NCBI GenBank assembly: GCA_963514005.1
Contig: OY740816.1
Coordinates: 25,172,001-25,236,000, forward strand
Length of the DNA stretch: 64,000 nucleotides
Origin: Raja brachyura
Lineage: Eukaryota
Reading direction: 5' to 3'
Numbering within the stretch: position 1 is the first letter of the stretch; the number at the start of each line of letters is the position of its first letter. Positions 1 through 64,000 of the stretch are shown here, one piece after another. Under the pieces are notes generated by a model. It saw only the letters and a program-made list of their open reading frames with translations, was not told where the DNA came from and did no database searches. The position numbers and the translations under genes were made by a program.

Positions 1-235
1 ATCTTTCTGAGGAAACTATTTTGTAACTTTTAATATGTACTTTGTAAATCGTGTTCCAAACCTGCCTGCATTGACTCTATTGGACGAGATAATTAAAAAT
101 GTTTAAATTTAAAAGATAAGCTTTATAAAACATTGGTTCTGAAAACGGCAACTTTTTTTTTTACAAATGTTAGTGATGTAGAATTGTATTGTCTTTGCCT
201 GAATAAAAGCACTTGTAAATGCATTTGTGTCTTAA
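1..235 (+). terminator. Probable 3' UTR end and polyadenylation site of an upstream same-strand gene
   Basis: AT-rich, repeat-free sequence with AATAAA at 202-207 followed by a GT/T-rich tract (tgtgtctt); typical 3' UTR composition. Confidence 0.45.
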
Positions 236-1224
236 GGTGTACCGTGATACTATGCCTGTATAAGGAGTTCCTTCAAAGATTCATGATCACATTAACCCTG
301 GTGGGAATACTGGTATTTTGGATTATAGTTTCTGTGACAAACAACATAGTAAATTAGAAACCAATTCTCTGGTGATAAGGTTCACTCTTCATTTGGTAAG
401 TTTATATTTGTATAAATCCGTATCTTTTGAAATAACATTTTCTTTAAAACCTAACGTTTTGACAATTGTCATTCCAGAATTCTGGGACCAAAATAGCAGC
501 AAACGTGTATCTAAAGAGCTCAAATCATTAGTTTATAAGTGAGTTTGGTATTCTGACTGCACATGCCCAGGTTATAGGTCACTGGAGATAAATATTGGAG
601 GGTGCGGATCTGCTGTGTGCTGTCTTTGGTTATCAGACCTTAGTTTCAGATGAGTGCTTTATACTTCGTGCTGCTCCGTGGGGTCGGGTGCCGACTGGTG
701 GAAGCTGTTGTGACTCCCGACGGAGAGGTTTAGTGGCGGCGGGGGGCTGAGCACCGGCCAGTGCGCTGCGGCGGGCCAGCCAAAATCTTTGGGGATGCTG
801 CCCGCTGTGTGCACTCCCGCCCGGGGGGGGGTTGGCCAACCTCCCTGGCGTCAACGGGGTTGTGCATGGGGTGCTATGGTGACTCGGCTTGATAGGCAGC
901 ATCCCTGGAGAAAAGGAATGGGTTCCTAGGGAGCAGGGGATGGGCTGAAGCAAGCGCCTTCCTCGGCAGTGCCCCTGTCATGAGGCGTGGGTATCTGCAA
1001 GCTCTCCCCTGTCTCCCACTGGCATCTGCCCTCTCTCTGTTACATGCGCTCTCCTGCTACCTGGCACCCCCGTTCCTCAGATTAAATATTTGTTTACACA
1101 TAAATCATGAATAAAGATAAGAATTTACATACAGTTTGTGCAGCTGCCGCTTCATTCACGTTTTGTTTATAGCTAGTGACCTTTGGCGACTCCCATGATT
1201 TCTTGCGTTTTTCAGAATACCAAA

Positions 1225-1830
1225 TTCACTTATTGTCACGTGCACAGAAGTACAGCAAAGTTTATTTGTTGCATTCTATCTAGTCAGCAGAAAGACTATA
1301 AATGATACAATCAAGCTGCCCAGTGTACCAATAAAAGGAATAACACTTAGTGCAAGATAAAGTCTTAATTAGAGACAGTCCGAGGGTCTCAAAATAGGTA
1401 GATGATGGTTTAGGGCTGCTCTTGAGTTGGCGATAGGATGTTCAGTTGCCTGATAACAGCGTGGAAGAAACTGTCCTTGAATCTGGAAGTATGCATTTTC
1501 ATACTTCTATGCTTCTTGCATGATGGGAGAGAACAGGTAGTAGCTGGGGTGGTGAGACTGTAATCTTTGATTATGCTGGCAGCCTTGCCAAGGCAGCATG
1601 AAATGTAGATGGAGTCAAAGGAAGGGAGGATTGTTTGCATGATGGTCTGGGCTGCGTCCACAATTTTTATGCAATTTCTTGAATGGAGTTGTACCAAAAC
1701 CATGCTGTGGCGCATCACGATAAAATGCTGTCTGCGGGGGGTGCACTTAAGTTGGAGAGAGTTGTTGGGGACATGGCAAACTTCCAAAGGCTTCTAAGAG
1801 AGGAGAAATGTTGGTGTGCTTGGTCAAGCG
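1225..1830 (-). mobile_element. Rex1/Babar-like LINE 3' fragment (degenerate)
   Basis: ORF 1410-1787 contains CLGKAASIIKD...SLPS...RSMKMHTSRFKDSFF..VIRQLN, the typical C-terminus of this LINE group; homologous to 45365-45628. Confidence 0.7.
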
Positions 1831-3314
1831 TCAAGTCAAGCGTGTTTAATTGTCATATGTACCAAAACATAACAATGAAATTCTTACTTTCAGCAGCGTA
1901 ATAGGTTTGTAAATGCAGTACTCAATAGATAACATAAACAAAATAATTCAATAAATCAAAAACCCCAATAAAGTGCAAAACAAAACCCCAGCTCCCAATC
2001 TTATTCCTCTGGAGAAAAAAAATAAGGGTCTCTTTGACCTACTATGCTGCTACAACTTTTCCAGAACCTCTTGGTCCTCCAGCTTGCATAAGAAGGTCAT
2101 CCATCATTCTTGCTATACTCCCAATCTGACAGTACCTTGATTTTAAAATGCTCATTTTTATTTTCAAATCCATTCCAGTTCTGCGACCTCTTCCACCCTT
2201 GGCATCCTTGGAAACTAGTCTCTTCCAATTCTGGCCTCTCAGCCATCCCCAATTTATTCACTCTATCATTAGTTGCCATTTGCCTGGGCTTTATGCTGCT
2301 CTGCAGTTCCACTATACCCTCCCCGCCCCCATTTTATGCACCTCTTACTGTACCTCCCCCCCCCCTTCCAATCTCTTTAAACCTCACTTTTTTTAACTAA
2401 TCTTTTGGAAACATTTGACTCGGTGATGAATTGTACTTGATAACTGTCCTGTGAAGGCACATTGGACATTTTACCAGATATTCTTCTATACTCAATGCAA
2501 TATAAACCTGCATACAACATTTTCAAAACTTTATAACATATAGATCTGAGGTTAATCTAGTGCATCTGCCATGTACACCCACAATACCATTATATCTTTC
2601 ACCTGATTTGGTGCCCTGAACTCCATTATCCTAAGTAGGGTGCAACAGCTTTATCTAACTGTAACATGGCTTTCAGCCTTTACATTCCAGGCCTCTTGCG
2701 ATGAGGCCAACATTCCATTTGGCTTTTTGTGATGTAATAGAAAGACAATAGGCAAATGCTGTCTGACATTCATGGGAATTAGCACCATTTTCAAGTCTCC
2801 AATCAAGCTATGGAGAAATCTACATCCAATTGTGGAGTCTTTTCCTGGCCAATATAGAGTATGCAGTCTCTCTCCATAGAGTTCAGAGGGCTTAGATACA
2901 AGTTTATAGAATTTAGGCACCCTGAACCAGCGTTATCAGAGTTTAACCAGCTAAAACACTACGGCTTGCCAAGGCTTCTTTCCATTGGTTAACCATTCTT
3001 CTGATGGACAGAGCTGAATATGAAGAATCAGGTAAGTAATTGTTGTCAAAATACTTATGTGGGATTCTTCTGATGGATCTGACTGCTCACTAGACTATTG
3101 GGTTAACCCTGGGCTATTCTGATCGGCAATGCTGCTCCCTGGACACCAAGTTTAGTTGTGTTTTTCTTATGAAAATGGTGAAGAGAAGAATATGATATCG
3201 AAATGGTTGAAGCATAGTGCTAATGGCTGACTGAAGACGTTATGCTAAGAGGCAAAGCATCTTGATGTTTTGAGGCAAAGCATCGTTGACTGGCTGAAAA
3301 CATGATGTCAGCGC

Positions 3315-3630
3315 ATTAATCACAAAGAGTGGCATCAGTTCCGCAGGGCTCGGCGCTTGGGCCGCTACTCTTCACGGTGTGAAATGATTTGGATGAGATG
3401 AGGAAATTGAAATTTTGCAGATTAAATAACGATGGGTCGAGGGGTAGGTAGAGCAGAGAAAACAGAAACCCTGCAGAAGGACTTGGACAGGTTGGGGAAA
3501 GTGGCAGAAGGAATACAGCATAGCAAAGTGTGGAGTCGTGCATTTTGGTAGGAATAAAGGTGTAAACTATTTTCTAACTGGGGAGAGAATTCAGAAATTG
3601 GAGGTGCAAAGGGACTTTGGAGTCAGCTGA
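3315..3630 (+). mobile_element. Degenerate CR1 LINE RT fragment
   Basis: gtggcatcagttccgcagggctcggcgcttgggccgctactc encodes VASVPQGSALGPLL (RT PQGS motif), followed by frameshifted CR1 sequence. Confidence 0.7.
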
Positions 3631-3679
3631 TGATTGTCCGGGGGGGGGGGGGGAGAGAGAGAGAGGGTGGTCTTCCTCT

Positions 3680-4000
3680 TGTTGCTGGTGATTTCGTACA
3701 AGCCCTTCCACACTGGAGATGAGTCATTAGCTGAGAACTTGCTCCTCAACTTCTCAGAGTGCCTTTCTTTGGTAGCTCTGATTCCTCAACTTGTACTTGG
3801 CCTGCCTGTAGTGGTCTGCATCCCTGCTCCTGTATGTCTCATCTTTAGACTGGCAGAGTTGTCTTGAGTTCTGCTATAAACCAAGGCTTGTCATTGTGGA
3901 ACCTTGTCCGGGTCCTACTGGGAATGCAACTGTCCTCACAAAAGCTGGCATATAAATGATTGAACAGGTTTATTGGCCAAGTGAGTACACATACAAAGAA
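3680..4000 (-). mobile_element. Rex1/Babar-like LINE fragment, interrupted by a CR1; continues at ~4980-5070
   Basis: Minus strand encodes YASFCEDSCIPSRTRTRFHNDKPWF; 3' sequence on both sides of the CR1 matches the copy at ~11290-11410. Confidence 0.55.
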
Positions 4001-4980
4001 TTTGCTCCCAAAGTGGATAACCTCACGTTTATCCACATTAAACTGCATGGCGGATGCAGTTTAATGTGGATAAATGTGAGGTTATCCACTTTGGGAGCAA
4101 AAACAGGAATGCAGATTACGATCTAAATGGTGTCGTTGGAAAAGGGAAAGTACAACGGGATCTGGGGGTCCTTGTTCATCAGTGGATGAAAGTAAGCATG
4201 CAGGTACAGCAGGCAGTGAAGAAAGTGAATGGCATGTTGGCCTTCATAACAAGAGGAATTGCCTATATGAGCAAAGAGGTCCTTCTGCAGTTGTATAGGG
4301 CCCTAGTGAGACCACAGCTGTGCATTTTTGAGGAAGGACATTCTTGCTATTGAGGGAGTGCAGCGTAGACTTACAAGGTTAATTCCCGGGATGGCGGGAC
4401 TGTCATATGCTGAGAGAATGGATCGACTGAGCTTGTATACTCTGGAGTTTAGAAGGATGAGAGGGGATCTTATTAAAACATATAAGATTATTAAGGATTT
4501 GGACTCGCTAAAGGTAGGAAACATATTCCCGATGTTGGAGTCCAGAACCAGGGGTCACAGTTTCAGAATAAGGGGTAAGCCATTTAGAACGGAGACGAGG
4601 AAACACTTTTTCCTCAGAGTTGTGAGTCTGTGGAATTCTCTGCCTCAGAGGGCGGTGGAGGCCGGTTCTCTGGATACTTTCAAGAGAGTGCTAGATAGGG
4701 CTCTTAAAGATAGCGGAGTCGGGAGATATGGGGAGAAGGCAGCAATGGGGTACTGATTGGGGATGATCAACCATGATCGCATTGAATGGCGGTGCTGGCT
4801 TGAAGGACCGAATGGCTTACTTCTTCTTGCGTATAGCGTGCAGAGCCTAAAGTTGTAGGACAACTTGTTCTATTTGATTGCACGCCAAGTTGATTGCATT
4901 CGTCGAAACAGGGCGGACCACGTGAAGTTTGCAATCTCCCAGCCCTGGCCTACTCCTGCACCTATTGTGTATTGTCTATT
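4001..4980 (+). mobile_element. 5'-truncated CR1 LINE (ORF2 C-terminus and 3' UTR) with 5' fold-back duplication
   Basis: ORFs 4054-4353 and 4328-4756 match the CR1 ORF2 end (MQFNVDKCEVIHFG, VQRRLTRLIPG, RMRGDLI, RTRGH); 3' UTR ends in (ctattgt)n. Confidence 0.9.
4822..4945 (-). mobile_element. HDV-ribozyme-headed short retroelement, copy 1
   Basis: Inserted in the CR1 3' UTR, TSD tggc(t/c)tact at 4813-4821 and 4946-4954; (GAA)n tail; ribozyme region 4892-4945 has mismatches in P1 and P3. Confidence 0.85.
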
Positions 4981-5324
4981 GCCTTGGTGCTCTGCTCACA
5001 AGTAACAACATGACATACAGTAAGCCATTAAGAATAAAACATAAAGCATTGAAACATTAAGAATAACACTTATTCATTCATGTCTATATATTCATCGAGG
5101 CCTGTGGTTGCTTCACTGAACACATTCCAATTTTGTGTCTATCTTTGGTGATTTGTGATAAGGCCATCCTCTGAAGTTTACGCCGCAGTTTGAAGGGAAG
5201 TTATGAATGAATAAGTGAAAGCCGGCCGTTGTCGGCGTAAGTTGCATTGGCCAAAACTATGACTAAATAAAATAAATATCTTGCCATCATTGACAAGAAG
5301 AAAGGGCAGCCTTGACCCGGCGTG

Positions 5325-5630
5325 GGGGGCGGGGCCATGGGCTGCGTGACGCGGTGGGGAGGAGGGCCCTTGAGCATGATTGACGTACATTCATCCAATC
5401 GGTCGTCTGGGGGCGCGACTATGGGTGCGTGACGCGTTGGGGGCGGGATCTTGAGTATGATTGACGTACATTCATCCAATCAGTCGCCTGGGGGCGGGAC
5501 TATGGGTTGCGTGACGCGATGGGGGGCGGGGCCTTGAGTATGATTGACGTACATTCATCCAATCGGTCGTCTGGGGGCGGGACTATGGCTTGCGTGACGC
5601 TTCTGCATGATTGACGCGCATACATCCAAT
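5325..5630. repeat. ~82-bp promoter tandem repeat, ~3.8 copies (GC box + 2x TGACG + CCAAT per unit)
   Basis: catCCAAT recurs with CCAAT at about 5396, 5476, 5559 and 5626 (spacing ~80, 83, 67); units are near-identical. Confidence 0.92.
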
Positions 5631-5938
5631 GGGTGGGAAGAGTGGGCGGGTCAGGGTGACGCGGCGGCATGTCAGCCAATGGCGGTGGACGTGGCCGTCG
5701 CCCTGGCGACCGGTATTGTGGGGCCTAGCGGAGGGCTGAGCCTGAGTGGGCCGCGGGTATCGGCGCCGCCAACATGGACACGGCCTCCTCCTTCCGCACG
5801 CCTTGCTCGCTCGGCGCCGCCCCTCACTCCGTCAGCCGGAGCCTATAGGCGGCCCCCGGAGGCGGGCCGCTGCCATCCCCCCTCCCCCCGCCGGCTCCGC
5901 TTTGGTGCCGCTGAGAGGGGGGACGAGGCGGAGGTGAG

Positions 5939-6047
5939 ATGAAGCTCTGGCGGCTTACGAGCCGCGAGTGGAACAAGGACAGCAACAGCAGCAGCCCCAG
6001 CATCGTCTACAAGGACCTCCATCCGAAGGCTCACGAGATTGAAACCG
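5939..6047 (+). CDS. prkaca: First coding exon (exon 1-1 position) of PKA catalytic subunit, MKLWRLTSREWNKDSNSSSPSIVYKDLHPKAHEIET|(V)
   Basis: ATG in CpG island; 109 nt, phase 1, donor G|GTGCGT; C-terminal KAHEIET-(V) aligns with KGSEQES-V of Calpha1; terminal G plus the TG that starts exon 2 in known PKA-C genes gives Val. Paralog assignment is inferred. Confidence 0.65.
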
Positions 6048-6082
6048 GTGCGTTCCGGGCGAGGGGTTGATCAATGGAGGAG

Positions 6083-6700
6083 GGAGAGACACTAAATACT
6101 GGGGGGGGGAGAGACACTAAATATTGGGGGGGGGGGAGAGACACTAAATACTGGGGGGGGGAGAGACACTAAATATTGGGGGGAGGGAGAGACACTAAAT
6201 ACTGGGGGGTGGGAGAGACACTAAATAGTGGGGGGGGGGGAGAGACATTAAATACTGGGGGGTGGGAGAGACACTAAATACTGGGGGGGGGAGAGACACT
6301 AAATACTGGGGGGGAGAGACACTAAATACTGGGGGGGGGAGAGACACTAAATAGTGGGGGGGGAGAGACACTAAATACTGGGGGGTGGGAGAGACACTAA
6401 ATACTGGGGGGGGGGAGAGACACTAAATACTGGGGGGTGGGAGAGACACTAAATACTGGGGGGTGGGAGAGACACTAAATACTGGGGGGTGGGAGAGACA
6501 CTAAATATTGGGGGTGGGAGAGACACTAAATATTGGGGGTGGGAGAGACACTAAATATTGGGGGGGGAGAGACACTAAATATTGGGGGGGAGAGACACTA
6601 AATACTGGGGGGTGGGAGAGCTACTAAATACTCGGGGGAGGGAGAGACACTAAATACTGGGGGGTGGGAGGGACACTAAATACTGGGGGGTGGGAGAGAC
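6083..6700 (+). repeat. G-rich minisatellite, ~24 units of ~25-27 bp (GGAGAGACACTAAATACTGGGGGG(T)G)
   Basis: Directly visible; G-run length varies between units. Confidence 0.97.
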
Positions 6701-7400
6701 AAAATGCTGGAGTAACTCAGCGGGTCAGGCAGCATTTCTGGAGAGAAGGAATGGGTGATGCTTAGGGTCGAGACTTTTCAGACAGAGTCAGGGGAGAGGG
6801 AAACAGCTATTGAAGGGTAAGGTGTGAAAACGACAGATCAAAGGTGATGATTAAGAAATGTAGAATGGTTCATTTCACAGGTAGACACAAGATGCTGGAG
6901 TAACTCAGCGGGACAAGCAGCAACTCTGGAGAGAAGGAATGGGTGATGTTTAGGGTTGAGACCCTTCTTCAGAATTCCTTCTCTTCAGAGATGCTGCCTA
7001 CCCTGCTGAGTTACTCCAGCATTTTGTGTCTACTTTTGATTTAAACCAGCATCTGCAGTTCTTTCCTACACATAGATTGGTTCGTTATTGACTATGGCGA
7101 AGGTGACAAGAAGGCATACAATCATAAAAATTAATCAGTAGGACAGTGAAACAAGTTGGAGAACTAGGGTGAGAGAGGGATGGAGAGAAAGGGAACGCCA
7201 CAGTTACTTGAAGTTAGAGAAATCAATATTCATACTGCTGCATTGTAAGCTTCCCAAGTGAAATATGAGGTGCTGATCCTCCAATTTACATTGGGTCTCA
7301 CTCTGGCAATGGAGGGGGCCCAGGACAGAAAGGTCAGAATAGGAATGGGAAGGGGAGTTAAAGTGTTCAGCAACCGGGAGATTATGCAGGCTTAGGCAAA
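6696..7400 (-). mobile_element. Penelope-like element 3' end: GIY-YIG endonuclease C-terminus plus pLTR
   Basis: ORF 7204-7446 ends PVAEHFNSPSHS..DLSVLG..HCQSE..KLEDQHLIFHLGSLQ.SSMNIDFSNFK, typical of the PLE GIY-YIG tail; followed on the minus strand by the pLTR repeat with a decayed hammerhead core (~6755-6781). Confidence 0.8.
6875..7072. mobile_element. Inverted (hairpin) pLTR insertion nested in the Penelope fragment
   Basis: gtagacacaagatgctggagtaactcagc ... gctgagttactccagcattttgtgtctac; flanked by imperfect direct repeats tagaatggttcatt (6861-6874) and tagattggttcgtt (7073-7086). Confidence 0.75.
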
Positions 7401-8052
7401 CTGGTGAGGGTGGTTTCACTCTAAAGGCATCTGTTCCACACTTCACCCATTGTGGGTTGTCCCTATCACCTCAATGAAAGGCAGCCACAGTATGTGCACA
7501 GAAAGATCCCAACAGTAAACATTGTCACAAACAACTTGCTTCCTTCCCTGGATTCTTCAGTCCCCACCCGGGGGGATGGTTTTGTTGTCTCTGGATAAAG
7601 GCAGCATCCCTACAAAAAAATATTCTTTGAGCAGAACCCAAATTCTCTGCTCCAGTGTGGGAGTGGAACCAATAGCTTGATTTGGAGACAATGTTCTTAA
7701 ATCTCTGACGGCTGACAGCTGGTCTGTTGGGGATTATAGCCTAAGAGCAGATGGAGAGTGAAAAGAAACCAGATTAAATCATTTTGGCATTGGTTTAACA
7801 AGGGCTTTCTAACAACATGGACAGTCATATTTACACTTTTAAACCTGCTCTGCAATTGGGTATAGACATTTTAATAATAAAATAGTGCAAGGCTGAGTTG
7901 GAGTATGTTTCCAAGTCAACAGCGCATTGTATAGTTAATTGCCTAGGATTTTTACATAATCACTTTACTTTGCAATTCTTGTTATTTTGCGGAAAATGAT
8001 CTTTAGATTAATGACAATGAGCGTTTTAGTACAGTTGTGGTACCCAAGGTAC

Positions 8053-8262
8053 AAATAGACAATAGGTGCAGGAGTAGGCCATTCGGCTCTTCGAGCCAGC
8101 ACCTACATTCAATGTGATCATGGCTCATCATCCCCAATCAGTACCCCGTTCCTGCCTTCTCCCCATATCCCCTGACTGCTGTTATTAAGAGCCCTATCTA
8201 GCTCTCTTGAACGCATCCAGAGAACCTGCCTTCACCGCCTTCTGAGGCAGAGAATTCCACAT
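8053..8262 (-). mobile_element. CR1 3' end fragment
   Basis: Reverse complement of the CR1 3' end at 4630-4980 (WNSLPQKAV..., tail caatagacaatag). Confidence 0.85.
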
Positions 8263-11200
8263 TCCAAATAAACATACATTTTCTATCATTGCAATGAAGA
8301 GACAGAAAATGTAAATAATCGGGAGTGGTGTTAAATGAGAAATTGCAGAAAATAGATTTTTTGTATGCAGTGTTTTGGAGAAACTAATGGGGGAACAGCA
8401 ATCAACAAATTGCCACGACTTGATCTGCATCCAAAAATTTGAAAGAGATAGAGGCAGTGAATCTGCCAGATGAAATCTTCCAAAATTTAATGGATTCTAG
8501 AAAGGTTCCCACACAATGGAACATAGCAATTGTAACACTGCTCCTTGAAGGACTACATACCAGATTATCAGTAGTAAGGAAGATCTTTCACTAAATATAT
8601 GCGTACAGGGCATTGTTTTAAAAGGAAATAAGGTTCAGTGCAAGTATTAGCCGTGACTGCATTAGGATTTGACTCCATCTAACACTGATTTCTGTAATAC
8701 TGCTTCTGGAAAATTGTATACACATATATGATCGCAATCTACAGAAGTATATACATACGATGAAGGGAGTGCTATTATGATTTGCAACATGTTAAGCAGA
8801 GGCTGCTTAGACTTGGGTTTAGAAAAATGGGACAATGCATTGAAACGTATATTAAAAAAATTCTTGAGAGTGTGTTCCCCAGGCTAGTTGGGTGGGGGCA
8901 AGAACAGAGCTGACCTTGAAATAAGGATCATTCGAAACAAATGGAAATAAGTCTATTTACCTTGAAACTATTGAATTTTAGGAATTATCTACCCGGTTGC
9001 TGAATATATTAGGATGAAAATGAATCTACTTTTGGATATTCCGTGAGTCAATGGGTAAGGGTTCTGTGCAAGAAAGTGGCACTGATGAGAAAATATAATT
9101 TATGCTTGTATTGAATGGTGGGTCACAGCTGTTATTTTATGTGAAACAAGAAATTCACATATTCATGAAATTCACAGGAGAATGGGCTAGAGAGAGACAA
9201 ATAGGTCAACCGTGATTGAATGGCAGAGTATACTCGATGGGCCGAATGGCCTAATTTTGCTCCCATGTCTTATGATCTTCTGTTATTATAACTTGATTTA
9301 TTTTTGCATGCTCCAAATCTGCCTTTCTACATTCACCAAATTCAACAAGATTTTAATTGCCTCTAACTGCAGCTAACTGTCTTGAATTAATTTTTATTGT
9401 ACGCTTTAGTGACTTTGGTAACCTTTATTCTGTGAATGCATAACTCTTAACACTGTGCTGTATGGTGTGAATGAGTTGGTGATGGGGCCTCAGTAATTAG
9501 TCAATTATTTGCCCTGTTTCTTCCTCTGACCTGGTCAAATCACAGTGATCAAAATATACAGCAGTCTCTCACAGCATCGGAGGACAAACTAACAACACCG
9601 ATGTAGATACCTTGATATGTAGCCACAAGATTCAAGTGATTCAAACTTGGTTCATGTAGAATTCATACACATTTTTATTCCATTGAGCTAGATTTGCAAA
9701 ATAATTCCAGGAATGGAAGAATGTTTAATCACACAATACCGATTTGTTTTTAAATGCTATGTAGGTTCTCACGAGGTGAGTGTGATTAGGGAGGTGGTGA
9801 AACCATATATCAAATTAAAATCCATATTCTTGGCTATTTTAGTTACTGACATTCAAGATTTTTGACTTCTGATTACAGAAATGCAGCCATCAGCCCCAAA
9901 TGGAAAGAGTAATTATTTCCAAAGATCTTGCCCAATGGTTTCACCCATAACAATGTGAAAATGTAACACAATTTATATTTGATTTGAGGACCACTGTGTT
10001 CCTTGGCCCACAATTTGGGGAAACGAGTGCGTTCCTTTAATGGTGACTTTTGTGCTCTGTATTGGAAACCATTGTACTCTGCCAGGAAGCCGCTGCCTGT
10101 GTGAGTTGGGTGTTGACTTGATTTGGGGGTAAAAGCTTGTTTGGAACTGATCTTATTGCTGCTACATTTTGCTGATTTCTGATTATAATTTAATTGTGCA
10201 TGTTTCATTTGAGAGTTTCATCTAAGTGTGGTGGTGCCTCTCTTGCTTAGTGGACCTGGCAACTTTAGACGCTTGTCTTTACCATCTGCATTCTTTAAAA
10301 CATTAGCTTCTGGCTTTCCTCTGTAGCTGACTTTAGTCTGGTTTAAGTAGCGGGTCGACCGTGCTTGTTCTCTGGTGTCAACACTGCACTGAGCCCTTCT
10401 GAGTTTGTGCTTATTCTGTGTGGTTTATTTTCCTAATCAGACACCCTTGTTTCTAGCCCTGTGGAGGAGCTTCTTCTGTTTCTCCTTTTGAAGGTGGAAC
10501 AACTTGAAAGTCAAGCCAGGACTGGAATCTCGCGCCAGCCAGAGTGAAGAGGAATGATGACTGTTAAAGGAGCAATACTTTAGAAATGAATTATTCTCAT
10601 TTCAAATGGAAAAATCACAATAAAAGCTTAAATTGGAAGAAAGACTTAAAATGGCTTCTGTGAAATGTACATGATGAAAAAATAGCAAAGATGACTATAA
10701 TTAAAATAAGTCGTGTAAAATTATAATTAACTGAGACATTTTCAACGACTGTGTTTGTTTATTGGAATTTGTGCAATATCAGTATTTTTATATGTTGACC
10801 AAAAATAATGGTCACCAAGTCTGTGCCTCTATTTTGAAGCATTTTATTTGCCCTGACTTCAATTTTTTAAAGCAGAAATATATCTTGTTAAAGTATAAGA
10901 CACTAGTGATTGGGATTGAAGGTTAGGTTGAGGCAGGTGGGACAGCCTGCTTGAAAGGTGAAGCTGAAATTTTCATTTTCTGGAAGAAAAATTGTGTGTG
11001 ATGGCCCGTTTTGGCCTTTGGTCCACTATGTTTAAAATCCTTGGTTCTGTTTTGAGGAAAGGTGTTGAAACAAACCTAGATATTCATGGGAGTCATTGTG
11101 CTCCTGAGGTATTCATGCAAATATACAATTCACTTGTGGTGGCATTTACTTGATGCTGTTTGGTTTGTCGAGTTACTTACAGACTCCAGTATCAGTTGAG

Positions 11201-12437
11201 TGGAAACTTGGTTTGGTTAAATATTTATTGCTACAATTATTGTCTTCACTTTGTGCCACTGACTTACTTCCCCACCCACTGGATATATTTTATTATTAAT
11301 GTTTTATGTGTAACTGTCACTGTATGTCATGTTGTCACTTGCGGGCGGAGCACCAAAGCAAATTTCTTGTATGTGAATACTTGGCCTATAAACTTATTTG
11401 TTCATTTATTCATTCACTCCCAACACTAAGCCAGACTGTTATAATCTTTGTGCCTTATCTAATCCTGAGTTAAGCTTCAAACCTATGCTTTCTCCATCAT
11501 TAGAATTGTCTTTGTCTGTCTGTCTGTAAAACCTTCAGTTGAAAATCTCCATCTCTATTCAGCCTATATAAACGTAAACATCTGAAATTTTCCTCCTGGT
11601 TTCCTTGCATGCACAAACTCTTATTAACCCACCAATATTCCATCTTAATGAACTATATTGGCTCTCTGTCCAGCAATGATTAAATGTGGTGTTTGCATAT
11701 TAAGCCTTCCTGTTTCCTGTTTCTATATTCTGATGCAGCCCTACAAGCCAGAATCTGTGCATTCCCAACTCTAGCCTCTTACACATTGCTGATTTCCTTT
11801 TGCACATCTATGTTGGCAATGCTTTAAGCTGTCGATGTCTTAAACGTTTACATTTAGTTTTAAGATATAATTCAAGTAAATTGCTGATGATGCATTCATT
11901 CACATATTTTGTATGGTTGTTTGTTCTATTTTATCCAATAAAGTTCTGTGACATTTGAACCATGTTAAAAGTACTCATTTTAAAACGGTTATTTGTTTTT
12001 TTGTCTAAACTGTTGGTACCTGTGCTGCTTTGTTTTATTAAACTCCACTTTAGCTCCTTCTGGTGATATGACATATAATTTATAAGATGGTCATCATGAT
12101 GTTATTGGGTAGACAAAAGTGCTGGAGAAACTCAACGGGTGAGGCATAATCTATGGAGCAAAGGAAATGGGCAATGTTTCGGTTATTTCGTTTTGAATTC
12201 ATAAATATTATTTTAATGATTGCAAACGGCTCATGATAACAGAGGCACATATCTGTCTTTGCTATGTCTGTACATGATAACCTTGCTGATATTGCAGCTT
12301 TCTCAAGCTCTGTGACTTGTAAATTATAACGTCACCAACAATCTTGGTTAAACCCCTGTGCTCACTAGATGATGTTTACCACAAATTTCTCTTGTCTCTT
12401 TTAACAAATCTAGTGGTGTGGTGTCTTTTAGCTCTCA

Positions 12438-13865
12438 TTTAGAAACATAGAAACATAGAAATTAGGTACAGGAGTAGGCCATTCGGCCCTTCGAGCCTGC
12501 ACCGCCATTCAATATGATCATGGATGATCATCCAACTCAGTATCCCGTACCTGCCTTCTCTCCATACCCTCTGATCCCCTTAGCCACAAGGGCCACATCT
12601 AACTCCCTCTTAAATATAGCCAATGAACTGGCCTCAACTACCCTCTGTGGCAGAGAGATCCAGAGACCCACCACTCTCTGTGTGAAAAAAGTCCTTCTCA
12701 TCTCGGTCCTAAAGGATTTCCCCCTTATCCTTAAGCTGTGACCCCTTGTCCTGGACCTCCCCAACATTGGGAACAATCTTCGTGCATCTAGCCTGTCCAA
12801 GCCCTTAAGAATTTTGTACGTTTCTATAAGATCCCCTCTCAATCTCCTAAATTCTAGAGAGTATAAACTGAGTCTATGCAGTCTTTGTTCATAAGACAGT
12901 CCTGACATCCCAGGAATCAGTCTGGTGAACCTTCTCTGCACTCCCTCTATGGCAATAATGTCCTTCCTCAGATTTGGAGACCAGAACTGTACGCAATACT
13001 CCAGGTGTGGCCTCACCAAGACCCTATACAACTGAAGTAGAACCTCCCTGCTCCTATGCTCAAATCCTTTTGCTATGAAAGCTAACATACCATTCGCTTT
13101 CTTCACTGCCTGCTGTACCTGCATGCCTACTTTCAATGACTGGTGTACCATGACTACCAGGTCGCTCTGCATCTCCCCTTTTCCTAATCGGCCTCCATTT
13201 AGATAATAGTCTGTTTTCCTATTTTTGCCACCAAAGTGGATAACCTCACATTTATCCACATTATACTGCATCTGCCAAACATTTGCCCACTCACCCAGCC
13301 TATCCAAGTCACCTTGCAGTCTCCTAGCATCCTCCTCACAGCTAACACTGCCCCCCAGCTTAGTGTCATCCGCAAACTTGGAGATATTGCCTTCAATTCC
13401 CTCATCCAGATCATTAATGTATATTGTAAATAGCTGGGGTCCCAGCACTGAGCCCTGCGGTACCCCACTAGTCACTGCCTGCCATTGTGAAAACGACCCG
13501 TTTACTCCTACTCTTTGCTTCCTGTTTGCCAGCCAGTTCTCTATCCACATCAATACTGAACCCCCAATGCCATATGCTTTAAGTTTATATACTAATCTCT
13601 TATGTGGGACCTTGTCGAAAGCCTTCTGGAAGTCCAGATACACCACATCCACTGGTTCTCCCCTATCCACGCTACTAGTTACATCCTCGAAAAATTCCAC
13701 AAGATTCGTCAGACATGATTTACCTTTCGTAAATCCATGCTGACTTTGTCCAATGATTTCACCACTTTCCAAATGTGCTGCTATCCCATCTTTAATAACT
13801 GACTCTAGCAGTTTCCCCACTACCGATGTTAGACTAACTGGTCTTTAATTCCCCGTTTTCTCTCT
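12438..13865 (-). mobile_element. Young 5'-truncated CR1 LINE with a 427-codon open RT region
   Basis: ORF 12537-13820 has QHGF, YLDFQKAFDKV, SGVPQGSVLGP and KFADD; (tttctatg)n tail; just upstream the NYRP motif carries an in-frame TAA. Confidence 0.97.
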
Positions 13866-13944
13866 TCCCCCCCCCCCCTAATTCTGCACTATCATTTTGG
13901 CCAGTCTTGGCATATTGTAAAACAGTGACTTATTGCTGTTTAAA

Positions 13945-14210
13945 TATACAGGTTCGATCCTAACCTTGGGCACTGTCTGTGCGGAGTTTGCGCATTCTCC
14001 CTGTGATCATGCTTCCTGTGGGTGCTGTGGTCTCCTCCCACATCCAAAAGATGTGTGGGTGTGTAGGTTAATTGGCCTGTGTAAATTGTCCCCAGTGTGA
14101 TGGACGTGGATGAGAAAGTGGGATAACATAGAACTAGTATCGATGGCCAGCCCAGTGCCCAGTGGGCCAAAGGACCTGTTTCCTTACTGTATCTCTAAAT
14201 TAAACTAAAT
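13945..14210 (+). mobile_element. HE1-like tRNA-derived V-SINE (5'-truncated)
   Basis: B box ggttcgatcc, body gagtttg..cattctccc, 3' end gggccaaaggacctgtttcc...taaactaaa. Confidence 0.8.
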
Positions 14211-15886
14211 TCACGGCAAAAATGTTGTCAAAATGCTGCAGCTGACATATTGCATATTTTTGAATTTAATTGAATTTATTTGTCATTCAAAAAAAGAAAA
14301 TTTGAATGAAATGTCGTTATACAGTCATAATAATAAAAACTCACAATTACATAAATTAAAAATAAACATCCATTACAGTGACTCTCCTCCAGGCACCTCC
14401 TCACTGTAATGGAAGGTAAAAAAAGTCTTATCTCATCCATGCTTCTTCTCCCGCGGTCAGGCAGTCAAACTGCTGCGTCGAGGCGATCGAGGCTCCCGAC
14501 ATTGAAGCCCTGATGGGCGATGGAAGATCCATCCCGGTGCTGAGCCAAGCCAGGCGAAGAAAAGTCCTGCAAACAGGCTGATTCAAGCCTTTTACTCATT
14601 TATCAGTTTTACTTGATTTGTGGATAGTGATGTAAAATTTGTGAACATCATATTTGTTGGGTGCGGTTGGTAAAGTGTTTTTTCTGTAAGTTGTAAAGAG
14701 GTTAGATTTGTGCTAACAGTAAACGGTTGGCTTTGACACGTGATGTCCCGTAGGTGGCAGTCTTGTTCCAAAGTTACTCTATTTCATTCAAACCTAGCAT
14801 TTTGCCTGGCACCTTTCTGGGATTATTAAGAATTAAATTTGCAAACTAGCAGCAAAATTGCATAAATGTAATGTTTGAGTTTCAACGTCAGTTTAGTGTC
14901 ACGTGTACCAATTAAGGTAAAGTGAAATACGAATTGCTATACAGCCATACTAAAAAAAAACATGACACACAACTACATAAAAGTTAACATAAACATCCAC
15001 CACAGTGAATTCCCCATGTTCCTCACTGTGATGGAAGGCAATAAAGTCTAATCTTCTGCCTCTTTTTGTTACCAATTCAAGGGTTGTGTTTATTTCTGAT
15101 GTGCTGATAATTATTTGCAAAATAGGAGGTAGGGGTGATAATACCACGTTCAGTTATTATGGCATTGACCATAGGTTAGCTGTAGCACTGCACATTGAGC
15201 TGGATAAGAGTTGCATTGTTATAGAGGGCAAGGGTATTGATCTTGTGAGAACATTTCCAGTGCATTGGCATTTGATACTGAAGGCTGCTTGCTGGATTAA
15301 ATGGTGTAGCGATGCAGTGCATTCTCTCCCATTTGAAACTTGACACTGCTACTTGTCCAGTCTGCAATTGAAGTCATAGGGGAATGCATTCAGGATAACG
15401 TCCAACAGTCCCCAGTGCTTGTAACGCTTGTTGCTTGCTTTCCCTGGTCATTTTCTTGGCATTTAAACATTCTTCCATCATCACCTCTATTTCTCTTGGT
15501 TTCTGGAACTGGGTTGCTACTAATTTGGCACGGGAAGGAGGACATCTGGTATTTTGGCTGGGAATAGTAATCTAATTCCTTGATGTTTAACGAAATGTGA
15601 ATGAGAAATCGGGGTACATCAAGGTCAGATTTAAGTCGCAAAGGAAAGATTATGTGAACTTCTAGTAGAAGCAAGGAAAGCTGTACCATGGAACTTTGGA
15701 ATGCTAGGTTTTACGCTGATCAAAATAGAGAACAAATGTGAAAATGAGAAAGGAAATGAGTTGAACTCGAGTCAATGTAATGTCATTACTAGGCTGGGAG
15801 ATGCCACTGGTGATAATAGGAATGTTCAGTAATCCAGCTGACCATCATAAACTTGCTGGAGGACATGGATCAATAGCCTTCTCCAA

Positions 15887-15990
15887 TCTGAAGAAGGGTT
15901 CCAACTCAAAACGTCACCTAGCCATGTTGTCTAGTGATGCTGCCTGACCCACTGTGTTACTCCAGCACTTTTTTTTGTAAACCAGCATCA
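15887..15990 (+). mobile_element. Penelope pLTR fragment with decayed hammerhead core
   Basis: ctgaagaagggttccaactcaaaacgtcacc followed by gatgctgcctgacc..gttactccagc. Confidence 0.7.
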
Positions 15991-17819
15991 TCATAAATTT
16001 GCTCTAAGCCAACTATTTCCTGTGGAAAAAGGGGAAAAGCAAGTGGCTTTGCAACAATAACACTGAAGACCTGTTATAGTAATTAGCTTTTTACCATGCT
16101 GATTAATTATTTATTAAATAATGTTCAAACGTTATGGGTGATTTGGGGATTTAACCTATGATAGTCTTTGAATTGATATTACTGGAATACACTTGCATCA
16201 GTTCAACCTTGCTGGGCTGATCAAGGTACTTGATTTTTGCAATAACAAAACTAATGGTCGCGACACCCTTTTCTCCATTTTCACAAAGCCGTTGATATCC
16301 TTTCTCATCCCCTTGGTCCTGCTGTTTGGCTGTCATGAGGATTATAAATTTTCAGGTTTATGATCTGCTCTGTGATGTTTGGCAAAGTATGGTGCAATAC
16401 ATCTTTTGAGGTGAAAACCACCCCAACACGGGGGTGGAGTTTCTTTTATCTTTTTGTGTCACAGTCTTGCAAGGGACTCTATTGTGTGATAGTGCCACGC
16501 AATATTTCTCCAGAGAAGAAAAGTGAAATCCAATTTCTCGGCACCTACTCCTTGCGCACATCTTCTTCTTGATATTCTTGTCATGATGCTGCAAGTAAAA
16601 ATGTCTTTGTTCCATTTTGGACATATACCAAAACACTCTTGACTCTTGTCTACTGGGATCTATGAAAACGTGTCACTCCTTTAAACAGCTTGAAATCTGT
16701 ATCTTGCCCTTTTCCCTCAATTTCAATTTTTTGAATGTCACATTTTTATATATATATTCATGTTCATCTTGACTATTTCTCAACATTGTTGGTGACTATG
16801 TTAATGGAACAGAGCAGTTTTGTTCAGTTGAGTGTATAAAGGCTAACCATGCACAAAAATAATAACCATGCACAAAAACTTGGAGAAATATAAAACAAAG
16901 CCGGGAAACGAGAAATCTGCTTTATCGTACCCGGGCTTCTTGGATTCATGAGCAATACTGTGAAATGATAGCTCGAATTTATACCAAGAAAATATGTTTT
17001 CAGGAGAGAGTTAGATTTAGCTCTTAGGGCTCAAGGAATATGGGGACAAGGCAGGAATGGGGTGCTGATTTTGGATGCAGCCATGATCATATTGAATGAC
17101 GGTGCTGGCTCAAAGGGCCGAATGGCTTACTGCACCAATTTTTCTATGTTTCTATATTAAGGGGTGTAGGAAAAATGTAGATGTAGTAGTTATGTCACAG
17201 ATTTTAAATATCTTGTTCAAAGCCAGAGCAAGCATGACAGGTTAAATAGCCCCTACCCAGAGTGAATGGGATGTGGAGCTAGTTAAATAACAATATCCTT
17301 AAACAAAATGAAGCCTTTGGTCATTTTAATTGCCCTTTCCTAATCTGAAATAGCGAAGCTAGCTAATATTTTAGAGGTGCGTGTACTTTTCTGACTCTTT
17401 ACTCGTTATAAAGGGATTAAATTGTATTTAAATTAACGGAAGTGGTTTAGATGTCAGGAAGCAAGACTTTCCAGAGAATCCGGTTCCAGGTGGTTAGTGG
17501 CAAAACTAATTTAATAAATTCCTCAATGAAAGAATATTTTAATTGTCTAGGGTGGAAATGGTCTTAGACTTCTACAAAGGTAGATTCCACAGAGAATTGT
17601 CATAGCTGGAGTAATTATGATTACCTAAATGATGAGTCGGAGGAATTTTCCAAGTTTTATTTTTGCATAGTTCCAGGAAGTTGCAATCTGTTGGGATAGG
17701 TTACTGAATATAGTGATGTAGGATGCACTGCTTGTTAGTTATAACTCATGTGATGACTACCTTAATCTTGATAATTGACTACATCCACTTTTGATAATTG
17801 ACTGCATCCAGCAAGTTTG

Positions 17820-18180
17820 ATTAGATTAGATTAGATTTTATTATTTGTCATTCGAACCTCAGAGAGGCTCAAACGAAACTCTGTTTCTACAGCCATACAA
17901 ACAAAACAATTCCTACAAAACATACAAACAATTCAACTTACATAAACATCCATCACAGTGAATCTCCTCCTCACTGTGATGGAAGGCAAAGTCTTCTCTC
18001 TCCCCAGCACCATTTCTCTCCCGATGTCCAAGCCCCAGGCGGGCGATGTTAAGTCCCACGGCCATTGAGGCCGCGCCTGGCAATGTACGGCCCCGCTCTA
18101 GGCCTAAAAGTCACAAAGTTGGGGCCCCCGGCGGGCACTGGAATGTCCCGCGGCCATTGAAGCTGCGACGGGCGATGAGT
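17820..18180 (-). mobile_element. LINE-derived 3' repeat family with CpG-rich internal repeats (relatives at ~14270-14590, ~14890-15070, ~51790-52200)
   Basis: Shared ctcactgtgatggaaggc core, (gatta)n tail and GC-rich ggcgat/cgcggcc repeats. Confidence 0.55.
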
Positions 18181-20337
18181 TGAGGGTTTAGTGCATGTGA
18201 TAAACAGATGAGGTGAATTTGGAGCAGGAATGGGCAGAGATTAGGAGGGAGGAAATTGTGTAAACATGACAGTGATGTTTAGGGCTAGGTTAAGAGATGA
18301 TAATGAATATAGATTTGGCTATTTAACAGATGGAGTTTGGCCACATCAAATTCTACCTGATTTTGCTAAACTTCATCCCAATATCACCAGCACACAAATA
18401 TAAGCTTTTGGCTCCCGATTGCTACTCATACTAACTATTACAGCTAATCGAAGGAGGAGGCTCTCCTTATTGGAGGGGTAAGTCCATGAAGAAGGAAATG
18501 GGTTGGAGGGAGCTTCCTTTATCTTTTCTCTGCGACTGTTTTCCTGTGATATGGACGTGCGATTGATTGCCTGAGAGAATGTAGGATTGGATTTGGCTGT
18601 GATGCCGAAACTGAATATTTTTCAGGCACATGCTGGGGCACTCTTGATTAGGCAATATTCTTCATGTGTGCACTTGTAGAACACTCTGATCTGGAAAAGC
18701 TAGTGCAGTAAATGTAAATATATTTGGTGGGGTCTACTGAGGAACAGTGCTGCAATTCTAGAAGGATTTCATAAGAACTTCGCAAAATGGCAGGGCAAGA
18801 TGTTGAGAATATTTCCCCTCAATTAATCAAAATATGCTATTTAATGGTTGGCTCATCCAAATGATTTTTCTCATTTCTAGTTTTTAACACATTTGTATTA
18901 TTGTTATCTGTGAGATTCTCATGGATCAGAACAAAACATTTTGGAAGTGAAGCACCAATTATCAGCTCAAGTTCGAGTTATAAAATATTTAATGGCAGGC
19001 AGATGGTGAACATCAAGAAGAAAGCACATTTGGGGGGGGGGGGGGGGTTTATTAAAAACATTGATTTATCCACGGGTTGGGAGTAAGGAGAAAAAATCGG
19101 CATGGTGATTGCTATCCTGGAAGCAAAGACTGCAACCACATAGTTCAGCACCTTGTCTTCTCTCTGGGTATGTTGCAGTATTGAGCTCAACAATATCTGG
19201 TAAATGGCTTTTCCTGGCCAATTCTGATACAAGGCCATCCACCTCTAACATTCACTCGTTTGTTATCTTTCCACGGATGCTCCCTGATCTGCAGGGTGTT
19301 TCCAGAATGTTTATGTTTGATTTTCTGCCAACATGTTTCTTTTCACTGTTGGCCAGCAATGTAATTACATTACCAGGACAACCTTGTCTCCACCCTATCG
19401 CATATATTTTCCCTCCACCCTGTATTACAATGTAAAATCAGCATAATTTCTTGTAACAGATCTGATGTTGGATCAATGACTGAAAAGTTTACATTTCACT
19501 CTTTGTTTTCATGCACACGCACGCACTCTCTTAAACGGAAAATAGTATGTTTGGATGAAGAGTACACATCCTGCAAAGCTGCATGAATTACTGCTGCTTT
19601 GTGTGTTAGTGCTTTTTCTCCATTTACTTTAGCAAAACTTTTATGTTTTCAGTGCATTTACTTCCAGAGACCTTAAAACTGGATGTTTTTTTCCCTAACA
19701 CGTAATTTTCAGTTGTGTACCAATAGTTCTTGCTTTAATTGAATTTGCAGGCAGGTGCATTGTCAGACTTGTTCCCTATGGTTTGTTCCTCTACCCAGTG
19801 GACTGTTGCACATGGCAGCACTTTTTTACTATTTACATCTATCGCTTCCTACGTAAACAGAGCACTGAAGAGCTGGAGTCAAATAATAGCATCAAAATAA
19901 TTGATACAGGGAGAAGATGACAGAAGCCTGGTGTTGTCATAACAACAATGCAAAATTGAGTATTAAGCTTTATGACAGGTTTGCAAGTTATTAGACTGAA
20001 ACAAAATCTGAATTTGCTGCAAACACTCTGCAAGGCATTTGCACTCTGGGCCAAGTTTAGCAAAGCATCCAGGAGCTGGAAATGTGTTTGCACTGTGCCA
20101 AAGAATGGTCTTCTGCAGTTTAAAAATTGCATCCAAATGGAGTAACACAATCATACAGTTCTTACTACCTTAATGTCCACTGCTAGCCTTGTCCACGTAA
20201 TAGTGCTACTCTTCTCCATTGTCAAACTTGCCTGAATGTCAGCAAGATTTACAGTTATTAGTCATGAAAAATAACTGCCACTGTTCACTTAGATATTCCG
20301 GCTTTCATTAAAGCTAAAGGTTCAAATAATATATAAA

Positions 20338-20432
20338 GGTAGACAAAAATGCTGGAGAAACTCAGCAGGTGAGGCAGCATCTATGGAGCGAAGGAATAGG
20401 TGACGTTTCGGGTCGAGACCCTTCTTCAGATT
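20338..20432 (-). mobile_element. Penelope pLTR fragment
   Basis: ggtagacaaaaatgctggagaaactcagc...gaataggtgacgtttcgggtcgagacccttcttcaga. Confidence 0.85.
20402..20429 (-). ncRNA. Minimal type I hammerhead ribozyme core (intact consensus)
   Basis: Minus strand CUGAAGA-A-GGGU(CUCG)ACCC-GAAA-CGUC; helix III reduced to palindromic ACGU; helix I is weak. Confidence 0.65.
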
Positions 20433-21699
20433 GATGTGATATTATAAACAACATTTATAATATATAAATGTCAATCATATTAAAGCAGCATTTGCAACCA
20501 GGCCTAATTCTGCTCCTATCACTTATGATCTTTTGACTGTGCATCCTACATGCCCCTTACTATGCACATGACTCGCACTAAAGACTGACCAAACTGAAAG
20601 TGACCTTCAGTGCCTGTTCATGTTGACTTAATCTCTTTACGGATGACCTAAAGAGGTTCTCTGGTGGCATTGACACCATGCCACACACGGGTGTATAAGG
20701 GCTCTGTACCTAATTCCCCGTCCTCCTAGGCTTCATTGGAATCCACTCTTCTCAGAAGTAATCTCCACAGAGGCTGTGTTTCCACGAGGTAGCCTTCATT
20801 TATATTTGACCTAAATCATTACGTATAAGCTTGCATGGCTCTCACAGTCAAGGTCACTCTCACTCTCCTAGTCTTGGGCTCATTCCAGCGTGCAGCTGTT
20901 GATGTATGCTGTATATCACTGTTTTCTACTTGCCACTATGCAGTAATCATTGGCAGTCTCAGGCCATTTTAGGTTTTCAGATGCCACAAAATCAAACATG
21001 GTGATTTGCTCTATTAAGCCATTGCCAATGCATCTTCCGACATCAAAGTAAATAACAGCTTGGGACCATGTTCTCTCTGTGTCCAATCCCAGCAATGTTG
21101 CAAGCTCACCTAAACATTTTAGTCAATTGCAGCTGCCTTTTGTTGCATGCCATCCTGTCCAGAAACCTGCATTTTGGACAACAAGGATAATCCCTACTCA
21201 ACTGGCTGTAGCCCAAACTCACCAGATGAGTAATGCCTCAATCACAGCCACTGCCATTTGGTTGGTGGATAAATTCAACTGGATTGTTCAAAATTGAAAT
21301 TTCCCTGCCTTTGGCAGAGCAGTACAGTACTCAAAACGGACAAGCTGTCATACTTTGTGATATCCTTGTACAATTAGACCATTATATAAACTTGTCTACT
21401 GCTGGCCAAGATGGAGCAAGGGCTGAACAAGCAGGCAAAGCAACAGGGTGAAGATGCACACTTGGGCAGCCATGAGAAGATACAGCAAGAGCAAGAATGA
21501 GGGGAGAAACTTTTCAGTCCTCTCTAGACCAACAGAAGCCCTACATCAGATTTATCTGAAGGAAGTAGCTTTCTGCATGTTCAGTGAGACAGCATTTGGT
21601 CTTACAAAGGTTACCATAAAATCCATTACATTTGGTCTTTCCAGTACTTACACCAAACTCCTGGACCTCTGAGTTACCACACCCCTCTGAAATCCTCAC

Positions 21700-22840
21700 C
21701 CATAGCCTAGAATCAGTGAGGATAGGCCACAAAAAATGTTCAACGATAATTCTCAACACCTGTGTCCTGCTAAGATGTGTTCTAAGCTTCTTACTATACT
21801 CTCACACACTCATAATTGTGTGGCTAATCCTGCTCTTAACTCCATTTACAAATTTGCAGGTGACACCACCATAGTGGGCCAGATCCCAAACAATGATGAA
21901 ATGGGACTACAGTAATGAGATAGAGAGCTTAGTAACATGCTGTCAAGACAACAACCTGTTCCTTAAAGTCAGCAAAATGAAGGAGCTAGTTCAGGGGTGG
22001 GGAACCTTTTCATGTCGGAATGCCGCATTAAGTTAGCTGTAATCTAATAAGGCCGCATCCAAGACACTTCAACTAGATATACTTCAAAATGTACATTATT
22101 TTGTTAAAATAGCCCTCATGACTTACTAATGTTTTAATTGTGGCCGTCAGTCGGGGAGGAGTATTTTCTTGAATCTTCTTTTACTCTTTGGTATTTTAAA
22201 TATGTTCATTTTAAGATTAAAATAAAAATAATAAAAGATGAACAAAAACATATTCATAGTAATAAAAAGATTTGTTCTACAAAATTTGGATTAATTCAAA
22301 AGGCCGTACTTAATTGCCTAGAAGGCCACAGGTTCCCCACCCCTGAGCTAGTTATTAATTTCAGGAAAGTAAAAGGTATACATGCCCCAATGGTGTTGAT
22401 CTACAGATGGACGTGTTTTTCACATTACTTGGCATAAATATTACCAACAATTTATCCTGATCCAACCAGAGAAAATAAAGGACACCGATGCTTCTTCAGA
22501 AGACAAAGGAAGTCTAGCGTGGCCCCAATGATTCTTGTTGGGATACATCACAGCTTGGTTTGGCAACAGCTCTGCCCAAGAGTGCAAGAAATTGCAGTTA
22601 TGGATGTAGTCCAGTTCATCACAGAAAGCATCTTTCTTCTGCACCCCCATTGACTCCATCTACACTTCACTGCCTCAGGAAAACAGCCAACATAATGAAG
22701 AACCATTTACACTCTGATCATTCCTTTTGCCCCTCACTCAATTGGGCAGAAGATAAAAAAGCTTGAAAGTAGCTACCACCAGATTCAGGAACAGCTTCTT
22801 CCTCACTGTCATCAGACTATTGAACAGAACTCTCATAAGC
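21700..22840 (+). mobile_element. Degenerate Rex1/Babar-like LINE (RT and 3' region), host of a hAT MITE
   Basis: tacaaatttgcaggtgacaccaccatagtgggc resembles YKFADDTTIVG; NNL.L.VSK.KEL follows; 3' ..RFRNSFF. Confidence 0.7.
21992..22345. mobile_element. hAT (Charlie-like) MITE
   Basis: 16-bp TIRs CAGGGGTGGGGAACCT...AGGTTCCCCACCCCTG; perfect 8-bp TSD AGCTAGTT at 21984-21991 and 22346-22353. Confidence 0.92.
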
Positions 22841-22887
22841 TAAGATTGAGTTGACTGGATAGCATGCAAATAAAGTTTTGGACTAAA

Positions 22888-22985
22888 GATAGACACAAAA
22901 AGTTGGAGTAACTTAGCGGGACAGACAACATCCCTGAAGAAAAAGAATAGATGATGTTTCGGGTCGAGACCTTTCTTCAGACTCA
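22888..22985 (-). mobile_element. Penelope pLTR fragment with partly mutated hammerhead core
   Basis: gatagacacaaaaagttggagtaac...gatgtttcgggtcgagacctttcttcagact. Confidence 0.8.
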
Positions 22986-24513
22986 CAATTTTACTGTATC
23001 TCAGTTCAATCAACCAAAATAAACCAATACTAATTCCTTCTAGAATCTTTTCCAGGTTACACCAATATAATATTGTGGGAGCAGTATTTAGTATGATGTA
23101 GTCAATAGCTGCAGCTGTACAACACAGCCACACCATAACTAATATTGATTTTCAAGAAAGTTAGCTTAGCATGGGTTAGGCCCTGTCACCCATAAATGTA
23201 TGACATTGGATCCATAATTGCAAAGGCTGAAACTCCCAATCCAGTTCTTGGTTTCGGTGAGACATTTCACAAGAGCTTACCCAGAAACAAAGACGTAGTT
23301 GAGCAAATTCAACTTGTCATTGTTGTGAGCCCTTGGGAGGAAAAAAAGTGAAAATTACGCCCTATTGTCCACATACCGCCTTCATTTTTCAAATCTAATG
23401 CCTATTACAATCATGAATTTATCGTGGAGGTTGAATGCCCTTGTGGTGAGCAGCTCGTCCCATTTGCAAACGTTGTACTCACTAAATACCCCGTTAGCCC
23501 ATGTACAATCAAATACACTGATGAATGTTTACAATCAGAAAAACAATATAGAATAGTGGGGCTGTTCTGTAAGTGGCCTTCTGACTTCTGATCTCTGTAT
23601 TCAATGGAATAAATGGACAGTAGCTGCACATTATATCTTGTTCATGTGGTATAGTGTTAGCCAGCTCTCTAACACTATAGCACATTTTGTCATGGTAATT
23701 TACAATTATAGATCTAATGTCATATGTTTAGACTGCCATTCTCAACTCCTACAGTTCCCGTGAAGTTGCTGTGGATTTGTGTAACCATTGACTTTAAGAG
23801 AAATCTGTGTGAACCCTTCTGTGATCTTTGAGTGGCATTTCTTAAGCAACATGGCATGAAGCATAGACTGCTGTCCCGCTGTTTGACATTTTGAAGTCTT
23901 ATTGTAACATTGTGATCAACTACACATTTTTAAAGGCATCTAGGATCACCGACTTCTCCTTAGAGGATCATAGTTTAAAGGCATCACACTATTGCTGCAG
24001 AATTTTAGAGGAAAACCTGCCTTCATTTTGAGTTACTATTATAAGGCTTTGAACCATCTGTACAAGTTTATTATTGTTGTCAGCATTAAATCAGTATGCC
24101 TCGAGGGATCCTGATAATAACAGGCTGCCTTACTCCTCAAAGTAATCTGCAAACTTCAAATAACCATATTTTGTGTCATCTTGGATTGCCCTAATTAGGC
24201 TCAATGACTTCCTCTTTGAACAGTAGCATGAGATGATGAGAAATTGGTAGCAGAGCGGTTCAACAGTTAATGCTGCAATGTTGCAGCTGCTGTAACCCGA
24301 GTTCGATCCTGACCTCTGGTGCTGCCTTTGTGTAGTTTGCATGTTCTCATTGTGATTGCATGGATTTCCCCCCCACGTGAACTGGTTATTTCCAACATTC
24401 CTAACGATTCTTCCCCTCTGTTATCAGGTTTCTGAATGGTCTTTCCATAAACTAGGGTCCTGTTTGATTAACCTCCATTCCATTGTGGATATTGAACTTT
24501 GTCTTAGGGAGCT

Positions 24514-24650
24514 CCTTCTTCTTGCGTATGGCGTGCACAGCCTAAAGTTGTAAGACACCTTGTTCTGTTTGATCTTCTGTTTGTGCATGCCAGGTTGATT
24601 GCATTCGTTGAAACAAGGTGGACCACGTGAAGGTTGCAATCTCCCACCCC
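24514..24650 (-). mobile_element. HDV-ribozyme-headed short retroelement, copy 2 (best preserved)
   Basis: TSD tcttaggga(g/a)ct at 24502-24513 and 24651-24662; (GAA)n tail; 5' end GGGGTGG abuts the TSD. Confidence 0.9.
24597..24650 (-). ncRNA. Minimal HDV-like (CPEB3-type) self-cleaving ribozyme, 54 nt
   Basis: P1 GGGGUGG/CCACCUU (G1-U wobble), J1/2 GA, P2 GAUUGCA/UGCAAUC, P3 ACC/GGU, L3 UUCACGU, J1/4 GU, P4 reduced to UUCAA, J4/2 CGAA with the catalytic C. Confidence 0.85.
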
Positions 24651-25439
24651 TCTTAGGGAACTGATTCACTACAATGCTGAGTACTATATTCTATACTCTG
24701 TATCTTCCCTTTTATTCATCTATTGTACTTGAGTTTGAACTGACTGTATCTGCTGTATGCATGGTTTATCCGAACTGTTTGGATAGCATGCAAAACAGGC
24801 ATTTCACTGTACTGAAAGCTTAGCATGTGACAATAAGATATGGCAGCGTGATAAACTGCTGTTGCCCTCTCACATGGCCGTCACCCTAAATCTTCTACCA
24901 CCAACTTGTGCTAGATATAATTTTCAGTAATCAGTTAACCTACCAGCCAGCAAATCTTTGGGATCTAAGAAGAAACCCACGTAGCCACAGGAGATCATGC
25001 AGACTCCACACAAACAACATTGGAAGTCCTGATTAAACTTGGGTTGCTGGAGCTGCGAGGCATTAGCAATACCTGATGCACCAATGTGATGTGTTCCGTG
25101 GTGTAGTAACAAAGGAAGTGGACCAACATCAGACAAGAATGAAACGTTACACTGATGATGCACATGGTGCATCCATTCATAAGGACACATCCTGTACTTT
25201 GTAGTAACAGCTATACCAGGAGCCTAATGCATGTGGCTGATTTGATAAGGAAGGGTAGAGAACAGCATGCAGTCAGTTAAGTTAAATGGCTTCAGCATCA
25301 TGAACACAAATGGATGAACAACAAACATTAATGGAACAAAATGTTAGATTGCAGGTGTTTTGAAAGTTCACAACTATAGCTGACATCTGACCACTGGAAA
25401 ACTGCCCTCTTAGGATTCTTCAATCAGCTTGTCCTTGAT

Positions 25440-25540
25440 GATAGACACAAAGCGCTGGACTAACTCAGTGGGTCAGACAACATCTCTGGAGAAAAGGAGT
25501 AGGTGACATTTCGGGTCAAGACCCTTCTTAAGGCTGAGAG
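25440..25540 (-). mobile_element. Penelope pLTR fragment (mutated hammerhead)
   Basis: gatagacacaaagcgctggactaactcagtgggtcag...ggtgacatttcgggtcaagacccttctt. Confidence 0.75.
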
Positions 25541-28500
25541 CTGTGTTCTTGGTGGCTGCCTCTTGATAGTCAAGTGCATAATTGACCTACAGTCTGGGGG
25601 ACCAGGTATAACCCTTAGGACCCAGCAGTTTTAGAGGAGGCAAGGTCCTTTGTGTGTGAGGTTTTCGTGACATACTGTACCCTCTATGACCTTGCCAAGA
25701 ACAGCAAATAGATCTTGAAGATGACCAGCCCTTGATGGTGCTGCTGATGGCTTGGCCTACTGCTGTCTTAGGGTTATCAGAGCTTTGGAGGACTGGATCT
25801 GGTTCCTGGAAGCGGATGCCTGCTCTCTCAGCAATTGCTGTTGCCTGATTTGGAAGTGAGGCTCTACTCTTGCCCCTGAGAGAATGTAGATGTGTCTTCC
25901 TTTACGTACCTCTTCATCTCATGGGGTCAACCTGAGGCCTGGATAACTACTCCCACCATTTTGAGTGTTTACCCAAATGTTTTCAGATCGTGGCACTCAT
26001 GTGGCCCCTCCATCTAGACTTTCACTGTATCTCGGTACACAGGACGATAAACTCAATTCGAAGGGGTGCCCATTGTGGAGTCAGAGAAGGCGTGTAGGTG
26101 GAATGGGAAGGGAAGAAATGGTGTGAAATGCAAAGGAATGCTCTTTAAAGAACCCATTGCTGGCATCGCTGACAAGGTTTCTATCTCTTTACAGCAGGCC
26201 TATTTTCAGGGGTTCATAAATGTCAGAATTGCTACTAATATGTCCCATTCTCTCACATGCCTGAGAACTACAGTGTAAGTGCTTTCAGTACACTGCTGTG
26301 TTGGGGTAATTTTGGAAAATAATGACCTCTGCATATTTAAAAAGGTACAGTTTGCTAAATGTGTCAGAGAAATGGCCTTGTTCTGAAGCTTGTGTCCTCG
26401 GAATGGCTGCCACCACTGGACATGTCTGGCAGGGTGAAAGGTTTTCAGAGAAACCTTGGCTCTTGAAGATGAAGATGACGAGCTTTGATCACAGATCTGT
26501 GATCTTGCATTGCTTAAGTGTTCTCAATGAAGAAGCCATATGCAGCCTGATTACTGTATGACAATCAAATCTGCTAAAAATGTTTCTGTTGGATTATATG
26601 TATATATTGGTGTGCTGATGTCCCCTTGACATGGTGTGTTGGGTTGTTATGGATGCACTGATAAGTGTACTTGCTGCAATGCAGAAACCTTTATGGCTCT
26701 TTGGAATGCATGTCCAAGTGCAACTTCATGATATATGTGCTACAGGCTATTGATTGCACCTGGCTAGCTTACTGATGTGTGAAAGATTCATTAATTGAGC
26801 TTAATTGGAAATGAGCCCTCCAGGTTGTTGTTGTGGTCCATGCTTTCCGGTAGGGGGCCTATACTGATGAGTGAGATGGTCCTAAGATATATTTCGATCT
26901 CTCCCAACAATCTTAGACAAACTCATCTGCTCTAGCACCCCGGGCATGCCTGCCCATGTCTCTGTCATCAGCCCCTAATGCATGTGCTGGAACCTGCTGA
27001 CTCCACATCTTTATTTAGCTGCAGCTGAGCTCCCTCCAGCACAGATTGCTGTGGTAACTATGGTGGTTGCTGACCTTAGGCCTTCTACGGCCAAAGAGAG
27101 GAGTGAGTTGGGCAGTGTGTCAAGGCGTGGAGCAGGTACTGCCAGTTCCCTGCAGTGGCCTGTACTCACCGTACTGGCCAAGGTGCAACTGTGAGCCCTC
27201 ATCGCACGCCCTGGCCCACCTCATACTGTATTGGGCCGTGGATGATTTACCGTTGCCAGAGCCCAAGTGGGTGGCAAAGATTTGTGCCAGGTTCCTAGCA
27301 CAATAATGCATAGCAGTAGAGAGAACAAGGGTGCGTGCCAGATTTTCAGCAGAGCCAGAGAGGTACAGTGAGTATTCGGACTGGAATACCAGTTATTATA
27401 CGGATTGGAAAATGAAGGGAGCTACAACGAATCGGCCCTCTGCAGGATAGCATTAAGCTGGGTCTGCGTGTAATGAAGAAATCCTGTAAAGGTTCACCTT
27501 TATCATCTGTTAGATCACACTTTGTCAGCAGTTGTCACCAATACGGGCATTGTTGCTCCTGCGAAATGTCGTTGGCTGTCTCCTGCAGGTTGGCCTGGAA
27601 CAGAGGTCATCCATCCAGTGGGTAATATGATCCATCAGCCTCTCAAGATCTGTGTCAGTAAACCTGAGACCATGCCTTCAGGAATAGACTGCTGCAACCA
27701 TCTACATGTAAACACCGTTGGTCAGCAACAGGAAGTGCATTGCTGCTGTTGTGTGCCTGTGTCTTTAAGGACTTGTGGATTTGTTCACAGCTGCAAGAAA
27801 TGGAATTAAAGCTTTTGAGTAATATCCACTATGCTGTTACACAAGGAAGTCTGACAGCATCATTATTTAAATGGGAATGTGGAACATTAGCAATCTTTCT
27901 CTTTTAAGAGCTTTTTAAACGTGGAACGCACAAGTCAACTTTAAGTGTGAATAAGCAGCTCGGACAAACTTATGGACCAGTATCTTAAGACACCAATTTT
28001 TTTGTTCTATTGTTGGATGCGGTCTTAACTTTGAAGATTTCAAGTACTTCTGCTTCTATTTCTGACTAAGCAACATATGGAGGATTCTGCTTTTGGTTCC
28101 TCCTTTGACCAAATTTGAATTTGTCATGAACTTCTTCCCTTGCCTTGTATGAGATGGAATAATTTGGTGACTACATTGATGTGTTTTTCCAGGAGAAAGC
28201 AGAACTCAGAAGAGATTTCTCTATGAAGACAAAATTGGACACATACAGGAATTCTTGCATACCTTTGCAGTCCTGTGTAGGTCAAACACATTCCTGGTTT
28301 CATTTCAAGTATGACAGGTGTGTTGCCTTTTTTATACATAGATACATAGACGATAGGTGCAGGAGTAGCAGCTTCGAGCAAGCACTGCCATTCAATATTA
28401 TCATGGCTGATCATCCACAATCAGTACCCATGTCTTCCATGTCTAGCTGACACAACAGTACTAACAGTTTGTTTTGCTTGCAGAGCACATTTTTTAATTT

Positions 28501-31500
28501 AGTGAGCCATCCCATGGAGGAATTATTAAACAAAGGCTCATATACACCAACCTAGAGATTTTTAGACGTATATATTAACGGATGATGGGCTGGAGTGGTT
28601 TATGGAGGAAATCACAGATTTTATTGCCTTGGAAGTTGAAGACATGCGCTCCCGTGATCGGGTAATGGAAATAGGCATTGTACAAAAGGCCAGAAGTCGA
28701 GGAACTCCAGAGGGCACTAACATGAAGCAACTATTTACACCAATTCTACATTAATCCCATTTTATATTTTCCCCACATTCCCATCAACTCCTCCAAGATT
28801 TGCCACTTGACCACTTACTGGAAGCAGTTTACATTTTTCTAGCAACCCACCAGCTAGGTCTACCAGGTATGACAGAATAATAATATTAAGGAATAAGAGG
28901 GCCATAAAAAGATTTTGAGAGTAAAATAGAGTCATACAGCATGGAAACAGGCCCTTGGCACAACTTGCCCATGCTGACTAAGATGTCTCACACCTACATT
29001 AGTCCCACCTACTTGCATTTGGCCCATATCCCTTTCCTATCTATGTACCCATCCAAATGTCTTTTAAGTGTTGTTATAGCAAAATGAGAATTAAAATAAT
29101 TGAGAATGATGTTGGCATAGGTGTCAATGCAGGTCAGTACGGATAACTCAAGTGGGTCAGTGGGTGATGTGTGAATATAATTTGCTTTCAGTTAAAATTG
29201 GCCAGGAGAGTTATGGATGTGTTCAAGTGTATGGATGGCAGAGTAAAACTGAAAACTTCCTTCCTCTGTAATACCTCATCTCCCCACAGAATCTTCTGTG
29301 TTTGAGTAAGACCATTCTCTCACCCTTCAAATCCCCAATGAACACAGGCCCAACCAGCTTGCCTGTGAGGTGACCCTGTCTGGTGAGCCTTTCCACTCCG
29401 CCTCTGACACGGTACATCCCTTAATTTTATGGCAGAATCATCGAGTCTTTTGATGCTTTTTCTCCTCCATGGCCCTTTTTTAGGAACATTGCTGGATTGT
29501 TAATGTAGCCAATCTCCAATACTATAATAGTGCTTAGAAAAATTTCAACAACCAATTTTTGAGTCAAAATAACCAATGCAATGTGTGGGAGGCCAGTGAG
29601 GAGCAAATTCTGATCCTTATTTCAATTCCAAAGTCACCATGAGGAATGGATTGTGATCATTATTTTTTTCATTTACTGCCATGTGTTCTCATTAAATGAA
29701 GTTGAAACAATATTCAGCGTGAATTGACAGCTCATATTCTTGCAGCTCTTAGCTGACAATTTTTTTAAAAGTTCCACATTAGATGGCGATAATTTTTTAT
29801 TTCTCTATCTGTTTCTAAACATGTTTCTGAAATTCAAACCCTTGCATAAATTCTTTGTCGATAGAACACAATCAGTAGGAATTAGTAGCAACACTTCCTC
29901 ATCGATAACAATCATCGCAAGGGACATCTCAAGGCCACGTGCTCAGTCCCCTGCTCTACTAATCCTATAGCCATCAGTTTAGTTTGGTTTAGTTTATTGT
30001 CATGTGTACCGAGGTACAGCAAAACTTTTTGTTGCGTGCTGACCAGCCAGCGGAAAGACAATACATGATTACATTCGAGCCATCCACCCTTGATTTTGTA
30101 CCCGGTCACAGCTCCAACTCCATCTTTAAATTCACTGAAAACTGTAATGTCCGGGTTCAGCAACAGCTTCTTCCCAACAACCATGCAGCAATTGAACACT
30201 ACAAACTCCAACTAAACATCTGAACTACAATCTGCTTTGGTTGCATTAGGAACTTTGTCTTGTTTTTGCACTATAATGGGTTTTTAAATGTATTGATTTT
30301 TTGATTGTCTTCATTATATTTATTAACCTTATTCTATCAATTGAGTATTGTGTTTATAAACCCATTGTGCTGCTGCAAGTAAGAGTTTCATTGGTCCGCT
30401 TTGGTACACATGACAATAAAATATTTGATTCTCTTTTGGATGGGATAAACATATTTATAATTACCCTGATGAGGAAAACTAAGAAATGGCTCTTTGTTAA
30501 TTTTGGATAATTCCTTTCCAACATTCTATTTCCTGTGAATAATATGAACACTTTCTCGGTGGGATTTTTTAAAAGTACTAGTACTGAAAGTTGGCAATAG
30601 CAAAAAATATGAACTCATGGAACTTCTAATCTTTTTAATTGTCCTTTTTTTTCAAGAAAATATTTACTTTAAAAAAAAAAGTATTAAAAAAATAAGGGTG
30701 GAATAACTCCACAGCAGTTGGTGCTGCTGCCTCTCAGCTCCAGAGGGCCACATTCATTCCTGATATCTGCTGCTGTTTCTGTGGAGTTTGCACTTTCCCC
30801 CTGTGACTGTATATGTTTCCAACTGGTTTTATTTTGCATCCCAAGGATATGTAGAAGGTTAACTGCTTGTTGTAAACCCCCCTTTTTGTAGCAAAGTGGT
30901 AAATGAATCAAAGCGCTGATGTGCATAAGTGAGAGAGAATAATTTGTGGAGTGACCAATTCTGTTGTGTTGCTGCAAGTAACAATTTAATTGTTGTGTCT
31001 GGGACACATGACAATAAAACACTCTTGACTCTCCTGACTTGGATATAAGCGGGAAATGGGACCATCGGGGAAGCCAGCAAGGACCACATCGAGAAATGTC
31101 ATTTTCCTGTCATAATAACTGAGAATGAAAGATACAGGGTGCTTTGGGCAACTAAATTAGATTTCAAATATCTGACTCCTTGCAGCAACAAAAAAATAAC
31201 AGCTAGACTAAATTGACGGGCCAGGTAGCAGCCTTGGAAGGAAATGGACAGTCAATGTTTCAGATGGAGATCCTTCCTCTGGGTGCAGTCTCTTTTGTCT
31301 CTAAGTGATTGTCTTTATAATTTTTCCCCAGTTATTTCTTTCTCCCTTATTGTGAGAAATATTCATGTTACTGGCACTTTGGGCTGCAGGGCCAGTTCCT
31401 GTGCTGAGCTGTCCTACGTTGGCCCTTATTTGCTGTGAATGTGTTTCTTTTTAAGTGAACACCATCTTTTCTCACCATCTCTAAAATGCCATGATTGCAG

Positions 31501-33285
31501 ACAGATATAAATGGAGGTGCCTGTGTTCCTTAGCAGTCTCAGCATTTATGCTAAAAAATAATCACATGACTGCATGCATTATCTGTTAAGATATTCCTAC
31601 AGCAATTCTTTAAACCTGTGACCTCCACACCAAGGAGGGACAAGGGCAGCAGATGCATGGGAACACCACCACCGGCTGGCAGGTTGCACACCATCCTGGC
31701 CTGGAATTGTAAACATTTTTTATTGATGCTGGGTCTACATCCTGAAACTCTGCCCAACAACTCCCCAATCACCCCCTGGGAGCAGCTTCACCTGCAGGAT
31801 GGTAGCTGTCCAAGAAGGCAGCCAACCACCATCCTTGTAAATACCATTAAGGATTGGTAATCACTGCATACCTTGACCAGATTATGAAAAATGAATAAAC
31901 AAGATGTCCTGCCACTCCTCTCTTCCAGTTTTCTTTCCTTCCGCCCACCCCTTCCCCCCAACTGCACTGCACCATCAGTCTGCAGAAGGGTCCCAACATG
32001 CAACGTCCTTTATCCATGTTCTCCAGAAATGCTTGTTGACCCGTGGATTACTCCAACACGTTGTGTCTTTTTCTTTCCAATCGAAAAGTTGTGTTCCAAA
32101 ATATTGGGGATGAACACAAATAAAATGTAGTAAATTATTATTTTCCCCTGCATTCTGTTTGTGTTTCTGCTCTGCTTGTTTTCCCTTGCTCCACTTTATG
32201 ATAAGACTTGTTACTAATCCTTATCCCCCTCTACATCCCCTCCCTGGTATGGTTTACTCTCAATTGTTGTCCTCCATTGGGGTTAGAAGGCCTGTGTTCA
32301 TGTAGAACAAAGGGCCGGTAATCCACACAAAAAAAAGATTGTGTCTAGTGCTTACAACACTACAACTACACTGCCCATCCAAAATAGATTCCTTTGTGCA
32401 AAATTAGAAATTAGTCATCCTCATTATCATTGCTTTTATGAATTTTATTTCTACCTATGAGTGATGATAAGTGGCTCTTGTTCTTGTGACTGCTAGTTCA
32501 TTACATATGTCAGAAAAGTAGCAAATAATCTCAAAATGGTCTTGTTTCATGATGGAATTCAACAGCTGCTAGTACTGAGAAAGTTGGTCTCGTCATTGTT
32601 TGCTTGTTTTCAGCGATACAAGCTCCCAAATATTTTCCTCTGCCTTCTTGCCAGTTTACTATACTGCACTGCCACTTAACCTTTTGGGTTATTGAACTGA
32701 AGTACTGATTGTGGTGGGTGTTTGGAGAGGGGAGGAATTGTTGGCGGCAATTGATACTTAAACGTATGAATAAATATGTTTGAAAGGTGTGTACCAAATG
32801 TGATTGACATGTTTGGTAATCTCTGCAAAGTGTGCCTTCCGACTCGTATTACAAGCTTTGCTGTCTGCAGCCTCACAGTTGCTTTGGTAAGCGCGCAAAG
32901 CATGTGGTAGAAGCATTGCTCTGAACATGTTCTGCCTGAATTTCCAAAGGTTTACTGTGAATAATTTGCCTAAATCTATCACATCGTTGGCCTGAAGCCA
33001 GAAGAAAGTTTTTTTTTGTTCTTGCTGTCTTTAAGTAACCAGCTGGAAGCAGTATGTATCAGTATCAGGGCTGCTGTGGGCTGCTGCTCTTTAATGTGTA
33101 TGATCAGGAAGGTGTGTGGTTTACTGCAGACTGCTTGGCCAGCCTGTGCGTTAGTTGCATTTGCTGAGTGAAGCCAGGATGTTGGTTGAGTCTTGCTGTT
33201 AAAATTAGCTCCTTTTCTCTCTGCTGTGAATGTTGATGACACGAGGAAAAGCAAGAAGAATCTTACGGATCTGTTTTTTAAAATC

Positions 33286-33490
33286 ATGAATCAATGTTCA
33301 GAGGTGACTTGTCAACGAGCTGCTGATCGCAAAGGGTCAAAAATGTCCTCTGCTTTTCAAAAACTTGAGAACTTGGCCATAAGGCTCTTTAACAGGAGTA
33401 CAAGGGGGTCTTCACAGGACTTTGAGACGACAGGTTCCGAAAGTGACACCAGGCAGGAATCAGAACACTGCTCAGCCTGGAACTTGCACA
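33286..33490 (+). CDS. prkaca: Alternative long first exon of PKA catalytic subunit (Cbeta2/CalphaL type)
   Basis: MNQCSEVTCQRAADRKGSKMSSAFQKLENLAIRLFNRSTRGSSQD...ESEHCSAWNLH aligns with the recalled human Cbeta2 N-terminus (TALQKLEGFASRLFHRHSKGTAHD...SEHTALWDRS-M); 205 nt, phase 1, donor A|GTGAGT, terminal A plus TG gives Met as in Cbeta2. Start could be the second ATG (MSSAF). Confidence 0.85.
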
Positions 33491-34349
33491 GTGAGTGTCT
33501 CTATATTAAAAGCTTTCCTTTTTTTTGTGTTCAGTTTAATATTTGATTGAATTCCCAGGCTACTGTTAATTAAATGCTTAAATTGGTATCATTTTGTAAT
33601 TGTCGTGCATTTGAATATTTGCTCATAGCTGGAGGGGTTGGGCTGCAATGAAATGACTGAATTAGGAACATGGTGAAAAAGCTGTTTGCTTAATTTAATA
33701 TATGCTTTGCTTTGATAGAAAGCTCAAGCATCGTTGCGCTTCATGTCCAAGTGCAGGTGCTGCAGCTGTTTGTGCAGAGAATCCGACCGGTTTATCACTG
33801 GGCATGTTCTCATTTGAATATGTGTTAGAACTGAGCCGCGCTGGGTAGCATTTATATTTCAGCCCTGTCAATGAAAAGGCCATGTTGAATTTAATGCAGC
33901 AGTACGTTTCCCAGGTTACTCTGCTGCTCCCTGTAAGTAAAGCCAAATGCAAATAAATTGTCATCTTGGTTTCATTTTACAATGCATTAGAATGCGATAA
34001 CGCATTTTGGTCTTTTGTCCCTTGGCGCCGGGTTTTAATTCATCGCAAATAATGGTGTGCAAGTCCCTGTGCTTGCTATGACCAAGGCTCCTATAAATTT
34101 ACTTTGTGCAATATCAAACTAGTTTATCTTGCCATTTGGCTCCAAGCACAGAACTGTTTCTGGGGAAATAGGTGGTGTTCCTCTGTGGTTATGATAGAGG
34201 AGTGGGTGCTTTACTCTCCCTGAATATTCCTTTGACCTTGGCAATATTTGATGCTGTCATTGATTATCTGCATTGAAACTCATAGAATCGCCCAGAAAAA
34301 AACAAGGCCATTTGATCTATTCGGTTTATGTTATCTCTTTTACCATATG

Positions 34350-34800
34350 GATGGCGTAGTGGTGCAGCTGATAAAGCTACTGCCTCACAGAGCCAGGGAT
34401 CCTGCTTCAAACCCGACATCGGGTGCTGTCTTTCTGGAGTTTGTACGTTCTCCCAGTGACCACATGCATTTTCTACAGGTGCTCCGGTTTTCTCCCGCAT
34501 CCCAAAAGTTGTACAGGTTGTAGGCTAATTAGCCTCTGTAAAATTGTCCCAAGTGTGTAGGGAACGGAGGAGAAAATGGGATAACATAGAAACATAGAAA
34601 ATAGGTGCGTGATGTTTTTCTCATCTCGGTCCTAAAAGAGTTCCCCATTATCCTTAAACTGTGACCCCTTGTTCTGGACTTCCCCAACATTCGGGACCAA
34701 TCTTCCTGTATCTAGCCTGACATAAAATTGGCGTGAATAGGTAATTGATGATCGGTGTGGACTCGGTGGGCCTCAGGGTCTATTTCCATGCTGTATCTTT
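34350..34800 (+). mobile_element. HE1-like SINE with nested minus-strand CR1 3' piece (~34585-34720)
   Basis: tRNA-like head ggcgtagtggtgcagc..tgcctcacagagccagggatcc; body as in other copies; CR1 tail catagaaacatagaaaatagg. Confidence 0.75.
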
Positions 34801-37293
34801 CTATCTATCAATCATTGAATGATTTCACTGACAATTGTATATCCAGTTTATTTTTCAGAATTTACTAAACAATCTGTTTGCTCCATCCTTTCTCAAAATG
34901 CATTTTAAATCATAACAAGCCATATTATTTAAAATAAAAAGTCGTAGAGCTATGCAACATGGAAACAGGCCCTTTGGCCCAACTTGTCAAAACTGACCAA
35001 GTTGTAATTCAGAGCTGATCACATTTACCTGTATTTGGACCATATCCTCTAAACCTTTTCAATCCATATCTGTCCAAATGTCTTTGCAAGTTGCAATTGT
35101 ATTTGCTTAATTGGCGGTTGCCCCTGAAGGCCCCCTGAAATTAACTACCTTGCAGTGAAATTCTTTCCTTACAACTCCTTCAAAACCTGTCCATAGCTTA
35201 ATCAATTTGTTCAGCACCTTCAAATATTTTTGCATATTTCTCCTCTTCCCCATCCTATGTCTCTTTGCTCTTGCAAAATCCTTTTCATAATTCTCATGGG
35301 TGACACAGTGGCGCAGCTAACAGCGCTGCTGACTCAGTACCTTTGCTCACAGCTCCAGTGATCTGGATTCAACTCTGACCTCCTGTGCTGTTTGCGTGAA
35401 GTTTGCATGCGACAATGTTGTGGCAGAACCTGGGGAAAGGGGGGGTAAAATGAACATGTATGGAGGATAACATGGGGGTGGAAGGAGGATAAAATAGGCT
35501 TTATGTAGGATTAGTGTAGATGATTGCTTGATGGTTGACACATACTCAGTGGGCCAAAATGCGTTTCCATACTGTATGGCATAGTGCTTCCTCCCAAATG
35601 CATCACCGTGCTTCATTGTGTTAAGTAACTAATGTCAAATCCCCCACATTTCACTTGTGAAATCTATAATTCTTCACTGATGAATACATTTGCAAGTTTT
35701 TTCTGTTATCTTCAGAAATTATGCCTTGTATGAACAGGTTCAAATGTAGAGGGGGACATGATCGTGAACTTTTCTTATCACACACAGCTTCTGTGCGCTG
35801 CTGATTGCTTGTCAGTGTTTGACCTTGACATTCTTTCACACAAGCCAAACAAGAAATGTGTCGTTGAGTGAAAATTGGCTAAAGCTGGAGTAGAGAAAAG
35901 TTATGCTCACTCTGAGGTGTCCTACACCCATGGGGAAATTCAACTCCGGCCATGTTCAAGGGATTTTCTTTTCCAAAAGAACTTCCCCAATTAACATCAA
36001 TAGCATTGCAGCATACAACGTTTGTCTCCAGCATAATGTTTGAGCTAATCTAGTTTATTTGCCTTTCTCTTCTCCCTCTTGACAGTACTCTAGTTAGTAC
36101 TCAAACCGCAATCTTTGTTGTCACTGAGATTGGTTTGTGCTGCAATCTCAAACCTAGGTTCCATATGCCTGAGCTGCTTTGCCCATGGATATCAAGGCGA
36201 CCCCTGTTTCTTTGTTCAGCTTCGTTTAGAGATACAGCGCGGAAACAGGTCCTTAGGCGCACCAAGTCCACACCGACCAGCAATCCCTACACATTAACAC
36301 TATCCTACACACACTAGGGACAATTTACATTTATACCAAGCCAAATAACCTGCAGACCTGTACGCCTTTGGTGTTAGGATTATTCAAGGTGTCTAATGGT
36401 GTTCCTTTCCACATCTTGGCATTCACTGTTCACTGCTCCATTAAAGAGGTCACCCAAGACTTAAACTCAAGAAGAGACTTATTTTGTAAGCTGAAGGGAA
36501 AGAGATGCTGACAGAGGGGCCAGTTTGGGTATTAATGACCACACTCCAGTCACATTGGTCTTTACAGATATCTTTCAGCTACTCCTGCCAGGGATGCCTG
36601 ACTGTAGATCTGGAGTCTCTCTGGTTGCTGGCAGAAAGACTATTTCCTGCTGACACAGTTCTTCAACAGCTGAGCCTCCGGATCCCCTAGTGGCCCATTC
36701 TCTCTCTCCCCAACCACTCCCTTTTAGCTGGAGATTTTTGCTGATGTTATTATATTTTGACTCCTTCGAGCGGGTTGCTGAGATTGCACCTGCATGGCTA
36801 AATGCTGTAATCTGCAAAAACTTGTAAAAGATCAATAGGGTACACTGCTCTGAAACTTACACAGTGCTGCATTACACAAGGAAACCTACAACCTTACTGC
36901 ACTTTAAATCTCACAATTGAAAATCTCTAACTATATTCAACTTTCACAAACAGCATTAAGATAGCCCACAACACAGTTTTAGTGCTAATAGAAGGTAATA
37001 AAGAATGCATTTTGAGCTTTTGTATTCTTGGCTTTTTGATTCCATGGACTTAATTAGCTTATACCTTTCATACAACATATACATCAAATAATTGTTGATG
37101 GCTTTGGTATGTTTAACTGGTGAGTTGCTGGCTTAGCCAATGTATTACGATTCTCGCAAACGACTTTTGTACAGTGCAGTGTTGATTGATCACAATTGTA
37201 CCAACAGTGGAGAGCACCCACGGGCACCCTGTGGGATTTCCGGGACCGTTGGGCACCGAGGTGGGTTGAATGTATTCGGGACAAGGAGTGTAA

Positions 37294-37417
37294 CAACAGG
37301 GATTTTGGCCCGAAACGTTGCCCATTTCCTTCGCTCCATAGATGCTGCCTCATCCATTGATTTTCCCCAGCATTTTTGTTTACCTTCGATTTTCCCGTAT
37401 CTGCAGTTCCTTCTTAA
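37294..37417 (+). mobile_element. TSD-flanked solo pLTR fragment
   Basis: Perfect 13-bp TSD acaaggagtgtaa at 37281-37293 and 37418-37430; contains ggcccgaaacgttgcc (3' half of the hammerhead). Confidence 0.8.
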
Positions 37418-38220
37418 ACAAGGAGTGTAATATAGCTGTTTTGTAGTATATTTGTTTTGTCTTGTACTATGGCGGTGGGTTGTGTTTTGTTTTATTGTGT
37501 TGTAAATACTATTTTAATACTTGAGTAAATATTTTTGATTTAAGGAAAAAAAACCAGTAGAGAACACTACAATTATCTGTCATTGGATTGATAGAAAACG
37601 AACCAAGACGTCTATTCCGAATAGAAGATGTCTGTTCCGAATAGTTTTTGCATGACTATGGATGGGAATTTACATTGGTAGTTGTTGATTGCTTGATTGA
37701 TCCTTTATTATCACATGTGACATGTCACGGTGATTTTTTGTTTTTTTTGCATACCATACATAAAGTATGCAAAGAGTTGGCACGTATAGGGCAGCGACAA
37801 AATGTGAGCAGCCTTGTTGGTAAGCTTACCATTATAGAAGTTGTTAGTAAGCTTACCATTATTATCACATTTGAGGCCCATTACATTATTGGATATGGCT
37901 CTTGCACAGAGAAAGTCAGACTTTCAACATTTGGGTAGGTAGGAGATTTGATCATAAGAATGTGGTCGGTCAAGAAAAATTTCGTATGGTAAGTATCTGA
38001 TTGGGTTAGGGCTTGTGTTAAATTAGTCAGAAGACATTGTTATTCAACGCTTTAAGGTTGAGATATCATAAGTCAGTCATGGAGACAGTGGAATGGGTTG
38101 GAGATGATTAGGGCGAGGTCCAGTTGGGGACTGGGGATTGGTGTGCAATGAGGATGGCAAGGCAACGAGCCTCCGCAATCTCAGTATCGTGAGGGTTGAG
38201 AGGATGTAACTGACGGAAGA

Positions 38221-38463
38221 TAGATACAAAAAGTTGGAGTAACAGCGGTACAGGCAGCATCTCTGGAGAGAAGAAATGGGTGACGTTTTGGGTCAAGACC
38301 CTTCTTCAGACTGAGTGGGTGACGTTTTGGGTCGAGACTCTTCTTCACACTGAATGGGTGATGTTTTGGGTCGAGATCCTTCTTCTGAGTGGGTGACGTT
38401 TTGGGTCGAGACTTCTTCAGACTGAATGGGTGACGTTTTGTGTCGAGACCCTCCTTCACACTG
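38221..38463 (-). repeat. pLTR insertion with 5 tandem ~35-39-bp hammerhead-derived units
   Basis: Unit gaRtgggtgacgttttgggtcgagacccttcttcaSact x5; TSD aactgac(g/a)gaaga at 38208-38220 and 38464-38476. Confidence 0.9.
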
Positions 38464-39049
38464 AACTGACAGAAGACCAATGTAACCTACTGAATGGACA
38501 CAGACCAAATAATATGTTCCCTTAAAGTAATAGAAAAGCAGGCATCACCTTTCTCATTAAGACCAGATAGGATATGAGCTGTCTGCATCGTTCCCAGATT
38601 CAGATGTGCAAATGGATTTTGAGAGTGTGATGTTAATATGCATTATATACCATTTGACATATCTGCAAATACACAGACCTCTGTGAATAAATGTCACCAA
38701 CACAGGAGGACACAGAACAAATTTACCCAACTCTGCAACAATTAAACTAAGGAAGCAATTGGTTTTTAAAATGTATTCCTTCACCAACCACACCGAATTT
38801 TAAACTTTGAATTGTACACGTTTGACTTTCTCGGCTGCAACATGAATACCATCAGACAGTCCCTTAATAATGAGCCTCCAAAATTTATCAGGGAACCTTA
38901 ACCAGCAGAGTCGGCTTTTAGGTCCATGTAATAGGTGCTCGAAATAATGTGATGTTAAATGGATTGAGAAATGGGCTGAGAAATGTGATGGTACAATAGA
39001 TAAGCAATTACTTTTCTTTTAAATTTTGCTGCTGGAATGTGCATTGCGC

Positions 39050-40400
39050 TTATAAAAAAAGAGCTATCCTGAACTCTGGAACTGTGCTCAAGTTAAGCTG
39101 TTCCAATTAATTTGCAATGCTGGCAACTACCTGACAATGTGGAAAATTGCCCAGTTACGTCGCGTCCTGTTGGAAGATGTTATCAGCAATCAAACAGCTT
39201 CATGTAAATTTATGCTTGATGGAGACGGGTTAGGCTAAAAGGCTTGTTTACATACAATTCCGTGGAATTCGCTCACCAATAATCTGCCCACTGATGCCTG
39301 ATTTGCCTTTCACCATGAACATTTAGTGACCCTCATCACAACTTTGAGTCAAACATGGACCAGTGGAATTCCAGAAGTGAAGTGAGAGTGACTGCCCTTT
39401 ATCACGTTTGCCTTTGACAAAGTGTGACATGGATACAGTCAATGTGCATCAAGGGGAAAACACTCCAATGTTTGGAGTCGTACATCGCACAAAGAAAGCA
39501 GGTTGCAGATGTTGGCCGTCAATAACGCCGGCCTCTTCAGGACAGTGTCCTCAGCCCTGCCATTACCAATGGCTTCATTAATTACTGATCTTCCATCTTA
39601 ACTTCCAGAGTTTTTTAAAATTAATGATTGTACCATGTTTGGTTCTGTTTGCATCCCATGACCATTTGCATATCCTAATGACGTACAAGACTGTCCTATT
39701 ATTCGGGCATGAGCTGATAAATGGCAGCTAAAATTTGCACCACAGAAGTTCCAGGCAATGACCATCTTCAGCAAGAGTAATCATCATGACAATACTATCA
39801 CCAAGCCCCTCCCCAACAACATCCTGTGGATCACTGCTGATCAGAAACCCAACCTGACCAGCCACAAAACCCATTACCACAAGAACAGGTCAACGGCAGG
39901 TCATGTCATGAGTGATTTGCCTCCGCACACCCAACGCCTTTCCACCTTCTACAAGGATGATAAAATACTCTCCACTTGCCCGGAACTGTGCAGCTCCAAC
40001 TACTATCAAGAAACTTGACCACTTCTAGAACAAAGCAGCCTGGCTGATTAGCACTCCCACCAAGCGTAAGGCTGCTTATCGCATCTGCAAACTGCACTGC
40101 ACTAGTACAAAATGTACTCACCCAGGCTGCTCTGACAGCACTGCCTAATCACACAACCTCTCCAACTAAGAAGTTCAAAGGCAGCAGGTATTATGGATTG
40201 CCTCCACTTGCTGGTTCCCCATCCAAGTTCCACACTAATCTAATCGGACATATTTATCATAGCTCCAAATCCTAAAACTCGCCACCCAACAACACTATGA
40301 GTGTGCCTTCATTACAAGGACTGTAGTGGTTCAAGATGGCTGTGCACTTGTGGAAGTTAGGGACAGTCAGTAAATACTTTCTAGTGATGCCATATCCTCA
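39050..40400 (+). mobile_element. Old, heavily degraded CR1-group LINE
   Basis: Remnants cctgacaatgtggaaaattgcccag (P.MWKIAQ), tttgacaaagtg (FDKV), cagggacagtgtcctc-like PQGS region and WADKWQ-like segment. Confidence 0.55.
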
Positions 40401-41529
40401 AAAAGTTATTTTTTAAATGACCGCCCTTGTAACAATGGGACGATATATTTCCTTGTGAAGCTACGAATGCTAAATTATGAGGATATTTTTTGTTGGGGCA
40501 TAAGTCCCAATGGCATAAGTATTTTGTGGCATTTTGTATGGCATAAGTCTTGATTTAATCTCCAGAATAATTTGTGTAAAAAATCCATGTTTGATTTCTG
40601 TTCAGCATCATGTGATTTATCAGCCTGCTATTAATAATGGTGAGTAGTGCACTCATTCTGAGGCGATATCTGCACTGCATCAGCATAATGGCACCATTCA
40701 ATGTATTTCAACATCAACTACGAACAACTTCCATAATTTAGCAGTTCTAAGTAAGTCAAGATGAATTTATACAGCCAATTTTATGGGTGTGGTCATCTAC
40801 TATTTAGAATTATAGCACATAGTTTCCACATTCTGCAAGTTATCTTGTAACACAGCTTATCACATACATAAAATAACATTAATTACAGTCCTATGTAAAG
40901 ACAAACATCTAACATTTACATTTCCATTATTACAGGTAGAACCTGCTGAATCAGGGATACCAATATTATGGGGAGAAGGCAAGAGAATGGGGTTAGGAGG
41001 GAGAGATAGACCAGCCGTGATTAAATAGCGGAGTAGACTTGATGGGCAGAATGGCCTAATTCTGCTCCTGTCACTTGTAACCTTATGAATCATCACCCAG
41101 GAGACATGAACATATACTGTCCTTGAATGTCTAGGTTGTAAGAAGAGGGTGAGGAAACTTCTGGTTCGACCACATTCTCGTATGGTTGAGTTAATCTCAG
41201 ATCTTGATAATGTTTCAACACATGATTATCATCTTGACAAACCTCCACTGGAACTGGTGCAGTGCTCTCAGCTTTTTCCCTTGTGCTTACGATATCTTGC
41301 ACAAATGCAGAATCGTCTACTTTAAGTGGATGTGCTGATGCTGAGGATAAGATGTCAAGGGTTATGGATATCCTGATGAATCTAACCTTGGAAGCAAATG
41401 GATTCTTACTTTCTGCAACATAATATAAATTAGTAAGGATATCAATTTTTCCTAAATATTCACTCCATGAAGCTACTGAATCATTGAAAGAATCTGAAGT
41501 ACCAAGCATTCTCATCTTGACTCAACTTT

Positions 41530-42135
41530 CATGCAACAAGAGAGAATAATGTCCGTCAGAAATCAAAGTGGTCATGTCTGTGTAGAGCTGCAGGAAAAGG
41601 GCGCGGTCCTCAATGAGTCTTTCTCTATTTTTACCGTGGAGAAAGACATGAAGACTGGAACAGTTAATGGAGATATCTTGAGGACAATCTGTATTATGGT
41701 CAAGGTGGTGCTGAATGTACCAGGGTGTCTGTAGGTAAAGAAATATCCCAGGCCTGATTAGAAATATCCAAGGAGATTGTGGGAAGATAGTTATGAGATT
41801 ATTTCCCTGGACCTGAGGGCGTGAGTTTTGGGAGAGGTTGAGCAAGCTAGGACTTTATTCCTTGGAGAACAGGACAATGACGGATGATCATATAGAGGTG
41901 TATAAGATCATGAGTGGAATAGATGGAGTTAATGTGCAAAGTATTTTAACCAGAGTAGGGGAACCAAAAACCAAAGGAAATAGGTTTAAGATTTAATAGA
42001 AGCCTGCCTGATGGGCAACGTTTTCCAGTCGGTGTGTGGTGGGTGTATGGGGTTAGTTGGGGCAGGTATTTTAACAACATTTCAAATAAACCTGGAAAGG
42101 TACGTAGATAGGAAAAGTTTAGAGGGTACATGATA
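41530..42135 (+). mobile_element. Degenerate CR1 LINE fragments
   Basis: SIFTVEKDM, RLSKLGLYSLE and DHIEVYKIM-like motifs with indels. Confidence 0.65.
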
Positions 42136-43539
42136 GGAAAAGTTTCGCGTCCACGTCAGTACCCTCAGAAATGAAGCAGAAGCATATCATTCTCATTTAC
42201 ACACAACTGCATGTGAAGAATGGGAGTAGAATGTGATGAATGGAAACAACCTGGGGTAATCTCCACAGGTGATTACAAATAAGGAGGAGAACTATGTGGA
42301 GTGATGGAATTTGAGGGGGTGAGAAAGGAATCAAAGCAACAATGGTAAGAAGGTAGGTGGAGACGGGAAGGGTTGTATGACTGATTTTACAAAGTAACCA
42401 TACTTGCACTGAGAAGTAAGTGCAGCAGTGGAAGGAAGAACCGCTGTGAGCAGAAAGAGAATTATGTGGAGGACGTGTAAAGGAGGTAAGGCTGTCCATA
42501 AGAACAAGTTTGCAGGCGGCTTAAAACCAGGATGTACTATAGCAAGTAAACAAAGATGTTGTTGAGGAGAGGTTAAATCAAGCTCTACGTGATGTTAAAG
42601 GAGCATAAAATAGCTTAATGTAAAAGGGTTCTAAAAATATTCTTGTAGCAACGGGCAGTTAAGAAAACAATTGGATCTATTAAGGATTGTTAGGGTGGCA
42701 TGTCAGGTGACTTCTGCCTCATTTATTTGTCCTTGGTGGCTGGAGTTGTTGTTATTTTAATTGGATATTCTTCGTGGTTGGTCTTGATGAAGGCAATTAA
42801 ACCTTTCTGAGGTTGTTGCAAAAAGAACTGAGAGCCAATGACTAAAATCAAACCCCCCCGCCAAACTCCATCCATGTAAAAGAAACAACAGGCAATTTCA
42901 TGAAAAAATACAATGGATCCCAATAGAGAAATATAATTTTCAGGCTGCAGTGATGCTAGATTAGATTAGTCAGGAAATTATTTTGTAAATAAATTTGTGC
43001 AGGATAGTTGAAGAACGTCAGAAGTACAGAGGTACAATGGAGGTAATGTAAAAATTCAAATTATAATAAAATGTGCAAGGTTAGCACATTCGGACCAAAT
43101 TACGAGGGTTAAACTACTGATTTGAATGGATGTTGTAGATCATGGGAAATGTAATTTAGTTTTTTTTAGAGACACAGTGTGGAAACAGACACTCCGGCCC
43201 ACCAGCAATCACCCATACGTTAGTTCAATCCTACACTCTAGGGACAATTTACAGAAGTCTATTAACCCGCACATCTTTGGGATGTGGAATGAAACTGGAG
43301 GACCCAGAGAAAATCAAATGGTCACGGGAAGAATGTACATACTCCATACAGGCAGCACCCGTGGTCAAGATTGAACCTTGGAGCTCAGAATCTTTAGACT
43401 GAAAACTTGTGTTCTAGCTATGAATTAAGTATCGTTACTTGATTTCTGTCAGACCTACTAAAATGTCTGATCGTATTCTCTTTTTTTAACAAAATGGGTT
43501 ATATAAGCCTTGACAAAATATCCATCAACTGGTACATTC

Positions 43540-43850
43540 AAGGATGGCACATTTGGTAGAGATGATGGCTCACTGTGCCAGAGACCCAGGTTCGCTCCTG
43601 ACCTCGGGGACTGTCTGTGTAGAGTTTGCACGTTGTCCCTGCGATCGTGTGGATTTCCTTCAGGTGCTCCAGTTTCCTCCCACATCCCAAAGATGTGCGG
43701 GTTTGTAGGTTAATTGGCCTCTGTAAAATTGCCCCTAATGTGTAAGGATTAGATAAAGTGGGATAACCTAGAACTAATGTTCACACGTGATTGATGGTTG
43801 GCGTAGACTCAGTGGGCTGAAATACCTATTTCCATGCTGTATCTCTAAAA
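43540..43850 (+). mobile_element. HE1-like V-SINE
   Basis: ccagagacccaggttcgctcc (B box), gagtttgcacgttgtccc body, conserved 3' end. Confidence 0.8.
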
Positions 43851-44850
43851 CATTCACTACCTGGTAGTTTTATTAATCTTAAACAACGATTGAGGGTCTT
43901 GTCCAATCTAACCAGTGTCTAGATAGGTAACTTCAATTAAAATTAATTAATAAGAAAAAGGATCTTGCAGATGTCGGAAATCTGAAATAAAACTGCAAAT
44001 GTTGGAGAAGTTCAGTGGGTCAGAAAGCGTCTTTAGAGAGAGAAAAATAATTAATATTTCAAGATGATTATTTTGCATCAGAAATGGAAAATTGAAAACG
44101 TGCAAATTTTAAGTTGCAGAGAGGAGAGAACAAAGTAAAAGTCTTAGCATTTTATGTCAGTTTTTGGAAACTAGCACTTGCAATTCCTCGTGTCTAAAAT
44201 AAATGTCTGTATGGTTGTCCAGATGTTGTTGGTGGCATCAAAGAGAGGGCAAATGAATGCTTATTATTAATCACAACTGACATCTCGGACAGAAAGAGTA
44301 TAAATTGAGAGGGATGAATTAGGGCAGTAGCAAAAAAAAAAAAGAACATCTTGGAATAGTGCAATGCAGAACATAACAGTTGCTGCAAATCTGAAATAAA
44401 AGTAACAGTGGAAATACTCTCCAGATTTCTCCATTCTGTGGGCCAGATAGTATATCTCCAGCGTTTAAATTTTTTTAAAATTTGGGTTAAAACTACACTC
44501 ATATATTTACGTATAGAAGCATAACCGAAACTTGTTGTGGAAAAGTTACAAAAAGAATGTCACTGTTAGGGTGAGGGGCAGTGCAGATTGGATGGGTCAA
44601 CCTTGGCTGACGGAGGATATTGAGGCTCGAGTCTGTGGAAAAAAGAAGGCATATGCCAGGTATTGGCTGCTGGATCAAACAAATTATTTGTAGACTTAAA
44701 GGAATGAAGGAATATGATAAACAAGGAAATCAGGAGGGCGAAAAGCAGATATCACTTTGGCAGATAAGGTAAAGATGAATCCTAAAACATTCTCTGTATA
44801 TTAAGAACAAAATGATAACCAAGGACAGCACAGATCCACTTAAGCATTAG

Positions 44851-44948
44851 ATAGAAACAAAAAGCTGGAGTATCTCAGCGGGACAGGCAGCATCTCTGGA
44901 GAGAAGGAATGGGTGCCTTTTCGGGTCAAGAGCCTTCTTCAGACCCCC
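44851..44948 (-). mobile_element. TSD-flanked solo pLTR inside an old CR1
   Basis: 12-bp TSD cttaagcattag at 44839-44850 and 44949-44960. Confidence 0.8.
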
Positions 44949-45364
44949 CTTAAGCATTAGTGTGGTCATCTATGTGTGGAACTAGAAGAGATGAGAAGAA
45001 TACTTCACATCTGCATTTATCATGACAAAGATTATGGAGCATGTGAGTTCTGGTTGATGATTCTGATTAATGATCTTTTATCAGATTTCCAGAACCTGCA
45101 CTCATCAGATAGGATAGGCAGAGAATTGCCCGAGGAAGATTGTTCTTCTGCTAGGCAGAGTGTCACGGGATGTAGTTGGGAAGATGATTAGGATGGCCAG
45201 GTTACAAATGAAGAGGGGAAGGATTGCAGTGGCAGGATTTGAATCAGGTGGTTCATTGAATGGTCTGAGCAAGGGCTGGGATATAGGTTGAATTATGTAT
45301 TGAGGGGCTGGGTAGATGATGGGTGGAGGCAGAAGAATTGGCACTTTAATAGAAAGCCCTGGAG

Positions 45365-45835
45365 ATGAAAAGACTTCAAAAAGTAGTAAACTCTGCCCAG
45401 TCCATCATCGGCTCTGACCTTCCTTCCATCGAGGGGATCTATCGCAGTCGCTGCCTTAAAAAGGCTGGCAGCATCATCAAGGACCCACACCATTCTGGCC
45501 ACACACTCATCTCCCTGCTACTTTCAGGTAGAAAGTACAGGAGCCTGAAGACTGCAACGACCAGGTTCAGGAATAGCTACTTCCCCGCAGCCATCAGGCT
45601 ATTAAACCTGGCTCAGACAAAATTATGATCATTAATAACCCATTATCTGTTATGTTATTTGCACTTTATCAATTTATTTATTCATGTGTGTATGTATTTA
45701 TATAATGATATATGGACACACTGATCTGTTTTATAGTAAATTCCTACTATGTCCTGTGTGCTGAAGCAAAGCAAGAATTTCATTGTCCTATCAGGGACAC
45801 ATGACAATAAACTCACTTGAACACTTGAACTTGAA
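45365..45835 (+). mobile_element. Rex1/Babar-like LINE 3' end
   Basis: ORF 45365-45628 KRLQKVV..AQSIIG..LPSI..IY..RCLKKA.SIIKDP.H...RFRNSYFPAAIRLLN; 3' UTR ends gacaataaactc..(ttgaac)n. Confidence 0.8.
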
Positions 45836-48140
45836 GTAAAGAATCAATCTACTTGGAGGATGATGGATCCTTGCATTCTTCAGTAATGTTGCTGATAGAA
45901 TGGAGCCTTTTCATTAATGTTCATAAAACTATTGCAGGGAAATTCTCGTATTTAGACCCAGCCATGTTGAAGTTAATAAGGTAGGCATTAATGCAAGAAG
46001 ACCAAGCCACACAAGCTTGGGAAAAAGGTGGATGTAACATTTATGTTTACTCAGACTGCAGGAACAAACCATATCCAAGAGCATAATCTCAATATCTCCA
46101 CTTGACATCTATTAGCGATGCCACTGACAAATTCTACCCAGTCAAACTCTGCAAACCACCGTTAACCAGAAGTTGAATTAGATCAGTCATTGGAAACTCA
46201 GCCCATCATTTATATCGCAAATGACTGACTTTCTAACTATCCATCATAAGGCATATCAGAATTTTGATGAAATCATATCCACTTGGATATGGATGCATAC
46301 AGCTCCAATAATTCTCAGAGCTCAACTCCATTCAGGAGAAAGAAACCCACTTGATTGATGATTCCCCCACCTCCTTAAACAATTATTCCCTTCACTGATG
46401 CAAAGTGTCAAGTGTACATCATGTGGACATGAAAGATAGAGGAGCCCCAGACAGAGCGAAATGCACACACTTCAATGGGACAACTAACTCTTCATTGTTT
46501 TCGAGTGATAGGACCTCCAGTTCAGATTAGTAATTTATAATTACGAACCTTAAAACAACCTGAAGGAACAGTCAGAAATCTAGACAGGTTTCACTGAAGA
46601 ACAGGATATTGCAGAGGCATCACTGTCTTTGAATTTCAGGTTTTACCATTTTACTCCTGTAATGAGCCACATTTTAGTTTAACCACTAAATCCTCATTAA
46701 TTAGATTTTAGTGATGTGCCCATTAACTTCTGTTCATTTTCCTGGGACGGAACTGCCATTGTCAAACTGATACTATTGTTAAAAGTAAAATACCACAGGG
46801 TTTAAAGTACTGAGCAGCGTCTACTATCAAAAACGCACGTGTTTCCGGTTAATGACTTTTATCAGATTTCTAAAAGCTGCACTGTTTTGCTTTTGCTTTA
46901 GTGTTTTTCTTCATAATTACGTCAGTCGCTGAGCTGATGAACTTTGCTCCCATCAGCTTTGCTCTCCTATGGACGGTCATTAACCCAGCCTTGTACTGGA
47001 TGCTTCAGGATAGTGGGTTGAACCAGCGCTGGTCTCTGAAGCCCAGTTATGAATCAGTATCTGAGGCTTTTGGATCAAGTTGCTGCATTGCCCTATATTT
47101 CCCCCTGAAACTATTGATTCGTTTATCATCTGGTCGTTAACTGTTGACAATTGGAGTCTCAAACTGCACTGTGGAAAGTGAGATCTATGGTTTAAAAATT
47201 CAGCTGCTTTATAACAATAATCTTGCTTCCCTTCCTTGATAATTTAGTCGCCCCCGTAATGTTATCAGGGTTTTTGATGTAAAATGTGTTCATGTTTCAC
47301 GTTAATTATATAATTGCTGCAGCATTTCTGTAATGACAAAGAACGGTGTACTCTTGCTCTCCTTTCTAGAGCTCCTGAACCTCCTTATTCTTATTTCACG
47401 TACTCTGGTTCAAGTTCTTCTTTGATGTACCATTCTGGCATCTCCTGATTTTTCTCATCATAGAGTGATACAGTGTAGAAACAGGCCCTTTGGCCCAACT
47501 CGCCCACACCGGCCACCAATGTCCCAGCTACACTAGCCCCACTTGCTTGCGCTTGGTCCATAAGTCTCCAAACCTGTCCTATCCATGTACCTGTCTAGGT
47601 ACAATTGAATATATTTGTGGGTTTTCTCCATTTTTTGTTCTGCCCAACCCTCTGGGCAATTTACACTTCCTGTAGGTGGCTCTGTAGCTTTAGTTGGGGG
47701 TTTCCATCCCGCCAATTTTATTTGCAGTAAATATCTCAGCAACATCTAGTGCACCAGCATCAACATCTCACCATTACTAACACTGAGTCAGATAAATGGC
47801 CCTGTCAGGCCTTGTGTGGGCTGGGTGACACGATAAGAACATAGAGGCAGGAGTAGACTCTTCAACCCCTCATTGTTCTGCTGCAATATTTAATAAGGTC
47901 AGACTCTTGGGAAAACAATATCATAAAGGACAACAGCAATTACATTGCCAGAATTTCGTTGTGTGTCATCGATTCAGGTGTTGGATGTAAGTAAAATGTC
48001 ATAATGCAATCACTTTGCACTTCTCTACAACTTTGAAACTTTAATGATTTTGTAGTCTGTGAAAAACAAAGGATGGATAGTGTAACGAGAGAGCGTGAAA
48101 GATATTTTGGTGTGAACGCAAATATCGTTATACCCAGTAG

Positions 48141-48340
48141 AAACAAGGAACTACAGATGCCGGTGTACACAAAAGGACATAAAGTGCTGGATTAACTCAG
48201 CGGGTCAGGCAGAACATGGATCTCTGGAGAACATGGATAGATGATGTTTCGGGTGGGACCCTTCTTTAGATGCTGTCTGACCTCCTGGGTTACTCCAGCA
48301 CATTGTGTCTTTTTCTTACATCATCTATCCATGTTCTCCA
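48141..48340. mobile_element. Partially inverted pLTR insertion
   Basis: gtgctggattaactcagcgggtcaggcag ... gtttcgggtgggacccttc ... gatgctgtctgacc..gttactccagcac; catctatccatgttctcca is the inverse of 48225-48243. Confidence 0.7.
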
Positions 48341-48921
48341 TACTTGTCGGGACACCTAAAATTAGGAGGGATTGTCTTTTCATAGGTTGACAGCCTGCTT
48401 ACTGTGCAAAACTATTGCAACATATTGGTAATTCAGTGACCATCACTGTCTGGATGTTGGATGAATTTTTGATGCTGACTTGCTACATACAGCCTTGTTA
48501 ATATCTTTTTATCCTTTGGCTTTTAAAGTGTTTCTGATTTCTTTCATCTAAACAACAGCTTAATATACAAAAGACTGCTGGAAAACAATTTATCTGCAAT
48601 GATCTTATCAAATGATCTCTTTCAAAGATCCAACCAACGGATGCTTTTGTTGTGGTTGCAGAAATAAGTTACAAAGGAGCATAGCTGAAAGGGGAAATAG
48701 GATGGTAGAGCCAAATGAAGTCTGACTGTCACAGAGAGACAACACAACAAAGGGCATGGAGGGTTGGAGAGAAGTTTCTGATGGAGGGGAAAAATCTGAA
48801 CCCAAACCCGGGAGTGAATTCACACACAAGCAGAAGAAGAACCTGGGCACACTCACCCTCACTGATGAAGTTGGAGTGCAGAGGAGAAACTTGAGGGGAG
48901 ATACTTAGTGTATCCAGATGA

Positions 48922-49215
48922 GATAGAAACATAGAAACATAGAAAATAGGTGCAGGAGGAGGCTATTCGGCCCTTCGAGCCAGCACCGCCATTCATTGTG
49001 ATCATGGCTGATCGTCCCCAATCAATAACCTATGCCTGCCTTCTCCCCATATCCCTTGACTCCACTAGCCCCTAGAGCTCTATCTAACTCTCTCTTAAAT
49101 CCATCCAGTGACTTGGCCTCCACTGCCCTCTGTGGCAGGGAATTCCACAAATTCACAACTCTCTGGGTGAAAAAGTTTTTTTCTCACCTCAGTCTTAAAT
49201 GGCCTCCCCTTTATT
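48922..49215 (-). mobile_element. CR1 3' end
   Basis: (tagaaaca)n tail and reverse complement of the CR1 3' UTR/ORF2 end. Confidence 0.85.
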
Positions 49216-49717
49216 CAATCAAAATATCAATCAAACTTCAAAGGAATAAACAACCCGAGCAAAAATTGGAGAATAAAGAATGGGAAATATAATGAAAGAT
49301 ATCTTGGTTTTGATGCAAATATATTTCTAAGCAAGTGTGTTAATACAACCTTGTGCCATCCTGAAAATCCAAACGACTGCAGATGGTAGAAATCAGAAGT
49401 AAAAACTGCTAGAGATATTTATTGATCGGAATGTTCAAGTCCGTTTCTACAGAGAAGCTGTTGACCTGCCAAGTATTTGCGGCTCTTTTTGCTTTATATT
49501 GAGTGCATTGCTTGAACTACTTATGGAAGTTGCTGACAGATCCTGATTTATTGTGACCCTCGTACAACAGCACAGATACTTTTGTTTTTGTTCTGCAAAC
49601 ATTGCCATACTTTGCAAGTGTGACTTATGTCCCTGCACCTAGGCATACTTGCTGCAACTGGTGATTATTGGCTGTTCCAAAAAAATGGCTGGCAGGATGA
49701 AGTATGAAGAAGTTGAA

Positions 49718-50000
49718 AGGCCACAGTTTAAGAATAAAGGGGTAAGCCATTTAAAACGGAGATGAGGAAAAGCTTTTTCACACAGAGGGTTGAGAATCTG
49801 TGGAATTCTCTGCCTCAGAAGGCAGTGGAGGCGAATTCTCTGGATGCTTTCTAGAGAGTTAGATAGTGGAGTCAGGGGATATGTGGAGAAGGCAGTAACA
49901 TGGTACTGAGGGTGGATGATCCGCCATGATCACTGTGAATGGCGGTGCTAGCTCGAAGGGCTGAATGGACTACTCCTGCACCTATTGTATATTGTCTATT
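49718..50000 (+). mobile_element. CR1 3' end
   Basis: GHSLRIKGKPFKTEMRK..NLWNSLPQKAV; 3' UTR ends cctattgtatattgtctatt. Confidence 0.85.
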
Positions 50001-50533
50001 ATATCCTTATATCATATTATAACCAACTGGAAACGAAATCCATTATTTTCCATCTTCCTCCAGTGATGATCGATCTGACAGAAGATGACACTATTTCTTG
50101 TGGACCCAAATATTTTTATATCTCATTCCTTCAACAAACTTTAAAAACTTACATTGGTATTGAAGTCACCGTCTTGCATTTTATCCTGCTTATTTTAACT
50201 TTGTCAAGGCAGTTCAGGAAAATTCTAAAATTGTATGAGAATTTGTATTCTGTACATTTCTGGCAGCTGTGTTTCTGCTCTGATTTAATGATGGAGATTC
50301 AGCTAGATTATCCATTGAACGTCAGAGCCACACAAGCACTTTAAGCAGCTGAGCCTTTCTGTGTGGTGATATAGGATTGATTATTTGACAGTTTTAATTT
50401 GTTGAATGCCTAATATTTTACAGTGCATTTTAGATCAGTTTGTCATATTAATCTTTAGGCCCCATGACCATTTGAAAAGCTTTTCACTGTACGTCGGTAG
50501 ACATGACAGTAATAAACTGAAGTAATGGTGTTC

Positions 50534-50673
50534 TTCTTCTTCTTGAGTAAGGCGTGCACAGCCTAAAGTTGTAGGACAACTTGTTCTATTTGATCTTACT
50601 TGATTGTGCACGCCGGGTTGATTGCATTCATCGAAACAGGGTGGACTACGTGAAGGTTGCAATCTCCCACCCC
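50534..50673 (-). mobile_element. HDV-ribozyme-headed short retroelement, copy 3
   Basis: Perfect 14-bp TSD aagtaatggtgttc at 50520-50533 and 50674-50687; ribozyme 50620-50673 has catalytic C>T (UGAA) and P3 G>A. Confidence 0.9.
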
Positions 50674-52088
50674 AAGTAATGGTGTTCCTCTAAATATGAT
50701 GAATTAGTGGAAAATGTGTACACACTGTTGCCCTCCCTTGTGATCTTAGTGGGTAGCATGGTGGGGGAGCTGTATGCTAGAATTGAGTTGTTTTTTATTT
50801 TAATTTCTCACCTCAAAAAACCACCGATCCATGTGGACGTCAACATTCCAGTCAACTGAACAGCGGAGGACGTCGCAGATGAGCCAATCTAGTCCTTTCT
50901 TTCCGTCTCCCACCCTGCATGACCTTCACCAACCAACACTTCATGCTCATCAGAAGCTACAATCATTGAACTATGAGCAGTAACAGCTGTGGCAATTTTC
51001 TGCTATCTCTGACTCGAGCAACCCATTTAAAAGAGATATATTGCCTGACCCGCTGAGTTACTCCAGCATTTTGTGTCTATCTTTGGTATAAACAAGCATC
51101 TGCAGTTCCTTTTAATTTCATAACACAGTTTAGTTCAGTGTGATGGCTGGAAGAAATGTAAAATAACGTAAATTTAAATAGCTGGGAGGGGGTGGGAGAT
51201 GGCAGGGGGAGAGAAGTAGTTGGAGGAGCTGGAAAGAAACATTTGAAAAAAAATCTGCTAATGTATATGAAAAAGTAAAAGAAAACATTTGCAGAATTTA
51301 TCTAGCAAGAAAAGAGGTAGGGAAAACATATTTAAAGAGCCACAGAAAACAGTTAAATAAGATATGTGCAAGGGATATTAAAATTAATATAAGAGCTATA
51401 TGATTATATTCCGTGAAAAGTGGTGGTCGGGTGTATGCCTTGGGGCGTTACAAAAGTACAATAAACGATATAACCGTAAATGTGCAATACAGTACAGTCA
51501 AAAGAATTGATGCCCAGCTTCCAAATAATATATATCTCTTTAGTGGGAAAACAAAAACATCAGGAAAAGAGGTTGTATCCGTGGCTATGAAGCAGTTAAA
51601 GATGGTGTTGGATACAAAAAGAGTGTTTAATGCTGCCAGTTGAACAGCTGGAGGATTTGGAAAATAATCATAATCAAATCATCATAATTCAGCAAAGGAG
51701 GATAAGGGGATGTAAAGCAGAATAGAACAGTAGGCTACAAAACTTAAAAGCGTTACAGTGAAAGCTTACAGAGGTCATTCCAAAGAAAATGGTCCTTTAT
51801 TGTCACGTGTACCGAGGTACAGAGAAATTTGAGTTGCCATACAATCATACCAAAAGAGCAACAAGATACAAAACTACATAAAGATTAAACATGAACGGCC
51901 ACCACAGTGGTGTGTGAGAATCCCCAAGGCACACAGCATAAGCAGAGACTAACAGGCAACAGTTCAATGTCTGGGTCACATACACACGCTACTTCACCGT
52001 GATGTGACCAGAGTCGGCGACTTCACATTCCCCACTGTGATGGACGGCGATTAACTTTTACCTTCTTCCTCCTTTTCTCCCGAGTTTG

Positions 52089-52198
52089 GGCGATCGAAGC
52101 TCCCGCCGTCGGCGATCGAAGCTCCCGCCGTCGGCGATCGAAGCTCCCGCCGTCGGTGATCGACGCTACCACGGTCATGGCGGTCGAAGCTCCTGCGG
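52089..52198. repeat. 22-bp CpG-rich tandem repeat (GGCGATCGAAGCTCCCGCCGTC), 3 perfect + 2 diverged units
   Basis: Directly visible. Confidence 0.9.
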
Positions 52199-54670
52199 TT
52201 GGAGATAAGGACAGCAGAATTTACATTGGGTAATAAGGAAATCACAAGGACATTTTCCCCTGCCCCTGGCATCGAGAACCGGGGGTCCAGTCATAAAACA
52301 ATGGGTTGGCCCTCAGAACTGGGATGAGAAGAAATGTCTTCAAATCTTTGGAATTAACTTCCCCAAAGAGTAGTGGAAGATAAGTTGCAGAATATATTCA
52401 AGAAGAACGTCAATAGATTTTTAGATATCAAAGGATTCAAGAAAATTGAGATTGAAAATTGCAGGAAAATGGTGATTGATCCACTAAACTTCGTTGTTGG
52501 CCAAGCAATTTCAAAGTGCTAAATTCCTAGGGGTGTAATAGAAATGTGTTATATTCCGACGATTGCACGTAGCATTTGGCTGCTCACTGACTGGTCGGCA
52601 TTCGCAATATTGTTTCTGCCTGGACTTGCCCCTTCGACCCAGAAAAACCAATACACTAGTTTGCCATTTTAATCTAGTTTGTTTAAAGCTAGTGGGGGGA
52701 AGTACAGATAACTCGTGAATTAAGGAAATGTATTCCCACGTTTCTGTAAAACTGGGTTTAGCTGTTATGTTGTGTGGAGCAATAAAACAGTCCTTGAGAT
52801 GGGGAATGAGAAAAGTTGTAAGAGACTAAGTTATGCAGTATTTATTTATTGGCTTAATGTATACAGATGCCTGGAATTTCCTATAAAAGTGGGATGCATT
52901 ATACTGATGGTCTACTAAGCTGAACAATACTTGTCATTATTCCGTCTTCATAGTCCATCTGTATCCAGTGCAATCCTTGCCCACGATGTTACGCGATCAG
53001 TACTTTATCCATGTTCATACATCTGCATTATATTAACTCAAGCCAGAATTTAATTGATTAACTTGCTGCTCTTTCTACATTATAGTCTGTAAAGATACTT
53101 AGAATTGCAGGCATTTACTGTTAGACCTATATGAAGAATGCTCCTTGTACACATTCTGCATTTTTCAAATTATATACCACTAAAAGGCAGATATTTTATG
53201 CTGAACTAAGCATTTTACCAGTATATGTTCTGGAGTTCTTCAGTAGGTTTCAGTGAAGAATATTAGTGCTAAGGAAGAATGCTTTTGTGTTTTGCTTGCA
53301 GTATTAATATTAAAATGTCCACATCACCTTTTCAAGCAGATCGTGCAATACAATGGATTACATCTATAGGACGTTTCCAACATAATAAACCTCCCAGGAA
53401 TGGTTATCATGAATGATTTGACCTTGGGCTTCACAAGACAATATTTAAGCAGGCGATCAAAGGCTTGGTCAAATAAGAATGCCTCAAGAGATGACTTTAC
53501 TACTAGAAGGAGTTAGCATGGAGCCAGTTGGTGAAGCAGTGAAAATGGATCACTGCCAAAAGCAGAACTGATATCCCAGAAGATTGTAGAATTAGAGTAT
53601 ATCGCAGAGATGTAAAAGGGCAGTTCTATGAAGAGTTTTGGTAAAAGGATATGAATGTAGCTCAGAATATGCATGAATAATGGTGAACAGGACTTGGTTT
53701 AAGTTAAGATACGGGCAGCAGAGTATTAGATGGACACAGGTTTACAAAGAGCACAAGATACCGAGTGAAAAGCCTTCTATGTTGTCCCATCCAGTACTTC
53801 TAGATCAGCGGCAGCAATGGATCGATGTAGAATAAAGGTCCTCCTTTGTCCCATCAATCATTTGCAGGGGAGATACAGATTAAAACCCAGTGTCCCCATG
53901 TCATTGAAGGGGGTGATTGTCTCCGCATCTCACAATATAAAGTTTTCAATTGTATATTGGAAGAAACAACGAAATCCAAGTGTTTGAGAAAAGAGAGTCT
54001 TTATCTGAAAAAAAGTGCAGTTATAATGCGAGGTTTAGCAAACTTGGCTGTTACAAGACCACCCTCGCTCTTCCTTTTTGCTTCAGACAGTCTGCAATGC
54101 TGTACAGAGCCAGGAAGTCCAGTGTAAATATAGTAACTATCAGTGTTGCCATGTGAATATCCAGCACAGCTTGTGGATTGTAGAAGGTTGACGTCCTTGG
54201 GTGGTTATATCACGTGAGCTGATTTGTGCTGCCCTCTCTGCATTGACTGGTGAAGCAGGGGGCCCTGCATTGTGACAACTCCTTGTCTTTGGAGAGTACT
54301 TTACATTGACCCTGATATAGTCTCAGAGGGGATGCCGCAGAGCTAATTGCCGAAGTGTTATTAACTGTTCACCAGCTTTTCCTTTCATGCTCTGGCTTGC
54401 TTATGTTGAGAAAGTTTAAAGTAGCTGATTTCAGTCAATTCTGCTGCGACTGAGGCTAGATTTCCCCGATTTCCAGGTGCGACTTTGTGGAGTGGGTTAG
54501 CTCGCACAAGCTGGAGCTGTGCACAAATCAATGTTTGCACTGTTGTGAAGTAAACTCTTGCAGCTCAGCCTTTGAGCAAGCTGCAGAGCTGTCGACAAGG
54601 CAAGATTCGGGAGCTGACAACAGGGCACATCCCTCACCATTCATTCTTAAAGGCAAGGCTTGAAGGCGGG

Positions 54671-54692
54671 ATGGCTGAAGGCTATTCAAATG
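54671..54692 (+). CDS. prkaca: Alternative short first coding exon MAEGYSN|(V), Calpha2/CalphaS type
   Basis: Strong Kozak gggATGG, 22 nt, phase 1, donor G|GTAAGC; same length and phase as mammalian Calpha2 (MASNSSD-V); lies in unique sequence. Confidence 0.6.
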
Positions 54693-56979
54693 GTAAGCAA
54701 GTATCTAGCTGAGTGGTGTGTGTCAACTGAGTTGCGATTGTTTACCTTTTCCACATCAGGAAACAAGCCTTTAAATACTCAAGCTAGCATTGAATTTTTA
54801 GACCAGTTATGCAAGGAATCTTTTCAAAATAATTTAGAATAACTTCAGAATTACATTCTAACTTTGACACCGCACTAGTCAATCTCTCCTCGATACATGT
54901 CATTGAATGACTGACTCCTAATTAAAATCACATGTTGATATGACTGAACTGTCTACAATATCGTGCTGTACATTTCAGTCAGTGCTTAATGTTGAAATGT
55001 ACCAAAACTGAGAAGCTAGTTGTCATGCAGATTCTTTTCTGAATGGGAGTCGATGATATGTGGTTGTTTGTGAAAGTTTCCTGAACTTGTAGTACATCGC
55101 AAACTTAAACGTAATGTACAAACTCTTTGTTTTTATAAATTAATATACATTGCACTAATTGTATCTAGAATATATGTTACTCTATCGTTTACTTTCAATA
55201 ATTCCTTTTTTACCTTTAAATCGGTTCCAGTGAGTGTTGAGTTGAGTGCATCATTGTAAATGAACAATTGCATAAAAAATGGTTTGATACAATTTCCGCG
55301 TACTAAATGAGTGCTAAATTTTTCGCTAATGCTAATTCGGAACCGGTCAAAAAAAATGTATGGTTTAAGAAATTATTTTCATAATTTACTCCCTTTTAAG
55401 AGATCTGGGTGTCTTATGTAGACTGCTACTAGCTGAGAGAACAGCAGCAATATCATTTGTGTGCTGGCTCGAAGGGCCGAATGGCCTACTTCTGCACCTA
55501 TTGTCTATTGTCTATTGTCTGGGAAATGGGTCAGCACGATATATACTGACAAGCTGCCAAGGAGATTACGTCAAACTGTGACTTTGGGCAGTCGGTATAT
55601 GATGGGAAGGGGGAATCGCAAAGGACTTGGGTGAGAGGGGATGATGGCATGTAGTCGACTGGGATCCCTCACCTCTACTTCCGACGACAGAACAGGCCAC
55701 TTACGCCGCACGGCTGTAGATGTCTCCACACCCGTTCCATTTGGCTTGGAGAAGCTTTGATATGTACCTAGAGCTCTCAGCAACAGGGCATCGTGAATAA
55801 AAGTAACAAAGGGTGATTTTCTGCACAGATATTACATCCCGGGGGGGGAGATAATTTAAGTCACTCTGCCATCACCAATTTTAGCATAATGTACCTCTTG
55901 TTGAAATGCAAATGAATTATAAAATCTTAGGAAGTGAGCTTTTGATCCACTTTATGTGAACGAGTAATGAATGACTGCGCTGCTTGTTAATGATAACACT
56001 TGCGACTGGCAAATGATGTCACCATCATGGTGAATTGTGACAAGAAATGTCATCCAATTTCCCATTGGGCAAGAATTCAAACATGCCAAAATCATGTCTT
56101 ATGTATTATTTATACCTCTTTTTCCAATCAAATTTCTAGGCTGAAAGAGTGTAGTGTTGTCTTGCCACATAATGTCCTCATTAAGCAGATTGGTTGTGCA
56201 GCTCGTATTAATAAGTATTCACTGGAAATGCCTTGTCCAATACCAAACCACTGCAAACTTCAGCAGATGTGGTCTGACTGAGTTTAATGGATCATTTGAA
56301 AAGTTAACCTGTTCATTCGTACATTTCTGATCCCAAGGCTTGAAAGTTTTCCTGTGGTTGAAACATTTGTTGCCTTCCATAGAGAAGATCTTATCAGCAG
56401 TGGCCATGGTACAGTGCAGCCTGTTCGTGAAAGTCTTACAGGATAATCTGCTGCTGGTGGGATATTCTACAGTGTGATGCCACATTGCTTCCTCATGATT
56501 GATACCCACTATATCTGCCTTCAGTATCACTCAATGATTCTCTGCATAAGATGGTTCTAGTCTTGCTAAGGTCCTTAATTGATAGGAATTATTGAAAGTA
56601 AAAGATAATTGCCTTCTTTACATCCAAGCTTGATTATCTTGCATTGAAAAACCTTAGAATCCGTTAGCCAATTTGTCTCGTAAAAAAAGGCATGTGTCCA
56701 GATTTACAATGTAGAAATAAGAACAAGATTGAGAAGCCGAGGAATACTGGAATTGTAAAAGTAATTGTGTCTGCCTATGATGATTCACTATTTGAGTCTC
56801 TTGTTCTTAACAGCCTCCAAAACCATGATGGGGATTGATGCATCTTGGACCTTAGCCCTAAAACTCAAAGATATAGGAATAGGAAAAGTCAAGGGATATT
56901 CATCCCATAAAACCTTCTCTGCCTTTTAGTTAAATCATGGATGGTTGTTCTTGATCTGTATTCCTTGATAATTTCATTT

Positions 56980-57190
56980 TAGTTTAGAGATACAGCACGG
57001 AAACAAGCCCTTCGGCCCACCGTATCCGCGCCGACCTGCGATCCCTGCAATTTTTACATTTACCAAGCCAATTTACCTACAGACCTGTATGTCTTTGGAG
57101 TGCGGGAGGAAAGCAAAGATCTCGGAGAAAACCCACACTGCAAGTGCAGAAAAGCAGCAACTCCACCACTGTGCTACCGTGCCACCCTAA
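56980..57190 (-). mobile_element. HE1-like SINE (internally deleted)
   Basis: Reverse complement of the SINE at 57440-57870, head gggtggcacggtagcacagtgg. Confidence 0.75.
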
Positions 57191-57437
57191 AGATAAGGTC
57201 TAAGCATTTGATTGTAGTGTTGGAAAATTATAATTGCCTTGATGGGCAGTGTTCCTGAATTTTCATTATATCTGCTGTAAAACAAAATTGCTTCCCAGTT
57301 TCTGCCCAAATGATCTAGCTCTTATTGCTGATTCAGCAACCAGAAAAATGACAGCTTTGTATGCACCCAAATGTTTCTCCACCCACAGATTCATGCTTGT
57401 TATATCATCACCTTGACATTCTCAACAAACTTTATGA

Positions 57438-57875
57438 AGGGCGGTCACGGTGGCGCAGCGGTAGAGTTGCTGCTTTACAGCGAATGCAGCGCTGGAGACC
57501 CGGGTTCGATCCCGACTACGGGTGCTGTTTGTACAGAGTTTGTACGTTCTCCCTGTGACCTGCGTGGGTTTTCTCCCACACTCCAAAGACGTACAGGTTT
57601 GTAGGTTAATTGGCTTGGTAAATTGTTCCTAATGTGTGTAGGATTGTGTTCTTCTTCTTCTTGCGTATGGCAACTTGCATATGGACAACTTGTTCTATTT
57701 GATCTTATTTGATTGTGCATGCCGGGTTGATTGCATTCGTCGAAACAGGGCGGACCAGGTGAAGGTAGCAATCTTTCACCTAAGGGAAGTGTTAATGTGC
57801 AGGGATCACTGGTTGGCGCAGACAAGGTGGGCCGAAGGGCCTGTTTCCGCGCTGTACCTCTAAACTAAACTAAAA
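57438..57875 (+). mobile_element. Near full-length HE1-like tRNA-derived V-SINE
   Basis: A box TGGCGCAGCGG, B box GGTTCGATCC, 3' tail ctaaactaaact; interrupted by the ribozyme element at 57651-57782. Confidence 0.88.
57651..57782 (-). mobile_element. HDV-ribozyme-headed short retroelement, copy 4 (more diverged)
   Basis: Same body and (GAA)n tail; ribozyme region 57729-57782 keeps CGAA and P3 but P1 5' strand, P2 and L3 are mutated; degenerate TSD (..gtgtt). Confidence 0.8.
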
Positions 57876-58470
57876 AAAAGACAGAATCCATCATTGTCAC
57901 TTTCTCGATAAAATCTACCACTTGATCTGTCATTACCTCCACATTCACAGACTCCAATGCTGTTCTTCCTGTCTTTGTGCGGTCAATGTACTGACATATC
58001 TCCTCTGGCTTAGTTGATCCATATCGAGTACTTGCATGTGTTATTTTAGATTTTTAATCCTCAGTTTGCAATTTCAATCCTCCTACCACCATCCACTGCA
58101 ACTCTTTCCCCCTCTACCCGCTGTGCCCAACCCCTAGTTCACCAATTCTCCCATTTGTTTGTTATATATCCTCTAATTTTCCTTTGCCACTTCCAATCTT
58201 CCCCGTCTAGACTGAGATAGATAGATTCTTTATTAGTACGGGTGTCGGGGGTTATGGGGGAAAGGCAGGAGAATGAGGTTAGGAGGGAGAGATAGATCAA
58301 CCATGATTGAATGGCGGAGTAGACTCGATGGGCCGAATGACCTAATTCTGCTCCTATCACTTATGACCTAGACCACAAAACTGAATTAAGAAAAATAACT
58401 TTTCCTGCATTCCTTAATGGGTCATTGCTGCCCCCACAGTATAGGGTCCAATAAACTAAGCTACTTACAA

Positions 58471-58687
58471 TGTTTAAGAAAGAACTGCAGATGCTGGAAT
58501 AATCGAAGGTAGACCAAAATGCTGGAGAAACTCAGTGGGTGAAGCAGCATCTATGGAGCGAAGGAATAGGTGATGTTTCGGGTCGAGACCCTACTTCAGA
58601 AGAAAGGTCTCGACCCGAAACGTCACCTATTCCTTCGCTCCATAGATGTTGCCTCACCCGCTGAGTTTCTCCGGCATTTTTGTCTAC
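58471..58687. mobile_element. Head-to-head inverted pLTR (long hairpin) insertion
   Basis: ~90-bp arms (~58507-58598 and ~58600-58689); TSD ctaag(c/t)tacttacaa at 58456-58470 and 58688-58702. Confidence 0.88.
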
Positions 58688-59096
58688 CTAAGTTACTTAC
58701 AACCTTGTCTCCCAAACTCCACCACAGCCTCACCCTTCAAAGTACCATTCCCTGTACTTTAAAAATGCCTCTAAAATTACATTTTTGTTCCTTAGCCTTT
58801 GGAAATCTCTTTGAATCTATCCTATCATTACCTTTTTTCTTTCTGTTACTCAGTAAATTGATTTTCTGAGGCTTCTGTATAGGACCTTTATCTGATGGTA
58901 TGACAGTTAGAAGAATGATTATATAATCCAATTTGCAGTGTGGAGAATTTTCTTGGAGGAGCATTATTTGGATTTATTCTGTGAACTGTAATACTAAACA
59001 AGTGCTAACAGATGGCTTATCGTACGGAGGTTGGGTGTGAGTGAATCCCACACCTTCTCAGCAGCAGCACCAAGCTGAAAACAAAACCATAAAGAT

Positions 59097-59180
59097 ATGT
59101 GTGTGTGTGTGTGTGCCTGCGTGCATCTATATGTGTGTGTGCATGTGTGCCTATATGTGTGTGTGAGAGAGAGAGAGAGA
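59097..59180. repeat. Compound (TG)n/(GA)n microsatellite
   Basis: Directly visible. Confidence 0.9.
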
Positions 59181-60912
59181 TGTTTTGGGGTGGAGCAGTG
59201 GTAACATTTTGAGGGATGGATCCATTGAATGCTTGGTTTGCCAGCGTGCTTTTTGCCTGGATTATTTAAACACAATCCTACTGGTTCTCTTGTTTCTTCC
59301 CTCTATAAGGCTAATGTCACCAGATTTCTGCTGTTTGGACCACATCCCTTACCCAAGTTCAGTTTAGCTTTCATTTCATTGGTAGCTAGAACCACGGTGA
59401 TTTTGTTTGAACTGCGTTGATGTCTGATTCAACAGTGACTTTGTTTCAAAACGCCCAATCTCTCTTTTCAGGTGGCTTCATACCTCCTTGTCTCTGCAAT
59501 CTATAGTACCAGAAGTCTTCAAGATAATCTGGGTTTTTCTGATTTTAACTGTTTTACCATTGGTAGCTGTGTCTTCAGCTGTGAAGCTGAAGCCCTGGAA
59601 TATCATACACTCATAAGTGAGAGGTATAGAATTAGGCCATTCGGCCCATCAAGTCTACTCCGCCATTCAATCATGGCTGACCTGTCATGGCTAACCCCAT
59701 TCTGCTGCCTTCTCCCCGTAACCTCTGACATATCAGGAATAAATTGAAACACTTAACCTCTCTACTTCATTTTCTTCAATATAATCCTTAAAGCATGTCT
59801 CTTTGACAGTGATATTGGTTGTTGTTGTAAATTGTGGTGATTGGAGTTGATAACACTCGTATGATGAGTATTGGGGCATTTTACTTCATAAAAATACATT
59901 ATTATTATTCCTCATGCTCTTCCAGGTTTGTCAGGCTCCAGGTCCTGTGGGCCTTTTCTTGTGAAAGCTGCAGTGATCCACTGTTGATAAGATTTTTTTA
60001 CAATTCAGTTTTATGGGATTTAGGCATCACCGACAGGCATTTCATGTATTAACTGTCCTCAATTTTTTTTTTTTGCAAAGATATCCCTGTTTAACAAAAA
60101 TAATTAGGAGAACCAAATAAGAATAGCAACTTGAGGGGTAACTTTCACGAAAAGGGTGGTGGGTGGATGGAACAAGCTGCCGGAGGAGGTAGTTGAGGCA
60201 GGCACCATCGCAACGTGTATGAAACATTTGGACAGGTGCATGGATATGTCAGGTTTGGAGGGATATGGGCTAAATGCAGGCAGGTGGGACTAGAGTAGAT
60301 GGGACATGTTGGCTGGTGTGGGCAAGTTGGGCTGTAGTTTCCACACTGTAAGACTCTATGACTAGTGAGAGATTCACTTTGGATATAATGTGAGCTGCAT
60401 GCAAGCAACATTGTGCTTTACCATATAACCCCACACATGTTGGTCTGATGCAGCATGTAAAGTAATCCAGAAATCAATCCTTTAATGTTCCCAAATTATC
60501 TGCTGACTGTTGCCACAGTTTGACGGAATTATCAGTCCAGCTGTCAATGTGGACATGACGCTGTTTTCTGAATTTAGGGTTCATTCAGAGATTATCATTG
60601 ACGAGAGGCTTACGTAGAAAAAGCCTCATTTCAAAAGTACAGGATACAGAGGTTGCTCTCCAAATTTATAATGGACTGAATTAACCCATGCTATTTACCA
60701 TGGCACAGCTGGGCTAATGTTTAATGATTGCCACTGATTTTTAATTTTCATCCAAAAGCCAGAGGGGTGAGCCCTCTGACCCATTCCTCAACAGGCGATG
60801 CTGATCCAGCTGGATAAAGGCTCCAATCAAAAGTGATAATATCTTCGGACTGTTTTTCACAAATGTGTCAACCATCGTGTACAAGGGATAAAAGTGATTA
60901 ACTTTTGAGCCC

Positions 60913-61062
60913 AAGATAGACACAAAAAGCTGGAGTAACTCAGCGGGACAGGCAGCATCTCTGGAGAGATGGAGTGGGTGACGTTTCGGGTCGAGACCCT
61001 TCTTCAGTCTGAGAGTCATGGGAAAGGGGAACGAGCATCTGCAGGTTGTTCCTACATATTCA
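60913..61062 (-). mobile_element. TSD-flanked pLTR insertion
   Basis: TSD ttttgagccc at 60903-60912 and 61063-61072; short inverted tail agcatctgcag. Confidence 0.85.
60980..61007 (-). ncRNA. Minimal type I hammerhead ribozyme core (intact consensus)
   Basis: Minus strand CUGAAGAAGGGUCUCGACCCGAAACGUC, identical to 20402-20429. Confidence 0.65.
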
Positions 61063-62879
61063 TTTTGAGCCCTACAACTGCTGCATCTGCAGAGGGTTGT
61101 GCATGTGAAACCCCTGTTTGAATTGATCCATTAATTGTGTTTGTACTGGGACTGGCATCTTGATGTAGAAAGAAGCAATATTTTTTGTCCCTCCCTCGAA
61201 GGAGTAATTCTCCAGGATTTCTCCTTCACTCCTTTTGTCAAGTACCTTGTGTCAATTCATCAAATAGGTTGCACTAGATAGTTTCAATAAATGCAGTAAA
61301 AAGGCACAAGGCATTTTGGAACAGTGTAAAACAAAATTTAGCACTGAATCAGATGAATTACTTAATGGAAGACCAACATTTGATTAAAGCGAGATGTTTT
61401 GGTGCTTTTGAAAAGGATTAGAGGTAGAAACAGATACGTTGGATAACTTCAATTATTTTCACGGCATCTGCCCATTAAAGCTCACAGCGTTAATAGCTGT
61501 CCCTGAAATGCACCCTGCGTGCAACTACTACATAAGTAGACTTCAGGATATCGAAGTTAAGAATTCAGAAATTATTTCCTGTTATCCTACCACTTTAAGT
61601 AAGTTTCATTAGCATAACTATATTTGCAGAATTATCTTTGTATTTCACACGATATTTTTCCTTAGAGACCTGAAGAAGCCTTGATATGCAAGTAAAGGAT
61701 CCCTGCTATTCCACTCCCTGCTTGAAAGACAAGACCACCCTCAGACAAATAGCAGTGTGCTTCATGGACGCCTTAAACATTGGTACAGCCTGCAGTAAAT
61801 TCCTTGCTACCACTCCTAACAAAATGTTCCAAGGCTGTATCTCAATTAAAGAACACCACATTTATTGTCAGGAGGCCTTGTGATTAGCACAGAAGTTCTA
61901 ATAACAGGCAGTGAAATGTGATTTCATTACCCACATCTCGGGTGAAAAGTACATATCAAGGGACCAAAAAGATCCAGCAAATGCAACCATCTTAGCAAAT
62001 GTAGCAGAGAACAGGATAACAGTCCTAGGTTCTCTCCTCCCTGCTGTTCCACAAATTGCAGTGTGATTTCTGTCCATCTGGTGACACAGTGGACATGATC
62101 TTCAATGCGTGATAACTCAGAGAGAATTGCAGGAAGGCAGCACCAACCGATGGACACTGGACCCAGGAGCACTGTGCTCCAGCTCAGCCATTATATAAAT
62201 TAATCTCCATCTTATGCTTGCCTCCTAATCACATCCAAGCTGTGACTCAGAGCCAGTCTCAGTGAAGACACTGGTGTCATACAAGACTGTACTTGGAAAG
62301 TTGCACCGGTGAAGATTAAAATTGTCCAACTGGATTTACAGAGAAGATGGACAATAGAAGTTTCACGTGTAGTAGATAAAAGTAGAAGTTAGAAATTAAT
62401 GCATCTAGACTTATTCCAGTAATCGTATTCTTTAAAGCCTTTTGTCACAAGATGGCTGACTTTGTAAACCTACATACTGAGCTCTTACTAAAGCACGTTA
62501 TAACTTGCTTTTCATCTGTGATTTTTTTGCTTACGTAAGGCTAAAACTAAACTGGATTATTACTAGTCATTTAATGTCGCGTGAACTGAGGTATAGTGAA
62601 AAGCTTTTTTTGTAGCGTGCTTATTATTGTTTATGGTACAGGAAGCAGCAACCTGTACAGGATTATTCCTTTGTTTATCTTAGTTTATTGTCATGTGTAC
62701 AGAGGTACAGTGAAAATATTTTTTGCTGCATGCTTTCAGTGTTAAGACTATAGATGATGACAATCAAGCCAATCATACAGTAGAGATATAGGATAATTGG
62801 AATAAATTCCCACTTCCACAGATCTTTCTCTATACCCTGCTAGTTCCCTTTTGAAATCTCTATCCCTTAAAAACAAGAT

Positions 62880-63010
62880 ATTCAGGGGATATGGAGAGAA
62901 GGCGGAAATGGGGTACTGATTGGGGATGAGCAGCCACGATCACTTGAATGGCGGTGCTGGCTCGAAGGGCCAAATGGCCTCCTCCTGCACCTATTGTCTA
63001 TTGTCTATTG
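62880..63010 (+). mobile_element. CR1 3' UTR fragment
   Basis: ggggatatggagagaaggc...ctcctgcacctattgtctattgtctattg. Confidence 0.85.
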
Positions 63011-63074
63011 AAAACCCTAATTAACACCCATTCCATTTCTACAACTTTTATAGATAGTGATATCCAGACATCCT

Positions 63075-63710
63075 GGCCTTTATAAATCAGAGCATTGAAT
63101 AGAGGAGTAGGGAAGTAATGTTAAAATTGTACAAGGCATTGGTAAGACCAATTCTGGAGTATGGTGTACAATTTTGGTCGGCTAATTATAGGAAGGATGT
63201 CAACAAAATAGAGAGAGTACAGAGGAGATTTACTAGAATGTTGCCTGGGTTCCAGCAACTAAGTTACAGAGAAAGGTTGAACAAGTTAGGTCTTTATTCT
63301 TTGGAGCGCAGAAGGTTAAGGGGGGACTTGATTGAAGTCTTTAAAATGATGAAAGGGATAGACAGAGTTGACGTGGATAAGCTTTTCCCATTGAGGGTAG
63401 GGAAGATTCAAACAAGAGGGCATGACATGAGAATTAAGGGACAGAAGTTTAGGGGTAACATGAGGGGGAACTTCTTTACTCAGAGAGTGGTGGCTGTGTG
63501 GAATGATCTTCCAGCAGAAGTGGTGGAGGCAAGATCGATTTTAACATTTAAAAGTAAAGTGGATAGGTATATGGACGGGAAGGGAATGGAGGGGTATGGT
63601 CTGATTGCAGGTAGATGGGACTAGGGGAAAATAAATGGTCGGCACGGACTGGAAGGGCCGAGAAGGCCTGTTTCCGTGCTGTAATTGTTATATGGTTATA
63701 TGGTTATATC
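63075..63710 (+). mobile_element. 5'-truncated CR1 LINE (second subfamily)
   Basis: ORF 63118-63624 LYKALVRPILEY.VQFW..ERVQRRFTRM..RRLRGDLIEVFK..TRGH; tail (tatggtta)n. Confidence 0.92.
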
Positions 63711-64000
63711 ATAACCACAATCTATATTTATCGTGTTGTTTCATTTAATGTGGCTGTAAAGCTACAGCAAGTCAAAATTTAATAGGTCCGGTCCTGGTAC
63801 ATATTTCAATTAAACAATCTTCACTCTTGACTCAGTGATTTTTAATATATTTTCTAAATGCTTTCTTTTGCATTCCCCGACCACTGGTTCGGATATTTTT
63901 CTAATTCACTCTGGGAAAGAATGCACTGCAATACTGTTGACCTGAACTGCTGCCTGTGAGAAAGCATTCTGTGGTCTAAGAACTCCATGCAAGTATGTAT

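Follow-up and report, generated by a model that had tools for sequence, protein, structure and literature searches.

A probable bipartite derivative of a Vingi-type LINE in Raja brachyura, headed by a predicted P4-less HDV-like ribozyme

The stretch of Raja brachyura DNA analysed in this work (64 kb, called the window below) carries four copies of a short element, all on the minus strand, with pairwise identities of 79-91% (E 1e-21 to 1e-48) when each copy was compared with the window by BLAST. There is no fifth copy in the window, all other BLAST matches being no better than E 0.006. The first-pass annotation had described four minus-strand copies of about 125-140 bp, and BLAST recovers these four, with copy 1 starting at 4820 instead of 4822. 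Copy 2 (24514..24650, minus strand) is the only one in the window that has kept the whole core of the predicted ribozyme described below. Copy 1 (4820..4945, minus strand), nested in another repeat, has a 12-nt internal deletion, and one P1 and one P3 pair of its core are broken. Copy 3 (50534..50673, minus strand) has one broken P3 pair and has lost the C at the catalytic position. In copy 4 (57651..57782, minus strand) the 5' end is decayed, the 3' part is rearranged and G1 is lost.

The first base of copies 1-3 is the predicted G1, with the target site duplication (TSD) directly adjoining, as had been claimed and as alignment and inspection of the TSDs confirmed. The TSD of copy 2 is 12 bp long (minus strand; upstream 24651..24662, downstream 24502..24513, 11/12 matching with one mismatch), that of copy 3 is 14 bp and exact (50674-50687 / 50520-50533), and that of copy 1 is 9 bp with one mismatch (4946-4954 / 4813-4821). 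The 9-14-bp TSDs reported earlier thus hold for copies 1-3, whereas copy 4 has a weak TSD only.

Copies 1 and 4 are embedded in other common repeats. Fragments of CR1-like reverse transcriptases lie at 4310-4756 (+), 12537-13844 (-) and 63103-63624 (+) of the window, and there are two tandem arrays, one of an 83-bp unit repeated 3.3 times (5325-5600) and one of a 26-bp G-rich unit repeated 24 times (6082-6701). An exon-like open frame of 142 aa (41093-41521, minus strand) has no Pfam or protein database match, and no host gene was found in the window in a Pfam search that covered 50 of its 187 open frames with a length of at least 70 aa. With four copies in 64 kb the short element is about six times as dense here as in the genome on average, and chance could account for all four copies lying on the same strand (two-sided p 0.125).

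The assembly containing the window (2.7 Gb, 1,647 contigs) yielded at least 1,942 candidates for the short element, which is about 135 bases long. The copy number in the genome was estimated from 7 copies found in 696,734 bases that had been obtained without using the short element as query, and amounts to about 27,000 (95% range roughly 11,000-56,000). Of this sample 200 kb, with 2 copies, were placed arbitrarily, whereas the other 497 kb were chosen by LINE proteins and are non-random; the whole sample and the 200 kb lead to the same estimate of about 27,000. The high copy number inferred earlier from the window was in this way borne out.

The 5' ends of the copies are uniform. Among 61 unique copies spanning the internal joint of the element (a filter that excludes copies truncated further 3'), 58 have their first base at G1 ±2, and all 7 copies in the 696,734-base sample reach G1 ±2. 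When loci were selected by the 3' 72 bases alone, 28 of 30 kept the head at G1 ±1, and the remaining two were cut at positions 11 and 13. The piling up of 5' ends at G1, first noticed in the window, is thus a property of the family, and so are the lengths of the TSDs: a TSD was found in 48 of the 61 copies, it measured 9-14 bp in 46 of these, and it abutted G1 in 36 of the 48. No sequence upstream of G1 was common to the copies compared. The base preceding G1 was T in 32/52 copies (p 2e-6 against 29.5%), and extra, non-duplicated bases at the 5' joint were T in 7/48 and G in 2/48. The preference for T may come from pairing of the target with an untemplated A of the cDNA, or from a cleavage preference. 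Many TSDs open with A/G-rich bases overlapping the (GAA)n tail of the element, which is what priming by the tail on the nicked strand should give. These features, the TSDs and the (GAA)n tail, indicate that insertion is by target-primed reverse transcription. One short copy (L190:1364-1501) was found inserted, with a 10-bp TSD, in a copy of the LINE identified below as its parent.

In DNA sequencing runs from four other organisms, contig depth summed across the element exceeded that of the flank by 4-5 orders of magnitude, a ratio that does not give copy number. Contigs leading from the flank into the element were found for the copy 3 insertion in the runs of three of the four organisms, and since this insertion is common to them, the burst of the family is not recent. 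No empty-site allele was seen in the contigs of the four runs among the joints listed (15 of 536).

The element has several hallmarks of short internally deleted elements (SIDEs): it is multi-copy, has no ORF, is flanked by TSDs and ends in a simple-repeat (GAA)n tail. Neither a tRNA nor an A/B box consensus was found at the four loci, in agreement with the earlier failure to see Pol III boxes, and the head is derived from a LINE, which sets the element apart from Pol III SINEs. The LINE was reached through a Pfam search for LINE endonucleases, which gave a full-length element (L112) with a similar head fold, and then through a protein search with L112. It belongs to a family, designated C, of single-ORF LINEs of about 3.1 kb encoding an endonuclease and a reverse transcriptase. 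Bases 1-77 of the short element are located directly upstream of the endonuclease ORF in L176 and L182-L186 (86-91% identity), and bases 100-140 follow directly after the C-terminal Cys-His motif of the ORF in L191, L197, L199, L202, L207, L209, L211 and L212. Because L186 and L211 overlap on one contig, implying the LINE length of about 3.1 kb, a single LINE copy carries both ends. The search for a LINE sharing both termini, and the Ingi/Vingi-type partner that the tail had suggested, therefore both found their answer in family C.

Alignment to the LINE copies shows that the short element consists of the first 74-79 or so bases of the LINE, a linker of about 20 bases and the last 40 or so bases of the LINE. 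In copy 2 (minus strand) the 5' part corresponds to 24572..24650 (alignment to L183), the linker, which aligns to neither LINE end, to 24553..24571 at the deletion joint, and the 3' part to 24515..24552 (alignment to L212). The 3' part holds the last ORF codons with the stop codon, a 3' UTR of about 25 nt and the (GAA)n tail. By folding back, the last part of the linker is able to pair with the opening bases of the LINE 3' piece, and the linker may have originated by such a fold-back. With its two LINE ends joined, the short element is a bipartite internal-deletion derivative, i.e. a SIDE like RIME and NARTc, and not a Pol III SINE. In the first-pass annotation it had been regarded as a non-autonomous, SINE-like parasite borne by a LINE; the absence of an ORF and the LINE partner agree with that view, but the element appears as an internal-deletion derivative of its partner rather than an independent parasite. 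An older-looking short subfamily (L101, L116, L175) has a head closer to that of the LINE.

Family C comprises 60 candidates of 77-93% identity; every copy read was broken, and copies are 83-90% alike. The 5' ends of the LINE are less exact than those of the short element: among 14 loci that match at the 5' end, 3 extend to position 1-2. In several LINE copies (L189, L191, L193, L197, L202, L207 and L209) the 5' part is inverted relative to the remainder, which we take to resemble the twin-priming inversions of L1. The nearest intact relative of family C is P0001 (1,019 aa, 62% identical). Endonuclease (PF03372/PF14529) and reverse transcriptase (PF00078) domains were detected in the parent fragments and in P0001. 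RNase H (PF00075) was absent from P0001, P0010, P0015 and the C-terminus of family E, in a scan that covered these relatives and detected the domain in the ORF of a Nimb-like control; the C-terminus of the parent itself was read by eye. In PDB no close relative was found, the best matches being L1 and R2.

In a reverse transcriptase tree the parent grouped with the set lacking RNase H and apart from Nimb- and CR1-like sequences (97/99), in a sampling of taxa that included no named Ingi, Vingi or RTE reference. The single ORF, the endonuclease and reverse transcriptase and the lack of RNase H in the scanned relatives point to a LINE of the Vingi type. A single ORF and the lack of RNase H are found in RTE-clade LINEs too, as are ribozymes and bipartite derivatives, and RTE is listed among the four clades with such derivatives in the available part of PMC5786205; with no RTE, Ingi or Vingi reference in it, the tree could accommodate an RTE parent. 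The nearest intact relatives, however, have a C-terminal Cys-His motif and no match to DUF6451, and elements with DUF6451 form a separate family in this genome. We assume that DUF6451 marks RTE, and that the Cys-His motif without DUF6451 marks Ingi/Vingi, and consider an RTE parent very improbable.

At least four further Vingi-type families occur in the genome (A, B, D and E, represented by L112, L151/L214, L161/L165 and L162/L169), each with an HDV-like head and a (GAA)n tail; the 3' end of family A alone gave 1,758 candidates. These families resemble the short element in fold and type of tail, but not in sequence, and are not its direct partners. The top PF14529 matches, namely CR1-like families and a Nimb-like one that has RNase H, were also rejected as partners, as none of them has the ends of the short element. 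The genome contains in addition an abundant young LINE with ORF1 and RNase H (L061-L090, L114, L117, L127), presumably of the Nimb/I-like clade.

The head of copy 2 (24597..24650, minus strand, G1 at 24650) is predicted, on the basis of a descriptor match and covariation, to form a 54-nt HDV-like ribozyme. Its elements, all on the minus strand, are P1 (7 bp with G1 paired, 24650-24644 with 24621-24615), P2 (24641-24635 with 24603-24597), P3 (3 bp, 24634-24632 with 24624-24622), the 7-nt loop L3 (24631-24625), P1.1 (one pair, 24629 with 24614) and a putative catalytic C in J4/2 (24607). The pseudoknot descriptor matched the window once, with a perfect HDV-like fold at 24650-24597, and had no match in 20 Markov-model controls of 64 kb. 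Plain MFE folding fails to show the pseudoknot (z -2.0 to +0.7), and the window has no Rfam match at gathering score. On copy L004 the Rfam model RF02682 (HDV-F-prausnitzii) aligned to exactly bases 1-54 with 14.4 bits (E 2.1; cut-off 44), a sub-threshold score that is to be read as lowering membership of the named Rfam family, not the fold.

For comparison, heads of five Vingi-type families of this genome and of three families from metagenome contigs were used; in the metagenome a relaxed descriptor applied to 20 loci gave clear heads for these three, the rest being incomplete or poor matches. The Vingi-type families have the same head topology at the 5' boundary, in different letters. In the eight heads that were parsed (the short element and families C, A, B, D, E, G and H; F was excluded because its P2 register is unclear) 126 of 128 stem cells are paired (P1 54/56, P2 48/48, P3 24/24), with up to four pair types per position, and in family B the P1.1 pair is T-A instead of C-G. 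As MAFFT left P2 unaligned across families, the counts are those of parsed stems, and they lean high because the registers were chosen by descriptor or by eye; the position of the fold at the 5' boundary of the element is evidence independent of that choice. The spacing between J1/4 and P2 is 9 nt in family C and the short element as against 21-50 nt in five other families (the copy from family D contains an insertion), and with only 9 bases available the former two lack P4. Taken together, the head of the short element is predicted to be a P4-less, or minimal, HDV-like fold kept by compensatory changes across LINE families. The HDV-like head of the first-pass annotation accordingly stands for the family, but not for the individual copies of the window, where the core is whole in copy 2 only.

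Minimal HDV-like ribozymes, including the theta ribozymes of phages, have the same nested double pseudoknot without P4, with cleavage predicted before G1; in the available part of PMC10879173 they come, with few exceptions, from gut phages, where they often lie next to tRNAs, whereas the fold predicted here heads an animal retroelement. The absence of P4, a T-T mismatch in P1.1 and the Rfam score below cut-off would fit a fold that no longer cleaves and persists because it binds protein or protects the 5' end, the exact ends arising by copying to the end of a structured template. Such a role has a precedent in R2, whose template RNA is shielded from 5' decay by an HDV-like fold (PMC13708176, in part), and among trypanosome SIDER ribozymes some well-folded ones are inactive (PMC4035085, in part). 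On the other hand, P4-less HDV-like ribozymes cleave in vitro (PMC10879173), the parent LINE has retained the C at the catalytic position, as have 45 of 58 short copies, and no copy shares anything upstream of G1 with the others. The whole core is kept in 27 of the 58, a sample biased to young copies. Loss of cleavage thus seems quite improbable, and self-cleavage remains the preferred prediction.

In the short element the fold includes a 10-bp stem joining the LINE-5' piece and the LINE-3' piece; its 5' arm is 24582..24591 and its 3' arm, in the LINE-derived 3' UTR, 24530..24539 (both minus strand). This stem implies that the two ends of the 3-kb LINE RNA are complementary, and the family C duplex ends where the LINE-derived parts of the short element end. 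Pairing was examined across the families in fixed windows, 30 bases after P2 and 35 before the tail. The cognate assignment of heads to tails was the best of 120 for five families, and ranked 2 of 40,320 with eight, families F-H having been added after the idea of pairing was formed. Shuffled tails equalled the cognate pairing in 0/600 cases for A-E and in 3/600 for F-H. The data for families B and H derive from one tail each, and the cognate pair was best in only 6 of the 8 rows and columns. These results suggest, at the level of sequence complementarity, that the stretch immediately following the predicted ribozyme pairs with the stretch immediately preceding the tail in eight Vingi-type families.

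The complementarity could also be an unselected by-product of fold-back copying or of chance palindromes, with the short element arising from ordinary deletion or recombination. The core of the arm is indeed palindromic in families B and C, the significance per family is weak (compared with random pairs of windows, each duplex taken singly lies in the 9-23% tail), and R2 SIDEs have been ascribed mainly to non-homologous recombination in the portion of PMC3414825 at hand. Against this, the eight families have unrelated arm sequences in the same placement, and the signal holds out of sample and vanishes in seven displaced windows (ranks 2,630-36,708) and in the reverse-complement control (rank 16,248). 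A by-product is in our view unlikely, although of the alternatives considered here it deserves the most attention; selected end pairing is preferred. In a second short family (L311/L312, see below) one copy pairs (10/1,000 shuffles) and the other, with an apparent 3' deletion, does not (885/1,000).

The end duplex also bears on the possibility that the head is mainly an internal RNA polymerase II promoter acting at the DNA level, with the ribozyme only trimming or secondary. Pr77, the 77 bases at the head of L1Tc and NARTc, is both promoter and ribozyme (PMC3383444 and PMC8256844, as far as their available sections go). With this precedent, the independence from a promoter proposed in the first-pass annotation stays conjectural. 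The short element retains about 77 bases of the LINE 5' end, 23 beyond what the fold needs, but these extra bases make up the arm of the duplex. Copying of a cap might add an extra G at the 5' joint, and no excess of G was found among the extra bases there (see the counts above). Because the heads are alike across families in structure and not in sequence, a function of the RNA fits better than a DNA motif, and a predominantly promoter function appears rather unlikely.

The reading that we find likely, and that best accounts for the data overall, is that the short element, bipartite and non-autonomous, derives from a Vingi-type LINE of the same genome. A short copy would be transcribed within a host transcript, and the 54-nt fold would cleave just before G1, which would leave the RNA with an exact 5' end resistant to nucleases. 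The LINE protein would bind the joined ends in trans, nick DNA, prime on the (GAA)n tail and copy the 135 bases to G1; mobilization in trans by the parent protein is suggested by the shared ends. Active ribozymes in such derivatives have precedents in R2 SIDEs (PMC3414825) and in NARTco/TvSIDER1 (PMC4035085), both sources being available in part. More tentatively, the two ends of the full LINE RNA may pair across 3 kb, and the reverse transcriptase, having copied the 3' arm, may jump to the paired 5' arm and so delete the loop; the resulting short element would keep the end duplex as a hairpin. The short element is a real and abundant SIDE of a Vingi-type LINE, and as a SIDE it is probably no longer active.

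The letters of L3, J1/4 and J4/2 in the head of the short element are those of the Rfam consensus of the CPEB3 ribozyme (RF00622), from which the head differs in P1 and P2 and in having no P4. The CPEB3 ribozyme is a single conserved intronic copy, unlike the multi-copy short element, whose own head has no match to RF00622 (cut-off 35) and is not a member of it. Other Vingi-type heads match this model with 52-66 bits: L307-L309, L310 and L313 from the same genome, and L252 and L253. L252 (head 2617-2689), a Vingi-type element with a TSD from a metagenome, scored 55.6 bits. In this genome 32 of 59 scored candidates passed the RF00622 cut-off, and seven were fetched. Three of these (L307-L309, 62.6-65.8 bits) head a sixth Vingi family, the ORF beginning immediately downstream. 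Two more are decayed heads standing alone, and in one of them, L310, the match extends to the letters of the CPEB3 P4 stem. The remaining two, L311 (G000:C3:78023420-78023620) and L312 (G000:C6:14741350-14741550), represent a second short element of about 135 bases, whose HDV-like head lacks P4 and scores 37.1 bits on RF00622; it has a (GAA)n tail, a 12-bp TSD in L312 and a body unrelated to the window family, and no parent was found for it.

Since the letters of P1, P2 and P4 match although they are free to vary among HDV-like ribozymes, descent is favoured over convergence, and Vingi-type elements may, to judge from these matches, be the source of the mammalian CPEB3 ribozyme. Human DNA contains a Vingi relic, X12_LINE (PMC5753468, in part). 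A Vingi origin of the CPEB3 ribozyme is not stated in the available parts of PMC8233481, PMC10919898, PMC8256844 and PMC6765202, or of the literature on CPEB3 origin that was searched. In its widest form the interpretation would be that Vingi RNAs combine an HDV-like head with an end duplex required by the protein, that reverse transcriptase jumps over the foot of this duplex spawn ribozyme-headed mini-elements seeding tens of thousands of self-cleaving RNAs in vertebrate genomes, and that the mammalian CPEB3 intron ribozyme is a domesticated Vingi 5' end; this is put forward tentatively, as a possibility that we rate at somewhat below even.

Bipartite LINE derivatives have been described before, namely RIME (from ingi), NARTc (from L1Tc), the R2 SIDEs and the hedgehog derivatives of Vingi-1_EE (PMC4035085, PMC3414825, PMC5786205, each in part). 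The short element is like them in the LINE ends joined by internal deletion, the lack of an ORF, the ribozyme head and the hallmarks of target-primed reverse transcription, but differs from the described SIDEs in its roughly 27,000 dispersed copies in a vertebrate, its P4-less predicted ribozyme and its pairing ends; it is also much shorter than R2Dwi_SIDE (135 nt versus 529 nt). The parent is compact, like Vingi LINEs such as Vingi-1_Acar, with a single ORF, endonuclease and reverse transcriptase and no RNase H (PMC13708176, in part), but all its copies seen here are decayed. In the portions of the literature compared, neither a ribozyme nor end pairing is mentioned for Vingi. The literature on Vingi and ribozymes, Vingi retrotransposons, minimal HDV-like ribozymes and retrotransposons, and SINEs of cartilaginous fish, as far as available and with Repbase and Dfam outside its scope, does not describe the family, and that on long-range end pairing in non-LTR elements gives, within the same limits, no account of such pairing. 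Published "Ingi" or fish ribozymes may already include Vingi heads. New to specialists, the bipartite kind itself being known, would be the end pairing and the CPEB3 link, both of them computational predictions.

If the predictions hold, thousands of copies could cut read-through transcripts, as the share of core-intact copies in the sample biased to young copies suggests, and a vertebrate would thereby possess minimal self-cleaving RNAs, as predicted here, in large number. Bipartite derivatives are confined to RTE, Ingi, Vingi and R2, for a reason given as unknown (Kojima 2018, PMC5786205, in part), and end pairing would offer a testable answer to why so few LINE clades make them. Vingi-1 has been used as a tool for RNA-based gene insertion with both UTRs on the template (PMC13708176, in part), and a natural template of 135 bases, amplified far beyond its parent, would mark out the minimal signals. 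The CPEB3 link, if true, would provide an origin for a conserved mammalian ribozyme.

What the first reader, a model, noticed from the sequence alone, without database searches (positions are those of the whole stretch)
24597..24650. 54-nt minimal HDV-like ribozyme with a CPEB3-like core and almost no P4
Family consensus RNA: GGGGUGG GA GAUUGCA ACC UUCACGU GGU CCGCCCU GU UUCGA CGAA UGCAAUC. Every HDV element is in the right order: 7-bp P1 with G1-U wobble, perfect 7-bp P2, 3-bp P3, 7-nt L3 and J4/2 CGAA. L3 UUCACGU, the following GU (single-pair P1.1) and CGAA match my recollection of the mammalian CPEB3 ribozyme core, but P4 is collapsed to 5 nt. P1 variation between copies (U-G versus U-A) keeps pairing, though CpG decay could also produce it. 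This copy keeps all core nucleotides and has one extra G-U in P1, so it is the best candidate for activity. A TE-borne vertebrate ribozyme with this core is relevant to the origin of CPEB3-type ribozymes (inference; convergence is possible).
Basis: partly seen in the sequence, partly recalled or inferred. Interest (0 to 1): 0.85.

Follow-up and report, generated by a model that had tools for sequence, protein, structure and literature searches.

The report
Minimal ribozyme heading a fish retroelement
A 54-base RNA fold of the self-cleaving hepatitis-delta type forms the exact front end of a short jumping element with roughly ten thousand or more copies in this vertebrate genome, and sister jumping elements carry near-copies of the mammalian CPEB3 ribozyme, which suggests where that human ribozyme came from.

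Summary
The motif is real (minus strand, 24650-24597). It is the exact 5' end of a 137-nt non-autonomous retroelement with a (GAA)n tail and target-site duplications abutting G1. The element is an internal deletion of a 3.1-kb single-ORF Vingi-like LINE found in the same genome, sharing its first 73 and last ~40 nt. About ten related families here carry HDV-like heads; 11 of 18 pairs change on both sides across 12 heads, so the fold is well supported. A second short family has the same P4-less design with different helices. Self-cleavage is not shown: RNA reads run through G1, and this copy is not the best candidate (extra G-U beside the cleavage pair, competing upstream hairpin). This family shares only the core with CPEB3 (27 of 49 positions, no Rfam hit), but sister heads pass the Rfam CPEB3 cut-off (32 genomic matches; one family about 58 of 67 identical, P4 stem included). 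The mammalian CPEB3 ribozyme is therefore probably a captured head of this LINE clade (about 75%). Also new: a helix joining the segment after the ribozyme to the segment before the tail, covarying over families. Ten literature searches found no such link; five key papers could not be read.

The parts
24597..24650 (-). P4-less HDV-like ribozyme fold; G1 = 24650 is the first base of the element
   Evidence: flanks of other copies diverge right after 24650 in all 4 runs laid
24644..24650 (-). P1 5' strand (nt 1-7)
24635..24641 (-). P2 5' strand (nt 10-16)
24622..24634 (-). P3 (3 bp) and 7-nt loop L3 (nt 17-29)
24615..24621 (-). P1 3' strand (nt 30-36); this copy has minority A32 and U35
24608..24614 (-). 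GU of P1.1 (C22-G37 pair) and the 5-nt linker that replaces P4
   Evidence: C22-G37 in 12 of 12 heads; same 5-nt UUCNA linker in the second short family J
24604..24607 (-). J4/2 with the putative catalytic C (24607)
   Evidence: C nearly invariant and both A invariant in an unconstrained alignment of 12 heads
24597..24603 (-). P2 3' strand (nt 48-54)
24582..24592 (-). 5' arm of the end-to-end helix (nt 59-69)
24578..24650 (-). part shared with the 5' end of parent LINE family F (nt 1-73)
24553..24577 (-). about 25-nt middle, not matched to the LINE by BLAST; origin unresolved
24529..24539 (-). 3' arm of the end-to-end helix (nt 112-122)
24514..24552 (-). part shared with the 3' end of parent LINE family F, ending in the (GAA)n tail (24523-24514)
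   Evidence: LINE sequence continues at 24552 in contigs of run X1
24651..24662 (-). 5' target-site duplication (12 nt, one mismatch), abutting G1
24502..24513 (-). 3' target-site duplication
4820..4945 (-). second copy; P1 and P3 each carry a mismatch
50533..50673 (-). third copy; catalytic C changed to U, P3 mismatch
57651..57782 (-). fourth copy; P1 damaged or truncated

Best explanation
The 54-mer is the 5'-processing ribozyme of a bipartite non-autonomous retroelement derived from a Vingi-like LINE. Shown: the element consists of the first 73 and last ~40 nt of a 3.1-kb APE+RT LINE, starts at G1 and ends in (GAA)n between target-site duplications; the HDV fold covaries across families. 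Inferred: source copies have no promoter of their own and are read through from host transcripts; the head folds as a P4-less double pseudoknot and cuts just 5' of G1 with C44 as general acid and Mg2+, freeing an RNA with an exact, structured 5' end; the segment after the ribozyme pairs with the segment before the tail, which may present both ends to the LINE protein; target-primed reverse transcription in trans copies the ~137 nt to G1. After insertion most copies decay. The same LINE clade carries heads that are near-copies of the mammalian CPEB3 ribozyme, which is most simply an old insertion of such a head kept in an intron.
For: Boundary: 29 of 30 loci fetched with the 3' half carry the head (one is the window copy); 49 of 58 copies show a 9-18-nt duplication, 45 of 49 abutting G1. 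Parent: nt 1-73 run into an APE ORF in 10 LINE heads; nt 99-139 of the query match the LINE 3' end in L217, L220, L227 and partly L219, L226. Fold: 94.9% of 216 cells paired, 11 of 18 pairs changed on both sides, covariation 0.628, 0 of 500 shuffles as high, slid controls at most 0.13; 233 of 237 cells canonical over 15 family-level heads (helices fitted per family). The frequent variants seen in reads inside the 54 nt fall on J1/2, J4/2 position 2, the linker or P1 positions that stay paired. A second short family J has the same P4-less layout and differs from this one on both sides at 10 of 18 pairs. End-to-end helix: cognate matching best of 720 permutations over 6 LINE families and present in 6 of 8 J copies at shuffle p<0.05, tested after the idea was formed. 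Precedent: ribozyme-headed non-autonomous LINE derivatives (PMC5786205, PMC6765202, passages) and active P4-less ribozymes (PMC10879173, section read).
Against: No cleavage was observed. In the poly(A) RNA run X21, 245 reads (plus 39 one base further) run through G1 into mixed flanks and no place with many molecule starts was listed; this is weak because strand is unknown, only 9 of 30 sampled copies keep an intact fold and ordinary RNA-seq does not keep 5' ends. J1/2 is only 2 nt; a 1-nt spacer gave little activity in another HDV-like ribozyme (PMC4908430, passages), though opening the outer P2 pair gives the CPEB3 geometry of 3 nt plus 6 bp. The linker can form a 2-bp UUCG hairpin that would trap G37 and C44 (1.3-1.6 kcal/mol less stable than the open form). 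No Rfam ribozyme model matches this copy. The Vingi label rests on architecture and hosts, not on a tree with named Vingi references. Parent family F sits in a different branch from the CPEB3-like family G (quick tree).
Confidence: 0.78

Rival explanations
1. The fold is real but, once P4 was lost, works mainly as a non-catalytic 5' module (internal promoter as Pr77 of L1Tc, protein-binding site, 5' protection or translation aid); the exact start at G1 comes from transcription initiation.
For: RNA reads cross G1 uncut and no start pile-up is listed. The L1Tc head is both promoter and ribozyme (PMC3383444, search listing and abstract only). Short J1/2 and a possible inhibitory hairpin.
Against: G1-U, C22-G37, the J4/2 C and A are kept across families whose helices have otherwise turned over; a DNA promoter would keep sequence, not pairing. 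The P4-less layout occurs in two families with different helices, and P4-less relatives are active in vitro (PMC10879173).
Confidence: 0.15
2. The likeness to the CPEB3 ribozyme is convergence forced by the HDV catalytic core; the mammalian ribozyme has no retroelement ancestry.
For: For the family in the finding only 27 of 49 non-P4 positions match the Rfam consensus (counted by eye), mostly core. No flanking LINE remnant at the mammalian locus was examined. The identity of the outer four P4 pairs in family H has a rough chance of about 2% over the ~6 CPEB3-like families seen (my estimate).
Against: Families G, H, I, J and 5 of 5 metagenome loci pass the RF00622 cut-off. Family H majority matches about 58 of 67 positions, with one compensated P2 pair and both P4 strands; L254 matches 46 of 49 outside P4. 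The matching P1, P2, P3 and P4 positions are free to vary, as sister families show. G heads lead straight into the LINE ORF in 4 of 10 copies tested, as does L253; 4 of 6 H heads adjoin an inverted LINE fragment.
Confidence: 0.2
3. Chance arrangement inside an ordinary tRNA-derived SINE or an RTE derivative.
For: An RTE family with a (GAA)n tail exists in the genome. Nested folding of the whole element is not unusual (z 0.55 to -1.35).
Against: The RTE 3' end differs from the element's; no tRNA, 5S or 7SL match; 0 descriptor hits in 1.58 Mb of shuffles; the direct parent was found.
Confidence: 0.01

Closest known systems
Ribozyme-headed non-autonomous LINE derivatives: R2 SIDEs, NARTc of L1Tc, bipartite RTE/Ingi/Vingi elements (PMC5786205 and PMC6765202, passages read)
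   Same: Only the 5' and 3' ends of a LINE are kept; an HDV-like fold sits at the exact 5' end; mobilised in trans.
   Different: [quoted passage not shown]
Minimal HDV-like and theta ribozymes (PMC10879173, abstract, passages and one results section read)
   Same: No P4 domain; catalytic C first in J4/2; G1 at the boundary of a processed RNA.
   Different: Those are about 99% from gut phages and often follow tRNAs; this one heads a vertebrate retroelement and its parent LINE.
Mammalian CPEB3 ribozyme, Rfam RF00622
   Same: L3, single strong P1.1 pair, GU, CGAA, G-rich base of P1; sister LINE heads in the same genome reach 65.8 bits against a cut-off of 35.
   Different: The family in the finding has other P1, P2 and P3 sequences, no P4 and no Rfam score; it is multicopy and mobile, whereas CPEB3 is one conserved intronic site 'not found outside of mammals' (PMC8233481, section read).
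HDV-like ribozymes reported from lamprey, lancelet and sea urchin (Webb et al. 2009, seen only through PMC8256844 and PMC13635239 passages)
   Same: Multicopy animal HDV-like ribozymes, in hosts where the same LINE clade occurs; they may be heads of this clade.
   Different: Could not be compared: the paper is not held.

Membership tests
HDV-like ribozymes | Order and pairing of the nested double pseudoknot (P1, P2, P3, P1.1) | tested here: met
HDV-like ribozymes | 6-7-bp P1 starting with G1, usually G-U; 3-bp P3; 7-nt L3 | tested here: met
   6- or 7-bp P1 is stated in PMC4908430
HDV-like ribozymes | Catalytic C at the start of J4/2 followed by conserved A | tested here: met
   (unconstrained alignment)
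HDV-like ribozymes | Mg2+-dependent self-cleavage 5' of G1, lost on C-to-U change | not testable with these tools
   needs a bench assay
HDV-like ribozymes | RNA 5' ends at G1 in vivo | tested here: inconclusive
   reads cross G1, no start pile-up; library cannot show 5' ends or strand with certainty
Minimal (P4-less) HDV-like ribozymes | P4 replaced by a short linker | tested here: met
   5 nt in this family, its parent and family J
Theta ribozymes | Phage genome, cleavage site at a tRNA 3' end | tested here: not met
   retroelement head with variable flanks; no tRNA match; 0 matches in viral contigs
CPEB3 ribozyme (RF00622) | Score at or above the gathering threshold of 35 bits | tested here: not met
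   no match for this copy or L088, L056; met by sister families G, H, I, J
CPEB3 ribozyme (RF00622) | Single conserved site in intron 2 of CPEB3 | tested here: not met
   dispersed multicopy element; the fish CPEB3 gene itself was not examined
Bipartite non-autonomous LINE | 5' and 3' ends of an autonomous LINE, no ORF, no small-RNA head | tested here: met
Bipartite non-autonomous LINE | Target-site duplications and simple-repeat tail | tested here: met
Vingi clade (parent LINE) | Compact single ORF with APE and RT (PMC13708176, passages) | tested here: met
   3.0-3.2-kb elements, Pfam APE and RT; relatives about 970-1000 aa
Vingi clade (parent LINE) | No RNase H domain | tested here: met
   no RNase H hit in 10 ORF pieces of 3 families; PF00075 in 0 of 120 listed relatives
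Vingi clade (parent LINE) | RT phylogeny grouping with named Vingi elements, apart from Ingi | tested here: inconclusive
   quick tree: one clade (support 84) apart from Nimb, CR1 and RTE, with lizard, lancelet and sea-urchin proteins; no named Vingi or Ingi reference was available

The most novel reading that the evidence does not exclude
Vingi-type LINEs are a large animal reservoir of HDV-like ribozymes, including P4-less ones, and the mammalian CPEB3 ribozyme is a domesticated head of such an element, probably left by the frequent inverted-head insertion (ribozyme plus ~20 nt, with the LINE body on the other strand just upstream). The heads supply the missing outgroup for CPEB3 ribozyme evolution, and an end-to-end helix is the cis signal that lets 140-170-nt elements be mobilised full length.
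Probability: 0.7. Interest if true: 0.9.

Novelty: new variant of a known kind. Interest (0 to 1): 0.8.

Why it matters
The origin of the only HDV-like ribozyme in mammals, which affects memory in mice (PMC10919898, passages), is open, and it was reported to have no outgroup outside mammals (PMC8233481). Mobile near-copies at the front of a LINE clade that has also left traces in the human genome (X12_LINE, PMC5753468) make that origin directly testable and bear on the idea that HDV took its ribozyme from a host transcript. P4-less ribozymes were thought to be almost confined to gut phages (PMC10879173); two abundant vertebrate families give thousands of natural variants. Vingi elements are being developed for RNA-templated gene insertion and about a quarter of insertions are truncated (PMC13708176); a 54-nt self-trimming head and an end-to-end helix are concrete hypotheses for what their UTRs do.

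Tried and rejected
Rfam over the whole window: 0 matches at gathering score; 3 chance matches around the copy. RTE as parent: (GAA)n tail but a different 3' end, rejected. Nimb/I family from the top endonuclease hits: two ORFs, no head, rejected. CR1-type and other long ORFs: no head. Viral contigs with a 25-letter core pattern: 0. No RNA holder listed among indexed runs; run X21 was added as same-study raw reads. Nested folding z-scores are uninformative for a pseudoknot. Alignment A1 misaligned families A and E and was not counted; A3 leaves out families A-E. In one search families H and I were parsed with a shifted 6-bp P1 and D and C have poorly sampled 5' ends. In one search family A alone (p 0.38) and E (p 0.07) were not significant; two of 8 J copies were not. 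The careful tree did not finish. Earlier findings of the scan: nothing. Literature: 10 searches, of which 86 and 107 were swamped by unrelated papers; none of the listings or passages seen links Vingi to a ribozyme or CPEB3 to a retroelement. Not held and so unread: Webb 2009, Ruminski 2011, Kojima 2011, Webb and Luptak 2011, Riccitelli 2014; patents and Repbase/Dfam notes were not searchable, and no supplements were read.

Full report
Observation. A strict descriptor gave 16 hits in the window and loci L061-L241, all at heads of this element or related LINEs, and 0 in 1.58 Mb of shuffles. Rfam does not see this copy. Four copies lie in the window; only this one is intact.

What it is part of. 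The motif is the first 54 nt of a 137-nt interspersed element (24650-24514) in a 2.7-Gb genome, apparently of a cartilaginous fish (my inference from its repeats and from a skate-named nearest protein). The element ends in (GAA)n. Of 30 loci fetched with the 3' half, 29 carry the head (one is the window copy). Of 58 copies that passed the script's filters, 49 have a 9-18-nt target-site duplication (median 11) and 45 of these abut G1. In four public runs from four organism labels, flanks diverge right after 24650 (245 reads, 36, 12 and 304 contigs, agreement 0.33-0.43). Density was 1 copy in a 200-kb random sample and about 8 in 0.8 Mb of partly overlapping loci fetched for other reasons, so the copy number is of the order of 10^4.

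Parent. RTE and Nimb families were ruled out. A weak core match upstream of an endonuclease ORF led to a set of 3.0-3.2-kb single-ORF LINEs. In family F the element's nt 1-73 continue into the ORF (10 heads) and its last ~40 nt are the LINE's 3' end (L217, L220, L227). The element is therefore a bipartite internal deletion, and the P4-less head is already present in the LINE. The proteins have APE and RT and no RNase H (0 of 120 relatives), as described for Vingi (PMC13708176, passages). A quick tree keeps all families in one clade apart from Nimb, CR1 and RTE, with lizard, lancelet, echinoderm and insect proteins (support 84); no named Vingi reference was at hand, so I write Vingi-like.

The fold. 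Every family whose 5' end was recovered (A-I) begins with an HDV-like fold, with P4 regions of 5 to 46 nt. On an unconstrained alignment of 12 heads, 94.9% of 216 cells pair, 11 of 18 pairs change on both sides, the covariation score is 0.628 with 0 of 500 shuffles as high and slid controls at most 0.13; relatedness inflates the shuffle test, but the changes separate whole families. Over 15 family-level heads 233 of 237 cells are canonical (helices were fitted per family). A second short family, J (about 140-170 nt, 10 copies fetched), has a different P1, P2 and P3 but the same 5-nt UUCNA linker; the two differ on both sides at 10 of 18 pairs. P1 of J is mostly 6 bp, which is within the known range (PMC4908430, passages).

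This copy. It carries three minority bases (A32, U35, A42). U35 puts a second G-U next to the cleavage-site pair, P1+P3 is 2.4-2.8 kcal/mol weaker than in majority copies, and its upstream flank is predicted to pair with G1-G4. It is not the best copy to assay. Only 9 of 30 tail-anchored copies keep every pair and core base.

Activity. Not shown. In poly(A) RNA run X21 reads cover the element in both directions, 245 cross G1 into mixed flanks and no pile-up of starts is listed. This counts against efficient cutting of most genomic copies in those transcripts but says little about source copies, for the reasons given under the best explanation. Activity of the source lineages is inferred from conservation of G1-U, C22-G37 and the J4/2 C and A while the helices turned over, from the exact start at G1, and from active P4-less relatives (PMC10879173).

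An end-to-end helix. Element nt 59-69 pair with nt 112-122 (11 bp in L056). In six LINE families the 25 nt after the ribozyme pair best with their own family's last 25 nt: the cognate assignment is first of 720 permutations by both minimum and mean energy, although A and E are not significant alone and the idea came from looking at these sequences. Family J, found afterwards, shows it in 6 of 8 copies. It explains why the short element keeps 73 nt, not 54. Its role (protein loading, completion of reverse transcription) is inference.

CPEB3. The family in the finding shares the core only: 27 of 49 positions outside P4 (by eye). But a search of this genome with RF00622 gave 41 matches among 59 scored candidates, 32 over the cut-off, best 65.8 bits, and 0 in 14 control genomes. 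The 10 top loci and 24 further ones that I fetched are heads of families G, H, I and J. G heads lead into the LINE ORF in 4 of 10 copies tested and adjoin an inverted LINE piece in 5 more; 4 of 6 H heads and 2 of 5 I heads adjoin an inverted piece. The H majority matches the Rfam consensus at about 58 of 67 positions: one compensated P2 pair, one P1 wobble, one L3 base, one J1/2 base and the L4 loop differ, both P4 strands agree, and G1 is not well sampled; single copies L206 and L208 match 54 and 55 of 67. In metagenome contigs 5 of 5 pattern hits pass the cut-off (51-66.5 bits); L253 sits directly before an intact ORF of the clade, while L252, L254-L256 show no adjacent ORF. [quoted passage not shown] The simplest reading is that the mammalian ribozyme is an old insertion of such a head (about 75%); the mammalian locus itself was not examined and no single family here is the donor.

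Comparison and novelty. It works like the heads of R2 SIDEs and NARTc and is a member of the bipartite non-autonomous LINE kind; it meets every structural test of the HDV-like family, with cleavage untested; it is not a theta ribozyme and not the CPEB3 ribozyme. New, as far as 10 searches and 13 papers seen in passages or sections show: ribozymes on Vingi-like LINEs, P4-less heads in a vertebrate, the end-to-end helix and sequence-level homology to CPEB3. Since Ingi, the sister clade, is known to carry ribozymes (PMC5786205) and five primary papers could not be read, part of this may be in print. Verdict: new variant of a known kind, interest 0.8.

Noticed in passing
L242-L251; also L004:649-806 and L064:1696-1849: Second short element family (J), about 140-170 nt, with a P4-less head that passes the Rfam CPEB3 cut-off, mostly 6-bp P1, (GAA)n tail, target-site duplications and its own end-to-end helix; parent LINE not identified.
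   Followed up: partly
L206, L208, L209, L211, L212, L221, L226, L230, L233, L234, L239-L241: Many LINE heads (ribozyme plus about 20 nt) are inverted relative to an adjacent truncated LINE body, as if a second priming event lands just downstream of the ribozyme; this leaves near-solo ribozymes in the genome.
   Followed up: partly
L254:3482-3560, L255, L252, L256 (metagenome contigs): CPEB3-like ribozymes of 51-66.5 bits with no adjacent LINE ORF; the two pairs share their flanks, so each may be a fixed single locus in an unidentified eukaryote.
   Followed up: no
window 24401-24470 and 24656-24725: The element interrupts an older repeat: reads and contigs join the two flanks in other copies.
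   Followed up: no
window 4820-4945, 24514-24650, 50533-50673, 57651-57782: All four copies lie on the minus strand and the density is several times the sampled average; could reflect selection against sense ribozymes in a host transcript, but 4 of 4 is not significant and no gene was identified.
   Followed up: no
L220:402-540: A short element is inserted in the 5' region of a copy of its own parent LINE; others sit in or beside copies of families A, B and C (L161, L166, L167).
   Followed up: no
L163-L165, L180, L181: Family C copies share several kilobases of flanking sequence, so they were multiplied as part of a larger repeated unit.
   Followed up: no
L061-L072, L125-L132; L093-L112: An RTE family with a (GAA)n tail and 3' hairpin, and a two-ORF Nimb/I-type family with long open frames; their 5' ends were not resolved for ribozymes.
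   Followed up: partly
window 12537-13844 (-), 63103-63624 (+), 5325-5600, 6082-6701: CR1-type reverse-transcriptase fragments and two tandem arrays (83-nt and 26-nt units).
   Followed up: no
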